Source: Spirochaetia bacterium (GTDB lineage Bacteria; Spirochaetota; Spirochaetia; DSM-16054; Sediminispirochaetaceae). Taken from it: a stretch of 64,000 bases of DNA. A program made the position numbers and the translations under genes. Shown here in pieces: positions 1 to 64,000 of the stretch. Position 1 is the first letter of the stretch; each line of letters starts with the position of its first letter. The stretch covers positions 608,001 through 672,000 of the forward strand of contig JAXHMY010000003.1 in the NCBI GenBank assembly GCA_034520965.1, given 5' to 3'. The notes beneath the pieces are model-generated. The model saw only the letters and a list, made by a program, of their open reading frames with translations. It ran no database searches and was not told where the DNA came from.

Positions 1-1
1 T

Positions 2-67
2 GCCGTAGCCCATCCGGATTTCCGGGAAGAACTGACCCAAGGGGCTAAAAAGCTTGGGTATCTTTAA
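2..67 (+). CDS. 3' end (partial) of acetyl-CoA hydrolase/CoA-transferase family protein
   Basis: Frame from base 2 reads AVAHPDFREELTQGAKKLGYL*; AHPDFREEL is the typical C-terminal motif of this family; lies directly upstream of a thiolase. Confidence 0.7.
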   Translation, partial: AVAHPDFREELTQGAKKLGYL

Positions 68-115
68 TATTACAGAAAGCTTTCACATTACATAAGTAAA
101 GAGAGGTATAACTAT

Positions 116-1312
116 ATGAAACGAGTAGCAATTGTGGCCGCCAAACGGACGGCTATCGGCACCTTCGGGGGCATGTTTTCGGGGGTATCGGCGGTTGAGC
201 TGGGGATCCACTCCCTAAAGGCCGCGCTGCGGGACGCAAAGATCGAGCCCAATCAGATTGAAGAGGTTATCGTCGGTAATATTCTTTCCGCCGGATTGGG
301 CCAGAACGTGGCCCGCCAGATCGCTGTTGGGGCGGACATACCAGTCCAAGTTCCAAGTTACGGGATAAATAAACTCTGCGGCTCGGGACTCAAATCCATT
401 ACTCTGGGGGCAACGGAAATTGCCGTGGGCCACTCCGATATTATTGCCGCCGGAGGCACGGAGAACATGACCCAGGCTCCCTATGCCGTACCCAAAGCGC
501 GTTACGGGGCTAAGATGGGCAACACAGAAATGGTGGATCTTATGCTGCGCGACGGTTTGTATGACGTGTTTAACGAGTATCATATGGGAGTAACCGCCGA
601 AAACCTGGCCGACCGGTGGAACATCAGCCGGGAAGAGATGGATATCTTTGCCGCCGAGAGCCAGAATAAGACGGAGGCGGCGGTTGATGCCGGGCGTTTT
701 AAAGCAGAAATCGAACCGATCCAGATCCCCCAACACAAGGGAGAGCCCCTTAACATCGACACCGACGAACATTTCCGGCGCGGGGCAAGCCCGGAGGGGC
801 TGGCCAAACTGAGACCCGCATTTAAAAAAGACGGAAGGGTCACCGCGGGTAATTCTTCGGGCATCAACGACGGTGCGGCCTTTGTGATTCTCATGTCCGA
901 GGAGAAGGCGGGCGCCCTTGGGATAGAGCCGCTGGCCTTTATCAGCGGATTCGGCTCCAGTGGGGTTGACCCGGCGTATATGGGCTACGGTCCGGTTCCG
1001 GCCACCACACTTGCTCTAAAGCGGGCCGGATGGACACTTCAAGATATCCAGCTGGCGGAGCTCAATGAGGCCTTTGCCGCCCAGTCATTGGCGGTGCTCA
1101 AGGGAATGGAGCAGGAGCTGGGCGGAATCGACCCCTCAATTGTGAATGTAAACGGCGGTGCCATCGCCCTAGGACATCCGATAGGCGCTTCGGGAGCCCG
1201 CATTTTGGTGACCCTGCTCCATGAAATGGGCTCGCGGGATGTAAAGAAAGGACTCGCTACCCTTTGTATCGGCGGCGGGCAAGGCATAGCTTTACTCGTG
1301 GAACGGCAATAG
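116..1312 (+). CDS. atoB: acetyl-CoA C-acetyltransferase (thiolase)
   Basis: NKLCGSG (catalytic Cys), [13 protein letters not shown] and CIGGGQG thiolase motifs; GAGAGG RBS. Confidence 0.96.
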
Positions 1313-1422
1313 GGCTGCACTAAACACCATCCCCGGTACTATCTGCGGCGCATCCGCTCAGTTATACCGGGGGTATGGAAATCACAGCCCTTTCACTCTA
1401 TACTGTGTCTACAATCTGTTAA

Positions 1423-1448
1423 GAAAATAGCCGAATACGGCTATTTTC
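1423..1448. terminator. perfect hairpin, probable intrinsic terminator of the thiolase transcript
   Basis: GAAAATAGCCG-AATA-CGGCTATTTTC, 11-bp stem followed by T-rich sequence; another long imperfect hairpin at 1327-1378. Confidence 0.55.
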
Positions 1449-1458
1449 GTTGTTTCGG

Positions 1459-1488
1459 TTGCCGCGAAGCGGCATGCGAAACTATAAT
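1459..1488 (+). promoter_or_regulatory. sigma70-type promoter of the TetR gene with overlapping palindrome
   Basis: TTGCCG-18nt-TATAAT; palindrome TGCCGC-GAA-GCGGCA (1460-1474) overlaps the -35/spacer. Confidence 0.45.
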
Positions 1489-1510
1489 AGCAAAAGGGGT
1501 TCTACCGGTC

Positions 1511-2638
1511 ATGGGAAAAACAGCAGGTAAAACGGTCACAAGAGAGAGATTGATTCAATCAGCTATAGACCTGTTTTCCAGTTGCTGGTATGAGACGGTG
1601 TCCATCGCAGAGATTTGCCGCAACGCAGGCCTCTCCAACGGAATTTTCTATAACTATTTTGCTAAAAAAGAAGATATTTTCAAGGAGATTCTCGATCGCT
1701 ATCTCGCTATTTTTTCAGACCGGCTTAACCAGACTGTCGAACCGACCATAGAGGGAGAACTAAACCGTTTCTTGAAGGTGATGTTCGAAGTGGGCCGAGA
1801 GCATCGCAAACTGCTTACGGTCTATCGCGAGGGGCAGTACCGGTTTATACGGTATGAAAAAAAGTTTCGGGAAATATGCATGAGCTATTTTACCCGTATG
1901 TACAATCGAGAGATTAATGAAGCGGAGTATATCTTTTTGATTTCCGCAGCCCGCTTTGTGTTTATCCGTTCAATCTATGAACAAACTGATATTGATCTTG
2001 ATAAGCTGCATGCCCTCCTGCTCTACGGATTCTTTACCGAAGAGATCGGCGACCCGAGCCGCATTCTTACCACCGACCACACCCCCCTCCCACCTCCGGA
2101 GGATAGCTCACGCAGCAAGCTTCTTGAAGCCGGCATCAAGCTCTTCGGAAGACGCGGCTATTATAAAGTCAACGTATATGAGGTCGCAAAACAAGCGGGG
2201 TTTTCGGTGGGAACCTTTTACCTCTATTTCCCTACCAAAGAAAAGTTTCTCGCAGAAATAGTCGATACTATCGGCTCACGTACTCGCCACTTCATCTCTA
2301 CCAATCTGGATACCTCCCTGAACCGTACAGAACAGGAAATTCAAGGGATGTACCTCTTTTACCTACACTTTAGATATCATAAGAGTTATTACTCCATTGT
2401 ACTCGAGGCGGAGTTTGTGGTGAACCAAAAGGCTACCGCCTACTATGATAAGTTTGAACAGGGATACCAGAAGACACTCAATCACATAAAAATTGATGAT
2501 AAAAAACTTGTTGCAAATGCCCTTATGGGAATCTCACACTATTTCGGAATCGAATCTATTTTCAGTAAAAATGTATCCGACATCGAAGCGACAATTCTGC
2601 AAATCGGAGAACTACTGCACAAGGGCCTGCGACAATGA
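1511..2638 (+). CDS. TetR/AcrR family regulator with two tandem TetR modules
   Basis: Two HTH signatures: SIAEICRNAGLSNGIFYNYFAKKEDIF and NVYEVAKQAGFSVGTFYLYFPTKEKFL. Confidence 0.9.
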   Translation: MGKTAGKTVTRERLIQSAIDLFSSCWYETVSIAEICRNAGLSNGIFYNYFAKKEDIFKEILDRYLAIFSDRLNQTVEPTIEGELNRFLKVMFEVGREHRKLLTVYREGQYRFIRYEKKFREICMSYFTRMYNREINEAEYIFLISAARFVFIRSIYEQTDIDLDKLHALLLYGFFTEEIGDPSRILTTDHTPLPPPEDSSRSKLLEAGIKLFGRRGYYKVNVYEVAKQAGFSVGTFYLYFPTKEKFLAEIVDTIGSRTRHFISTNLDTSLNRTEQEIQGMYLFYLHFRYHKSYYSIVLEAEFVVNQKATAYYDKFEQGYQKTLNHIKIDDKKLVANALMGISHYFGIESIFSKNVSDIEATILQIGELLHKGLRQ

Positions 2639-2651
2639 GGAGGGAAGTATA

Positions 2652-3422
2652 ATGAAAACTCAGACGGTCAAGGTAAATGGAATCGATATCGCCTACAACA
2701 CTTCCGGGTCAGGAATGCCTTTGTTGTATATCCACGGAAACACAGGATCTAAGCTATGGTTCGAAAGGGTTATGGAAATCGAAGGGGTGTGCACCTTTGC
2801 CCCGGACATGCCAAACTTTGGAGAATCAGAGCGTCTCTCCACAGCCGATATCGACGAGTACGCCGATTATATGCGTGATTTCATCTTAACTCTTAAACTG
2901 TCCACCCCCCTCCCTGTAGTAGGACACTCACTGGGAGGGGCCGTAGCTATATCCCTGGGGCTGCGTAACCCCGAACTGATCTCCCGGCTTATTCTGGTGG
3001 ACTCCGCACCCATGGACGGCCTAAAAACCCCTGAAGAATACTACCCCGTTATCGAACAATACAAAACCGACCAAAACTTGCTACAGCAGGCACTCCAGGC
3101 AGTTACTCCCACTATGGATGACCCCGGTTTTCTTGAAAAGCTGGCAGAACAGGCGATGAAAATGAACCCGATAGCCTTTGCCGGCAATGCCCGTGCCCTT
3201 GAACGATTTAACTACCAGGGGAAGGGAGCGCAGTTCGACAAACCCGTCCTGGTGATAGTAGGCGAGAAGGATGTTATCATCAGCCGGGATATGGCGAAAG
3301 CGACCGCGGACGCCTTTCCTAAGGGAGAACTTAGAGTGCTTGAAGGCGTCGGCCATTCTGTGATGGTCGAGGATCCGAACACGTTTATCTCCCTTGTCGA
3401 AGAAAATATTCGGGCACGCTGA
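2652..3422 (+). CDS. alpha/beta fold hydrolase
   Basis: IHG oxyanion motif, GHSLGG nucleophile, GEKD and GH catalytic residues; start reassigned to ATG 2652 after GAGGAGGG RBS. Confidence 0.9.
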   Translation: MKTQTVKVNGIDIAYNTSGSGMPLLYIHGNTGSKLWFERVMEIEGVCTFAPDMPNFGESERLSTADIDEYADYMRDFILTLKLSTPLPVVGHSLGGAVAISLGLRNPELISRLILVDSAPMDGLKTPEEYYPVIEQYKTDQNLLQQALQAVTPTMDDPGFLEKLAEQAMKMNPIAFAGNARALERFNYQGKGAQFDKPVLVIVGEKDVIISRDMAKATADAFPKGELRVLEGVGHSVMVEDPNTFISLVEENIRAR

Positions 3423-3442
3423 GATTCCTTCGGGATTTGTAA

Positions 3443-3925
3443 ATGAATAAGAAAAAGTCGGCTAAGAAAAGTGTTAAAAAGAGGCTGGGCGCCGGAATCG
3501 CAGTTGCAGTGGCCATCATTCTGCTGTCCACCCGTATGGGCCTTGTATCGATAATTCACCAGGGTGATCCGCCGAAGGCTGCCGAGCTCTGCAGTGAAGC
3601 CATCCCGTGGCGGGAGGTGTGGAACGCGCCCGAGCAGTACCGGGGAGAGGTGGTCGCGGTGAAAGGCACAGTTGCGACCACCGCCTTTATTTCCGGTATG
3701 AAAGGAAAACCGACCTTTATCAACCTCGGCAATCCCCATCCCCGCACACCCCGTTTCGAAATTCTCATTTGGGAAGAAAACCGCCCTTCCTTCCTGGCCG
3801 GCCTGCCCGCGCCCCCCGAACTGCAGTTCGACCAGCAAAGCATCTGTGTGGCGGGAACCGTGGAATTACACGAGGGGGTCCCGCAGATTGAAATCCGGGA
3901 TCCGGTGCAGATAATGCAGCAGTAA
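3443..3925 (+). CDS. membrane-anchored hypothetical protein, OB-fold-like
   Basis: Basic N-terminus plus one TM; GEVVAVKGTV...TFINLG...ICVAGTVELHEGVPQIEI resembles OB-fold proteins. Confidence 0.6.
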   Translation: MNKKKSAKKSVKKRLGAGIAVAVAIILLSTRMGLVSIIHQGDPPKAAELCSEAIPWREVWNAPEQYRGEVVAVKGTVATTAFISGMKGKPTFINLGNPHPRTPRFEILIWEENRPSFLAGLPAPPELQFDQQSICVAGTVELHEGVPQIEIRDPVQIMQQ

Positions 3926-3970
3926 TGTGGTCTGATAGTTTTCCGTTCAACTTGAAGCTTGCTTCTTATT

Positions 3971-5476
3971 TCATTTAGGGGCTGATGGGGGGTCGGCGGT
4001 ATCTACTTTTTCGATGCGCTTGATGCCCTTGCCGTCAACCACCAAACGCACCCGCTCGATAAAGCTGGTATCATCACCCTGGTACCATACCACCAAATTC
4101 AAATGGTAAATACGCTTTACGGGAATAATCTTTTTTACATACCCCTCGGAAACCAGAGGAACCTCGCGACTCTGCACAGTAAGATAGCGCAACAGCCTTC
4201 GCACACTTATAATATTGATATCCGCAACTCCCTTAATCCGGGAGTGCAGCTTTCTAATTGATGTGGCGTTCAAACGGATATTCTTCTCGTACACAAGCAC
4301 ACTCTCAGAAGCAGTGGTAGCCAGAAAGCGTTCAAAGGAGCCGCGGCTCCTCATTTTGCGAATTTGCAGGGGCAGTTTATTAATATCGCTAAAAGCTACC
4401 CGCTCCTTTATATACGCCATTTTTTGCTTGTGCCGCGGGTCATACACCTTTACTCCCCGGTCATAAAAATGGGCACCGATCGATTTACTAAACAGATCTC
4501 TAAACACGTCCTTTAACCTGTCTTTGAGCATGTAACTTGCTATCAATAGAATAAACAGAGAGGTACTTAAATTACCAAAGGTAGTTTGGCCTAAAAAAGC
4601 TATAGCTGTGGCAAAGAACATAGCAATTCCGGCTGCGATTGCGTAGAGGATATGCTCGACCCGCTTCCCTTGATATTTCCTGCGGACATTAAAAAAGAGG
4701 ACCTCACTGGCATATCTCTTAAGAATTTTTGCTCGATATACATATTCCTCGTAGTCCCGCTGGGACTCGCTGGTCCCGCTGACGGAAGTATACCCGCAGG
4801 CCTTCCGGTACTCCATCTCCTGGTATATCAATTTTTCCAGCAGATGGGCGGTTTCTTCCCCTGAATGCACACGGCTATGCACCAAATCTAACAGCCAGAG
4901 TAAATGTCTCTCCAACTCCAGTGAAATATATTCATCAATCAGCAGAGTATGATAGTGAAAATCTTCCGAAAACTTGGCAGAGGTCTTAGTGAGTTCGTGA
5001 AACTGTTTGACCGGACCGGCCATATCGGCCATCATCGATTCAATTTCAGCCCCCCGGTTTTCAGGCTCTTCCCGCCGCAGTCGCTTACGAATACTGTTGT
5101 AAGAGTCCCGCAACACCGACTTATACACACTTCCGCAAAGCTTTGTCTCATACACGTAGTCCTGCATATCCGGCTCATGGCCCTCTTGCAGCGCCTGTTC
5201 AAGTATCGTCGAACTTTTTACAAAAGGCGAATTCTCCTCGGAGCGCAGCTCTTCGAGGGTAAATACCGGGGTATTAAACCGCAGGTACAGCTTCTGATCC
5301 TCGTAAAAGTGATCCTTTGGGTAACTTGTGGAGTTGATATTAAAGGAGTACGGGAAAAACAGGTAGAACTTGATATTGAAATAGTTTCTTCGTTTCTTAA
5401 CCTGCCGGTGTATGAAATAACGAAACTTTAATTCCACCGAATAACGTCCATGACGCCGAATGATATATCGCTTCAT
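3971..5476 (-). CDS. hypothetical protein with two central TM helices
   Basis: 501-aa ORF, hydrophobic hairpin ILYAIAAGIAMFFATAIAF / LSTSLFILLIASYML; no recognisable catalytic motif. Confidence 0.7.
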   Translation of the reverse strand: MKRYIIRRHGRYSVELKFRYFIHRQVKKRRNYFNIKFYLFFPYSFNINSTSYPKDHFYEDQKLYLRFNTPVFTLEELRSEENSPFVKSSTILEQALQEGHEPDMQDYVYETKLCGSVYKSVLRDSYNSIRKRLRREEPENRGAEIESMMADMAGPVKQFHELTKTSAKFSEDFHYHTLLIDEYISLELERHLLWLLDLVHSRVHSGEETAHLLEKLIYQEMEYRKACGYTSVSGTSESQRDYEEYVYRAKILKRYASEVLFFNVRRKYQGKRVEHILYAIAAGIAMFFATAIAFLGQTTFGNLSTSLFILLIASYMLKDRLKDVFRDLFSKSIGAHFYDRGVKVYDPRHKQKMAYIKERVAFSDINKLPLQIRKMRSRGSFERFLATTASESVLVYEKNIRLNATSIRKLHSRIKGVADINIISVRRLLRYLTVQSREVPLVSEGYVKKIIPVKRIYHLNLVVWYQGDDTSFIERVRLVVDGKGIKRIEKVDTADPPSAPK

Positions 5477-5596
5477 AAGCGTGTAGTATACAAATTATCA
5501 CCCAAAGATGCCACTGCTACCAGCTCCAAAAGTTTCTGGGGAGGACTCCGAATGCAGCCGGGAGCTGGAAGTGACCGCCCTCTACTTTGACCTCGA

Positions 5597-6259
5597 TCAG
5601 AATTGAGGCCGCCGCAGCACCACGCTGCGGCCGGAGATAATCTCCACCAGCTCCATCCCCAGCATCTCTGCAAGCACCTGAAAGCTGCGGGGCGAATAAA
5701 AACAGACATGGGTGGGGTCCTGCCGGTACCACCAGCTGCGAAAACGCTCCCGGTCGCAGTAATGCAGCAGGGTCCGCAGCACCAAATACCCGCCGGGTTG
5801 AAGCACCCCCTGCAACCGCCTAAACTCATAGAGGGGCTCGAACAAGTGTTCGGCCACCTCCACCGCGGTCACCGCATCATACTTTTTTCCTTGCCAGGCC
5901 TTGCCCGGAGCAAACAGGGGGTCAAAGATATCGACGGAATAGCCCATCCCCCGCAGCACATCCGCGTACACGGGCTGGGGACCGCTGCCGAAATCCAGCA
6001 CCTTTGCAGGCGGCCCCATGTAGGGCAAAAGGGCCTCCTCGGCAAAACCCCGCAGGTAGGCAAGGTAGCGCGGGTCATCGGGCGAGTTATTGTGTTCCAG
6101 GTAACGGCTCCGCTCCCCCTCGGCATCCGGGCGCTGCCGAGGATCGAGAAAGACAAGGTCGCACTGAGTGCAGCGGTAGTAGCAAGCCGATTCAAGACGC
6201 AGCCACTCTTCACCGCTGTCCGCCAAGCTGCTGCCGCACAGGGGGCACAAAAATAACAT
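5597..6259 (-). CDS. class I SAM-dependent methyltransferase with N-terminal Zn ribbon
   Basis: CPLC...CTQC, VLDFGSG SAM motif, EVAEH, WWYRQDPTHVCFYS. Confidence 0.88.
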   Translation of the reverse strand: MLFLCPLCGSSLADSGEEWLRLESACYYRCTQCDLVFLDPRQRPDAEGERSRYLEHNNSPDDPRYLAYLRGFAEEALLPYMGPPAKVLDFGSGPQPVYADVLRGMGYSVDIFDPLFAPGKAWQGKKYDAVTAVEVAEHLFEPLYEFRRLQGVLQPGGYLVLRTLLHYCDRERFRSWWYRQDPTHVCFYSPRSFQVLAEMLGMELVEIISGRSVVLRRPQF

Positions 6260-6474
6260 GTAGCCACCCTATCATATGCACATCTCTTATTGAACCAACA
6301 ATTCACAGTTTGGACAGTGCATTGCACTATACAGTTTGACCAGACCGGCTTTTTTGGCTAAAGATAGACATTTCGCGGCTCAATTCACCTTCGCGAAACA
6401 AGAATTCGCCTGAAGTGAAACGTTGATATTTAGTCTCTTTAGAACTCATAACCCCTCACAACTCGCTATGATTC

Positions 6475-6711
6475 TCAGTAACTCAGTTTTTCGTTTTCCA
6501 TCTGCTCAATAAATTTATTCAGCAGATCATTGTCGGCTTCTACTTTGAGAATAGGGTCCAAATTCCTAAATAAAGTGATAATCTTTGCCCCCCGGATGGT
6601 TTCATCTTTCTGTTGAGGTATAAAGATTTTGGATAGATCACGATATTCCCGTTTTATTCGTTCGATTTCAGCCTTGATTTCTGCATTGCTCACCAGTTCA
6701 ATGTACCGCAT
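6475..6711 (-). CDS. small hypothetical protein
   Basis: 78-aa AT-rich ORF from ATG 6711 preceded by GGAGA. Confidence 0.5.
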   Translation of the reverse strand: MRYIELVSNAEIKAEIERIKREYRDLSKIFIPQQKDETIRGAKIITLFRNLDPILKVEADNDLLNKFIEQMENEKLSY

Positions 6712-6729
6712 TGTGTTCTCCAATCGTTT

Positions 6730-6768
6730 AAAAAGCGAGACCGAGTAATTTTCTACAACTCGGTCTCA
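6730..6768 (-). terminator. intrinsic terminator after the 6802-7404 gene
   Basis: GAGACCGAG/CTCGGTCTC 9-bp stem with T-run on minus strand. Confidence 0.6.
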
Positions 6769-6801
6769 CTACGCATTTGCTCAGATCAATAGTTCTAAAA
6801 A

Positions 6802-7404
6802 TTATCTGTCGGCATTTGAGGTAGCAGAGGCGCTCCCCCCGGCCGGGCTGTCTTCGACCGCCGAAGCAGCCTTTTCCTCTCCAGCGTCGGCTGCCTTTTT
6901 CTGCTCGGATGCCTGCCTCTTCGCAGCATTGCGGGCTTCGTTGCTGACAGTATTTCGAACGATTTCGCCCAAGTTTTCAGTCTGATCGCCGCTTTTCCAC
7001 TCTTCAATCTGTCCCAGCATAGTGCGGACCGCTTCGAGGGTTGCTTGGGCAACAACTGACTCCTCATAGTTCTCTTCCTCGAGGCGAACTGAGTTTTGCG
7101 CCAGCTCCAGGGCCAACTCTGCCTGCTGACCAGGTTCCAAATCGGCGTTTTCACGGTCTGCATAGGCCAGGGCACGGGCCACTACCTGTGCATCGGCCCC
7201 CTCGGCGGGCTCCCACGAAAATTCACCGGATGCTTCGATTATTGCCTGAACTTCACTCTCGGTGAATTCAGTGTTTTCCAGAGCTGTTTCCAGCCTGTCG
7301 AGGAACGCTTCCTCACTCGTTTCCTGATTTCCTCCGGCAAATACCGCAGGAACAGCAACCAAAGTAACCAGTAGAATTGCAAAAATGAATACATGTTTTT
7401 TCAT
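6802..7404 (-). CDS. secreted acidic helical hypothetical protein
   Basis: Signal peptide ending AVFA-GGNQE; AAGGAGG RBS; Glu/Ala-rich. Confidence 0.75.
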   Translation of the reverse strand: MKKHVFIFAILLVTLVAVPAVFAGGNQETSEEAFLDRLETALENTEFTESEVQAIIEASGEFSWEPAEGADAQVVARALAYADRENADLEPGQQAELALELAQNSVRLEEENYEESVVAQATLEAVRTMLGQIEEWKSGDQTENLGEIVRNTVSNEARNAAKRQASEQKKAADAGEEKAASAVEDSPAGGSASATSNADR

Positions 7405-7495
7405 AGTATTGCCTCCTTCTCTGTTATAGATATACGCACAGTCGCCCGGGAGGTTTCAGAAAAAACGTATTTTTATGCTCCCACATATTTACAGA

Positions 7496-7963
7496 CTAGA
7501 GCTGCTCCAGTAGATCACTCATCTCAAGCACGCTCATGGCCGTATCCCAGCCCTTGTTGCCGGCTTTGGTGCCGGCCCGATCGACCGCCTGCTCGACGGT
7601 GTCGGTAGTAAGAATACCGAAGCCGATAGGGGTACCGGCTGACAGCGAAAGTGAGGCAATGCCCTTGCTCACCTCGGCGGCCACATAGTCGAAATGGGGT
7701 GTCTCGCCCCGGATTACCGCCCCCAGGCAAATGACCGCATCATAATTGCCCGAGGCCACCACTTTTTTGGCCGCGAGCGGTATTTCCCAGGCCCCCGGCA
7801 CGCGGACGGCGGTAATATCATCTTCCTGCACCCCATGGCGCACGAGACAGTCCGCCGCTCCTTCGAGCAGGCGCTCGGTAACAAATGAATTGAACCGACT
7901 CAGAACAACGGCGAATTTTCTCTTCTCCCCGTTCAATTTTCCTTCAATCTGTTTGATTTTCAT
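7496..7963 (-). CDS. ribH: 6,7-dimethyl-8-ribityllumazine synthase
   Basis: [31 protein letters not shown] motifs. Confidence 0.97.
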
Positions 7964-9165
7964 AGGTGAACTCCTTCTAAGGTATGACCGAATTTTTCTA
8001 TTTTAGTGGTAAGGTACCGCAGGTTCTCCGGCCGTACACCAACCACTAGGTTTTCTCTGTTTTCAATGTGGATGCCGATATTTCGCAGGGCTTGCTCTTT
8101 TTCCGGATTATTGGTGAGCAGCCGTACAGAGGAATAGCCGCGCTGCTTGAGCACCGCCGCAGCCGCTCCGAAACGGCGGGCATCGGCGGCATGGCCTAAC
8201 GCCAGGTTGGCCTCGACAGTATCGGCCCCCGCATCCTGCAGCGCGTAGGCCTTGATTTTTTCAGCCAGGCCGATTCCGCGCCCCTCTTGCTTGAGGTACA
8301 CCAGGGCGCCGCCCTCACTGCCGATTCGCGTGAGGGCAGTCTGCAGCTGCGGTCCGCACTCGCAGCGCACGCTTCCAAAAATTTCCCCCGTAGCGCACTC
8401 CGAGTGAATTCGCACCACCGGACTCTTTGTCGGCCGGGTGCTCTCCAGCAGCACCATATCGCCCGACGCCGGGTCCTCGCTGATGTAGGTCATAATGCGA
8501 AACTCACCGTACTCGGTTGGCAGGGCGCTCTCGCTCTGAAGAGTGACTTTTACATCGCCGACAGCATCGCGATAGCGGATCAGCTCCTCGACGGAGACCA
8601 TCAACAGCCCGTGACGTTCGGCAAAACGCTCCAAGTCGGGAACCCGGGCCATGCTGCCGTCATCATTCATTATTTCGCAAATTACGCCGCTCGGGCTGTG
8701 TCCCGACAGGCGGGCCAGGTCGACTGCCGCTTCGGTGTGTCCCTTGCGCTCGAACACCCCGCCGTCTTTGGCAATCAGCGGAAAGATGTGGCCGGGCCGC
8801 TGCAGATCTTTATCTGTGGTTCCCGCTTCGGCCAGGGCATTAACCGTGCGGGCCCGTTCATGGGCTGAAATACCGGTGCTCGAGCTCGTATGGTCAACGC
8901 TCACCGTAAAGGCAGTCCCGTGGGGATCGCTGCTGCGGTCGGTCATCAGCGGAAGTTCAAGCTCAGCAGCCCTTTCGGCGGTGATCGGCTGGCAGATAAG
9001 ACCCCGCCCATAGGTGGCCATAAAATTGATGGTTTCTGAGGTGGCCTTTTCAGCAACCGCAATCAGATCGCCTTCATTTTCCCGCTCGAAATCATCTACT
9101 ACTATTATCATTTCGCCCCGCTCTAAGGCCTCCAGTGCGCGGGTAATCCCTTCAAAATTATTCAT
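7960..9165 (-). CDS. ribBA: bifunctional DHBP synthase / GTP cyclohydrolase II
   Basis: [23 protein letters not shown] (RibB); [35 protein letters not shown] (RibA); start at ATG 9165 after AGGAG. Confidence 0.96.
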
Positions 9166-9775
9166 GCCGTACTCCTGTGTACTGTTTTTGACTTGTGAGT
9201 AATCGCTCAACGTAACGGGCCATGATATCAACCTCGATGTTTACACGGTCCCCCTGTCGTCTATCTGAAAGTACCGTCTCGCGCCAGGTGGTGGGTATCA
9301 CATTAAGTGTGATGCGGCTGCCCCGCAGCGCTGCAATGGTAAGGCTGATTCCCTCCACCGCAACCGAACCCTCGGAAACGCAGTAGCGCGCCAGTTCCTG
9401 CGGCAGGACCAACTCAACATACACGTTTTCACCTCTGCGCTGCACTGCGGTGATACGCGCCAGCCCGTCTACATGCCCCTGCACTACATGGCCTCCCATG
9501 CGGGCGCCGGCCTGCAGGGCACGCTCCAGATTTACCCGCGAACCGGCTTTCAAACTGCCGAGGCTGGTTTTCTGGAGGGAAACTTCTAAAGTTTCCACTG
9601 AAAAACCGTCGGCATGCAGTTCGGTTACGGTTTGACATACACCGTTCACCGCTACAGAATCGCCGAGTTTTAGGTCGTCCAGCACTTTCTGTGCGTTTAT
9701 CCGCAACAGCTGGTAGACACCCCGGCGGTTGACCCGGCCGACTACCCCCACTTCCTCAACGAGTCCCGTAAACAT
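9158..9775 (-). CDS. ribE: riboflavin synthase (alpha chain)
   Basis: MFTGLVEEVG N-terminus, GDSVAVNGVCQTV, GGHVVQGHVDG, VNIEVD. Confidence 0.97.
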   Translation of the reverse strand: MFTGLVEEVGVVGRVNRRGVYQLLRINAQKVLDDLKLGDSVAVNGVCQTVTELHADGFSVETLEVSLQKTSLGSLKAGSRVNLERALQAGARMGGHVVQGHVDGLARITAVQRRGENVYVELVLPQELARYCVSEGSVAVEGISLTIAALRGSRITLNVIPTTWRETVLSDRRQGDRVNIEVDIMARYVERLLTSQKQYTGVRHE

Positions 9776-10979
9776 GCAATTCCTCCTTGACCGATCGGCT
9801 CACCGATTCGAACCAGCCGCTTCTAAACCCGCTGATTACCGCCTGTGGGCCGATGCTTCGGGTTTCTACCCGCTCCAGCTGCACTGCTTCGGAGATTCTC
9901 TCCGTGTGTAGAGTGCCCAGTCCGCGACCGTCGCCGCCGATCAGAATCGGTGCAATGTAAAGATTCATGGCGTCCCAGAGTCCTGCGTTTATGAAAGAAG
10001 TGATAACCTGAGCACCGCCTTCCACCATGACCGATTGAATTTTTAATTGATACAGCTCATCCAGAACGTGTATCAGGGAGAGTTGCCGCTTGTTCGCAGC
10101 AGGAACTCTACGGATGTGCACACCGGCAGCAGTAAGCTTGTCTACCCGCTTATGAAATGCTGCGCTTTCTGCATACGAAAGAGAAGCGAGGGCGGTTTCG
10201 TCGGCAACACACAATATGAGATCTTCGGCCCGCAGCTGCACGAGTTTGGATGTGAGGGGTGTCCGTGCCAATGCATCCAGCACCACCGCCTTGGGCTGTT
10301 TAGAGTTTACGGCATCATCCTTGCGTGCAAGTCGCACGTTCAGCAGCGGATCATCAGCATGTACCGTACCAGCGCCGACTAACACGGCGTCGTGATCGGA
10401 GCGCAGGTGGTGGACCTCGCTGCGGGCCTGGGCATCGGTAATCCATTTTGAGTCGCCTTGACCGGTAGCGATCTTGCCGTCGAGGGACTGGGCAAGCTTC
10501 AGTCTCACAAAGGGCCGTTTAAGGGCATGGGCGGTGTTGAAGCGTGCATTCTGATACCACAGGCTCCGTGACAACTCTTCATCCGCAGCAATCTCTACCT
10601 CGATACCGGCACGACGCAGCTGTTCCACTCCGCGGCCGCGTACCCGGCTGTTCGGATCGAGCTGTCCGATAACCACCCGACTTACATCTGCACGTATAAT
10701 TTTGGCAGTGCATGGTTCATTGTGTTTATCCGGCGCAGTGAAGGAACAGGGTTCGAGGGTACAGTAAAGCGTAGAACCCCGCGCCAGCTCACCGGCCCTC
10801 TCAAGGGCCAGCGCTTCGGCATGAGGGCCTCCGTACCTGGCGTGATAACCCTCCGCCACAATTTCCGCCTCCCGGACGAGTACCGCCCCGACCTTCGGAT
10901 TCGGACGGACCGCGCTTCCGCCCAGCTTCAACAGAGAATCTGCAGCAGAAAGAAACAACTGATCTTGATGTGTGAACAT
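9756..10979 (-). CDS. ribD: diaminohydroxyphosphoribosylaminopyrimidine deaminase / reductase
   Basis: PNPKVGA, HAE, TLEPC...C deaminase; SLDGKIA, DDPLL, VEGG reductase; start reassigned to ATG 10979. Confidence 0.95.
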   Translation of the reverse strand: MFTHQDQLFLSAADSLLKLGGSAVRPNPKVGAVLVREAEIVAEGYHARYGGPHAEALALERAGELARGSTLYCTLEPCSFTAPDKHNEPCTAKIIRADVSRVVIGQLDPNSRVRGRGVEQLRRAGIEVEIAADEELSRSLWYQNARFNTAHALKRPFVRLKLAQSLDGKIATGQGDSKWITDAQARSEVHHLRSDHDAVLVGAGTVHADDPLLNVRLARKDDAVNSKQPKAVVLDALARTPLTSKLVQLRAEDLILCVADETALASLSYAESAAFHKRVDKLTAAGVHIRRVPAANKRQLSLIHVLDELYQLKIQSVMVEGGAQVITSFINAGLWDAMNLYIAPILIGGDGRGLGTLHTERISEAVQLERVETRSIGPQAVISGFRSGWFESVSRSVKEELHVYGTR

Positions 10980-11032
10980 GAACCCCCCTATCGGGGAGGG
11001 AGGATAAGAGAAGCTGGTTTGTATGCAGACAT

Positions 11033-11061
11033 AAAAAAACCCGAGTCGTATAGACCCGGGG
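11033..11061 (-). terminator. riboswitch expression-platform terminator
   Basis: Minus strand CCCGGGTC-TATAC-GACTCGGG followed by T7, between the FMN aptamer and ribD. Confidence 0.8.
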
Positions 11062-11130
11062 CTTGGCTTCACAGCTGCATTAGATACGGAACCATTCCGG
11101 CCGAAAGATCGGTGGTTTGATCCTATCTAT

Positions 11131-11266
11131 AGCTTTCTCTCATCCGGACTGTACCGTCGGTACCGGAATTTCACCGGTTCAACCCTGCATACCGCAAGAT
11201 TCGCGGACTTTCACCGCCGGTCGGGAATTATTTCCACCATGGAAATGCACCCTGCCCCGAAAACTG
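11131..11266 (-). ncRNA. FMN riboswitch (RFN element)
   Basis: Minus strand TCGGGGCAGGGTG...AATTCCCGACCGGCGGTGAAAGTCCGCGA...CCGGTGAAATTCCGGTACCGACGGTACAGTCCGGATGAGAGAA matches RFN consensus; upstream of rib operon. Confidence 0.96.
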
Positions 11267-11273
11267 TATTAAT

Positions 11274-11302
11274 ATAATAACCAATTCTAATAAAAGGGTC
11301 AA
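11274..11302 (-). promoter_or_regulatory. sigma70 promoter of the rib operon
   Basis: TTGACC-17nt-TATTAT just upstream of the aptamer. Confidence 0.75.
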
Positions 11303-11413
11303 GTCAAAGTCCGGCGTCTCAGCAATTCTCAGTTTGGCTAGTGCAATGCACTATCCAAACTGAGAATGCCTCCAACTGTATTGATCTACCAATTTTTGCT
11401 AAGAAATGAAGCA

Positions 11414-11455
11414 AATTCTAAATTTGGAAGTCGGAAGACTTCCAAATTTAGAATT
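11414..11455. repeat. palindromic element family A, copy 1
   Basis: AATTCTAAATTTGGAAGTC-GGAA-GACTTCCAAATTTAGAATT, perfect 19-bp arms; related copies at 21275 and 21364. Confidence 0.85.
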
Positions 11456-11506
11456 GCTGCCGGCGTCTGCAGAATTGAAGCAGACAGCGCTGTGTCTTTC
11501 CCGGGC

Positions 11507-12442
11507 CTACGGCTGCGACAGTTGAGCCGCGTACCCGCTGATGCGGTCCACCACCTCGGCTATTACGTGATCATCCGAACGTTTAATACGTAACAACCGT
11601 CCACGCACATCCGGTGAGAACCAGGCGTGGACCGAGCTGTCTCCGGATCCGCTGCGCATGTGCACCGCCCGTATCCAGCGCCCGTCTATCAGCTGAGCCT
11701 CTTCACCCAGAATTTCCATACCGGCGTACAGCGGGTTCAGCTGGGCCTGGTACTCTTCCTGCCGCAGTTGGTCGAACCACGCCGGAGGGCCGGACTTCGG
11801 GCTGCCGGACTCCCATTCGTTGCCGGAGGCCGGGGCCGAATCGGCCAGCATTTCAGTGTAAAAGGGTTCCCGGGATACCTTCTCACCGGAGGCGTTGTTT
11901 TTCAGCAGAATCTGACGGGGCACCGAATTGAGGTCGGTAAAGTACTCGCAGGTAAAGCTGGTGTCGTCGCTTTTATAGTTGAAACGCCACCAGCGGCCTT
12001 TGCCCGGAACCTCCCGTACAAGGCCGCGGGTAATTTCGGCATGCTGCATTCCCTCCTCGTCGTACACCCCCAGGGTGACGGCGCGTCCGGCCTGGTAAGG
12101 ACCGGACTCCAGCCAGGCCACAGTGGCCAGGCGGTCCTCGAATATTCGGTCGCCCCACAGATAGGACTGCAGGCTCTCGGCCATGGCCGAGTACTCTTGG
12201 AACTGCACCAGGGCTTTGATGAACCCTTCGCGGGTGTATTCGTTTTCAAAAGGAGGCAGGGTATCCGGCTTTTCGGGCCGCAGTACTCCGGCTGTTTTCT
12301 CACCGGCCGGCCGGCCGGCGGCTTCCTCCTTCGGCCCCGGAGCGAGCATCCGTTCAATAGATGCACAGCCGCTGAACAACAGTGTAGCGATGATCAGCAG
12401 CGCCGCAGCGCTGCGCCTGATTGTTTTTCCTGTAGTGACCAT
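11507..12442 (-). CDS. hypothetical lipoprotein
   Basis: Lipobox LFSGC after hydrophobic signal; AGGAGG RBS. Confidence 0.7.
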   Translation of the reverse strand: MVTTGKTIRRSAAALLIIATLLFSGCASIERMLAPGPKEEAAGRPAGEKTAGVLRPEKPDTLPPFENEYTREGFIKALVQFQEYSAMAESLQSYLWGDRIFEDRLATVAWLESGPYQAGRAVTLGVYDEEGMQHAEITRGLVREVPGKGRWWRFNYKSDDTSFTCEYFTDLNSVPRQILLKNNASGEKVSREPFYTEMLADSAPASGNEWESGSPKSGPPAWFDQLRQEEYQAQLNPLYAGMEILGEEAQLIDGRWIRAVHMRSGSGDSSVHAWFSPDVRGRLLRIKRSDDHVIAEVVDRISGYAAQLSQP

Positions 12443-12470
12443 AGTGCCGCCTCCTGCGCTTCTGTGCAGC

Positions 12471-14678
12471 TTAACCCGATTTCAGTGAGAGGGCAATCCG
12501 TTTGCGCTCGGTGTCTACCTCAAGCACCCGTACCTGTACGGTCTGCTGCAGTTTGACCACCTCGCCTGGGTCGCGCACAAAGCGGTTGGCCATTTCGCTG
12601 ATATGCACCAGCCCGTCCTGCTTCACCCCCACATCCACAAAGGCGCCGAAGCGGGTAATATTGGTCACGATACCCGGCAGAATCATACCCGTCTGCAGAT
12701 CGTCGATAGTGTGCACCTTTGCATCGAAGCTGAACTCTTCGATTGCTTCACGAGGGTCGCGGCCCGGTTTCTCCAGCTCTGCCATGATATCCCGAAGGGT
12801 GGGAAGGCCGACCGTCTCGTTCACGTACTCCTCCGGCTTGATCGCCGTACGACTCTCGGCGTTTTGCATAAGCTGGACCACGCTGCAGCCCTGGTCGGCA
12901 GCCATCTGGGCGACAATGCCGTACGACTCGGGGTGGACCGCCGAAGCGTCCAGCGGGTTCTTCGCGTCGGGAATGCGTAGGAACCCGGCGGACTGCTGAA
13001 AGGCCTTCGGCCCCAGCCCCGGAACCTTTTTCAGGGCGCTGCGGGAGGGAAACGGGCCTTGGGAAGCCCGGTGCGCGACTACGGCGGCCGCCAGCTTGGA
13101 GCCAAGGCCCGAGACGTACTGCAGCAGCGGGGCGCCGGCGGTGTTCAGGTTTACCCCCACCTGGTTTACGCAAGATTCTACCACTGTATCCAGGCCAGCC
13201 TTCAGCAGCTTCTGGTCCACATCGTGCTGGTACTGTCCTACGCCGATCGACTTGGGGTCTATCTTGACCAGCTCCGAAAGCGGGTCCATCAGGCGGCGCC
13301 CAATGGAAACGGCCCCGCGAACCGTCACATCGTGGCCGGGAAACTCCTTGCGGGCCAGGGCCGAGGCTGAATACACCGAGGCGCCGTCCTCGTTTACCAT
13401 GTACACTTCGGGGCCTGGGCCGTGGCCGTGGTCGGCGTCGGCGGCATATAAGCTGCGGAGCAGCTCTTCGGTCTCTCGGCCGGCGGTACCGTTGCCAATG
13501 GCCACCGCGGCAATACGGTAGTCGCGGATGAGCCGCTTCAGCTGCTGCCCGGCCTCGGAGGTTTTGTTTTGGGGCGGATGGGGGTACATAACCTCGTGAG
13601 TCAGCAGCGAGCCCTGTTCATCAAGGCAGACCAGCTTGCAGCCGGTGCGAAAGCCGGGATCGACGGCCAGAACCCTTTTTGGGCCCAAGGGCGGTGAGAG
13701 CAGCAGCTGGCGCAGGTTCTCGGCGAACACGGCAATCGATTCGCGGTCGGCCGCCTCTTTGGCACCGGCCAAAAACTCATTCTCCAGGGAGGGGGCCAGC
13801 AGCCGCTTGTAGGCATCCTCCACCGCTTGGGCCACCTGCCGGCCGCAGGGGTTGTGCTGCTTCACGTGGCGCTGCTGCAGAAGCTGCAGCGCCCGCTCTT
13901 CTTCCGGAGCTACGCTCAGAGAGAGAAAGCCCTCGCGGGCGCCCCGCTGGAGTGCCAAAAAGCGGTGGGCGGGGCAGCGTTTCAGGGGCTCGCTCCACTC
14001 AAAGTAGTCGCGGTACTTGGCGGCCTGCTCCGGGGCGGCTGCTGCTTTTTCTTTGGCCGCTTTCCCTGTTGCCTGCTTCGAACTTATCACCGCGGCTTTA
14101 ACATAATGAGCACGCAGTTGGGCACGGCTTATGCTGTCCTCGTTTACTAACTCGGCAATGATATCCCGGGCTCCCGCCAGGGCGCTGTCGGTGTCGCTAA
14201 TTTTTTCCGATAAAAATTCCCGGGCAAGTTCATGAGGATCAGCCTGGGTTTGTTCCAGCAGCTTCGTGGCCAGAGGCTCCAGGCCGTGTTCGCGGGCAAT
14301 GGTACCGCGGGTGCGGCGTTTTGGCTTGAAGGGAAGGTAGATGTCCTCCAGCTCGCGGGGATCGAAGCTGGCGCGGATGCGTGCGGCCAGCTGATCGGTG
14401 AGCTTGCCCTGATCGGCAATGGTCTCAAGAATGGTGCTGCGGCGCTTCTCGAGGGCTTCAAGCTTTTCCAGTCGCTCCTTGATAGCGGCGATGGCTACCT
14501 CGTCCAGGTTGCCCGTGGCCTCTTTGCGGTAGCGGCTTATAAAAGGGACGGTGGCCTGGTCGGCCAGCAGCTCCCCGGTGCGCTGCACCTGTGCCGGTCG
14601 TATGTTAAGCTCGCCGGCCACCAGTTCGATGTGCGTCGGCAGGGCGTAGATCTGTGTGCGGTCGGTTTTATGTTCCAT
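12471..14678 (-). CDS. tex: Tex family RNA-binding transcriptional accessory protein
   Basis: ATVPFISRYRKEATG, DPGFRTGCK, EDGASVYSAS, KSIGVGQYQHD, HhH repeats, C-terminal S1; start reassigned to ATG 14678. Confidence 0.96.
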   Translation of the reverse strand: MEHKTDRTQIYALPTHIELVAGELNIRPAQVQRTGELLADQATVPFISRYRKEATGNLDEVAIAAIKERLEKLEALEKRRSTILETIADQGKLTDQLAARIRASFDPRELEDIYLPFKPKRRTRGTIAREHGLEPLATKLLEQTQADPHELAREFLSEKISDTDSALAGARDIIAELVNEDSISRAQLRAHYVKAAVISSKQATGKAAKEKAAAAPEQAAKYRDYFEWSEPLKRCPAHRFLALQRGAREGFLSLSVAPEEERALQLLQQRHVKQHNPCGRQVAQAVEDAYKRLLAPSLENEFLAGAKEAADRESIAVFAENLRQLLLSPPLGPKRVLAVDPGFRTGCKLVCLDEQGSLLTHEVMYPHPPQNKTSEAGQQLKRLIRDYRIAAVAIGNGTAGRETEELLRSLYAADADHGHGPGPEVYMVNEDGASVYSASALARKEFPGHDVTVRGAVSIGRRLMDPLSELVKIDPKSIGVGQYQHDVDQKLLKAGLDTVVESCVNQVGVNLNTAGAPLLQYVSGLGSKLAAAVVAHRASQGPFPSRSALKKVPGLGPKAFQQSAGFLRIPDAKNPLDASAVHPESYGIVAQMAADQGCSVVQLMQNAESRTAIKPEEYVNETVGLPTLRDIMAELEKPGRDPREAIEEFSFDAKVHTIDDLQTGMILPGIVTNITRFGAFVDVGVKQDGLVHISEMANRFVRDPGEVVKLQQTVQVRVLEVDTERKRIALSLKSG

Positions 14679-14798
14679 AGGGCTACTATACCCGTGGTGG
14701 GGCGGCTGGTAAATGGGTGGAGCCCAGGTGGAGCCCAGGCGAGGCGGCCATAGGCTTTGCTCAAGATTGGGCTCCAGGCTCGGTGGAGACCAAAAACA

Positions 14799-14867
14799 CT
14801 GTACCTCGATACCGATAGTCAATCAAATTGTGACAAAAAAACGATGACTTTCGGCATCGGGGTACAG
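14799..14867. repeat. ~70-bp hairpin element family B, copy 1
   Basis: CTGTACCTCGATACCGATAGTCA...TGACTTTCGGCATCGGGGTACAG; homologous copy at 26677. Confidence 0.8.
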
Positions 14868-14994
14868 CGCTTGGATACAGGCCTGTTGACCTGTTCTGAG
14901 TATCGGAGGATTAATTGGAGGATTAATTGCCGGAATTATCGGCGGCTCGGGGTAGGGTTGGATGTCTTCCACCATGGATGTCTCCCCCCGGCCG

Positions 14995-15023
14995 TTGACA
15001 CGTAGAAAGCATTATGCTATTTT
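14995..15023 (+). promoter_or_regulatory. probable tRNA promoter
   Basis: TTGACA-17nt-TATTTT with TG extension. Confidence 0.5.
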
Positions 15024-15043
15024 TTATCTCGCATATTATGCTA

Positions 15044-15117
15044 CGGGCTGTAGCGCAGTGGTTTAGCGTACATGTCTGGGGGACATGGGGTCGGCGGTTC
15101 AAATCCGCCCAGCCCGA
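15044..15117 (+). tRNA. tRNA-Pro(GGG), CCA not encoded
   Basis: Acceptor CGGGCTG/CAGCCCG, anticodon arm CATGT-CTGGGGG-ACATG, T-loop GGTTCAAATCC. Confidence 0.96.
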
Positions 15118-15121
15118 TAAG

Positions 15122-15152
15122 AAAAAAGCACGCCGATAGGTGTGCTTTTTTT
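15122..15152 (+). terminator. intrinsic terminator after tRNA-Pro (possibly bidirectional)
   Basis: AAAAAAGCACGCC-GATA-GGTGTGCTTTTTTT. Confidence 0.8.
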
Positions 15153-15319
15153 GTTGTGCTTCGAAGAGACGAATTTGAACTTTAGTCCGAGCGGTTTGCG
15201 CAGCAACTGCGCATTTCGTTTACACGGTACAAACAGCCTCCATGCGACAGGATCTATTGACCAGGAGTACTATGGTACTCCAGTGGATTCTAGTTTAGTT
15301 AGACTTTCCTCTCGAAAAA

Positions 15320-15628
15320 CTATTTCTTCTGGTACACCGTTGTTTCATCAAAAGAAATCAATTTATCTCCATCTCGAGTGAAGTTAAGATCAAAATGCTC
15401 CAGTTCGAGGATCACTTTGTCTCCCTCCATTTTATAGGTTCCCTCATGGTTAATCGGATTCATGACTGCAGTTCCGTCCTTGTTCAATTCCAGAGAAACC
15501 TTCCCGACCATATCTTCGCTAAAATGTTCAATGCAGTCGTATTTTCCGCTGAGATCATTTGAAGGTCCGCAAGAGATAAGGAAAACAATCAATACCGCAA
15601 CAGTGAAAAGCAATAAAACATTTTTCAT
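15320..15628 (-). CDS. small lipoprotein, hypothetical
   Basis: Lipobox LISC, AGGAGG RBS, LSGKY beta-rich body. Confidence 0.7.
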   Translation of the reverse strand: MKNVLLLFTVAVLIVFLISCGPSNDLSGKYDCIEHFSEDMVGKVSLELNKDGTAVMNPINHEGTYKMEGDKVILELEHFDLNFTRDGDKLISFDETTVYQKK

Positions 15629-15742
15629 GATATCCTCCTGACATTATATTATGTGATTAAAGTCGAGATATTTCAAGAAAATTTAACGCTATTTTTCTGT
15701 ACGCTATTTTTCTGTACGAAAAAGGCTCGGAAGAATCTCAAC

Positions 15743-16843
15743 TTATTTGATTTTTATGGCGTACACACTTTTGTCGTTTGAACCGACATAAAGGATCCCG
15801 TCAGCAATGACCGGAGTGGATTCCACATCCGCAGCTGTGCGATATTTCTGTAACAAACTACCGTCCGCAACTTTAAGGGCATAGAGATGAACGCTGGAAC
15901 CTGCGTAGACCACACCATCAAAAATCACAGGGGTGGCTTCCACGAACTCTCCGGTTCTGTATTTCCACCTGAGTGTGCCATTATCAGCTGAAACAGAGTA
16001 GATGGAGGTGCTTGAACCGAAATATACGGTATTATCTACCACGGCAGGACCGGATTTTAGCCAGCTGTCGGCCTTGAATTTCCACTTTAGTGAACCGCTT
16101 TTCGTGTGAAAGGCGTAGAGATGCTCATCTGAACAAAAATAGACTGTCTCCTTCATTACAACCGGATCACTGAGATGACTGGGGGCTTTGTATTTCCATT
16201 TCAGGCTTCCGTCTTTCGCATCCAGAACGTATATGAAGTTATCGCCGGAGCAGCAATACAAAACACCGTCCATCACTATGGGTTTGGATCTGACACTGTA
16301 TCGCGTTTTATATCGCCATATCAACGCACCTGTATCATAGTCCAGGGCATACACATGGTAATCATCCGAACCGAAAAACAGGACGTCATTCGCGACCACC
16401 GGACTGGATCTTACCCGGTCGCCTGTTTCAAATTTCCACTTCAGTGTACCGCTTTCTGCATCAATCGCGTAAAGATGCCGATCCCATGAACCTATATAGA
16501 GAATACCCCTGTGCAACGCCGGACTCGAATCTATGAGGCTTCCTGTTTTGTACTTCCATTTCAGGCTCCCGTCTTTAATGTTGACGGCATAGATGTAATT
16601 GTCGTATGACCCAAAGTAAACCGCGCCGGCCCCTGTCGCAGGCCCAGACATCACAGCCCCATTAGTCCTATATTTCCACATTAGATGCTCTCTCATTGAA
16701 CAGGCTGTAATAGACAACAGTACACTGCACAACAAAAAACATAAAATGAACCTGTTTCGAATTTTAGAAAGATTCTTCAAGTAGAGAACCACAGGTAAGA
16801 CATAAAGCGCTGTTAAAACTGAAATATATTTCATCAGGTCCAT
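15743..16843 (-). CDS. PQQ-binding-like beta-propeller repeat protein
   Basis: About 8 repeats of SP-x-V-x-x-G-x-L-Y-x-GS-x-D-x-x-L-YA-x-D-x-x-G-x-L-x-W; start uncertain (16834-16903). Confidence 0.85.
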   Translation of the reverse strand: MDLMKYISVLTALYVLPVVLYLKNLSKIRNRFILCFLLCSVLLSITACSMREHLMWKYRTNGAVMSGPATGAGAVYFGSYDNYIYAVNIKDGSLKWKYKTGSLIDSSPALHRGILYIGSWDRHLYAIDAESGTLKWKFETGDRVRSSPVVANDVLFFGSDDYHVYALDYDTGALIWRYKTRYSVRSKPIVMDGVLYCCSGDNFIYVLDAKDGSLKWKYKAPSHLSDPVVMKETVYFCSDEHLYAFHTKSGSLKWKFKADSWLKSGPAVVDNTVYFGSSTSIYSVSADNGTLRWKYRTGEFVEATPVIFDGVVYAGSSVHLYALKVADGSLLQKYRTAADVESTPVIADGILYVGSNDKSVYAIKIK

Positions 16844-16926
16844 TATCTCGGGTATCCGTTTTGAAGTCAATCTAATCCATAAATATGCAGTAACTGCTTT
16901 CAAAATGTGATAGAATCTGTACGCAT

Positions 16927-17634
16927 ATGCCGAATAGCAAGAAGAAGTTCAAACCAGTCCCCAAAAGATTTCACCCAAAAGGCTTGAACATCATTTTTGA
17001 GGACCACTACATCGTTGTGGTGGATAAAAGCAGCGGTCTTCTCACGGTAAGCAACGAAAAGGTCAAAGAGAAGACAGCCTATTTTCTGTTGAATGAATAT
17101 GTCAAAAAGGGAAATCAGAAGTCCCGGAACCGGGTTTTCGTTGTGCATCGCCTCGACCGGGATACTTCGGGGCTGCTCGTTTTTGCAAAAACCGAACCGG
17201 CCAAACAGTATCTTCAGAGTGAATGGAAGCACTTTGAAAAAAAATACTACGCCCTTGTGCATGGACAGCTGCCGGAAAAAGGGGGGCTAATTAGCTCATA
17301 TCTCGCTGAGAACAGTATGCACAAAATGTATTCTGTAACTGATCCGAATAAAGGCAAACTGGCAGAGACCGGCTATAAGGTGATTCGCGAATCGAAAAAC
17401 TACAGTCTGCTGCTGATAGACCTGCTTACCGGCAAAAAAAACCAGATACGCGTTCATTTTTCGGAAAAGGGGCATCCGGTGGCGGGAGACAGGACTTACG
17501 GTACCCAAGAAAATGATAAAAACATACACAGACTGGCTCTGCATTCCTGTTTTTTGAAGATCAGGCACCCCTTTACAAAGGAAGAGATGATCTTTGAATC
17601 ACCCCTTCCCGATTATTTCAAGTCGCTGCGCTAA
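16927..17634 (+). CDS. RluA family pseudouridine synthase
   Basis: VHRLDRDTSG catalytic motif, TGKKNQIRVH, HPVAGD, LALH. Confidence 0.93.
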   Translation: MPNSKKKFKPVPKRFHPKGLNIIFEDHYIVVVDKSSGLLTVSNEKVKEKTAYFLLNEYVKKGNQKSRNRVFVVHRLDRDTSGLLVFAKTEPAKQYLQSEWKHFEKKYYALVHGQLPEKGGLISSYLAENSMHKMYSVTDPNKGKLAETGYKVIRESKNYSLLLIDLLTGKKNQIRVHFSEKGHPVAGDRTYGTQENDKNIHRLALHSCFLKIRHPFTKEEMIFESPLPDYFKSLR

Positions 17635-17653
17635 TTCTCTGCGGTTAATTCTT

Positions 17654-18847
17654 CTATGAATTCTTCGATTTGTCTTTCAAGAGTTCCGCAAAGGGGTTAT
17701 ATGTGTCTGATTCGGATTCAGATTCAGACTCGGGTTCCAGATACTTTTGATAATCTTTATCCTCCTGCTCTGATGAACCCCGTTTCAATGAAATCCTTTT
17801 CCTCTCGGTGTCTACACTCTTGATTTCAACGGTAATTTTTTGTCCCTTCTTCAAAGTATCGCTCGGGTTATTCTGCCATGTATCGCCTTTTAATTCAGAG
17901 ATATGCAGCAGTCCGTCCAAACCCGGTTCCAGTGACACAAAGGCACCGAAATTGGTAATTCGCACAACTTCTCCCGTGTGCTTTGAACCAACTGGATATT
18001 TTGAAGGGGCTTCATCCCATGGGTCGGGTAGCAGGGCCTTCATACTCAGGGTGATGCGCTCATTTTGCCAGTCGAGTTTGATAATCGAAACCTCGATTTC
18101 CTGACCTTCTGAAAATACTGCATGGATATCATCCACGCGGCTTCTGCTGATCTCTGAGATCGGAAGCAGAGCCTGCACACCGCCCAGATCAACAAAGGCA
18201 CCGAAATCCTGAATTGATTTTATGGTGCCGGTGACAACCGTGTTTTCCTTTAATGTCTTTTTTAGCTCTTCTACTCGCTGCTTCTGCTCTTCTTCCAGAA
18301 TTACCCGGTTGGAAACCAGGATATTGCGGCCGTTTTCGCTATACTCTAAAATCTTAAAGGTAAGCTGTTTTCCAATATACTCTTGAGGATTTTCTATCCG
18401 CCTTAGGCCCATCTGGGAATAGGGGCAGAAAGCCCGGGTCTCACCTATTTTGATTTCAAAACCGCCCTTAATCTCTTTTTCAACAAGCCCTTCAACAGGG
18501 ATTTTGCTCTCAAAGGCTTGTTCTAAGACCGCATTACCGGCTTTGTCCCCGCTAATTTTGGTTGTAAAATGCATCTCTCCGTTTTTTGAATACAGGAAAA
18601 ACGCTTTTATTTTATCACCCTCTTTCACTGAAATTTTATCATCGGCGTCAGTCAGCTCGGCCCTGTCCAGGATGCCCTCACTTTTACCGCTCAACTCCAG
18701 GAAAATGGAGTCCCCCGAAATGGAAACTATGATAGTCTCTATTTGTTGTCCAGGCTCCAATGAATCCATCGCGGAAAGACTTTCTTCATAAAGCGTTGCA
18801 AAATCCGCTTTGTTTTCTTTGTTTTCTTCAAAATTATCTTTAGCCAT
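17654..18847 (-). CDS. rpsA: ribosomal protein S1-like protein (four S1 domains), possibly a second copy
   Basis: KSEG, RAFCPYSQM, DFGAFVDLGGVQALL, NFGAFVSLEPGLDGLLHISE; C-terminal NPFAELL. Confidence 0.85.
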   Translation of the reverse strand: MAKDNFEENKENKADFATLYEESLSAMDSLEPGQQIETIIVSISGDSIFLELSGKSEGILDRAELTDADDKISVKEGDKIKAFFLYSKNGEMHFTTKISGDKAGNAVLEQAFESKIPVEGLVEKEIKGGFEIKIGETRAFCPYSQMGLRRIENPQEYIGKQLTFKILEYSENGRNILVSNRVILEEEQKQRVEELKKTLKENTVVTGTIKSIQDFGAFVDLGGVQALLPISEISRSRVDDIHAVFSEGQEIEVSIIKLDWQNERITLSMKALLPDPWDEAPSKYPVGSKHTGEVVRITNFGAFVSLEPGLDGLLHISELKGDTWQNNPSDTLKKGQKITVEIKSVDTERKRISLKRGSSEQEDKDYQKYLEPESESESESDTYNPFAELLKDKSKNS

Positions 18848-18933
18848 TTATCATATTACTCCAAAATTAAGTTGTCATTGTTTCAATGCTTCGATTTTAA
18901 AGTATATCAGAAAGTGTTTGTTTTGGATATTGC

Positions 18934-21204
18934 CTAGATTGAGACTCCCACCGAATACGCCGAACGGCTGGCCTCCAGGACCTTGCCCAGTTCAAAGGAG
19001 TCACCGATTACTCTTATATCGGGAGCAGCATTGGAGTGTATCAGTTCCCGGTACAAGCCATCTTCAGGATGTGCACCGGCGGCCAAAATCACTATATCTG
19101 CCGGCATTGTCTCATCCTGCGGTTCTTCCTTGATTTTCTTGGCAAAGGGGTTTTCAATGTTCTCCGGCAGGAGAGGAGCCCAGGTCACGTACGGATCGGG
19201 AACAGTCTTGGAGATATTCCGGCTCAGCAGAACATCCTTCTCGCGGACCTCCTTCAGACGGGTACAGTTGAGCAAAGGCACCTTCTGCTTCTCCAAATAG
19301 TGAATAAGCCATCCCCGGTTGGCCGTGCAGACCCCGGGCATTATGTGGGGCAGCATTTCTACCACACTCACATTCCGTCCCTTTTCGTGGGACAGGAAGT
19401 ACGCAGTTTCGCAGCCCACTACCCCGCCGCCGACTACCACAATATTTTGTGATTCTCCGATAATGGCGGGATCCCGCAATACATCTACCGCGAACACCAC
19501 ATTATCGGCATCGATTCCGGGTACCGGCGGGCGGCTCTGCTGTGAGCCGACAGCATGAAGGATTACCTCATAGTTTTCCTTTTTCAGCTCTTCCACACCG
19601 GGAGCGGTAGAGGTACGCAGTATGAAACCACACTCTCTCTTTGCCTTTTCGACTTCCTTTCTAAGATACTCCAGATAGTTGATAATATCGAATTTGATCG
19701 CCGGCTGCGAACCGGGAATCAACATTCCGCCAATGTTCTCCCGGGCCTCATAAAGTGTAACCTGGTGTCCTCGCTGGGCAGCAGTGAGAGCACTGATAAT
19801 TCCCGCCGGACCGCCGCCGACAACGGCCACTTTCTTGACCTTCCTGGCCGGCGCCATTTCGCTGCCGTCGTATAGATCTTCGAACCCGGTTTTGGGATTT
19901 ACCGCACACTGCGGATGCCCCCCTTCAACAAACTCGTTGATGCAGCCCTCTTGGCAGCCGATGCAGGGGGTAATGTCCTTGACCCTGCCGGCGAAGGCTT
20001 TGTTGGGCCATTCAGGATCGGCCAGCAAGGGGCGTCCGAGCATTACCATGTCGCATTTCTTATCGCGCAGGGCCTGTTCGGCCAGATCGGGGTAACCCAG
20101 TTTACCCACCGCAACCACCGGAACCTCTTGGCCGGCATTGGACTTGATACTGCGGGAGGCAAAGTGTTCTTTCACCAGCTGGGCCACATCGAGGTAACAG
20201 CCGGGCGCCATTGAACCCGGAGGATGGGGCAGCCACCAATTATCGTAACAACCTACATCAACGTCAAACATATCGACCCCGGCCCGTACCAATGCCTCCA
20301 TGTAATCCAGGGTCTGCTCTACAGTGCGCTCGTTCCTGAACTTCTTCAGGCTTTTGATTTTTGGCAGCTTTTCTCCATAGGTTTCATTCAACAGCAGGGA
20401 AAGATCGATCCGGTACATGATCGGGTATGAGTCACAGGTTCTTCTTCTGATCTCCCTTACCATATCGGTACCGAAACGCTTCCAATCCGAATACGCACCT
20501 ATTTTTCTGCGGTTGAAAGCGGGGTTGGTCATCTGCTCAAGCAGATAGCCCTCGTGCCCGTGCAGATACACGCCGTCAATGGTCATAGCCTTTGCGTCCG
20601 CCGCAGCCTGGCCGGCGTTTTTGATAATCTTCTTCGCCTGTCGGCCTGAAAGGGGGCGGCAGGGAATTGCGGGAATGTAGAAGTTCGGGTTCCACGAAGC
20701 CGATACGGGCATTTTAAGTTTGTTCACCATACATTCAGGAGACCCGACCCGTCCGAGTCCGGGGGTAAGCTGGATAAAGAAGCGTGCCCCGTGGGCATGA
20801 CAACGCTCTGCCAGGTCGCGCCACCCGGCCAGGTTGGAACGGCTGCGGTCTATCCGCGGGAAATAGGTCAGCTTGTCGAGTTCGGTCACCGAAGGATCTA
20901 TCCCGTGACTCACCGGTACCAGTCCCGATGTAATCAAGCCGACCCCGCCTTTCGCCCGGGCGGTGAAGTATTCGATCATTTTTGAATTGGGCCGGCCGGT
21001 CTCTTCGGCCATGTTGATATTGCCCATGGGGGCCATCACCAGCCTGTTTTTTATTGTGAGGCGGTTTATCTGTATCGGCGAAAACATCGCAGTATAAGGG
21101 TGCAGATCGGCTGTCATTTTGCCCGATTTTAATTTCTCTTCATCCTCATACCAGGTTCCAAAGCTATCGGAAAGCTCTTGAATTTTCTGCTGGTTTCTAC
21201 TCAT
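18934..21204 (-). CDS. NADH:flavin oxidoreductase, 2-enoate-reductase-like (OYE barrel + 4Fe-4S + FAD)
   Basis: KNRLVMAPM, HGHEGYLLEQ, CIGCQEGC...C cluster motif, GGGPAG and GGGVVGCE; start ATG 21204 after AAGGAGA. Confidence 0.9.
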   Translation of the reverse strand: MSRNQQKIQELSDSFGTWYEDEEKLKSGKMTADLHPYTAMFSPIQINRLTIKNRLVMAPMGNINMAEETGRPNSKMIEYFTARAKGGVGLITSGLVPVSHGIDPSVTELDKLTYFPRIDRSRSNLAGWRDLAERCHAHGARFFIQLTPGLGRVGSPECMVNKLKMPVSASWNPNFYIPAIPCRPLSGRQAKKIIKNAGQAAADAKAMTIDGVYLHGHEGYLLEQMTNPAFNRRKIGAYSDWKRFGTDMVREIRRRTCDSYPIMYRIDLSLLLNETYGEKLPKIKSLKKFRNERTVEQTLDYMEALVRAGVDMFDVDVGCYDNWWLPHPPGSMAPGCYLDVAQLVKEHFASRSIKSNAGQEVPVVAVGKLGYPDLAEQALRDKKCDMVMLGRPLLADPEWPNKAFAGRVKDITPCIGCQEGCINEFVEGGHPQCAVNPKTGFEDLYDGSEMAPARKVKKVAVVGGGPAGIISALTAAQRGHQVTLYEARENIGGMLIPGSQPAIKFDIINYLEYLRKEVEKAKRECGFILRTSTAPGVEELKKENYEVILHAVGSQQSRPPVPGIDADNVVFAVDVLRDPAIIGESQNIVVVGGGVVGCETAYFLSHEKGRNVSVVEMLPHIMPGVCTANRGWLIHYLEKQKVPLLNCTRLKEVREKDVLLSRNISKTVPDPYVTWAPLLPENIENPFAKKIKEEPQDETMPADIVILAAGAHPEDGLYRELIHSNAAPDIRVIGDSFELGKVLEASRSAYSVGVSI

Positions 21205-21274
21205 CTTCTGTCTCCTTGTGAAGCAGTAGAAATATAGTATCATGAACACAGTAACGAGACCATTGGAAACAGGA

Positions 21275-21314
21275 ATTCTAATTTTGGAAGTCTTTTGACT
21301 TCCAAAATTAGAAT
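21275..21314. repeat. palindromic element family A, copy 2
   Basis: ATTCTAATTTTGGAAGTC-TTTT-GACTTCCAAAATTAGAAT. Confidence 0.85.
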
Positions 21315-21363
21315 AATTTCAAACCCTTTAAGGTAAATTACTTATCCTAAAAAAAATGTGAGC

Positions 21364-21406
21364 ATTCTAAATTTGAAAATTTTAATAAAATTTTCAAATT
21401 TAGAAT
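21364..21406. repeat. palindromic element family A, copy 3 (diverged core)
   Basis: ATTCTAAATTTGAAAATTTTA-A-TAAAATTTTCAAATTTAGAAT. Confidence 0.75.
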
Positions 21407-21498
21407 CGCTGCATTGGAAACACAGCGCATTGAAAGTGAGGGAAGAATACAGTACAGTGATGGTATCAAAGACGAAAAAAGATACAGGAGCAGATAAA

Positions 21499-21984
21499 AT
21501 GAGTACACAACAATGGGACAACCCACCGCAGATGCAGATCGATACCGAGGCGCAGCACTTTGCGACTCTCAAAACTAGCAAGGGAGATATAGAGTTGCAG
21601 CTGTTTCCCGAGCACGCACCGAAGACGGTGAACAACTTTGTGTTTCTCGCCGAGCAGGCCTTTTATGACGGGGTCCTTTTTCACCGGGTTATCAACAACT
21701 TTATGGTACAAACCGGAGACCCCACCGGAACCGGACGAGGCGGACCCGGATATCGCTTCGAGGACGAGACGAAGGGCAATCCCCTGAAGCATGAGGCAAA
21801 AGTAGCCTCCATGGCCAACGCCGGACCAAACACCAACGGCAGCCAGTTTTTTATTACCCATGCCCCTCAACCCCATTTGAACGGGAAACACACCGTATTC
21901 GGCAAGGTGACCAAGGGCGCTGAGGTGGTGGATGATATTAAACAGGGCGACAGTATTAAATCGGTGGAGATTCACAAAGCCTAG
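21499..21984 (+). CDS. cyclophilin-type peptidyl-prolyl isomerase
   Basis: [57 protein letters not shown] 21499 after AGGAG. Confidence 0.96.
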
Positions 21985-21993
21985 TCTGAGAGT

Positions 21994-23051
21994 ATGAACA
22001 GTATACACGATGCATCCCCCGCCGGCGATTTCGACCTTTTGTCTCCGGAGCTTGTTCTGAAGGCGGTGGAAGGAGCCTTTGGCCTTAGTTTGACCGACAA
22101 CATTACCCAGTACAACAGTTACATTAACCGTGTGTACGAACTCCACGGGGAGGGCGACCGGCGGTACATGGCAAAGTTCTACCGCCCCGGCCGTTGGAGC
22201 GAAGAAGCAATCCTGGAGGAACATACCTTCATTCAGGACTGTGTGGAGATGGAGATTCCCACCGTAGCTCCCCTGCCAGACCCGGAGGAGACACCCTCCC
22301 TGTAGTGGAGGTGGTAGATCCGGCCCGGGAAGAATCAGGGACGACCGGAACAAGCACCGCAGCCTCCGAGCCCGCGAACCTGCAGGAGTATCCCTTTGCC
22401 CTCTTTCCAAAAAGGGGCGGTCGCAACTTCGACGCCGAGACCGAGGAGGACTGGCTGCGGCTGGGAGCCCTGGTGGGGCGCATGCACACAGCAGCACTGC
22501 AGCGAGGTGCCGACCGACGGCAGTACTGCCTGCCGTCACCCATTATCAATCAGTGCCTGCAGGAACTTGACGAGGGGAATGCGGTGCACCCCGAGCACCG
22601 GCAGGAGTTTTTTGAACTGGCCACGGAGATTCGCAAGCGTATCGAACCCTTGTTTGAAGGGGTGCCCCTTCAACGGGTGCACGGAGACTGCCACCGGGGC
22701 AACATTCTGGAGCGTCCTGGGGAGGGACTCCTGCTAATCGACTTCGATGATATGATGATAGGTCCTGCCGTCCAGGACCTGTGGCTTCTGCTGCCCTCGC
22801 GGGTAGATAACTGCCCGCAGGAGTTCAACCTGATTGCAGAGGGCTACGAGCAGTTCCGCCCCTTCGACTACTCTCAGAAGCGGCTGATAGAGCCCCTCCG
22901 GGCCATGCGCATGCTCTACTACCTGGCCTGGGAAGCACGGCAGCGCAACGACCGCCGCTTTCGCACCGAACACCCCCACTGGGGCGGCAGCGCCTACTGG
23001 AGCAAGGAGATCGAAGACCTACGCGACCAGCTGCTGTATTGCAGCGAGTAA
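21994..23051 (+). CDS. srkA: stress response Ser/Thr kinase SrkA/RdoA, one frameshift near 22288
   Basis: NSYINRVY, AKFYRPGRWS in ORF 21994-22305; HGDCHRGNIL, IDFDD, AVQDLW in ORF 22194-23051; adding one G (GAG GGA GAC) joins them. Confidence 0.85.
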
Positions 23052-23107
23052 AGGTTTACAGATAGCAATAGGAAACTTTTTTTGTTATACTACGGACGGA
23101 GGTTTAG

Positions 23108-23359
23108 ATGCCTAAAGTTACTGTAGATATGTCTATTGAGGACATTGCAGAGTCTATTTCCCGTCTTTCTTCTGAAGAACGGGAAACTTTATTACTTTTG
23201 CTTTCACCGAAAGGTGAAGAATTGAAAACCCGTAAAGAGGAAATTGAGAGTGGAAAGATAACGACCTTATCTCACGAAGAAATGTTTGATGCCTCAACTT
23301 CGTTATCATCCCAAAGTAAAAAAAGATTTAAAGCATTTCGAACCACAACTTTTGAATAA
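23108..23359 (+). CDS. putative type II antitoxin
   Basis: Small ORF directly upstream of and overlapping a RelE-like toxin; EEIESGKITTLSHEEMF resembles addiction-module partner tails; GGAGG RBS. Confidence 0.6.
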   Translation: MPKVTVDMSIEDIAESISRLSSEERETLLLLLSPKGEELKTRKEEIESGKITTLSHEEMFDASTSLSSQSKKRFKAFRTTTFE

Positions 23360-23576
23360 AATCCGTGATGAGTATCTTGCAGTTATTAAAGAAAATCCAA
23401 CCAAAGGGAAAGCTTTGAGAGGCTATCTACATGGGATCCTCTCGTATCATTTCAAGTTTCAAAAGTTCCAATATCGAATTGCCTATATGTATTCCAAGCA
23501 GGATCAAATTATTACTGTTTTAATGATCGGGAAGCGGGAGAACTTTTATAGCATACTTTCTAGACGTGTTTCATAG
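23289..23576 (+). CDS. RelE/ParE family toxin
   Basis: 95 aa, basic; HPKVKKDLK, NPTKGKALRGYL, YRIAY, LMIGKRENFY. Confidence 0.85.
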   Translation: MPQLRYHPKVKKDLKHFEPQLLNKIRDEYLAVIKENPTKGKALRGYLHGILSYHFKFQKFQYRIAYMYSKQDQIITVLMIGKRENFYSILSRRVS

Positions 23577-23672
23577 TCACCCACATCAATACTACACATG
23601 CATTTTTTCCTACCAATTAAATCTAAATACTACTACAATTAAGACATAAAAAAATTGATAAGGAGCGAGTGT

Positions 23673-24053
23673 ATGGGTTTAGTATCGAGTCTGATGGGCA
23701 ATGCCGGTGCGGTAGAACCTTCGAAACTGCAGGAGCAGTATGGCAAACTGTTTACAGAGGGCGAAGAGGTCGAATTAGGCTTCAAGCTGGTACGGGATGT
23801 GTTTATATTCACCAACCGCCGGCTCATTTTGGTAGATGTACAGGGTATCACTGGTAAAAAAACTTCTTATCTCTCAGTGGGCTATAAGAGCATTAGCCGT
23901 TTCAGTCTGGAGACTTCCGGTCATTTCGACCTCGATGCTGAGTTGAAGATATGGCTCTCCGGAGAAAACTCCCCCACTATCGATAAGCAGTTTAACAAGA
24001 AAGTAGATGTGTACGCGCTGCAGAAACTGCTTGCATCGCATGTGATGGGCTAA
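23673..24053 (+). CDS. bacterial PH domain protein
   Basis: RDVFIFTNRRLILVDVQGITGKK, FSLETSGHFDLDAELKIW; ATG 23673 after AAGGAG. Confidence 0.88.
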   Translation: MGLVSSLMGNAGAVEPSKLQEQYGKLFTEGEEVELGFKLVRDVFIFTNRRLILVDVQGITGKKTSYLSVGYKSISRFSLETSGHFDLDAELKIWLSGENSPTIDKQFNKKVDVYALQKLLASHVMG

Positions 24054-24139
24054 AAACAGCACGAGCTACGATTTTGACGAGCTCAAGCAGCGCCTGGAGT
24101 AGCTCGACCTCAGTTTGGCCTGATTTACCCTTTAAAAAG

Positions 24140-24165
24140 CAAAAGCCCCCGGTAATGGGGGCTAT
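24140..24165. terminator. hairpin, probable terminator
   Basis: AGCCCCC-GGTAAT-GGGGGCT with adjacent A-run (T-run on minus strand). Confidence 0.5.
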
Positions 24166-24214
24166 ATTGATGTAAAGCTTAAGTTGTTTCTCTATTATAT
24201 TCATATGATTTATT

Positions 24215-24620
24215 TTAATCAATAGGTTTTATAAATTCATTTCCATAGACAGCCGGGCAGCACCAGGCATCATCATTCATGTCGGCCCCGCGCTTTTCCA
24301 ACTCGGTACCGGTTGCTCCGTCGATTATCACCACCCCGCTGCCCGGCTGCACTGGATACCCTTCTGTTTTTATATTGGTAGGATGGCCGCGCCACTCTTT
24401 AGATGTTCCAGTGATATTCATCCCGCATGAGGGACTGCCGTCCAGGCCAATCACCAGCAGTTTATAATTATACGAGGGATACTGCTGCAGTTGGTCGAGC
24501 ACCATAACCGATAGGTCGCGGCAGTGCTGCCGGTACTTGGGAGTGTCATACTGATCAATAACGGCGGAAAAGCGGTTCAAGCCGGTAAAAGAGCACTCCG
24601 AGAGGGGCGGGCCGGGAGGC
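24215..24620 (-). pseudogene. chimeric remnant: DUF523/CD3072-like C-terminal half joined to homocysteine S-methyltransferase N-terminus
   Basis: DQYDTPKYRQHC...IGLDGSPSCG then VIIDGATGTELEKRGADMNDDAWC; both truncated, no own start. Confidence 0.6.
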
Positions 24621-24630
24621 GCCCAGAAAA

Positions 24631-25954
24631 TCACTCCGGAGGAGATAGGGGAGATGAGGGAGCTTGGGGTACTGAAGTGCGCCGCTTGACTTTCAGGGGG
24701 CGGCCCACCTTGCGCAGCAGATGAAATGCCGCCGCAGAGGTTCGGGGATACACACGAAAGGAGCTTTTGCGAAACCGGGGCAGCCGGGGCACAAGGCGCA
24801 CCCGCAGCAGAGCAAACAGAATGTAGAGCCCCAGGGGCAGGGCCATCGAGTAAAACAGCCCCGCCGGACCTAACCTGGACATAAACAGCCCCCCTAACAG
24901 CGGCCCCGCCGCCGAACCTATTCCGTAATATACAATGATAGCGCCGGCGGCATGTACCATCTCGTCCGGGTTCAGCTGATCGTTCATCAGGGCAATACAC
25001 AGCGAATACATGGGCATTGCAAAGCCGCCGAACAGCAGAACAAGGGGATACAGCATCAGGCCACTCGCCTTGGTCACCGCAATCATCAGGGCCGCCGCGA
25101 TTCCAACTATCGCACTCAGCAGAATCGCTTTTCTACGGTCGCGTCGGTCGGAAATCAGGCCCAAAGGCCACTGGAAGGCCAGAGTTCCCAGGGAAACCAA
25201 CAGCATCAGAAAACCGATCTGCGCCTCAGCTACCCCTACCTGCTGCCCGTAGCGCGGGACCAGACTCCAACTGGCTCCAAATATGAGCCCGCTTAACATT
25301 ATCCCGCTTCCGGCCAAGGGCGAACGCATAAAGGTCTGCACCAGCAGAGCCTTCTGCTTGCGTACCTGGGGCATCCCCGTTACCTTGGTCAGCGCCAGGG
25401 GTACCAAACAGAGGGAGATCAGCACCGTGGTAATTCCGAATATTTCAAAATTTGCCGGAGAGAAAACCCCGATAAGCGGCTGTCCAAGTCCCAGCGAAAC
25501 ATGATAGACCATACCATACACACTGAGCACCCGCCCGCGATTCCGGCTAGTTGAAGAGACATTCAGCCAGCTCTCTACCACCACCAGCATCACCGACAGA
25601 CACAGGCCGTGCATCAGGCGCAGCACGATCCAGGCATAGGGGTTACATGAGGATAACATGGAAAATCGCCGAGGCCGAGGCGATTGAGGCAAAGGCGGCA
25701 AAGGACCGCACATAGCCTACGGTGCGGATAACCGGTGCGGCAATAAAGACGCCGACGGCTAATCCGGCGTAGTACACCGACATAATCACACCGATGAGCG
25801 GCTCGGGGAAGCCCTCGATACCTGCACGAATCGCCAGCGCCGTTCCCTGCAGGGCCGATCCGACCCCCATAAGCAGCACCGCCACCATAATGGCCGTGAT
25901 GGTGGTAAGCGGGCGGTTTTCTTCCTGATAACTTAACTCTTGTGTTTCCGACAT
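24631..25954 (-). CDS. MFS transporter (YcaD-like), one frameshift near 25646
   Basis: N-half 25643-25954 (GSALQGT, GYVRSFA) continues in 24631-25713 (VVESWLN...RGRVLSVY, QWPLGLISDRRDRR). Confidence 0.85.
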
Positions 25955-26042
25955 ATCTCTATTTGTAACGGAAATACACTGCTATAGCAAGCTATGCGCA
26001 GATGGCTGGGCCCGAAGGCCCGAGCCAGGGGCTGGGACAGTT

Positions 26043-26504
26043 TTAGTACTTACAGTTGGGGCAGCTGCTGGTGTCCACCAGATCATACCGCGCAAGCAAA
26101 CCGAAAATCTTACACCCGGCGCAATAGCGAAGGAAGCACTCCAGAAAGGAGAATGTGCCCAAAAGCAGGAGCGTTGCCGCTGCATAATTCGGCAATTCCA
26201 CTGAGCTTAAAATTGCAGCAATACCGGACAGGAGCAAACCTATCCTTGCCGCAAAACGTTTTGGAGTAAAAAATATCTGCTTATCCTTTGCCGTAAAAAG
26301 ACGGGAACTTGCTGTTTTTGACAACCAAGCAAGGGGGCTGAATTTTGGATGTATGAACCCGCGGATAAAGAAATCCGCCGCAAGCAGCAGGGGTATCCAC
26401 ATCCCCCCAAAATACACTCCGGAAAGACTCAGCAGGATCACCCACAAGGCCACCCCGCGGACTACAGATTCTTGTACTATCTTTGGATATTCTATACGTT
26501 TCAT
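26043..26504 (-). CDS. DUF4395 family membrane protein
   Basis: DFFIRGF, SPL, PKRFAARIG, FLECFLRYCAGC motifs. Confidence 0.8.
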   Translation of the reverse strand: MKRIEYPKIVQESVVRGVALWVILLSLSGVYFGGMWIPLLLAADFFIRGFIHPKFSPLAWLSKTASSRLFTAKDKQIFFTPKRFAARIGLLLSGIAAILSSVELPNYAAATLLLLGTFSFLECFLRYCAGCKIFGLLARYDLVDTSSCPNCKY

Positions 26505-26676
26505 AGTATTAGTATACTAATTATTATTATTTTTGTCAGCTTTTACAGCACACATTCCAAAAGTGGAGAGTCCGCGAATGCTGCGTGGGGCTGCCGCATG
26601 CCTTGTCGCTGCCTTGTCGCTGGCATGTCGCTGGCCCCTGGAACAGTGGAAGCGGTCCCCCACCCATCCCACTAGG

Positions 26677-26746
26677 CTGTACCTCGATGCCGTTAGTCAA
26701 TGAAATTCAGACGTGAAAAACGATGACTAACGGCATCGGGCTCAAG
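26677..26746. repeat. ~70-bp hairpin element family B, copy 2
   Basis: CTGTACCTCGATGCCGTTAGTCA...TGACTAACGGCATCGGG; homologous to 14799-14867. Confidence 0.8.
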
Positions 26747-26834
26747 GGGTAAAGGGCAGGGCACAGGGGTAAAGCTGCGTCCCGGGATCCCTCGCCGGGG
26801 ACCTGCGGCGGACCCGGCCCGGCCCGGCCACCAT

Positions 26835-28214
26835 CTAGGGCTTCCCGCTCCTGTACAGGTACCCGCCGCTGCCCCTCTCGCCGGTAAACTCACCCTGCTC
26901 CACCACCGGGGTTCCGCGAACTATGGTGCTCTCTACGGCTCCGGTTAACTCCAGCCCCTCATAGGGGGTCCAGCCGCAGGCCTCGTGCAGCCCCTCGGCG
27001 GTAATAGTGTGGCGGGCCGTGGGGTCAAACACAACCAGGTCCGCATCGTAGCCCGGGGCAATCACCCCTTTCTGCGCAAAGCCGTGGAGCCGGGCCGGAA
27101 AAGTCGAGCACAGCTCCACCCAGCGGTTCTCCGAAAAGCGGCCCTTTGCCACCCCTTCACTGTACAGGGCGGCCATCCGCATCTCCAGGGAAGGCACCCC
27201 CCCGGGAATCTTATGAAAACCCCGCTGCAGCCCGGCCTGCTTTTGCTCCTTGGTAAAAGGACAGTGATCGGTAGAGACAATCTGCAGATCGTCCCGGGAC
27301 AGGGCCTGCCACATACCCAGCCGGTCCTGCTCGCTGCGCAGGGGAGGCGCGCACACCGCATACGCCGCCTCGATCCCCTCCCGCTCAAAGGCCCCATTGT
27401 TCAGAAACAGGTATTGGGGACAGGTCTCGCCGTACACCGGTGCTCCCTCCCGGCGGGCGCGGCGTATCTGGGCCACCACCTCACGGGTGCCCACATGAAA
27501 AATCTCCACCGGCAGGCCGACCCAGCGGGCAATGGCAATCACCCGCGCCGCCGCTTCAGCTTCAAACTCCGCCGGACGGGTTTTTCCGTGCCAGCGCGGA
27601 TGGCGGTGCCCCGCATCAACCGCCCGCTGCACCAGGTGCGACAAAAGCTCCCAATTTTCCGCATGCACCACCGCAAGTCCCCCTACCCCGGCAATCGCCT
27701 CCATCGCCTGCAGCAACTGCGCATCGTTCAGCCGATACCCGTAGGCCATATACAGTTTATAAGTGGAAATCCCGAGGGCCGCCGTCTCCTCCACAAAACT
27801 CTGCACCCCGCCGGGGCGCCGGAAAGCCTCGGGGCCGATATTCATATGCCATCCGTAATCTACCACCGCCTGTCCCACAGCCTCCCGCTGCCGCCGGTCA
27901 AAGGCCTGGGCCGCCGATTCACCCTCCTCCGGATGAATAAAAGGAACTACCGTAGTCGTCCCCCCGAAAGCCGCCGCGCGGGTCCCGGTAAAAAAGTCGT
28001 CAGTCGACACTAGGTCACCCCCCAGGTCAAGGGTAAAATGCAAATGTGTATCCACCCCGCCGGGTATCACCAGCTTACCCGCCGCCTCTATCTCGCGCTC
28101 TCCGGCCAGGTCCGCTCCCACCGCAGCAATCTTTCCGTCCTCTACCGCTACATCCGCCGTAAACGACGCATCACTATTTATTACTCTGCCCTTCTTAATT
28201 ACTAGGTCATACAT
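26835..28214 (-). CDS. hydA: dihydropyrimidinase / D-hydantoinase
   Basis: PGGVDTHLH, GGTTT, YKLYMAY (carbamylated Lys), VHAEN, GETCPQYL, STDHCPF. Confidence 0.92.
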   Translation of the reverse strand: MYDLVIKKGRVINSDASFTADVAVEDGKIAAVGADLAGEREIEAAGKLVIPGGVDTHLHFTLDLGGDLVSTDDFFTGTRAAAFGGTTTVVPFIHPEEGESAAQAFDRRQREAVGQAVVDYGWHMNIGPEAFRRPGGVQSFVEETAALGISTYKLYMAYGYRLNDAQLLQAMEAIAGVGGLAVVHAENWELLSHLVQRAVDAGHRHPRWHGKTRPAEFEAEAAARVIAIARWVGLPVEIFHVGTREVVAQIRRARREGAPVYGETCPQYLFLNNGAFEREGIEAAYAVCAPPLRSEQDRLGMWQALSRDDLQIVSTDHCPFTKEQKQAGLQRGFHKIPGGVPSLEMRMAALYSEGVAKGRFSENRWVELCSTFPARLHGFAQKGVIAPGYDADLVVFDPTARHTITAEGLHEACGWTPYEGLELTGAVESTIVRGTPVVEQGEFTGERGSGGYLYRSGKP

Positions 28215-28382
28215 AAATCTCAGCTCCTCTTTAGTATGTAATGTAGGCTGACTCTCCCGAAATTGTCAAAAATTAAAAAAATGCTCTTCCCGTAGATGGC
28301 CTACACCCACGGGCATCTTGCCCGTTCAGCCGGTAGATGACTCCTTGAAGTTCCGCCCATTTCCATTTATCATTCAGCACTT

Positions 28383-29945
28383 ATGAAACACATACCATTA
28401 CTACCCTCACTCATATTAGGAGCCCTTGTCCTGGCTGCCGTTATACCCGCAGCCTATTATGGCTCTCAGGCCCTGCAGCCGGTCCGAATCTCCGCAGAAC
28501 TCTCTCAAGCCGCCCCGCTCAGCGCACTGGCACAGGTAAAAACCCGTCGCCCCTCCCGGGTCAGCCTGCGGATACGGGGCCGCGACGATAACGACCTGCA
28601 GGTAGATTTTCCAGAGACCTCCCGCCGGCACCAGATCCCGGTGCTCGGGCTGTATCCGGACTACCAGAACCGGGTTGAGTTCCGCATCACCACCGACAAG
28701 GGCCGAGTTTTCGAGCGCAGCCTGACCCTCACCACCCAGGCTCTGCCGGAAGCTTATCCGGATATCCGGGTAAAACGCCTTCAGCCGGAGAAAATCGCCC
28801 CCGGCCTTATCTACCTGCATCTGGGCCACTACGACGCCGAGGGCAACTTTCACTCCTTTCCCTCGGCTATTGACGAATACGGACGGGTCCGCTGGTTCTA
28901 TACCGGAGAAATTGGCCACGTGCTCACACGCCTGGAGAACGGTAACTTCCTCATTCACCGCAAGGGCGACGAAGACGGCCGGGCCCGGGGCGAGACCACC
29001 GGTTCTCCCAACAACGACCACTTGCTGGAAATAGACCCTCTCGGCCGCCGGGTGGCACTCCGAGGCGAGGTGCAAACCGGTATCCACCACGATGCGGTTC
29101 CCATGCCCAACGGCAACATTCTGGCCCTCACCAGCGCCCTCGGTTCCTACGACGACGGGGTGGTGGAAATCGACGGGAACAGCGGAGAAGTACTCCGGGG
29201 CTGGGACCTGCGGAATATACTCCAGCCCGAGCGGCCGCCCCAGCCCCGCAACCTCGAGAAAGGGGACTGGCTGCACCTCAACGGCATCGACTACAACCCC
29301 TCCGACGACAGCTTTATCCTCTCCGGCCGCGACCAGAGCGCGGTGGTAAAAGTGCAGCGTGAGTCCGGCCAACTGCAGTGGATCCTGGGCAACCACGAGC
29401 ATTGGTCCGAGCCCTTCCGGCAGTACCTCCTCCAGCCCAGCTCCGGGCAAGGCAGCTCTTTTGAGTGGCAGTGGGGCCAACACGCCCCCATGTTTCACCC
29501 GGACAACCCCCGGCGGCTGCTGGTCTTCGACAACGGCAACCGGCGCTCCTACGACAATCCCCTGCCGGCTACAAAAAACTACTCCCGGGCGGTGGAGTAC
29601 GAAATAGACCCCTCCAGCATGGAGGTCCGCCAAATATGGGAATTCGGCCGCCGCTACGGCTCAGAGCTCTACACTCCCTTCATAGGCGATGCGAACTACC
29701 TGTCCAACGGTAACCGCCTGGTCTGTTTCGGGGGCATCACCCGTTCCCTTGAAGGCGAGGCAATCGAAATATTCGACTTCGAGAACAACAGCATCAACCC
29801 CATGAAGGTCGAGGCCCGAATTATCGAGGTTACCCCAGAACAACCGGCCCAGGAGGTACTCAGCATCACCATCGCCGACCCAGACCCCGACAGTCACCGT
29901 GGCTATCGCAGCTACCGTGCGGTAAAGATGCCGCTCTACCCCTGA
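28383..29945 (+). CDS. aryl-sulfate sulfotransferase
   Basis: N-terminal TM, IPVLGLYPD Ig-like region, IHHD, DWLHLNGI, SGRDQS, WGQH, FDNG, YSRAVEY. Confidence 0.88.
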   Translation: MKHIPLLPSLILGALVLAAVIPAAYYGSQALQPVRISAELSQAAPLSALAQVKTRRPSRVSLRIRGRDDNDLQVDFPETSRRHQIPVLGLYPDYQNRVEFRITTDKGRVFERSLTLTTQALPEAYPDIRVKRLQPEKIAPGLIYLHLGHYDAEGNFHSFPSAIDEYGRVRWFYTGEIGHVLTRLENGNFLIHRKGDEDGRARGETTGSPNNDHLLEIDPLGRRVALRGEVQTGIHHDAVPMPNGNILALTSALGSYDDGVVEIDGNSGEVLRGWDLRNILQPERPPQPRNLEKGDWLHLNGIDYNPSDDSFILSGRDQSAVVKVQRESGQLQWILGNHEHWSEPFRQYLLQPSSGQGSSFEWQWGQHAPMFHPDNPRRLLVFDNGNRRSYDNPLPATKNYSRAVEYEIDPSSMEVRQIWEFGRRYGSELYTPFIGDANYLSNGNRLVCFGGITRSLEGEAIEIFDFENNSINPMKVEARIIEVTPEQPAQEVLSITIADPDPDSHRGYRSYRAVKMPLYP

Positions 29946-30289
29946 AGCAGATAAAGCCGATATACAGCGACCTTCTGATAGTCGGAGCCGGCCGCTGCAA
30001 CATCAGCCACACCGGCAGCACTATGGAACCCTTGACGGCAGCCGGAAAAAGCTCCTTAAATCGGTACTCTTTGGCTTTCCTCTGGAGCCGTCGCCGGGCG
30101 GTCGGTGGCCGAACTGATTTGAGAAGACAGCCCTCAATTTTACCCCCGTCTCCAGACTTAATTCGATGACAGTTTGCAGCCTTTTTCGCCGATCGCTTTT
30201 TCCACGCTCAATTTATCCGCCCCCTTTATCAAAAAAAGGGTGTCAAAAAAAGGTTTGACAGTGCCGCCGCTTTCACTATACTTACATTT

Positions 30290-32587
30290 GTGACTAATTT
30301 GCATAATAATAGATTTGTTACACTTCCTTTCATCCCACTCCTGCTCATTCTGACCTTCGGTGTGGTAAGTGGGGTGAGCGGTGAAAACGCCGACAGCAAC
30401 CCTAAGCGAATACTCATGCTCTCCTCATACCACCCGGCCTTTCCTACCTACCGGCAGCAGGTGGACGGGGTACGGGATACCTTTGCAGGTCGGGATGTGC
30501 TGCTCGATGTAGAGTTTATGGATAGCAAGCGCTTTATAGAAGAAGAGTTCCGTCTGCAGTTCCTGGACATGCTCAGTACAAAGCTCTCACAACTGCCGCC
30601 CTACGATGGAGTTATTACCGCCAACGACAACGCCCTCTCCTTTGCCCTTGCCCATCAAAAGGAACTTTTTCCATCTATTCCCATCACCTTTTTCGGGATA
30701 AACAACCGTAAGCTGGCCCTTGCCCAGAACAGGAACCCCCAAGTTACCGGAGTTGTAGAGGCAGTGTCTATGGAGGCAACCCTGCAGATGGCCATGGAGC
30801 TGTTTCCCCAAACCTCCACAATCTATGCCATAGTCGACCGTACCCCGACAGGCCAAGAGGACCTGGCCACATTTTACAGTTACAGCAGCCGCTTCCCCTT
30901 GGACGAGCTCTCCCTAGAGAGACTCAGCTTTGACGAGCTGGAAGCGCGGCTCCGCGGCCTCAATGAAAATTCGGTAGTTCTTCTAATTTCCGCCTACCAT
31001 GACCGTACCGGAGACAGACTCACCTTCGAGGAAAGCCTTTCGCGAATTACTGCGAACAGTTCCGTACCAATCTTTCACCTGTATCACCACGGTATGGGTA
31101 AGGGCATCTTTGGGGGAAAGTTAATTTCCCATTACCAGCAAGCCCTTACCGCCGCCGCCATAATGGAGGAGATACTCTTCTCGGAGACAACAGTGGACGA
31201 GTTTTCAGTGGTTGAGGAAAGTCCCAATATCTACATGGCCGATTATGTACAAATGGAAAAGTACGGCATACGGGAACAAGACCTCCCGGAGGGCACTCAG
31301 GTAATGAACCGTCCCGAGTCCTTTTACCGTGAAAACTGGGTTCAAATATGGTCCCTGATGGTGGTAATTTTTCTGGAGGGGGCCCTTATCCTGCTTTTGA
31401 TATTCAACATCCAGCGCAAGAAAAGTATGGCCCGGCGCTTGATGGCAAGTGAGCAGCGCTTCCGGGATCTGTTCGAATATGCGCCGGTCGCGCTTCTTGA
31501 AGAAGATTACTCCGAGGTAAAGCGCTATTTAGACTTCCAGCTTATCCCAGGTGGACAGAGCTTAGAGAGCTTCTTACAGGAAAACCCCCGGGAGGTAGAG
31601 AAGTGTGCCGGCATGGTCCGAATTCTCGATGCAAACCAGCAGGCATTGTCACTTTTCAAAGTACCTAGCAAAGCTCCCCTTTTAACAGGTCTTTCCAGGC
31701 GGTTCTCGGAAAAAACCCTGGAGGTATTCACCCAGGAGCTTCTCAGTTTTTATAGGGGCGAGACAAAGTTTTCTGCCCCATCACAGATGAAGACACATCT
31801 TCAGGACCCGATATGGACCAATTTGCACTTGGTCGTTGCCCCGCACAACGAAAAAGAATGGGACCGAGTGTACGAAGGTATCGAGAATATCACTCGGACG
31901 GTACACTTTCAAAATCAGCTGGAAAACACAATCCGCGAGAAGGATATTCTGCTCGGTGAAATACATCACCGGGTAAATAATAACCTGGCCCTCATCTCCT
32001 CTTTTCTCCATCTCCAAACCATGGTATCAAATAACGATGCACTAAATAGGTTCTTGCAAGACAGCATGACGCGTATTAAGGCAATGTCACTGGTCCATGA
32101 AAAATTGTTTCGTAACAGTACCATTGAGAACATCGACCTCTCCGAATACATTCACGATTTAGTGCATGAAATTATACAAGCCTATAGCTCCTCTTCTACC
32201 GAAGTTGAGTGTGTAATTTCCTGCGAGAAGCTGACGCTCTCAATCAACTTCATGATCCCCCTGGGCTTGGTGGTAAATGAGATAGTTTCCAACTCAATAA
32301 AACACGCCTTCGAAGCTGTTGCTCAGCCCCGTATAAAGGTAAGGATTGAAAAAATAAACAGCACACATCTCGAGCTACACATCAATGATAACGGCATAGG
32401 AATCCAGCCGGCAGCCCCACAATCACCTCAGCAAAAAAGCAGTATAGGTCTGCTCATTATTGATACGCTCATTGACCAACTGGAAGGTTCCAAACAGGTC
32501 GTTACAGACCACGGAACTCACTACACAATAATTCTACCCACAGAAGAGGGCAGCAATGAGCAGCACAATACTTATAGTCGAAGATGA
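30290..32587 (+). CDS. sensor histidine kinase (extracytoplasmic ABC-binding-like sensor, PAS, HisKA_2/HATPase)
   Basis: EIHHRVNNNL H-box, NEIVSNSIKHAF, DNGIG, GLLII; TM at ~aa 350. Confidence 0.92.
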   Translation: MTNLHNNRFVTLPFIPLLLILTFGVVSGVSGENADSNPKRILMLSSYHPAFPTYRQQVDGVRDTFAGRDVLLDVEFMDSKRFIEEEFRLQFLDMLSTKLSQLPPYDGVITANDNALSFALAHQKELFPSIPITFFGINNRKLALAQNRNPQVTGVVEAVSMEATLQMAMELFPQTSTIYAIVDRTPTGQEDLATFYSYSSRFPLDELSLERLSFDELEARLRGLNENSVVLLISAYHDRTGDRLTFEESLSRITANSSVPIFHLYHHGMGKGIFGGKLISHYQQALTAAAIMEEILFSETTVDEFSVVEESPNIYMADYVQMEKYGIREQDLPEGTQVMNRPESFYRENWVQIWSLMVVIFLEGALILLLIFNIQRKKSMARRLMASEQRFRDLFEYAPVALLEEDYSEVKRYLDFQLIPGGQSLESFLQENPREVEKCAGMVRILDANQQALSLFKVPSKAPLLTGLSRRFSEKTLEVFTQELLSFYRGETKFSAPSQMKTHLQDPIWTNLHLVVAPHNEKEWDRVYEGIENITRTVHFQNQLENTIREKDILLGEIHHRVNNNLALISSFLHLQTMVSNNDALNRFLQDSMTRIKAMSLVHEKLFRNSTIENIDLSEYIHDLVHEIIQAYSSSSTEVECVISCEKLTLSINFMIPLGLVVNEIVSNSIKHAFEAVAQPRIKVRIEKINSTHLELHINDNGIGIQPAAPQSPQQKSSIGLLIIDTLIDQLEGSKQVVTDHGTHYTIILPTEEGSNEQHNTYSRR

Positions 32588-32912
32588 ATTACTTATCGCC
32601 CTGACCTACAGAATGGATTTAGAGAAGCGGGGGTATACCGTTATTGGGGTCTGCTCAACCGGCCAAGAGGCTGTACAGTCCGTCGAGCAGCAGCAGCCGG
32701 ATGTGGTCTTGATGGATATTCACCTAAAGGGACAAATGGACGGAATCGAGGCGGCGGAGCTCATCATGCAAAGCGAAACAGCTCCGGCTCTTATCTTCAT
32801 AACCGGCAATTACGAAGCTCCCACGAAGGAGAGGGCCAACAGCTTGGAACCGTTGGGCTTCTTCGTTAAACCTGTTACAATGCAAGAGATCGACCACCTC
32901 ATTCGAAGCTAA
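32556..32912 (+). CDS. single-domain response regulator
   Basis: ILIVEDE, DVVLMDIHL, DGIEAA, FITG, VKP; overlaps kinase stop. Confidence 0.92.
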   Translation: MSSTILIVEDELLIALTYRMDLEKRGYTVIGVCSTGQEAVQSVEQQQPDVVLMDIHLKGQMDGIEAAELIMQSETAPALIFITGNYEAPTKERANSLEPLGFFVKPVTMQEIDHLIRS

Positions 32913-33040
32913 ACCTGCCGAAAATTTTATACGCCTGTGTATGCACCTGCAGGGACCTTTGTGTCCAAATACATTAGTTTTTTCATCAGATATTGCCTTT
33001 TTTTGTTTCTCCTCCTACACTTCTGGTAAGGAGTGCCGTT

Positions 33041-34585
33041 ATGACAGGGACAAAACCTTTTCCGGAGTTTATTCAAGAGTTCAGAGACCAGCTGGCCTAC
33101 CTCTTCCACGAGCGGAGCGATATAGATGCGTTGAGTGTTACACGCGGGCTGCCGCCGTTTATCCTGCGGGAGATTATGTCCGCAAATCCCCTGGCTACCT
33201 ACATTCCACGGAAGTATGGAGGTCGCGGAGGGAGCGTCAAAGAGGGGCTTGAGCTTGCCTCGGCTACCGCCTACGAGTCGCTGCCCCTCTCCCTGGCCTT
33301 CGGGATCAACTGGGCCCTATTCCTTCAGCCGGTGGCCAAATACGCACAGGAGGGTGTGAAGCAGGGTATTTTTAGCGACTTTTTAGAGAATCGGAAGATG
33401 GGCGGCCTGATGATAACCGAACCGGGCTACGGCAGCGATGCCCTGCACATGATAAGCTCGTATACCCAGGAGCAGTCCTCGTATCACATAAAGGGACTCA
33501 AACACTGGGCAGGACTTACCGGCTGGGCGGATTACTGGCTTCTGACTGCCAGGCGTAAAAATGAGGACGGCAGTTTAGGCCGGGCTATCGACTTTTTTAT
33601 AAGCGATGCTTCGGAGCCCGAGCAGAACATTGTGGTTGAAGAGTACTATAAAAATCTTGGAATCTATATGCTCCCCTATGGGCGAAACAGAATCGACATA
33701 AAAGTCCCGCACAGCCACAAACTCGAGCCGCAGAGTACCGGCCTGCGGATGATGCTCGACCTGCTGCACCGCAGCAGAATGGAGTTCCCCGGAATGGCCA
33801 CCGGTTTTCTGCAGCGCATGCTGGATGAAGCGGTGACCCACTGCAAAGAACGGCAGGTGGGAGGCAGAAGCTTGTTCAGTTACGACCAGGTCCAGCAGCG
33901 GCTCTCCCGGCTGCAGTCGGCCTATACTATCAGCTCGGCCATGTGCCTCAACAGTGCCGGAAAGGCGGGCATAGAAAACGACCTTTCCGGCATCGGGCTG
34001 GAGGCCAATTCGGTAAAAACCTATGTAACCGACCTGATGCAGAGCTCGGCCCAGTCACTTCTGCAGCTTGAGGGGGCCAAGGGCTATCGTCTCGACCATA
34101 TCGCGGGCCGGGCCCTTGTCGACAGCCGGCCCTTTCAGATTTTTGAGGGCTCCAACGATATTCTCTATATTCAAATTGCGGAGGCCGTCCAGAAACAGAT
34201 GCAGCGCAAAAAACAACACAACCTGCTGCAGTTCCTTAAAACCCTTGAGCTCACCCAGTCGGCTGCCGGCAGCCGGGCGGCGGAAAGCACCGATGCCGCC
34301 GGGATGCAGCTAAGCCGCCTGCATAAGCAGCTTGACTTTGAGCTGCAGCTGCCCCTGCCGCAGCGAAAACTCACCGAACTTGGCCAGATTGTCAGCCGCA
34401 TAGCTGCCATGAGCATGGTGCTCACCCTAGGCGAAACCGGATTCAACCAACACTTAATCGACAGCAGCCTCTTACACATTGCTCAGGAGGTCTCGGGCTT
34501 GCTCGGCAGTTACCACTCCGCGGCCACTACCGATTACATCGAGGGGTATGGCGAGAGCGGCTCCTGGTTTGAGGCAGCAAGATAA
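33041..34585 (+). CDS. acyl-CoA dehydrogenase family protein
   Basis: MITEPGYGSD, GLKHWAG, GAKGY, FQIFEGSNDI; ATG 33041 after AAGGAG. Confidence 0.9.
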   Translation: MTGTKPFPEFIQEFRDQLAYLFHERSDIDALSVTRGLPPFILREIMSANPLATYIPRKYGGRGGSVKEGLELASATAYESLPLSLAFGINWALFLQPVAKYAQEGVKQGIFSDFLENRKMGGLMITEPGYGSDALHMISSYTQEQSSYHIKGLKHWAGLTGWADYWLLTARRKNEDGSLGRAIDFFISDASEPEQNIVVEEYYKNLGIYMLPYGRNRIDIKVPHSHKLEPQSTGLRMMLDLLHRSRMEFPGMATGFLQRMLDEAVTHCKERQVGGRSLFSYDQVQQRLSRLQSAYTISSAMCLNSAGKAGIENDLSGIGLEANSVKTYVTDLMQSSAQSLLQLEGAKGYRLDHIAGRALVDSRPFQIFEGSNDILYIQIAEAVQKQMQRKKQHNLLQFLKTLELTQSAAGSRAAESTDAAGMQLSRLHKQLDFELQLPLPQRKLTELGQIVSRIAAMSMVLTLGETGFNQHLIDSSLLHIAQEVSGLLGSYHSAATTDYIEGYGESGSWFEAAR

Positions 34586-34586
34586 C

Positions 34587-34985
34587 TCAGACGCTTTCTT
34601 CTTTTCGGAGATACCCGGCTATGTAGGCCGCCAGAATCTCAATAAACTCAGCATCCTCTCCGAGGGCGGGCAACAGCTCTATCTCGATTTCCGGATACCG
34701 GGATTGATACGCAGCGATGCGCCGGGGAACATCACGGCCTACATGGGTTCCCACCGCAATAAACAGCGGCAGTACCGCAATTTTCTCTACCGAATCGGCC
34801 CGCGCCTCCTCAAACTTATCTTCGAGGGTGGGGCCGGTAAACTCCATATAGGCAAGGCTGAGGTTTCCGTGTTTTCCGTCTCTCCGCAGGCGCTGCAACA
34901 GCAACTCAAAGGGCTGCTTCCACGACTCCGCCTTGCTTCCGTGGGCAAGAAGTATCACCCGCCCCGCTCCTCTGGTTTTATGCAT
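34587..34985 (-). CDS. cbiX: small sirohydrochlorin chelatase (CbiX/SirB type), probable ferrochelatase for siroheme
   Basis: LLAHGS, AYMEF, PLFIAVGTHVGRDVP; last gene of heme operon. Confidence 0.85.
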   Translation of the reverse strand: MHKTRGAGRVILLAHGSKAESWKQPFELLLQRLRRDGKHGNLSLAYMEFTGPTLEDKFEEARADSVEKIAVLPLFIAVGTHVGRDVPRRIAAYQSRYPEIEIELLPALGEDAEFIEILAAYIAGYLRKEESV

Positions 34986-35001
34986 TCATTCTCCTGTAAA
35001 C

Positions 35002-36285
35002 CTATCCGCTCACTTTGAGGCTTTCATACTGTACTCTCAGGGTGGTATCGATATCCTCGTCGCTGTGCGCATCGGATACAAAAGTTGTCTCAAACTGGGA
35101 GGGAGCAATATACACGCCCCGTCTGACCATCTCCTTAAAGTAGGCGGCAAACTTCCGGGTGTCCGCCCGCTTCGCTTCCCCATGGCTGGTAACCGAACCT
35201 TCGGTGAAGAAAAGGCAAAGCATCGAGGCTACCCGGTTTACCGTGTAGGGCAAACCGAGTTTTCTTACGTTCTCCCTCATCCCCTCCTCCAGTCTCGCGG
35301 CTTTCCTCTCCAACCTTTCATAGACGCCCTCCTCTTTAAGAAGAGACAGGGTTTCATACCCAGCGGCCATGGCTACAGGATTTCCCGAAAGTGTTCCCGC
35401 CTGATACACATCCCCGGCTGGGGCAAGCTGTTCCATTATTTCCTTCCGTCCGCCGAAGGCTCCCACCGGAAAACCTCCCCCAATTATCTTACCCAGACAG
35501 GTAAGATCCGGACGTACCCCGTAATAGCCCTGGGCTCCGGTTAGGGAGACCCGGAAGCCGCTTATCACCTCGTCAAAAATAAGTATAATCCCCTCTTCCT
35601 CAGTAATCTCTCGCAGCTGGTCCAAAAACTGGGGTGCCGGAGGTATCACGCCGGCGTTTCCCATTACCGGCTCAAGCATGACCGCTGCAACCTCTCCCTT
35701 GTGGGCATTTACAAGCCTCTTTACCGATTCTATGTCGTTGAACACGGCGGTAAGCGTGTTTGCAGCCTCAGCCTCGGTCACCCCCGGGCTGCCGGGTATT
35801 CCCAGAGTCATAAGCCCGGAGCCGGCATTTATCAGAAAACTATCGCCATGGCCGTGGTAACAGCCTTCAAATTTGATAAGCTTATCCCGGCGAGTCACTC
35901 CCCGTGCGAGGCGGAGGGCACTCATAGTGGCCTCGGTTCCCGAGTTCACCATGCGAACCTGCTCTATTGAGGGCATTGCCTCTACAATGAGACGGGCAAA
36001 CTTCAATTCTATCTCCGTATTGGTACCGAAGCTGGTCCCCCGGGCCGCATACTCTTTTACCGCCTCTAAAACCTGCGGATGGGCATGGCCGAGTATGAGC
36101 GGGCCCCATGAGCCCACATAGTCGATATACCTGTTTCCATCTACATCGTAGATACTCGACCCTTCTCCGCGCTCCATAAAAATCGGATCCAGCTCTACCG
36201 ACGCCCCTGCCCGGGCAGGACTGTTCACCCCTCCCGGCACATAACGTTGCATCTCTTTAAACAGCTCTTCGCTTTTACGGTTCAT
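35002..36285 (-). CDS. hemL: glutamate-1-semialdehyde 2,1-aminomutase
   Basis: [48 protein letters not shown]. Confidence 0.97.
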
Positions 36286-37310
36286 ATATCCTCCGGCTTA
36301 TAGGTGGTTCGCACCTTTTTGTACTCCTTCGTACTGAAGAGTATCTTGTAGTCCTGCGCTGAAATCGCCTCGGCAATACGGACGGCGCTCTCGCTGCAGG
36401 ACTGCTTGTCCTTGGCATGAATCATCGCAAACAGCGGGAAACCCAGGCGTTCCGGAACATCACGAAGATAACAGTGGGAGACCTCCGGAAAAGCGGCGGC
36501 GATCCCCCCGGCTTCATCCTCACTCCCCTCTGCAATCTGAAAACAGGCCATGCCGTTGGCCGAATACCCGGCATTCCTGTGGTGGAGGGCCCCTGATATA
36601 CGGCGAATTATACCGCTCTGCTTAAGCCGGTGTACCCGCCGCACAACTTCTTCCCCCGAAATCCCCAGACGCCTACCTATCTCATCCCATGGACGCGGGA
36701 CAAGGGGAAAGGGCTCCTGAATTTCCTTGAGCAGCCCTTTGTCGCGCTCATCAAGTTCGACCGCGGGGCCTGTACCGGCAGATAGGTTCCCGGCGGCACT
36801 GTTTTCGGCAGCACTGTTCCTGGGCGAAACTCTCATAAGATCCGCAGCAGCCCCGTGGGATCCTCCCGTCGGCAGGTGCACCCTTAGTTTGTAGAGCCGC
36901 AGAGAGGGCAGCAGAACTATATCCTCATACACCATCCCCTCCAGCAGCTGCTCTACCTCTCTGCGCAGGGACTTCTTCCCGGGAATTGTGAGGGTGAACC
37001 AGATATTGTAGTCCCCGTCTCTGAGGTAGTTGTGACTGACCCCCGGATGGCGATTAATGCGGGCGGCCGTTAAATCGGCCTGGGCCCCTGTGGTTTTCAC
37101 GGCCACTAGGGTGCTGTGGTACCCGAGGCGCTGAGCACTGAGCAGGGCGCTTATCCTGCGGATATAGCCGTCATTTAAAAGTGCCCGCAGCCTTTTGAAA
37201 AGCTCTTCCTGGGATATACCGTAGTCTTGGGCCGCTGTAAAGAAGGGCTCAACCTCCTCGGGCAGATCGTTCTGAATAAAATCAAGCAGATACCGGTCTA
37301 TATCATCCAC
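36282..37310 (-). CDS. ahbAB: siroheme decarboxylase, fused AhbA-AhbB
   Basis: Two Lrp/AsnC-like halves with VSHNYLR...YNIWFT and VSHCYLR...[15 protein letters not shown]. Confidence 0.9.
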
Positions 37311-38403
37311 TTTCTACCTCGTTTTCTCCCCCGTTTTCTTCCGGGATGTAAATACAGCGCGGCTCCTCAGCCATGTAGTCACCGCTTGCTGCATACGCGC
37401 GGGCCCTGCAGCCTCCGCATACCCGGCGATATTCGCAAACGCCGCATGTGCCCCCGTACTCATCTACCCGGCGGACCTCCTGAAACAGCGGCGCATCCCT
37501 CCATAGACCGGCAAAATCGAAGTTCCCAGCCCGGATATCCCCCGCCTCGATATCTAAAAAGCCGCAAATCTGCAGCTTGCCCGTATGCGAGAGGAACACA
37601 AAGCCCTTGCCCCCCAGACAGCCCTTTGTCATAGCTGCCATCCCGTGGCTTTGCATCGTCACCTTCCGCCCGGCTTCATGCTCCCGCTCTCTGAGCACCC
37701 GGTAGTAGTGGGGGGCACAGGTCGGTTTCATTTCGATACTTTTCTCAAGACTCTTCTCATAAAAACGGTGGAGCATCTCTTCATACGCATCGGCAGATAT
37801 CTCGTACTCAGCCAAATCCTCACCTCGTCCAGTGGGTACCAACAGAAAGGGGTGAAAAGCCACCGCACCTAACTCTTGTGCCAGGTCCATTATCTTATCG
37901 AGCTGATGAGAGTTAAACATACTGATGGTGGTGTTAATCTGATACTCCAAGCCAACTTCATGGGCCGCTTCAGCGGCGGAGAGGACCGCATCGAAGGACC
38001 CGGAAACTCCCCGGAAGGCATCGTGGGTCTGAGCATCGGCCCCGTCAAGACTCAAACTGATCCTCCGTATACCCGCCTCCTTCATTGCCCTTGCACTCTC
38101 TCTGTCTACCAGTGGTCCACAGGGGGCGGCGGCCATCCGCAGGCCCAGAGAAGTCCCGTATTCAACGATAGAGAGAAAATCCGGACGGGCCATCGGTTCT
38201 CCGCCCGTAAGAATGACGATAGGCGAGGCAAAGGAGGCCACAGCATCGAGGACCCTATAACACTCTTCTGTCGACAGTTCGTTTGCGTAGGCTCTGTCTG
38301 CAGCCTTTGCACGGCAGTGTTTGCAATTGAGAGAGCAGGTCCTGGTGATCTCCCAGGCCATAACCCGCAAAGTCGGCGCCTTCAAATCCTTTATCTTCTC
38401 CAT
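37303..38403 (-). CDS. ahbD: Fe-coproporphyrin III oxidative decarboxylase (heme b synthase), radical SAM/SPASM
   Basis: WEITRTCSLNCKHCRA, FLLVPTGRG, KPTCAPHYYR, TKGCLGG, CGGCRARAY. Confidence 0.9.
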   Translation of the reverse strand: MEKIKDLKAPTLRVMAWEITRTCSLNCKHCRAKAADRAYANELSTEECYRVLDAVASFASPIVILTGGEPMARPDFLSIVEYGTSLGLRMAAAPCGPLVDRESARAMKEAGIRRISLSLDGADAQTHDAFRGVSGSFDAVLSAAEAAHEVGLEYQINTTISMFNSHQLDKIMDLAQELGAVAFHPFLLVPTGRGEDLAEYEISADAYEEMLHRFYEKSLEKSIEMKPTCAPHYYRVLREREHEAGRKVTMQSHGMAAMTKGCLGGKGFVFLSHTGKLQICGFLDIEAGDIRAGNFDFAGLWRDAPLFQEVRRVDEYGGTCGVCEYRRVCGGCRARAYAASGDYMAEEPRCIYIPEENGGENEVESG

Positions 38404-39386
38404 TAGCTGCCCTGCTTTCTCGACAGTCGGGAGGCGCTCTTGGCAAAATAGGTAATAATGAGGTCGGCGCCGGCCCGCTTTATGGAGGTTAGACTCTCCA
38501 TCATTACCTTCTCTCCGTCTATCCAGCCCTTGGCATCGGCGGCGCGAATCATAGAAAATTCTCCGCTCACCTGATACGCCGCGGTCGGCAGGCCGCAGGT
38601 TGTCCTTATCCGGTAGATAACGTCCAGATACGCCAGGGCCGGCTTTACCATCACGATATCCGCCCCCTCTCGTATATCCAGTTCGGCCTCCCGCATCGCC
38701 TCGTTGCCATTGGCTGGGTCCATCTGGTAGCTCTTACGGTCTCCGTATTGGGGAGCACACTCAGCGGCCTCTCGAAAGGGGCCGTAGAAGGAAGAGGCGA
38801 ACTTGGCCGAGTAGGCCATAATCGGAAGCCAGGAGAACCCCGCCTCATCGAGACCTTTTCGGATAGCCCCCACTCTTCCATCCATCATGTCCGAGGGGGC
38901 TACCATATCCGCCCCTGCCCGGGCATGGGTAATCGCCTGCTTGGTTAACAGTTCGAGGGTTTCGTCGTTCTGCACTGCCCCCGCTTTCACGATTCCGCAG
39001 TGGCCGTGACTGGTGTACTCGCACATACATACATCGGTTATTACCATCAATTCGGGCAGAGCCTGTTTGATCGCCCGCACTGCCTGCTGGATAATCCCTT
39101 CTTGTGAAAAGGATTCAGAGCCAAACTCATCCTTCACTTGGGGAATGCCGAAAAGCAGAACCGCAGGTATCCCCAGCTCGTACACATCCTTGGCCTCTTT
39201 TACCAGCTCGTCCACCGAAAAGTGGTAGTTTCCGGGCATAGAGGAGATCTCCTCCTTTATACCCTTTCCGTGGACTACAAAGAGGGGATAGATAAAATCC
39301 CCGGAGTCCAGCTGCGTCTCCCGCACCATCTCTCTGAGTCCTTCCGTACGCCGCAATCGTCGCATTCTTGTCTTAGGAAATTCCAC
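38403..39386 (-). CDS. hemB: porphobilinogen synthase
   Basis: [42 protein letters not shown]. Confidence 0.97.
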
Positions 39387-39409
39387 ACAGCCTCCTTGTT
39401 TTATAGCGT

Positions 39410-40606
39410 CTATTCTATTCCGATCTCATCATCTCGAAGATAACAGGCCGGATCGGCCGCCCAGGTATCACCGGTGGCGGCCTCGGCCCGCACTCTAAAG
39501 TTCCCGCCGCATACATCGAGAAAACAGCACTCGGCGCACCTGCCCTTCACATGCTTCTGCTTCTCTTTCAGCATATTCATCAAGGGGTCCGAGGTTCCGG
39601 TCCATACCTTGCTGAAGGGCCGCTTGCGGACATTGCCAAAGCTGTAGTGCCGCCAGAACTGGTCTGCATCAATTTCACCGTCCCAGCTCACACAGCCTAT
39701 TCCCCGACCCGAACTGTTTCCCCCGTTCATCTGCAGCAGTTCCAGCACCCGGGCCGCCCGCTCCGGATCCTCCTCCAGCAGCTTTAGATAGAGGTACACC
39801 CCGTCGGCGTGATTATCCACCGTCAAGACCTCCGTCGGTTTTCCGCGCTCGTGGAGGCGGCGGGTCCGCTCGATAATCAAATCGATTGTCTCCCGTGTCT
39901 CCTCGTGTGACAAGCCCTCTGTGACAAGATCGCTTCCCCGGCCGCTGTACACAAGGTGATAAAAACAGATCCGTGGAATGGACCTCTCCTCCAGGAGCTG
40001 GAAAATTGCAGGAATCTCGGCTCTGTTGCTCTTGGTCATGGTAAACCTAAGTCCCACCTTTATCCCGGCACTTCTACAGTGCTCCAGACCCTCCAATGCC
40101 CGTTCATACGCATCCGGACGCCCGCGAAACCGGTTATGGGTCTCTCCCACCCCGTCTATGCTTATCCCTACATAGGAGAGCCCGTACTCGGCGAGGCGTT
40201 CCGCTATCGGTCTGGTAAGAAGGGTCCCGTTGCTGGAGAGCACCGCCCGCATGCCCAGATCCCGGGCATATTTAATAAGCTCAAACAGATCCGGGCGCAT
40301 TAAGGGTTCTCCACCGGAGAAAAGCAGCACCGGGCTGCCGAACTCGGCAAGGTCTCGAATCATTGCCTTAGCCTCTTCCGTGTTCAACTCTTCCGTGTTC
40401 CGCTCTTCGGCTGTGCTGTCATCCGAGCGGGAGTAGCAGTGAAGGCAATTAAGGTTACAGCGCTGGGTTACATTCCATACCACAACCGGCCGCTTGTCCC
40501 GGGAGAACTGCAGCAGCCGGGAAGGCAGGGAGCTGGATTTTCTTCCGTAGCGCAGCACATCCGACGGTTCAACCCTTCCGCAGTAGAGTTTAGATATTCC
40601 TGTCAC
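39410..40606 (-). CDS. ahbC: 12,18-didecarboxysiroheme deacetylase, radical SAM/SPASM
   Basis: GISKLYCG...[48 protein letters not shown]. Confidence 0.92.
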
Positions 40607-40630
40607 AAAATTTCTCCTTGTTTAAGCGCT

Positions 40631-40710
40631 TCGTTTCAAAGCCTCGTTTCAAAGCCTCGTTTCAAAGCCTCGTTTCAAAGCCTCGTTCACCCGTTTTGTT
40701 CACCCGTTTT
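40631..40710. repeat. 13-bp tandem repeats
   Basis: TCGTTTCAAAGCC x4 plus partial (40631-40687), then GTTCACCCGTTTT x2 (40685-40710). Confidence 0.9.
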
Positions 40711-42240
40711 CTGGGAAAAACTCCGGATACCTTCGATAAGACCGGGTATAGAGTGCTCCCTAGCCTCCGTCACCACAGGTATACCAAGCTCCTCAGCCGT
40801 CCGGGTGCTTACCGGACCTATGCTTGCCCCGCGTATTCGCGAGCAGTACGCACCTAGTCCATGCTCCTCTAAAAGAGCGACCAGGTTCTGTACCGTGGAA
40901 GAACTGGTAAGGCTTACTATATCCGGAAAGGGTTCAGAAGGCCCGCTCTATCTCTTCCCTGCTATACACGGGCTTGCTTACCGTATAGATAGGTACAATG
41001 CTGCAGCGGGCCCCCATGCGTGTAAGGGCATTTGGAACAATATCCCGGGCAATTTCTGATACAGGAAAAAGCACATACTCCCCCAAAAGCTCGCCCTTCC
41101 GTTCCTTGAAGGCCTGGGCCAAGCCTTCGGAAGTAAACAGCTCTGGAACGAGATCAGCGCGTATCCCGTAGGCGGAGGCGCCGAGGCCGTCCCCGTCCCT
41201 ATACAGGCCACCTTACTTTCGGCCAGAGCCCGGGTATCTAAGCCAAGGCTGAACAGCCTTGAAAAGAATATCGCCACCCCCTTGGGCGAGGTAAACACAA
41301 TCCAGCGATACCCCGATATCTGCCGCAAAGCAGCGTCTATGTCCGAGAAATTCTCCACCGGCGATATTTTTATACTTGGAAGTTCGATCACCTCTGCTCC
41401 CAGCGCCCTTAGGGGTACAGAAAGGCTCTTGGCATCATCCGAACTCCGAGTCACGAGAATACGGCTGCCGAAAAGGGGAAGCTCTTCGAACCAACGAATC
41501 TTCTCGCGCAGCTCTACTACCCGTCCTATCACGGCAATTGCAGGTGGAGATATACTTTCAGCCTGCGCCCGGGCGGCAAGGGTCTCTAAACTGGCGCTCA
41601 CCACCCTCTGCCCCGGTGTGGTTCCCCAGGAGATAATCGCTGCAGGAGTATCCGCCGCTCTGCCGTGCATCAGTAAGGCTTCCACAATGGAGGGAAGGTT
41701 TTTTACCCCCATATATACAACCAGGGTGTGATCGCTTTGGGCCAGGTTCTTCCAATTCTGTTCCTGCTCTTCCGATCCCTTAACTGCTCCATGCCCCGTT
41801 ACAAAGGTCACCCCGTTCGAAAGCCCCCGATGGGTGACAGGAATACCCGCATATGCAGCAGCGGCGCTTCCCGCCGTTACCCCCGGCACTACCTCAAAAG
41901 AAATACCCTCCTGGGCCAGATACAGCGCCTCTTCGCCACCCCGTCCAAAGATGAAGGGGTCTCCCCCCTTCAGACGCACCACCGTCTCTCCTCTGCGGGC
42001 ATGCTCTACCAGCAGGCGGTTAATCTCCTCCTGTCCAAGGGTGTGGCTGCCGGCCCGCTTGCCCACGTATATTTTCTCGCATTCAGGGCGGCACATATCA
42101 AGGAAATTGTTGTTTGCAAGGTAGTCATAAACTACGACCTCCGCCTGCTCCAGGCGCTCACCCCCCCGTACGGTAATAAGCCCCTCATCGCCGGGACCGG
42201 CACCTACCAGAGACACAAAGCCCTTCTCACTACTGTCCAT
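40687..42240 (-). CDS. cobA-hemD: uroporphyrinogen-III C-methyltransferase / synthase fusion, frameshifts near 41178 and 40936
   Basis: LVGAGPGD, RLKGGDPFIFGRGGEE (CobA); ILVTRS, FTSPKGV, then in shifted frames ADLVPELFTSEGL and LTSSSTV...ASIGPVS (HemD). Confidence 0.88.
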
Positions 42241-43165
42241 TTTCGACTGCCTCCAATATCTCCCGTCCGCCTTGATTCAGTATAGCCTCGGCGCATAGGC
42301 GCCCCGCCTCTCTCTCCTCTCCTTGGCTTCGAACCACCCTATGTTCTATACTGCGTTTTCCCTCAAGGTCTGCTACAAAGCCGGTAATCCGGTACTCACC
42401 CGTGTCGGTAGTATCGGAGAGGCAGCCCACCGGAGTATGACAGCCCCCTTGAAGCACATGCAGAAACTCCCGCTCACCAACACTCTGTGCAAGGGTCCGA
42501 AGGTCGCCTACTGCTCCCGCAAGCTCCATCAGCTCCTCGTTATCGCAGCGCAGCTCCATGGCGATAATACCCTGGCATCCGGAGGGAACGAAATCCTTGA
42601 TCGGCAGATACTGGGTAATCCGCTCCTCCAAGTCTAAACGCAACAAGCCCGCCGCCGCAAGAATCAGTGCCTCGCACTCACCCAAATCGAGTTTTCGCAG
42701 TCGGGTTTCGACACTTCCCCGCATTGGAACAATGTGAAGATCCGGACGGTAGCGCCTCATTTGTGCCGCCCGGCGCAGACTCGAGGTACCAATCCTCGCC
42801 CGGCTCCAAGGCTTCGAGCCGTTTGCCGGAGCTGCTTATGCACACATCGCGCGGATCGGCGCGTGGAACTACCCGGCAATACACAGCCCGGGCGGCAGGG
42901 CTGAGGGCAGGTCCTTCAAGCTGTGTACCGCCATATCAATTTCTTTTTGCAAAAGCGCCTTTTCGATCTCCCGCACAAACACATTTGACCCGCCAATCCG
43001 GGCAATCGGAGAGGTTTGATTTTTATCGCCACCGGTACGTATGGTGACCAGCTCAATACCTAAATCGGGGTGGCCGCTGCGAAGCAGGGCTTCCGCCTCG
43101 GATGTTTGAGCAAGGGCAAGGGCACTGCCCCGCGTACCTATTCGAATCGAATTACGAGTTTTCAT
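42230..43165 (-). CDS. hemC: hydroxymethylbilane synthase, frameshifts near 42873 and 42800
   Basis: IGTRGSALALAQ, AVHSLKD; RADPRD; IGTSSLRR, RLRKLD, ILAAAGL, GGC cofactor motif, across three frames. Confidence 0.9.
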
Positions 43166-44451
43166 CCGCCCCCATCCAGCTCATCTTTATTTTTCTCTTG
43201 CTCTTCCAGTTGAAAGAGAGTGTGCAGCATCTCGATATATCCCAGATTCCGTCCCCCCTCAGTGAGCTTCCGCAAGTTCCGTATTATCAGACCGAGCCAA
43301 CGGCCTTCAAGGTAGCTGGTAAACTCTTCAAGCCTTTGATACTCTTCAGCAGGAATCTTTTTCTTTAAGGACGCGAGCTGTTCCTCGTACAGGGACTGGG
43401 TTTTTTGTTTGAGCTTATGAATGGTCGGGGACAACTGCAGCGAAGAGAGCCATGCGAGAAACTCGTCTCTCTGGGAGTTTAAGATCAGCTGGGCTTTCTC
43501 CACCTCCGCCGATCTACGGGCTTTGGTTCGTTCGGTGAGCGCCTGTAGATCATCCACATTGTATAGATGCACCAGAGCCGGGCACTCCGGCGGTACTTCT
43601 ACATTGCGGGGGACTGAAAGATCCATAATAAGCAGGGGGCTCTGGAGCCTAGACGAGAGCCGTAGAATGTGCTCGGAGCGGATAACCGGCTGTGTAGCGG
43701 CGGTGGAGACAAGTACTAAGTCGTATTCATGCAAACTCTCCATCACCGCCCCGTACTCACGGAACTTTGCACCGTATTGAGCGGCTGCCTCAGCGCTTCG
43801 CTCCGGATTTCTTCCGGTTACATACAGCTCGCCGCAGCCTCTGTCGGAGAGACTCTGCAGAACAAGCGTTCCGGCCTCTCCGGTTCCGACCAGTAAGGCA
43901 GATTTGTCATGCAGACTTTCCAAAGACTCTACTGCCAGCTCCACAGCAGTGGAACTCACCGAAGAGGAGCCTTTGTTCAACTGGGTCTCCGTTCGCACAC
44001 GCTTCCCGCTTTCGAAGGCCTTGTGAAATAGACGATCCAAAATTCTTCCCGTCATGCCTCTCGTGGCACTCAAGCGATAGGCTTGCTTTAGTTGTCCAAG
44101 CACCTGATTCTCTCCAAGAACCATAGAATCAAGCCCTGCAGCTACTCCCAACACATGCCGTACCGCATGACTGTTACGATAATGATAGAAACAGTCCATC
44201 TCCTCTTCTTCTGCATTTTTCCAGTTCCGGAGCTGTTCCAGTATATCCCTTCGAAACTCATCTGCATTTTCAGGACCGGCAACGAGGTAAAGTTCACTTC
44301 TGTTACAAGTCGAGAGAAACACCGCCTCGTCTATCGTCGAGAGGCTAAGCAGATCCTTGAGCAGGCTAACTATCTCCTCGTCCGAGGAGGAGAACTTCTC
44401 GCGAATTGCTACCGGGGCCGTTGTATGGTTAATTCCAACTACACAAATCAC
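43162..44451 (-). CDS. hemA: glutamyl-tRNA reductase
   Basis: GINHTTAPVAIRE, LSTCNRSE, GLDSMVLGENQVLGQ, DLSVPRNV. Confidence 0.96.
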   Translation of the reverse strand: MICVVGINHTTAPVAIREKFSSSDEEIVSLLKDLLSLSTIDEAVFLSTCNRSELYLVAGPENADEFRRDILEQLRNWKNAEEEEMDCFYHYRNSHAVRHVLGVAAGLDSMVLGENQVLGQLKQAYRLSATRGMTGRILDRLFHKAFESGKRVRTETQLNKGSSSVSSTAVELAVESLESLHDKSALLVGTGEAGTLVLQSLSDRGCGELYVTGRNPERSAEAAAQYGAKFREYGAVMESLHEYDLVLVSTAATQPVIRSEHILRLSSRLQSPLLIMDLSVPRNVEVPPECPALVHLYNVDDLQALTERTKARRSAEVEKAQLILNSQRDEFLAWLSSLQLSPTIHKLKQKTQSLYEEQLASLKKKIPAEEYQRLEEFTSYLEGRWLGLIIRNLRKLTEGGRNLGYIEMLHTLFQLEEQEKNKDELDGGG

Positions 44452-45044
44452 AGTCTTTCTATCTTCTCAAAAATATCTTTGGTTTTTCCGCTTAAGCTTT
44501 GTTCGATTTTGTCTCTCCTTTCAAGCCACGATAATCTAGTATCATCACATATTTGTCGTCGTTCATCGCGCAGTTCCTCAAGCTCCTGAGCGAGCTCCGG
44601 ATAGAGTTTACGCTGAAAGTACTCTTTTAGTTTCTTTGTAAGCAAAGGTATTCCGCCGGTGGAAAAAGCCACAGCGAGGGGGCCCCTTCTTATTACCGAG
44701 GGAACAATAAATCCTCCCCTCTCCAGCTCTCCGTCTATCCTGTTTACCAAGATACCTCTCCTCCGTGCCTCTTGAACCACCATCTCGTTGGTACCCTTAT
44801 TGTCCGTTGCTGCAAAGGCAAGCACATAGCCTTCAAGATCTCCGTAGCCATAGGCCCTTAGCTGAAGGGTAATACGCCGTTCTTGTACTAAACTCTGTAA
44901 TTCTTCGCTTATCGACAGGGCGATTACATACACATCGGCGGCGCTTTCGATAAGTTTTTCAACTTTACGAGTAGCTACCTTTCCGCCCCCGATAACCACT
45001 ACCGGCATATCTTCGATATCCGCAAAAAAGGGGTATACACTCAT
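44448..45044 (-). CDS. sirC: precorrin-2 dehydrogenase (SirC / CysG N-terminal type)
   Basis: YPFF, VVIGGGKVATRK, AATD, FIVPSVIRRG, STGG; start reassigned to ATG 45044. Confidence 0.88.
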   Translation of the reverse strand: MSVYPFFADIEDMPVVVIGGGKVATRKVEKLIESAADVYVIALSISEELQSLVQERRITLQLRAYGYGDLEGYVLAFAATDNKGTNEMVVQEARRRGILVNRIDGELERGGFIVPSVIRRGPLAVAFSTGGIPLLTKKLKEYFQRKLYPELAQELEELRDERRQICDDTRLSWLERRDKIEQSLSGKTKDIFEKIERL

Positions 45045-45253
45045 ATAGGCCCTATTGTAGGGGGGCAAAATCAAAAAGTAAACAAAATCACACTAGAAAC
45101 AGCTGTTCTCATATTAGCTCTATACTAATCGGATTGCTCCGACAGAAATGAATTTATTACCTAAACTTAGCAATTCCAGATAGTAGAAAAAAAATACCTC
45201 TATGTGGTGTAATGGTTTAGCCACAAACACAAAAACACCCAGGAGGTGAATAA

Positions 45254-45298
45254 ATGGTGCGCCAAAACAGCCGATCCGTCAAGAGCAAAACCGATTGA
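45254..45298 (+). CDS. candidate 14-aa small ORF MVRQNSRSVKSKTD
   Basis: Perfect SD AGGAGGT 6 nt before ATG; hairpin AAAACCG...CGGTTTTTT spans the stop. Confidence 0.3.
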   Translation: MVRQNSRSVKSKTD

Positions 45299-45441
45299 GC
45301 CTTTTGCACTGGCCGGTTTTTTGAGCGTTTCAGTTCTTATATAGGTATATGGCTATTTTCTATAGTCTTGAATCACTACGTTTCCTTCCATTTCGGAGGT
45401 AAAATTTAGCAAAAAGCAGAGCTGAGCGGCTCTACAAGTAG

Positions 45442-45862
45442 GTGTATTTGCCCTCAGACCGGCAGATACTGCAAGGCGAAGTGGAACAGCTGCTGCGGAA
45501 GATCGAGATGAATGCAAAAACTTCCACCTTCAACAAGAAGACGGTCATTCCCGAACTGACCATCAAAGCTCTGGGTTTGAACAACTTCTCCGTCAGTGGA
45601 AGCACCCGCCGCAGAACTCGGCCTTTTAGAAGCGGTGCAGTCAAAACTCTCCGGGCCGCGTACCAAGCTCGGTGTGCGCTCGCACACGCTGGAGCTCACA
45701 ATCAAAGGCAAACAGGACTGCCTACTGAACCTGCAGGATGCGCAGAGCTCAATTCGGGACCTCGATATGGCAAAAGAGCTTGCCGAGCTTTCCAGGAACA
45801 TGGTTCTGTATAAGAGCGCCACCGGGATAATCCTGCGGAAGAAGAACACATCCATCTATTGA
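45442..45862 (+). pseudogene. degenerate short flagellin-like gene
   Basis: DRQILQGEVEQLL...TFN (N-helix end) then shifted frame RTKLG...NLQDAQSSIRDLDMAKE (flagellin C-terminal motif); 5' part lost, in-frame stop upstream. Confidence 0.7.
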
Positions 45863-45996
45863 GCTTCCATCCATTGAGGGAGCGTGCTCCGCGAGGAGGT
45901 CGATGTCGTTGCCGCGTATTCATATCATGCCCTACGGGCAGGCTCTCTTGCCACCCTGCACGCAGGGGATGCCACTGTGGAGCTGCCTAGGTGTAC

Positions 45997-46779
45997 TCAA
46001 GTATAACTGTGCAATCCAGGCAGTAGGTAATTCACCCCTAGAAAGGTAAAAAGGGCAATCAAAAAGCCCAGGATCACGATGATCGGCCCAGCCGTGCTCG
46101 TGTTGCGGCACACCAGACGCAGATGGAGGTAAAGGGTAAAAACAAGCCAGGTGATGAGTGCCCAGGTTTCTTTGGGGTCCCAGCTCCAGTAGCGCCCCCA
46201 GGCCTGCTCCGCCCAGATAGCCCCGAAGATGAGCGCCCCGAGGGTGTAGAGCGGATAGCCGATGCCGACGCTGGTGTAGATGATCCGGTCCAGCCCGCGC
46301 CGCCGCTCTTCTGATTTCGTAAGGACGAAGATGAGCGAAGCGACGAAGGCCGCTGCAAAGAAGACCTCCCCGAGGAAGGCGAAGGCCACGTGCAGCACTA
46401 GCCAGGAGGACTGGAGCGCCGGGACGGGGGGCTTGAGATCTGCCGGGGCGATAGGCGAGGAGGCAACCGCGAGCAATGCGATGGTCAGGACGGTCAGGCC
46501 GAAGAAGAGGAGGCGGTAGAACGGTAAGCGCCGCTGGAGGTGGTATGCGAAACCTGCGGCGGCGAGAAAGGCAGCGAAAAACAGCAGCGACTCAAAGATC
46601 CCCGTCACCGCCACGAAATCGATCGCCACGCTGCGGCGAATCAGCTCGCCAAGCAGCAGGAGTGCCGCGGCAGCCACCGGCCAGTGGGAAACGGCATCGG
46701 CGCGCTGTCTTCGCAGCAAAAGTATGAATATTTGTCCTCCGGCGGAGATCAACAGCAGTATGAATGCAGCGGTAGCCAT
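45997..46779 (-). CDS. ccsA: cytochrome c biogenesis protein CcsA/ResC (system II)
   Basis: WWD motif WAEQAWGRYWSWDPKETW; PALQSSWLVLH, YLHLR, GLHSY histidines. Confidence 0.95.
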   Translation of the reverse strand: MATAAFILLLISAGGQIFILLLRRQRADAVSHWPVAAAALLLLGELIRRSVAIDFVAVTGIFESLLFFAAFLAAAGFAYHLQRRLPFYRLLFFGLTVLTIALLAVASSPIAPADLKPPVPALQSSWLVLHVAFAFLGEVFFAAAFVASLIFVLTKSEERRRGLDRIIYTSVGIGYPLYTLGALIFGAIWAEQAWGRYWSWDPKETWALITWLVFTLYLHLRLVCRNTSTAGPIIVILGFLIALFTFLGVNYLLPGLHSYT

Positions 46780-47732
46780 CAGTTTTCCTCCCGTATTCGC
46801 ACGATTTTACCCACATAGGTGACGGCAAGTCCCAGGCTGGCCAGAATAAAGCCAACCAGTACCACCGTGTAGCCTGGATCACGCACCGCCTGCAGTCCGC
46901 TGATGTGAACGGTGCGAATCGAACGCAGCTTTAACCCTAGTAGCGACTCACCGACCGCGAGCCTGCGGGCCGTACGCTTCATTCCCTCCCGGATCATAAA
47001 TATTCCCTCCTCCGGATCGGAGCCGGCTCCCTCCGGGACTGCGGCAAATTGGACCGTCGCCCCGTCTATCTCCGTGGGGTGGCCAACGATGAGCCGCAGC
47101 TCCCGAAACTCCCCGTCGCTGAAGCGGGCCACCGGTCGCATCGCGTGACGCACCTGATAGAGAGTGTAAGAGCCCAGCCGCAGGGGAGCGTTGACCTCGA
47201 TCTCTACCCTCTCATGCAGGAGCTCGCCGCCACGATGGACACTGACAGTGGAAATCCAATCTTTCGGAGCACCGTCTTCATAACGTTGATACTCGAAATC
47301 GCTCAGCTCTATTCGGTACTCCCCGCCGATGAGATGCTCCTCCCCGGAGGTGAGCAGAAAGTCTTGCTCCTCCCGTCCTACGGAGGTAAGTACACCGCCT
47401 GCAGCGAGAACCAGAATCCCAATGTGAAGCAGATCAGGTCCGACAGAACGTTTTGCCCGCCGGAGCTTTTGTTGAGCCGTGAAGCGCCGCACCGTACAGG
47501 CCCCGAGATTGATCAGAAAGAGTCCTGCGGCAGCAAAAAAGAGGGGCGAGCTAAAGGCGTGGTCGAGACCCAGCAGCAGTACCGCCCCGGCAACCGGCGC
47601 CGGAAGCAGCCGGGAGTACATCTCTGCAGAGCCGCCCTGCGGCAACACTCCACCGGCCACAGAGAGAAGGGTGATCAGGATAAGTAGAACGATCGCCAGT
47701 CGCAGCGAAAACAGCAGCCGCAATAGTTTCAT
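46779..47732 (-). CDS. resB: cytochrome c biogenesis protein ResB/CcsB (system II)
   Basis: SLRLAIVLL...GGVLPQ, NLGACT, LLHIG, IEVNAPL...LYQ, SGLQAVRDPG. Confidence 0.9.
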   Translation of the reverse strand: MKLLRLLFSLRLAIVLLILITLLSVAGGVLPQGGSAEMYSRLLPAPVAGAVLLLGLDHAFSSPLFFAAAGLFLINLGACTVRRFTAQQKLRRAKRSVGPDLLHIGILVLAAGGVLTSVGREEQDFLLTSGEEHLIGGEYRIELSDFEYQRYEDGAPKDWISTVSVHRGGELLHERVEIEVNAPLRLGSYTLYQVRHAMRPVARFSDGEFRELRLIVGHPTEIDGATVQFAAVPEGAGSDPEEGIFMIREGMKRTARRLAVGESLLGLKLRSIRTVHISGLQAVRDPGYTVVLVGFILASLGLAVTYVGKIVRIREEN

Positions 47733-47815
47733 GCTTCTACTCCAAAGCAGAGCTCGTTAGCTCAAAGAAAAGCGCGGGAGCCCTCGAGTTCCCGGACTCT
47801 CGCAGGCGGAATGCG

Positions 47816-48661
47816 TCAGTCGTGCTTTTCGTGGCACTCCAGACACTCCTGCTTAGCGCCCTTGATGTGTCCCGAATGACAGTAGAGACAGCCTTCGGTC
47901 GTATTGGACACCGCATAAACAGGGGTGAAGGTACCCTTGTAAAAGGCATTCATCAGTTCCACCGCCCGGGCTGCGGTGTCGCCGGTGAGTCTGCCGCAGC
48001 GCTCGGAGCGCTCTGCACTGTCTATTTTCATGTCCGCCTCCTTGGCCCAGACAGAGGCGGAGACGTGACAGAGGGGCGAGTTGGCCACGCTCTGCGGCAG
48101 GCGTTTGTCGCTCTTCAAGTCGCTCACCAGGTACTCGCCTTGTACGGCGTAGCGGTTAGCCTTGTCCGTCGGCAGTGCCGTGGTGCTGTACCAGCCGAAA
48201 AGCTCGCTGATGATCGTGTCTGCATGCTTACTTGCGAAGGCCATGTTGATAACGGCGGCAGCGCCATTAAGAGCGCCGCAGACCGTGCCCCAGCCAGCAA
48301 TACCGCCATGACCGTATCTCAACAGCTGAGACGGTATGTTACGGTACGGTCCGCCTACCTTATCCTGTAGCTCGTGCAGCAAGGCGGTAAAGGCGCCATA
48401 GGCGCAGGCTTCCTCGTAGTAGTTCTGATGGCCGAGTTTACGCACCCGCTCCGGATCCAAGGGGGCATAGCCCCACGGCAGCTTGTCTGCCGTGCTGCTG
48501 CGCCCCTGCGCGGCAAACAGCTTCCCCCCACCGAGCGAGAGGGCTCCAGCCGCTATCCCGAGGCCTATACCGGTCTTGGTGAGAAAAGCCCTCCGTGTAA
48601 CCTTCTTATTCCGAGGGCTCTCCTCCTGATACTCCGTTCTTTCGGTATTAGGAATACTCAT
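47816..48661 (-). CDS. split-Soret cytochrome c-like protein (Tat signal, C_GCAxxG_C_C domain, two CxxCH)
   Basis: TRRAFL Tat motif; ACAYG, WGTVCGALNG, PLCHVS, ERCGRL; C-terminal CLYCH and CLECH; ATG 48661 after AAGGAGG, upstream TTGTGC-17-TATAAT. Confidence 0.88.
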   Translation of the reverse strand: MSIPNTERTEYQEESPRNKKVTRRAFLTKTGIGLGIAAGALSLGGGKLFAAQGRSSTADKLPWGYAPLDPERVRKLGHQNYYEEACAYGAFTALLHELQDKVGGPYRNIPSQLLRYGHGGIAGWGTVCGALNGAAAVINMAFASKHADTIISELFGWYSTTALPTDKANRYAVQGEYLVSDLKSDKRLPQSVANSPLCHVSASVWAKEADMKIDSAERSERCGRLTGDTAARAVELMNAFYKGTFTPVYAVSNTTEGCLYCHSGHIKGAKQECLECHEKHD

Positions 48662-48744
48662 TATAACCTCCTTATCGTACTCGAGTTCATTATAAAACAG
48701 AGTTATACACAGCACAACAAAAAACCTTACAGTACAGAAATTCC

Positions 48745-48960
48745 CCATCAGAGCACCACAGATGATGTGCAGCAGCGAGAAAAATGGCCGCTGTTCTTTG
48801 AAGTGAAATCGTTTCATCTTCACTAAACCGGAGAGTTTTTTGAAGACGTTTTTTTCGATCGACCAGCGCACGTGAGCCTCTTCTCGCAGTTCCGCCGCCG
48901 AGAGGGAGAAGCTGGTGGTGACGATCCACAAAGTCTCTATAGAAAGGGTTGACAAAAGGT
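48745..48960 (-). mobile_element. transposase C-terminal remnant (DDE, IS4-like superfamily)
   Basis: LWIVTT...RWSIEKNVFKKL...FH resembles the R-W-x-I-E-x-x-F helix carrying the catalytic Glu of DDE transposases. Confidence 0.5.
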
Positions 48961-49050
48961 CGCATCATATCAGAATTGCTGCGTACATATATTACCCATA
49001 ATAATAACTATTTTATGTGAAAACCCATCACATGTGGGGAGCAAGTAGAT

Positions 49051-49079
49051 TGACATACATATGCTGCTCCCCTATGCTG
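49051..49079 (+). promoter_or_regulatory. sigma70 promoter of tatCBA
   Basis: TTGACA-17nt-TATGCT. Confidence 0.6.
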
Positions 49080-49128
49080 GGTCTATACGCTACCGGCGCC
49101 GAGAGCCCGGAAATCGAGTTGAGTCGCA

Positions 49129-49878
49129 ATGAATGCATTCGTGGATGATCAGACCTTTCTCGAGCACCTCGTCGAACTGCGCCGCAGGGTCATCTCTTCC
49201 CTCATTGCAGTGCTTATCACAGCAGTGTTCTGCTTTGTCTTCTACGACGCCATCTTCCGTTTCTTCTTCGCCCCCTTTGAGGTGCTGAACGGACCCGAGT
49301 TCACCGGCAACACCCTCTTCATCAATTCCCTCTTCGAGGGCTTTCTTACCAAGCTAAAAATCTCTCTTCTAACAGGTCTTATACTCTCCCTTCCGGTCCA
49401 CCTTTACAACACCATCAAGTTCGTCTTTCCCGGGCTCCGGTCCAAGGAGCGGAAAATCGTGAAGATCACCCTGGCCGCCAGCTTTTTTCTCATTGCCGGA
49501 AGCCTCTACTACGGCTACAACAAGATCATTCCGCTTTCCATCCGCTTTCTCACCAGCAGTGGCTTCATTCCCGCAGAGGTCGGGCTTCTACTCAACTACG
49601 GGCAGAACATCTTCTATATCCTGCAGTTTCTCCTTATTGCGCTGGTGATATTCCAGCTGCCGCTGGTGATAGAGCTGACCATGGTGCTCAACCTGGTGCG
49701 CCGGCGCACCATGCTCAAGATCAGCAAGTTTTTCATTTTCGGCGTTTTCATACTCTCGGCAATCCTTACGCCCCCGGATGTGATTTCCCAGGTGAGCATC
49801 GCCCTCCCATTGATTGGTCTCTACTATCTCACTATTCTGATAGCCATAGTATTCCGCTTCGGAGAAGAAGGTGTTTAA
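49129..49878 (+). CDS. tatC: twin-arginine translocase TatC
   Basis: FLEHLVELRRR, FVFPGL...E, FQLP, AILTPPDVISQ. Confidence 0.96.
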   Translation: MNAFVDDQTFLEHLVELRRRVISSLIAVLITAVFCFVFYDAIFRFFFAPFEVLNGPEFTGNTLFINSLFEGFLTKLKISLLTGLILSLPVHLYNTIKFVFPGLRSKERKIVKITLAASFFLIAGSLYYGYNKIIPLSIRFLTSSGFIPAEVGLLLNYGQNIFYILQFLLIALVIFQLPLVIELTMVLNLVRRRTMLKISKFFIFGVFILSAILTPPDVISQVSIALPLIGLYYLTILIAIVFRFGEEGV

Positions 49879-50239
49879 GATAGGCTTTGGAGAGATTCTT
49901 CTGCTCGGACTGATCGCACTGATATTCATCAACCCCAGGGAGCTTCCGAAGCTGTTTCACAAGGCAGGGCAGCTCTCTGCGCGCCTACGGCGGCTCAAAC
50001 GAGAGTTCGACGAAACGATGAGCCGCTTCGAAGAAGAGGTCAAACACTCGGAAGATACGTACAGGCGGGAGGGGAGCGGCTCCACAGAAAAGCCCGATTC
50101 CCCCGGCGACGAGACTTCTGCCGCGGATGATTCGCAGGAAGATGGAAAAATCGCGAAGCACGAAAGCCGTACCCATAATGAGGCTTCTACCGACGGGCTG
50201 CCGCCGGAAGAGTATAGGAATCGAACAAAGGAGGAGTGA
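49871..50239 (+). CDS. tatB: TatB-like subunit
   Basis: MFKIGFGEILL...PRELP amphipathic helix plus charged tail. Confidence 0.8.
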   Translation: MFKIGFGEILLLGLIALIFINPRELPKLFHKAGQLSARLRRLKREFDETMSRFEEEVKHSEDTYRREGSGSTEKPDSPGDETSAADDSQEDGKIAKHESRTHNEASTDGLPPEEYRNRTKEE

Positions 50240-50243
50240 GTTT

Positions 50244-50468
50244 ATGCTTGGATCCACAGAAATTATCGTACTGGTAGGGGTGGGGCTGGTCCTCTTCGGC
50301 GCCTCGGCAATTCCCAAGTTCGCCCGCTCCCTCGGCCAGGCGAAGCACGAGTTCGAGAAGGGGCAGAAGGAAGAAGAGGAGAAGAAGCAGGCTGAGAAGG
50401 AGAGCCAGGAAGACGGAGCCGACCCCGGGAAAACGGATTCGGATACCAAGGGCAAAAAGCGCGAGTAG
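50244..50468 (+). CDS. tatA: TatA subunit
   Basis: MLGSTEII...LVLFGASAIPKFARSLGQAKHEFEKG; ATG 50244 after AGGAGGAG. Confidence 0.9.
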   Translation: MLGSTEIIVLVGVGLVLFGASAIPKFARSLGQAKHEFEKGQKEEEEKKQAEKESQEDGADPGKTDSDTKGKKRE

Positions 50469-50890
50469 CACAGAGAGGAGCTAGGCGGACCGCTCCATTT
50501 TCTTTCCTCCCGGACTTATCCCGCAGGGTATAGCAGCTTCACCAGTCAGACCCAGGCCCGCTCCTCCTCGCGGTTGTAGTGCACGGAGTTCATTGAAGCA
50601 TCGGTACCATTTGGCAGTAATACTCTATAAGGGTATACAAAATACTTCCGCACTAAGAAAGCCGCGAAGCCTTGGTTAGAAGAGAATTTAGTAGAAAAGG
50701 TAAGTGTCTTTAAAACCGATACAGACTCAACCGAATTAACCAAAGATCTTCTTTCAATTGATCAGTCGCCTACCGATCAGTCAAAGGCAGTCTACGATGA
50801 CTCACCGGATAACTCCAGATAAAAGAATAAAAGGTCATAACATTTGACAAGTAAAAAGGGAAAGAATAGAATCAGCCTTAGGAGTTAAAG

Positions 50891-51265
50891 ATGAATAATG
50901 AGTACAATCGGAAAGAGCTCACGGAAGATTTCTTTGATGATTTGGATGCAATATTCATCGAATTTCTTGCCTGTGATAATACCAACTACGTATATGAAAT
51001 GCTGCTACCCGATATAGCTGAGGGGGTTAAAAACCCGGAGAAGGAATACGGTAAAGAGTGGAAACGAGACAATGAACTGCACATTGGCGAGATGGAATAC
51101 AGAGAACGGGAATTAAAAAAACTGAGGAAGGACAAAGATCTGGAAAAGTTTTTGGACGCCCTTTCGCATATACGCAATTCGATGTCCTCGTTGATAGATT
51201 TAGAAGAAATGGAGTATGAACTAAAAACCGACTTAGCAAAACGCCTGTTTTACGCGGATGAATAA
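50891..51265 (+). CDS. hypothetical acidic protein
   Basis: 124-aa ORF with AGGAG RBS and TTGACA-16nt-TAGAAT promoter. Confidence 0.65.
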   Translation: MNNEYNRKELTEDFFDDLDAIFIEFLACDNTNYVYEMLLPDIAEGVKNPEKEYGKEWKRDNELHIGEMEYRERELKKLRKDKDLEKFLDALSHIRNSMSSLIDLEEMEYELKTDLAKRLFYADE

Positions 51266-51331
51266 AATTTGACGTTTCCCCCATCTTTTACTATGCTTTA
51301 AACATAAGTAAAATAATCATGGAGGAAGAAG

Positions 51332-51763
51332 ATGAGAAAAATTGGATTTTTACTAGTTGCACTATTTGTAGTTGCAAGTGTTGCCGGTGCTGAAGGCATG
51401 TGGCGCGACGGCACCTATGAAGCCCAGGGAGGCGAGTTTAGTCACGGCTGGAAAAACTCAGTAAGTATAGTGGTAGAAAACGGGTATATTGTTAATGCCC
51501 ATTTCGATGCTATTCCTGAAGAAGGCGATAAAATGAAGTATCTGGCCTCTGTCCAGGGCGACTACGGCATGGTAGCAAACTCCGATGCCCAGTCTGCATG
51601 GTATGTACAAGCCGACAAGGCCGCTGCAAAACTACTTGAAATGCAGGATCCCGGTAAAATTCTAAAATCCGGGGGCGGAGTCGACGCTATCTCGGGGGTA
51701 AGTGTAACCATTGCACCCCACTTTGAGCTCGCCCAAAAGGCGCTTAGCGGTAAACGCCGCTAA
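51332..51763 (+). CDS. secreted FMN-binding domain protein (Tp15/PplA-like)
   Basis: Signal peptide, RDGTY, GWK, YGM, WYVQA, VDAISGVSVT flavinylation-like motif. Confidence 0.75.
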   Translation: MRKIGFLLVALFVVASVAGAEGMWRDGTYEAQGGEFSHGWKNSVSIVVENGYIVNAHFDAIPEEGDKMKYLASVQGDYGMVANSDAQSAWYVQADKAAAKLLEMQDPGKILKSGGGVDAISGVSVTIAPHFELAQKALSGKRR

Positions 51764-51806
51764 CAAGGCATACGCGCTCACAACACTAAAAGAGCGCTTA
51801 AAAAGT

Positions 51807-51846
51807 AAAAAGCCGTCCGAGGCATCCCCTCCGGGCGGCTTTCTTT
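51807..51846 (+). terminator. intrinsic terminator
   Basis: AAAAAGCCGTCCG...CGGGCGGCTTTCTTT. Confidence 0.75.
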
Positions 51847-51923
51847 ATTTACAATCACCTTCTTTTACCAACCACCTTCTGTGAGTTCTTGAACATTAAG
51901 GATTTATCTTCTAAAATCAGCCG

Positions 51924-53549
51924 ATGTTGACCTCCGCCAAACATAAGTTCATCTTCATTCATGTACTCACAATGTTAGTACCGCTGTGTGTTATGGGACT
52001 GCTCATTACCATATTTGCGTGGGAAGAAATCGAACAGAGATTTCACCAAGAGCAGATATCCATCCTGAATTCAATAAAAAACCAAGTAGTCGACAGGCAC
52101 GCCGGAGCAATGGAAAATACACTTTTAGTCCTCTCTGAAGATGATGAGTTGTGGAGAATCCACGATGATCCGGAGGTGCAGGATCGGATTCTTAAAAACT
52201 GGAAACTGCTGCAGCAAATATTTCCTAAGCGGGCCTGGATTTATTATGGCGATACCCACAACCGCATTATTGTCTCGCCTCCCTGGGAACCACCGGAGGA
52301 CTACGACCTCAGAGAGCGCCCGTGGTACACCGCTGCTAAAGAGAGTGGCCAGTTAACCTGGGTACAACCCTATGCCGAATTTATCACTGAAGAAACAGTC
52401 TTTACCGCCGCCGTCCCCATCCATAATAAAAACGGTGATTTCACCGGAGTGCTGGCAATAGACACCTTTCTCCAGGATTTCTTCCAGGGTATGCGCACCG
52501 AGGCACTGAAAGAGACTTCTCAACTCCTCATAGTTACCCGCAACAACGAGTCTATTTCCCTCACCCCTGAACAAGAGGATGTGAATACTGCAGACAACCC
52601 CTTCGAATGGAGTAAATTCTTTCGGAATACCGACAGCAGCGGCTACATCAGCTTGAGCGGTACAACCTATTATGCGGCCTTCAAAGAACTCACCCCGCTT
52701 CAGTTTTATCTGGTAAGCCTTACCCCCCGCAGTGCCATTATGACCGATATGGAAACCCTTGGTTACATCATTATTATAGTTACCCTGCTCGGAATCCTCG
52801 TAACTGGCGCCGGCAGCATATATATCGCCCGATACGTGCTGTCCAACATAAAAAGCCTTAACTCCTATATGCATGACATCACCCGGGGAGACCTTACCAT
52901 ACGCACCTGTGTCTCCGGGCAGGATGAGTTTCTTACCCTGAACGCTTACATGAACAGCATGGTCCGAACACTATCCCGACAAATAGAAAGTCAGAAGCGT
53001 ACCAACCAGGAACTGGCCGAGAAAAACAAAAAACTCGACAGACTTGCCAATATGGACGGACTAACCCGCATCGCAAACCAGCGTTATTTTACCGAAACCA
53101 TGCAGCATGAGTGGGAGCGGTTGGGCCGGGAAAAGCAGCCCCTCTCCCTTCTATTTTTGGATATCGATTTCTTTAAACCCTACAACGACCATTATGGACA
53201 TCAAGCCGGCGACGAATGCCTGCGCATAATGGGAGGCATCCTGGAAAACGTCACCCGCCGTCCGGCGGATATCGCGGCTCGCTATGGAGGCGAGGAGTTT
53301 GTCATTTTGCTTCCCAACACCCCTCTCGAAGGAGCCCAGCAAATAGCCCTTGAAATACAAAATAACCTAGCCCAAGAAGAAATCCCCCATGAAAAATCGG
53401 AAATATCCCCCTACCTCACCTGCAGCATAGGTGTCGCAACCACAGTACCGAGCAATGACTCCTCGGCAGACAGTCTTGTAGAGGAAGCGGATAAGGCAAT
53501 GTACGAAGCCAAAAAAGAAGGCCGCAACCGCATTGTTGTAAGTTCTTAA
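51924..53549 (+). CDS. membrane diguanylate cyclase (dCache-HAMP-GGDEF)
   Basis: YDLRERPWY dCache motif, two TMs, HAMP, DIDFFKPYNDHYGH, RPAD I-site, GGEEF. Confidence 0.93.
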   Translation: MLTSAKHKFIFIHVLTMLVPLCVMGLLITIFAWEEIEQRFHQEQISILNSIKNQVVDRHAGAMENTLLVLSEDDELWRIHDDPEVQDRILKNWKLLQQIFPKRAWIYYGDTHNRIIVSPPWEPPEDYDLRERPWYTAAKESGQLTWVQPYAEFITEETVFTAAVPIHNKNGDFTGVLAIDTFLQDFFQGMRTEALKETSQLLIVTRNNESISLTPEQEDVNTADNPFEWSKFFRNTDSSGYISLSGTTYYAAFKELTPLQFYLVSLTPRSAIMTDMETLGYIIIIVTLLGILVTGAGSIYIARYVLSNIKSLNSYMHDITRGDLTIRTCVSGQDEFLTLNAYMNSMVRTLSRQIESQKRTNQELAEKNKKLDRLANMDGLTRIANQRYFTETMQHEWERLGREKQPLSLLFLDIDFFKPYNDHYGHQAGDECLRIMGGILENVTRRPADIAARYGGEEFVILLPNTPLEGAQQIALEIQNNLAQEEIPHEKSEISPYLTCSIGVATTVPSNDSSADSLVEEADKAMYEAKKEGRNRIVVSS

Positions 53550-54751
53550 AGGCTGTGAGGCACAGCTTCTACCGGTTTCCCGCCAAAAAATACCTGTTCA
53601 ACACCTTTTTCGATTCCCTGTAAATTTTCCAGCAGTGCCGCATCTATCACAATTAAATCGGCTACCTTGCCTACCTCTATGCTGCCAATCTCATCCTGCA
53701 GTCCGATCGCTTTCGCCGATGCCAGGCTTGCACAGTGAATTGCCTCCATGGGCGTATAGATTCCCTGTTCCACAAACAGAGATAGCTGCATGGCATTGAG
53801 GCCGTGATAATTATAATTGGTGCCCGCATCGGTACCGTAACATACATTTACTCCCGCCTTTATTGCCGCACGATGGGCCTTGTTCGCACTGGACTCCTGA
53901 TGGTCATGTTCTGAAAGCATGTGCGCGGGAATACCTTCCTGATGAGCTGCCATATGATACCCCACTACCGGAGTCGGGACCAGATAGGTACCCCTTTTCA
54001 GCATCAATTCAATTCCCTCTTCATCTAAAAAAGTCCCATGTTCAATGGTCCGCACACCCGCTTCCACAGCATTTTTTATACCTAACGCACCATGGGCATG
54101 GGCAGCTACATGAGTACCAAGCTTGTCCGCTTCCTCGACAACCGCACGCATCTCCTCCACATTCAGCTGCGGGGCTCCGGGCACTCCCCCCGGATTCATA
54201 ACTGCACCGGTGGCCATCAATTTTAAAAAATCAGCCCCCGCTTTTAGCTGTTCCCGGGCTGCTTTCCGTACCTCATCCACCCCGTCAACTTCATGGTACA
54301 GACCTAAAAAGTAGTCGTTCCCCTCGGCGGTCATACTGATAATCTGGCCGCTGGTTAAAATTCTCGGGCCTTGTATGAATCCCTCTTCAATCGCCTTTTT
54401 TACAGCAAAATCGATTCCATTCACACTTCCCACATTCCGAACGGTGGTAAAACCGCTTCTAAGGGTGTGCTCCATCTCTTGTGCCGTTCGCACGGAACGC
54501 AGCTTATCCTCCACTAGGTTCTCATCATAGGTATTGGCATACCCGTGAAGGTCCATATGAATATGGGTGTCGATAAGCCCCGGAAGAACCGCCTTTCCCT
54601 TTGTTTTAATTATTACGGTATCTGCGGGAACCTGAAGCTCTCCCGTCGCCGCAATTCCTTTAATCCCGTCTTCGTCAAACAGGATATCCATTCCGGAAAC
54701 CGGAGGCGCTCCGGTTCCATCCACTAGTGTTGTATTCTCAAATAAAAACAT
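53546..54751 (-). CDS. metal-dependent amidohydrolase (Xaa-Pro dipeptidase-like)
   Basis: PGLIDTHIH, GFTTVR, LKLMATG, AAHAHG, IEHG, GTDAG; start ATG 54751. Confidence 0.9.
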   Translation of the reverse strand: MFLFENTTLVDGTGAPPVSGMDILFDEDGIKGIAATGELQVPADTVIIKTKGKAVLPGLIDTHIHMDLHGYANTYDENLVEDKLRSVRTAQEMEHTLRSGFTTVRNVGSVNGIDFAVKKAIEEGFIQGPRILTSGQIISMTAEGNDYFLGLYHEVDGVDEVRKAAREQLKAGADFLKLMATGAVMNPGGVPGAPQLNVEEMRAVVEEADKLGTHVAAHAHGALGIKNAVEAGVRTIEHGTFLDEEGIELMLKRGTYLVPTPVVGYHMAAHQEGIPAHMLSEHDHQESSANKAHRAAIKAGVNVCYGTDAGTNYNYHGLNAMQLSLFVEQGIYTPMEAIHCASLASAKAIGLQDEIGSIEVGKVADLIVIDAALLENLQGIEKGVEQVFFGGKPVEAVPHSL

Positions 54752-54822
54752 CTCAGTTCCTTTATAAATAGAACAGGCGGAGCTTGTCACTCCGCCCGTG
54801 TGAGTACTCTCTTACATTTTAC

Positions 54823-56391
54823 CTAATCGAAATCTACCTCATGGGCGCGGACGGTTCCGATCACATCCAGTTCAAATCCGGTTACACCTGCTGCAGATGC
54901 GGCGGTGTAATCATTGTGAGCTATCGGCAGTGCAGGAACCTGTTCGTGCTCAATCGCCTGCATTTCAAGATAGGCCTGTTCCTGCTCGACGCGATCGTAA
55001 GTCGAAATCGCCTTTTGCACAAGATCAACCATTTCCTGGGGTTTCCAGTTGGTATTGGCACCTTCCATCAGCATGGTTTTCATAAAGTTGCTCGGATAGG
55101 GCACATCGTACCATCCCGAAAAGGCCATCTGGTGCTTATAGTTGTTCATCAAATCAGAATGGGTTCCCCATTCATTACTTTCAATGTTTACATTTATACC
55201 AACCTTCGCCAAATCGTCTTTTATAACCTCCGCCGAATCCACCGGATTAGCTACATAAGGCCGGGCGTGGATAAAGGTATTCAAGGTAATATCCAGGCCG
55301 TCGGCATACCCGGCTTCTTTCAGAAGCTCCCGAGCTTTCTGCGGATCGTAGGGGTAATGCTCGATGTTGTCGGCATGTCCGAATACTGTCGGCGGGAGGC
55401 TTGTACTGGCAACGGTTCCCAGTCCTTCGTATACTCCTTTTACCAGCTTTTCAAGATCAATACCGTAGGCAATCGCCTGTCGTACCCGTACATCATCAAC
55501 CGGCGGCATGGTATTGTTAAACACCATGTGGAAAATATTTGCTCCGGGAACCTGGTGAAGTACCATTTTGTCATTGCCCTTCACACTCTCAATCTGGTTT
55601 GGAGCAAGCCCCTTGATGGCATGAACCTGGCCGGACTGCAGTTCTAAGAAACGGGTGGAAATATCGGGAACGACCTTCCAAATAACCTTGTCAACTGTCG
55701 GTTTTTCGCCCCAGTAGTTTTCGTTTCTTTTTAGAACAATGTATTCATCTTTCTTCCATTCTACAAACTCAAAAGGTCCGGTTCCGACGGGGTTCCGATA
55801 GAACTCTTCCCCCTTCTCTTTCACCGCTGCCATACTTACAGGGAACTGCGAATAGTAGCCCATGTAGGTCAGGAAGGGGGCAAACTTATTCTTCAGTTGA
55901 AACTCCACAGTATACGTGTCGACAACCTTTATATCCTCAATAACCTCCGACAGCAGATAGTCGAAATACGAATAATCGCCCAATCCGTAAAACTCATGGT
56001 CCTGATCGATCAGCCTCATAAAACTAAACCGAACTACCTCGGCATTAAAATCAGTTCCATCGTGAAACTTTACCCCTTCGCGAAGGTTAAAAGTCCAGAC
56101 AAGCCCATCATCCGAACGATTCCAGGAAGTAGCCAAAGCCGGTTCCACCTCTAACTGATCATTTTTGAAACGAACCAGTCCATCGTACAAATGAAACATA
56201 AGGTCTATCTCACCCTCCGACCAGGCGTAGCCTGCATCCAGAGTCTGGGCATCGGTACTACGTGCGACAATGAAAGTTTTCTCACTATCCTCCGCTTTTT
56301 CACTCTGTCCACCGGCAAAGACTGCTCCTATTGATAGGCTCAGCATTACTGTCGTCAGCACACATGCTCTAAGAAATTTTTTGTTCTGCAT
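54823..56391 (-). CDS. dppA: dipeptide/oligopeptide ABC transporter substrate-binding protein
   Basis: LREGVKFHDGT, PVGTGPF, VRQAI; signal ending AVFAGGQSE; ATG 56391 after AAGGAG. Confidence 0.92.
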   Translation of the reverse strand: MQNKKFLRACVLTTVMLSLSIGAVFAGGQSEKAEDSEKTFIVARSTDAQTLDAGYAWSEGEIDLMFHLYDGLVRFKNDQLEVEPALATSWNRSDDGLVWTFNLREGVKFHDGTDFNAEVVRFSFMRLIDQDHEFYGLGDYSYFDYLLSEVIEDIKVVDTYTVEFQLKNKFAPFLTYMGYYSQFPVSMAAVKEKGEEFYRNPVGTGPFEFVEWKKDEYIVLKRNENYWGEKPTVDKVIWKVVPDISTRFLELQSGQVHAIKGLAPNQIESVKGNDKMVLHQVPGANIFHMVFNNTMPPVDDVRVRQAIAYGIDLEKLVKGVYEGLGTVASTSLPPTVFGHADNIEHYPYDPQKARELLKEAGYADGLDITLNTFIHARPYVANPVDSAEVIKDDLAKVGINVNIESNEWGTHSDLMNNYKHQMAFSGWYDVPYPSNFMKTMLMEGANTNWKPQEMVDLVQKAISTYDRVEQEQAYLEMQAIEHEQVPALPIAHNDYTAASAAGVTGFELDVIGTVRAHEVDFD

Positions 56392-56413
56392 ACTTTGTTC
56401 TCCTTTAAAGTAT

Positions 56414-57382
56414 TTATTCATATAGATAACAGGCCACCTCGTGACCGGATTCAATCTTTACCATTTGCGGAATATCCTGTTTGCACTTTTCCATTACGTG
56501 GGGACAACGGGTGTGAAAGCGACATCCCGAGGGCGGATTTATTGGACTGGGAACCTCACCTTCAAGTGCACTCAGCTCCAGTCGTCGATCGGGATCGGGA
56601 AAAGGAATCGCCTTCAAGAGCATCTGGGTATACGGATGCGATGTTCGGGCAAACAGTTGATCAGTAGGAGCAATCTCGACGATTTTACCAAGATACATTA
56701 CCGCTATTCGGTCACATAGATGCTTTACCACACTTAGGTCGTGGCTGATAAACAGATAGGTTAAACCAAACTCTTCCTGTAACTCTTTAAGAAGGTTGAG
56801 CACCTGGGCCTGAATGGAAACGTCCAGGGCGGAAACCGGCTCATCAGCTACCACAAACCCCGGGTTCAAGGCCAAGGAACGGGCTATCCCGATTCTCTGC
56901 CGCTGCCCTCCGCTAAACTCGTGGGGGTAGCGGTCGTAGTATTCTTTGCGCAGCCCGACTCTGTCCATCAAAGCCACAACCTTTTCGCGACGCTCTTTCG
57001 CAGTTCCTATGTGATGCACATTGTAGGCCTCGGCTATTATAGAACCGACCTTCCAGGTCGGATTAAGGCTGGAATAGGGGTCCTGATAAATAACTTGGGC
57101 TTGTTTACGAAACTGAACCAGCTCCTTCTTTTTCATTGAGAAAATATCATCGCCCCGAAAAAATACATTTCCCCGGGTAGCCGGCTCCAGATTAAGAACA
57201 AGCTTACGGGTGGTGGATTTTCCACATCCCGATTCTCCTACCAAGCCCAGGGTCTCCCCTTCATCGACGGAAAAGGAAATTCCATCAACCGCCTTTACCT
57301 GATCGTATTTCGTAAGTGTGTTCTGACGCCGAATTGGATAATGTTTATAGAGGTCTTCTACCTTCAGCAAGGGCTCACTCAT
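56414..57382 (-). CDS. dppF: peptide ABC transporter ATP-binding protein
   Basis: GESGCGKST, FSGGQRQRI, DEPVSALD, GCRFHTRCP. Confidence 0.93.
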   Translation of the reverse strand: MSEPLLKVEDLYKHYPIRRQNTLTKYDQVKAVDGISFSVDEGETLGLVGESGCGKSTTRKLVLNLEPATRGNVFFRGDDIFSMKKKELVQFRKQAQVIYQDPYSSLNPTWKVGSIIAEAYNVHHIGTAKERREKVVALMDRVGLRKEYYDRYPHEFSGGQRQRIGIARSLALNPGFVVADEPVSALDVSIQAQVLNLLKELQEEFGLTYLFISHDLSVVKHLCDRIAVMYLGKIVEIAPTDQLFARTSHPYTQMLLKAIPFPDPDRRLELSALEGEVPSPINPPSGCRFHTRCPHVMEKCKQDIPQMVKIESGHEVACYLYE

Positions 57383-58355
57383 CCGTCACCACTCCTTCAT
57401 TTTCAAAGTTCCAGCAGCGAATCATTGATTCGCCTACCTGATACGCCGGCGGCTCCTTTATACGGCAGATTTCACGACACTCGGGACAGCGCGGATGAAA
57501 CCGGCAGGCAGCGGGCAGAGTAGTCAAATCGGGCATAGTACCCTCGATAATAGGCAGTTTGGCTTGTTTAATGTCTATATTCGGAATTGTCGCTAACAAG
57601 CCCCGCGTGTAAGGGTGTTTGGGACGCCGAAAAAGCTCATCCATTGAGGAAAACTCCACAATTTGCCCGGCATACATTACACCAACCTTATGGGCCACCT
57701 GCGCAACTACCCCCAGATCGTGGGTTATCAGCAGCACTCCGGTATCCAGACGCTCCTGTAAGTTCCTCATCAGCAGCAGTATTTGGGCCTGAATGGTTAC
57801 ATCCAGAGCGGTAGTAGGTTCGTCGGCAATTAAAATATCCGGGTTACATGCCAGGGCCATGGCGATCATTATTCGCTGCCGCATACCACCGCTCAGCTGG
57901 TGGGGATACTGCTTCATTATTCTGCGCGCATTCGGAATGCCAACTAAATCAAGGGAATCCACGGTCCTCTCAAGAATCTCCGCCCGGCTTCCGCCTTGAT
58001 GCAGTTCGATAGTCTCGGACAACTGGTCCTGAATAGTGAATACAGGATTCAAGGAGGTCATCGGTTCCTGAAAAATCATGGAAATTCGATCACCCCGAAT
58101 TTTCTGCAATTCATGTTCAGTGAATGCAAGCAGATTCTTATCCTGATAGTTGACACTTCCGGTGACACTTGCATATTTCGGCAGCAGGCCCATTACTGCG
58201 AGGGAGGTAACACTTTTGCCGGCCCCGGATTCACCGACCAGCCCCAGGGTTTCACCTCTTTCAAGGCTAAAATCTATACCGTCCACCGCAACTACCGCAC
58301 CGTGGTCGGTGTGAAACTCTATTTTTAAGTCGTTCACTTGCAGAAGCTTACTCAT
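57375..58355 (-). CDS. dppD: peptide ABC transporter ATP-binding protein
   Basis: GESGAGKS, LSGGMRQR, DEPTTALD, CRFHPRC. Confidence 0.93.
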   Translation of the reverse strand: MSKLLQVNDLKIEFHTDHGAVVAVDGIDFSLERGETLGLVGESGAGKSVTSLAVMGLLPKYASVTGSVNYQDKNLLAFTEHELQKIRGDRISMIFQEPMTSLNPVFTIQDQLSETIELHQGGSRAEILERTVDSLDLVGIPNARRIMKQYPHQLSGGMRQRIMIAMALACNPDILIADEPTTALDVTIQAQILLLMRNLQERLDTGVLLITHDLGVVAQVAHKVGVMYAGQIVEFSSMDELFRRPKHPYTRGLLATIPNIDIKQAKLPIIEGTMPDLTTLPAACRFHPRCPECREICRIKEPPAYQVGESMIRCWNFENEGVVTDE

Positions 58356-58365
58356 CTTAACGCCC

Positions 58366-59232
58366 TTATCGCTTTAATTTCGAATCGAAGGCCTCGCGCA
58401 AACCATCGCCGACCAGATTGAAGGAGAGCACCGCCAGTACAATCATAATTCCCGGAAACACGGTCACCCACCACTGTCCCATCAACAAGTACTCCTTGCC
58501 GGAACTCAACATCGCTCCCCATTCCGGGGTGGAAGGTTTTATACCGATTCCCAAAAACCCGAGTGAAGCGGTATACAGAATTGCATCCGCTAATAACAGG
58601 GTTAAATACACTAAGGCGGAGGGAAATATGTTCGGCAGAATATGACGCCCCATAATCCAGACATTACCTCCGGCTAAGGCCCGCGATGCTTCAATGAAAG
58701 AGTTGGTCTTTACCTTCAAAACCGAACCCCGCACCACCCGCGCCATCTGCGGTATATATACCAAGGAAATCGCAAACATCGCGTTCTGCAGCCCCGCACC
58801 TAAAGAGGCGGCGACGGCCAATGCCAGCAAAAGCGGTGGAAAAGACAGGAACACATCAATAACTCTCATTATAAGAATATCCACGACCCCGCCGTAATAG
58901 GCGGAAACTATACCCAGCAGGGTTCCGAAAAATGCGGTTACCGCAATTACCATATAGCCGACCCGCAGCGAAATCGCACCGCCGTGCAGTATCCGTGAAA
59001 GCAGATCGCGCCCTAAATTATCCGTCCCCAGGGGATGCTCCCAGTTGCCGGCCCAAAAACCGGGCTGCAATTTATTCTCCAAATTGGTTGAAACCGGATC
59101 ATACGGAGAGATCAGTGATGCAAAAAGAGACAGCACAACTAGCAGGAGGGCTACAAACAGAGCAACCATAGCCAAGCGGTTTTTTTTAAAAATTGTAAGC
59201 TTTTGTAAAAATTCACTTTGCATGTGGTCCAT
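58366..59232 (-). CDS. dppC: peptide ABC transporter permease
   Basis: HPLGTDNLGRD, EASRALAG, HILPN, PEWG, GDGLR. Confidence 0.93.
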   Translation of the reverse strand: MDHMQSEFLQKLTIFKKNRLAMVALFVALLLVVLSLFASLISPYDPVSTNLENKLQPGFWAGNWEHPLGTDNLGRDLLSRILHGGAISLRVGYMVIAVTAFFGTLLGIVSAYYGGVVDILIMRVIDVFLSFPPLLLALAVAASLGAGLQNAMFAISLVYIPQMARVVRGSVLKVKTNSFIEASRALAGGNVWIMGRHILPNIFPSALVYLTLLLADAILYTASLGFLGIGIKPSTPEWGAMLSSGKEYLLMGQWWVTVFPGIMIVLAVLSFNLVGDGLREAFDSKLKR

Positions 59233-59234
59233 CC

Positions 59235-60245
59235 TTATTCAAACCTAATGCGCGGGTCGAGTTTCGCATATATCAAATCAACAATAATATTTACCAAAAT
59301 AAAGGCTAACGCCAGAATAAATACAATTCCCTGTACCATCGGATAATCACGATTCGAAATCGACTGAATCAACAAACGCCCGGTTCCCGGCCAGGAAAAC
59401 ACCGTTTCCGTTAGTATAGCACCGGCCAGCAGCTTTCCCATTTGCAGGCCGATAACCGTAATAACCGGAATTAGCGCATTCTTCAGAGCGTGCTTGTAGA
59501 TAATTTTTCGATAGGGCAGCCCCTTCGCCCGCGCCGTTCTGACGTAATCCTCGCTCAGGACATCCAGCATGCTCGATCGGGTTACCCGCACAATCTGTGA
59601 AAGAGGAATGGTGGCTAAAGACAGGGCCGGCAACAGGAGATGTTTTAAACTGTCGAGGAAAAGACTCATATCGCCCTGCAGGAGGGTATCAACCAGGTAG
59701 AACCCGGTAACCTCCTGCACTCCCGCTCCCATAGAAATTCGCCCGGAAACCGGAAGCCAGCCTAAAACTGCGGAAAACAGGAACATCAACATAATTCCCA
59801 GCCAAAAAATAGGAATCGAAACACCGACCAAGGAAAATGTCACCAACAGATGGTCAAACTTGGAGTTATGGTGGTAGGCCGCACTTACGCCCACAATAAT
59901 TCCAAACACGGCCGCCACAATTGTAGCGGTCAAGGCCAATTCAATAGTTGCCGGCAAACGCGAGCGTATCGCTTCGGTCACCGGCAAGCGGCTCTGCACG
60001 GACATACCAAAATCCCCCTGCAGAGCGTGGACAAACCAATTCCAATACTGCTCGTACATTGGCTTATCCAATCCCAGCCTTTCGGTAAGTGCCTGCCTGG
60101 CCGCCTCGGTGGCCTTGTCGCCCAGCATAACCTCAATCGGATCCCCAGGTATAAAGTGGACTAAAAGAAAAACAAGAATAGTCACTCCTATTACTGTAGG
60201 AATCAAAAGGAATAGTCTTTTAAGTAAATACCGCAATAAACCCAT
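59235..60245 (-). CDS. dppB: peptide ABC transporter permease
   Basis: PGDP, GDFG, YVRTARAKG, HALKNA, ETVFSWPG, DPRIR. Confidence 0.93.
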   Translation of the reverse strand: MGLLRYLLKRLFLLIPTVIGVTILVFLLVHFIPGDPIEVMLGDKATEAARQALTERLGLDKPMYEQYWNWFVHALQGDFGMSVQSRLPVTEAIRSRLPATIELALTATIVAAVFGIIVGVSAAYHHNSKFDHLLVTFSLVGVSIPIFWLGIMLMFLFSAVLGWLPVSGRISMGAGVQEVTGFYLVDTLLQGDMSLFLDSLKHLLLPALSLATIPLSQIVRVTRSSMLDVLSEDYVRTARAKGLPYRKIIYKHALKNALIPVITVIGLQMGKLLAGAILTETVFSWPGTGRLLIQSISNRDYPMVQGIVFILALAFILVNIIVDLIYAKLDPRIRFE

Positions 60246-60377
60246 TTTTGCTTACTCGTCTCCCTTCGTCCTTTTCAATTGCGTAAAATAGTATGGCCTA
60301 TTCAGCTCAATTCCTCATGCACAATAAGTTCCACCCCTCTGCTCGCAAGGGCAGACAGACATATTAGAATATTTATA

Positions 60378-60439
60378 TAGAACTGTAATATTTAGAACTG
60401 TATACTATATATAGTAGACGGTCCTTCAATAAAAGTCAA
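60378..60439 (-). promoter_or_regulatory. dpp operon promoter with downstream direct repeats
   Basis: TTGACT-17nt-TACTAT (60439-60411); TACAGTTCTA x2 at 60393-60402 and 60378-60387. Confidence 0.6.
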
Positions 60440-60645
60440 TTAAAATGAAGAATTATATAACTTACAGCTTAAAAACCCTGTTCTAAACTTATTAAAAGGA
60501 GCTCCGCTATTATGCTTATCCCGTAGAACCACGAGGCCGCCCGGGCGGGCGCAGCTGCGACCGCCCCTGCCGCCGGGCCTGCGCCGGTAGCCGCCCCCAA
60601 TAAGCTTTGGGTCGGCGTGGTTCGACCAAACGATGCTACACAAGA

Positions 60646-62802
60646 TCACTTTTCAATCAGCTTCTCTATCCCCCTGATCAGTTCGAGGGAATAGTGGGAA
60701 ATATCCGGTATATCCTTCTCGGGTACGCGAAAGCCGATGGCACCGGGGTGCCCGCCGCCGTTTTCAATTGAGAAGGTGCTGAGTATGGTTCGCAGGTCTA
60801 TGTCTTTGTATACTTCACTGCGGCGAACCCTGAACTGTATCAGCCCCTCGCCTGCTTTATGATCGGGGTATGCCACAAGGCTCAACATTTTGCTCGATTC
60901 AGCCAACACATCGGCCAGATATCTTGCCACCGACACAATTGTGTCGTGGTCAAAACGGGACTCGATCACCCCCATAGTCTCTCTTCTAATAATTACCGAC
61001 GCCACTTTATTAGAGAAAAAGGCCTGCGACTCCATCATAGAGTTGAAACACTGCTCCTCCTCCCGCGTCAGCCGCTGAAGTTCGGTAAACACTTGGTCCA
61101 TGGAGGAAAAGTTTCTGGAATTTTGGCGGGTTTTACTGTTCAGCATTTCATTGAACATTCCGCTGAACAAATTGTAGAACCAACGCTCTCTCCTTGTTTT
61201 GAGGTATTTCCCCATTTTTGAATCACCAATAATACCAGTTAGCACCGACAGGACAAAGTTCCGGGAAAATATTTCCTGAATCGAAAATGCTTCTATAATT
61301 GAACATTCGTTGGAAAGCTTAAAGGCCAAAAGGCCGACCAACTCACTGGCCGATGAAGCCTCGTCGACAAGGCAGTAGCCGGGGTCCCCCGCGTAGCTGC
61401 TGTCGGCTCCGAGGTGGTGGTCTATCTCAATTTTAAGTAACTCCCTGCGGGCCAGTAGGCCCGCAGAGCCGGGAAAGGACTCCTGCATGGCCGGTTTGGG
61501 GGTATCCATTAGAAATACAGTGGAAATATCCCGCGGGAGCTCTTCGTCGTTGTAGATAATTCCTATTTCGTTATACCTTGAGATATGAAGAAGATACTGG
61601 TAGTTTTCGTTTACCCTTCTAGGAATCATCAGATACACGTTTTTTGCAAACTTACTGATCAAAAGTCCCATGGCGATCATCGAGGCAACACAGTCCTCAT
61701 CCGGATCCCGGTGTCCAAGCATAAGAAAATTGTCCTGTTCCGCAATCGCCTGAATTATGCGCGATATAATCCGGTTTTTCTCCTTAAGACTGTATATGCC
61801 TGTCTTGCGCCGTCCATCTTGACCATTTTCATTCCATGCAACCGCCCGGCTTCGGCCCTCCTCTTTTGCTCGATATAGGGCTTTGTCGGCCTGCTTCATC
61901 AGCACAGCAAAGGAATCTCCATGTTCGGGAAAAGCGGCTATACCTATACTTGCAGCAACATGCTTCACCGAAGCACCCGGTTGTACCGGCAACTTAATCT
62001 TTCCCAGCTCTTGGATAAGACCCTTGCAGTACTCCAGGGCCTGCTCCGGAGAGGTATCTTTCAGCAGAAAGGTAAACTCATCCCCGCCGTAGCGGACGGA
62101 GACAGTATCGGAGCTGAAAGTTTTTCTAAAGGCCTCCACAGCAGCCCGTAAAACCTGGTCCCCTACAACCTGGCCGTATTCATCATTGATGCTCCCAAAA
62201 TGATCAAGATCGAGCATCATAAGGCAGAGGGGAGCGCCTATGCGCTGGGCCTCGATCAAACGCTCTTCCGCTGCCTGATCGAGGAACCTCCGGTTGTACA
62301 GTCCGGTAAAATCATCGGTGATTGCCCGGGCCCGCGCCTTCTCGCCCCAGGTTACCATATCCGATAAAAAAGCGCCGGTTGCCGTTAACCTCTGGGCGGT
62401 AGTTTTGAGCATCCCCCGCATTATACTGATACCCGCTTCAGGTTTAGATTTTATGAACTCATAAAAAACACCCGCCCTCAGACTCAAGACGGTGGTATCG
62501 CTTTTCGGAGTACAGGTGGCCGATCTTTCGGCACTGTCAAAGATAGACATCTCCCCAAAAAAACTGCCCTCCGAAAATTTCCGCCAGTTCCAACACACCC
62601 CCGTCCTGGGTGCCCACCGAAATAGAAACACAGCCTGAAAGGACGATGTACATAATCTCCCCGGTATCCCCTTCTGTAAAAAGGGTCTCTCCCTCCTGAT
62701 ACTCTTCGGTCTTCATTAATGAATAAAGCCGGTTTAGATCATCCAAGGAAAGAGAAGAAAAATATCTATCGATCTCAGCACTTCCACCGGTGTTTTGGCC
62801 AT
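60646..62802 (-). CDS. cNMP-binding + GGDEF + DHH/DHHA1 protein (~718 aa; two compensating indels near 62760 and 62578)
   Basis: LFTEGD...MYIVLSG, FFGEMSIF...RSAT; DDFTGLYNRR, DLDHF..IND.YG...GD, RYGGDEF; GHRDPDEDC, IDHH, GIIGDS, GGGHPGA. Confidence 0.85.
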
Positions 62803-62804
62803 AC

Positions 62805-63808
62805 TCAAGACTCCCCTTGCCCATCGGTAAAGAGAACCTTATTACCCCCGCGGCGTCTCCCCGCAAGGGGCAGTTCATGAGTTTTGAAAAGCATCTCTTC
62901 AACATTGCCTTCAAAACCTGGATACATACACACTCCGACACTGGCGGTCACCCGGAACTCATTGCCCCCGGCGGCCTTCGATACATCAAGCTTATTCATA
63001 AACTCTTTAAGTTTGTGGGCCTGTTCACGCGCCTCATCACGGCTCACTCCGGGAAAAATAACCGCCACAGCGTTTCCCTTGTACCTGGCAATCCTTTCAT
63101 CCTCTCCGATAAAATCCCGCAAACCCCGGGCCATAATTTTGATGGCCAGATCACCCGCATCATGACCGTATGCATCATTTAAGGTTTTGAAGTTATCCGG
63201 TTTTGTAATAGCCAGAGCAAAAGAAGCTTCTTCCTTTGAGGAATCACTTTTGTCGGTCAGCTCCCGCAGCTTTTCCGTCAGAAACACCTGGTTGTACAGC
63301 CCTGTAAGGGTATCCCGGTACACCTGTTTCTGCAGCTCCTGTACAAGCGGGGAGTTCTCTTTTACAAGCGTATTTACCCGCCGTATTCTCCCGGCTGTCT
63401 CAACGAGAATCCTGTGCAGAATACGGGCGGAAACTGAAGGTCTTTCTTCGAGAAACTCAAAAAATCTTTCCCCCGACGTGGAAACTCCAGAACCCACGTT
63501 TCCTCATCTGCCAGGGCCGAAGCGCCCCTGACTGCAGAGGTAAACAAATCTAGTTCCCCAAAAAGATTACCCATCACATAACGGGCAATAACCTTGAAAC
63601 GGCCCTCTTCGTCGGTCTTTCGGACTATCACCTGCCCGGTTTCCACAATGTACAAGGACCGGCCCGGATCGCCCTGCAGAAATACAGCATCGCCGCTTTT
63701 ACAACGGCGGATTACACTGTTTTCGGCTACCACCAGGATATCCTCTAAGGAAAGCTCTGAGAAAAGCTCCGCCTGCCTCACAATTTGTTCTTTTCGCGTT
63801 TCTTTCAC
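62805..63808 (-). CDS. cNMP-binding + degenerate GGDEF protein (~334 aa; frameshift near 63472)
   Basis: VFLQGD...LYIVETG, FGELDLF...RGASA; RDTLTGLYN, KPDNFKTLNDAYGHDAGD, RYKGNAV in place of GGDEF; GTG 63808 after GGGAG. Confidence 0.82.
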
Positions 63809-63948
63809 GATTACTCCCGGTACAGCACATCGTACACTTGCTATAGAGTATAATACGTACCGACTGAAAAACAAGGCGCGTTTAAATGAAGGCCGGTAGA
63901 TAGAGCCGGCGATTTCCCGGGAGTTCAGTTACAACGTTTCCACCTAAT

Positions 63949-63984
63949 AAAAAAAGGCTGTCTAAGATAATCCCTCAGACAGCC
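63949..63984 (-). terminator. intrinsic terminator of an upstream gene outside the window
   Basis: GGCTGTCT/AGACAGCC stem followed by T7 on minus strand. Confidence 0.7.
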
Positions 63985-64000
63985 CCCCGGTTACGAGTAC

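Follow-up and report, generated by a model that had tools for sequence, protein, structure and literature searches.

The minus strand of the window, which is the whole stretch of 64,000 nucleotides analysed here, carries two adjoining genes, denoted A and B-C. Gene A (62805..63808, about 334 aa) encodes a cNMP domain together with a GGDEF domain that is degenerate (GGDEF*), and it has an intact 334-aa orthologue at L036:2280-3284. Gene B-C (60646..62802, about 718 aa), which has 55 intact fused homologues, encodes a cNMP-GGDEF-DHH/DHHA1 fusion; its ATG at 62802 lines up with residue 1 of a 717-aa homologue (P0003) and is located two bases past the stop codon of gene A. The longest uninterrupted frame of B-C, ORF 60646-62631 on the minus strand, encodes 661 aa, in which Pfam detects part of cNMP_binding, GGDEF (E 7e-42), DHH (5e-9) and DHHA1 (6e-4, which is under the curated cut-off). 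The three-module architecture described in the initial annotation is borne out by these matches and by the homologues: among the best 120 of 1053 matches to the DHH part, 55 have all three domains at full length (708-739 aa), 62 consist of a DHH that stands alone, and 3 are partial, including that of the window itself. All the motifs quoted in that annotation were found at their places in B-C. The predicted structure of B-C has a pTM of 0.43.

Alignment with the intact relative G002 (87% DNA identity) placed two compensating 1-bp indels in B-C at about 62758 and 62574, in agreement with the two homopolymer indels initially proposed, and a third 1-bp indel, near 63458, shifts the frame of gene A in the present assembly. 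The three indels fall within 900 bases, all in or beside homopolymer runs, and contigs of related strains have the in-frame form at all three sites. The GGDEF-DHH junction, which had been described as uninterrupted, is bridged by a contig with 0 differences over 61678-61907. No near-identical contig covering 62574 or 62760 was found, so that assembly error, the likely cause of the B-C indels, falls short of proof. If the three indels were real, the module would be a pseudogene in this genome, which is a statement about the copy and not about the family. The density of the indels, the lack of near-identical cover at two of them and the neighbouring operon at 56673-60245, which has no coding gaps relative to G002, would fit such decay; however, two of the indels compensate each other, every downstream motif is intact, the DHH part is 92% identical to that of an intact relative, and the homopolymer context and the in-frame related contigs also speak against it. 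We therefore regard decay of this copy as very unlikely.

The phosphate-binding cassette of the cNMP domain of B (62512..62562, minus strand) consists of FFGEM at 62548-62562 and RSATC at 62512-62526, and it follows the CRP-type pattern G-E...R-(S/T)-A. In the paired loci, G is kept in 40/40, E in 39/40, and R, S and A in 40/40, which upholds the canonical cNMP pocket first reported. The corresponding cassette of A keeps G in 40/40, E in 39/40 and R in 33/40. Judged from these residues, both cNMP pockets look competent, and the cassette of B is kept more strictly.

The GGDEF domain of B (61846..62325, minus strand) contains the motif RYGGDEF at 62074-62094. Residues are numbered here as in DgcR of Leptospira biflexa, and their roles are taken from the accessible text of the DgcR study (PMC8041772), according to which D174, E217 and E218 are metal ligands, guanine is bound by N182 with D191, and the gamma-phosphate is bound by K289 with R293. 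Two residues extend to the opposing substrate, R147 and K179, the latter positioned over the opposing alpha-phosphate, and D183-Y286 and D282-H187 are proposed as cross-subunit pairs (PMC8041772). The window's B keeps D174, N182, D191, GGDEF, R147, D282, Y286, K289 and R293; position 179 is Gly and position 187 is Gln, and D183, which is Asn in 36/55 fused homologues, is present in this copy. The motifs DLDHFG and FSSD were both confirmed. The FG and GQ readings, which had been noted as a caveat, are thus real, but they are not a quirk of this copy, as G and Q are each found in 53/55 fused homologues. Similarly, the absence of an RxxD I-site holds for the window's copy (FSSD) but not for the family, in which R..D occurs in 26/55 B-C fusions, 51/56 A-B fusions and 8/38 members of one further B set. 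The common R..D I-site fits c-di-GMP as the product and counts against the heterodimer model favoured below.

Comparison across the paired loci shows that the two GGDEF domains are conserved as mirror images. In B, D174 and GGDEF are kept in 49/49, R147 in 48/48, D282 and Y286 in 50/50, N182 in 49/49, D191 in 48/49 (N in 1), K289 in 50/50 and R293 in 48/50, and D174 with GG(D/E)EF is present in 55/55 fused homologues. B therefore has the motif, the metal Asp, and the guanine and phosphate residues of a canonical diguanylate cyclase. The cross-subunit residues K179, D183 and H187, which a canonical cyclase carries on one chain, are those that B lacks: K179 is found in 0/49 (G in 34, R in 11), D183 in 6/49 and H187 in 8/49. 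These counts indicate that FG/GQ is a family trait.

In A, K179, N182, D183 and H187 are each kept in 45/45 paired loci and D191 in 43/45 (S in 2). The metal Asp at position 174 is replaced by Lys in 45/45, which departs from a canonical cyclase, and position 293 is Gly in 45/45. A has no GGDEF motif in the paired loci and typically reads MGNE or KGNA; position 282 is mostly His/Phe and position 286 mostly Leu/Phe, with D282 and Y286 outside the four commonest residues. The GGDEF* of the window's A carries KPDNFK, NDAYGHDAGD, RYKGNA and THELPLAGRRRGG. The same pattern extends to the 103 A-type domains found among 111 representatives with mutual identity below 50%, of which K179 and H187 are kept in 103/103 and D183 in 102/103. 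The triad missing from B is thus invariant in the upstream partner gene, which lay outside the feature first described. Since the residues lost by B are kept by its adjoining twin, the two are likely to be a two-part enzyme with one active site.

The pattern [KR][DE]H is kept by 0/93 DHH-fused B domains, even with R or E allowed, whereas K, D and H are kept in 30/30 other spirochaete GGDEF domains, a control set that leans canonical because it was picked as the best Pfam scorers. Among the other GGDEF domains in the window's genome, K is kept in 8/9, D in 9/9 and H in 9/9, and 4 further domains were unparsed. The window itself supplies an internal reference at 51924-53549 on the plus strand, where a canonical membrane diguanylate cyclase of dCache-HAMP-GGDEF architecture has K179, D183 and H187 as well as an RxxD I-site. 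A near-canonical R/E/H triad is found in 54/56 B domains of the A-B-fused clade, and RDH or REH in 7/28 split loci. Some B homodimers may accordingly be active, and outside the clade of the window B may need A only in part.

The initial annotation regarded B as an apparently intact cyclase, and the 0/93 against 30/30 comparison does not support a self-sufficient one. In an extended form of that scheme, B would be a self-sufficient cNMP-activated homodimeric diguanylate cyclase similar to XC_0249, A would be a dead paralogue acting as an inhibitor or as a receptor of GTP or c-di-GMP, and the DHH would degrade pGpG or c-di-AMP. All the metal, guanine and phosphate residues and the literal GGDEF are indeed present, the I-site frequencies in the B-C and A-B fusions fit feedback by c-di-GMP, the A-B-fused clade has its R/E/H triad, and the window's genome has one diadenylate cyclase (DAC) and 8 class III cyclase matches. 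However, a self-sufficient B leaves unexplained both the invariant K179, D183 and H187 of A, which coincide with lost D282 and Y286, and the absence of the triad from all 93 DHH-fused B domains; we consider it rather unlikely.

The two genes are closely associated. A lies ahead of the cyclase gene B in 45/50 loci that have B; four of the five remaining loci are cut by contig ends, and L086 has no adjacent A. The A-B spacing is −11 to +18 nt in 35/45 loci, with one gap of 196 nt and nine larger overlaps that probably stem from first-start ORF calling. In addition, A and B occur on one polypeptide in 56 protein clusters. The linker of these natural fusions has only about 8 residues, which is probably too short for a parallel intramolecular pair, so the fusions show coupling and not geometry and would have to pair between chains. 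The identities of A and B across pairwise comparisons correlate with rho 0.82, which reflects shared ancestry, and one natural A-B fusion modelled with AlphaFold2 (54 sequences) shows confident domains at a pTM of 0.45, which is uninformative on packing. No further conserved neighbour of the module was found, the largest neighbour clusters being antisense shadows or general transporters and sensors, and promoter and terminator scans gave counts at chance level.

Several variants of the pair were observed. The single-chain A-B fusions (P0121-P0176 and L101:4198-6222) are about 640-690 aa long with a short linker, and their B reads R179/E183/S186/H187. Several genomes carry two A/B pairs, and in a divergent pair at L172 (G068:C57) both motifs are further eroded, with SGDEF in B and RMRSNE in A. 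In one genus, the position after the A/B pair is occupied not by the DHH, which is located elsewhere (L166), but by a third GGDEF-motif protein of 418 aa (L165:5520-6776 and L167:1962-3218). In G025 (L103:3374-5589), the DHH of the B-C gene is split over two frames, and B reads H-F-A at the position of K179 and has a divergent helix. Beside the module, at 60446-60655, the close relative G002 (L104:4037-6010) has two extra convergent genes that are absent from the window, which we take to be esterase-like and nucleoside-phosphorylase-like.

The DHH domain (61321..61728, minus strand) carries GHxxPDxD, DT and DHH. All the metal motifs and the GGGH of DHHA1 are kept without exception among the fused (55/55) and stand-alone (62/62) homologues, so the complete set of DHH metal motifs claimed at first reading stands. 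It is followed by a GD motif at 61216-61227 and by the DHHA1 domain (60694..60951, minus strand), assigned by Pfam, structure match and motifs, with QFRVRRS at 60817-60837 and GGGH at 60748-60759. The window's copy reads GHRDPDED, MDTPK, IDHH, GDSK and GGGH, and thus has the metal motifs DxD, D, DHH and D together with the GGGH of a DHH/DHHA1 phosphoesterase. The best Foldseek matches to the DHH part are TM1595 and NrnA (fold E 8e-16), and the catalytic domain of GdpP matches with E 5e-10 and, in Foldseek, with 17% identity; the DHH part is about equally like TM1595, NrnA, GdpP and DhhP. The DHHA1 strand QFRxRRS has three near-invariant Arg in a register that differs from that of the RxRxR motif of NrnA, which binds the 5' phosphate in the available account of that enzyme (PMC9779919). 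From its sequence, this Arg-rich strand resembles the linear-substrate motif of NrnA more closely than GdpP, and the pGpG-specific DHH enzyme PggH is a precedent (PMC8861645). The DAC in the window's genome makes c-di-AMP a possible substrate of the DHH as well, though two other NrnA-sized DHH frames exist there.

In a scan that covered 185,579 species genomes, 368 relatives were detected. The best 80 loci comprise 78 titled spirochaetes and 2 unassigned bacteria, with 22 fused loci, 28 in which B stands directly before a separate DHH, and 30 with the DHH alone. The DHH is separate in about half of the homologues, with 62 of the 120 best matches stand-alone and 55 fused. A quick tree of the DHH domains requires at least 7 changes in the fused state, and well-supported branches force 6 of these. 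The B-C fusion is thus evolutionarily labile, having repeatedly arisen or disappeared, and does not define the system. In 24 of the 31 genomes whose DHH locus lacks an adjacent pair, an A/B match is found elsewhere. Among 301 genomes of the phylum, A/B is present in 73, a close DHH (E below 1e-100, with 17 weaker matches not counted as close) in 69, both in 59 and neither in 218; seven candidates per genome were scored for A/B, and related genomes are not independent. A close DHH occurs with no A/B match in 10/69 genomes, including a 1.1-Mb one, and this, together with the 30/80 loci in which it is non-adjacent, indicates that the DHH can act alone. The 17 weaker matches (E 1e-44 to 1e-52) represent another DHH/DHHA1 subfamily, which is more distant and about 400 aa long; most of the genomes that have it give no A/B match (4/17 have one).

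The repeated fusion bears on another explanation, in which the phosphodiesterase is the output. The cNMP-GGDEF pair would then yield hardly any product, if any, and would regulate the DHH by sensing nucleotides, as the degenerate GGDEF of GdpP does. The 22/80 fused loci and the repeated changes on the tree are consistent with it, as is the trans-triad being most eroded in fused B, and the degenerate GGDEF of GdpP, as described in the available text, is a precedent (PMC9779919). On the other hand, the metal ligands and GGDEF of B are invariant, 14/73 genomes have A/B but no close DHH, and A-B fusions exist that have no DHH domain at all. A purely regulatory role of the pair thus appears quite improbable.

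On balance, we favour the reading that A and B-C pair as a heterodimeric, cNMP-gated GGDEF enzyme in which a single catalytic half-site is complete, and that the attached DHH hydrolyses the linear product. Gene order, reciprocal conservation, fusions and co-occurrence tie the two genes together. On the published DgcR dimer, the competent form of which is itself a model (PMC8041772), the A·B pair would have exactly one complete half-site. In both dimer models, forming one bond depends on the chain in which the attacked GTP sits for its metals and motif acids (PMC8041772; PMC6456294), and the DgcR model additionally calls for K179 of the other chain (PMC8041772). The accessible text of the DgcR study reports no mutation of K179, D183 or H187 (PMC8041772).

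In the proposed reaction, the nucleotide held by A, which keeps N182 and D191 and has lost the metal Asp (to Lys) and Arg293, would give the 3'-OH, and the GTP held by B would be activated by the metals of B (D174, E217/E218) and by K179 of A, with the interface closed by the A-D183/B-Y286 and A-H187/B-D282 contacts. Two guanine nucleotides would be joined by one 3'-5' bond per binding event. The reverse bond would have neither the metals of A nor a K179 of B, and its two contact pairs are gone on both sides, so that each binding event is predicted to give pppGpG, or pGpG if A, with R293 lost, takes GMP. In the available literature, pppGpG is a normal intermediate (PMC6005682). Because both guanine pockets are intact, the released intermediate could rebind flipped and cyclise, and c-di-GMP would be formed only after such release and flipped rebinding. 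Binding of cAMP or cGMP to the two cNMP domains would shift the coiled-coil linkers and thereby switch the enzyme, and the attached DHH/DHHA1 would clear the linear product. The fourth motif Glu, which A keeps in 28/45 loci, weighs against this model.

A stricter version, in which A/B is an obligate single-site synthase with linear pppGpG or pGpG as its end product, the DHH is a dedicated eraser and the whole is a system gated by cAMP or cGMP, seems doubtful to us. If it were true, this linear-dinucleotide system would span about a quarter of the sampled spirochaete genomes, and a product that stays linear would mean that a linear dinucleotide has a writer and an eraser of its own; molecules of this class have until now been known as intermediates or as products of breakdown.

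Among known systems, DgcR, PleD and WspR are homodimeric diguanylate cyclases that have two half-sites (PMC8041772). In the accessible account, they share the fold of the present domains as well as the metal, guanine and phosphate residues of B, with one nucleotide per domain and catalysis across the dimer; in A/B, by contrast, the cross-subunit residues are split over two genes and only one of the two half-sites is complete. XC_0249 of Xanthomonas campestris is a cGMP-stimulated cNMP-GGDEF cyclase, which likewise has the cNMP domain directly before GGDEF and is gated by a cyclic mononucleotide, as is predicted here; it is described as one protein, associated with a guanylyl cyclase gene and having neither the degenerate twin nor the DHH of A/B-C (PMC3770947). 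GdpP/YybT also has a GGDEF N-terminal to DHH/DHHA1 (PMC9779919; PMC12943098), but in B-C the GGDEF is intact, the sensor is cNMP, the DHH is distantly related and there is a GGDEF* partner. Membership of B-C in the GdpP family was rejected, as there are no TM helices, no PAS (Pfam finds cNMP, GGDEF, DHH and DHHA1 only) and the GGDEF is intact. The DHH part shares its metal motifs, GGGH and Arg-rich DHHA1 strand with NrnA, TM1595, Borrelia DhhP and Vibrio PggH as these are described in the accessible texts (PMC9779919; PMC8861645), and differs from them as a distinct, longer subfamily of about 390 aa with 14-17% structural-alignment identity and RxRR instead of RxRxR. Hypr GacA is likewise a GGDEF variant, in which changes of cross-dimer residues alter the product, but the asymmetry of A/B is encoded in two genes (PMC6456294, available part). 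Hypr membership was also rejected: Ser in place of the guanine-reading D191 (PleD D344) is found in no B and in 2/45 A, and D191 is kept in both B (48/49) and A (43/45), so that neither is of the Hypr type.

In the accessible parts of two surveys, the cNMP-domain example in a review of sensory inputs is Bd1971 (PMC8846402), and a Leptospira survey mentions DHH for YybT only (PMC12943098). No heterodimeric diguanylate cyclase, cNMP-GGDEF-DHH protein or pair of this kind was found in the open-access literature, and within that scope the earlier statement that no protein of this architecture is known to have been characterised holds. A cNMP-GGDEF pair was likewise not found in the literature on Treponema denticola cyclases.

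Class III adenylyl cyclases contain C1/C2 pseudo-heterodimers, in which homologous domains with complementary losses form one active site. A/B differs in belonging to the GGDEF family and in its predicted joining of two nucleotides rather than the cyclising of one; if the heterodimer is real, the GGDEF family would have its own equivalent of those enzymes in a natural pair with a single half-site, in which donor and acceptor are separated. Such a pair would also allow K179, D183/H187 and the fourth motif Glu to be tested directly for their roles, on which two studies disagree (PMC8041772 vs PMC6456294). If annotation went by the GGDEF motif only, B would be labelled active and A dead in 73/301 sampled spirochaete genomes.

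Elsewhere in the window, a 176-aa ORF at 42230-42760 on the minus strand lies inside a haem/sirohaem and cytochrome c biogenesis-like cluster (39410-47732). It presumably resembles the C-terminal part of porphobilinogen deaminase and is possibly frameshifted.
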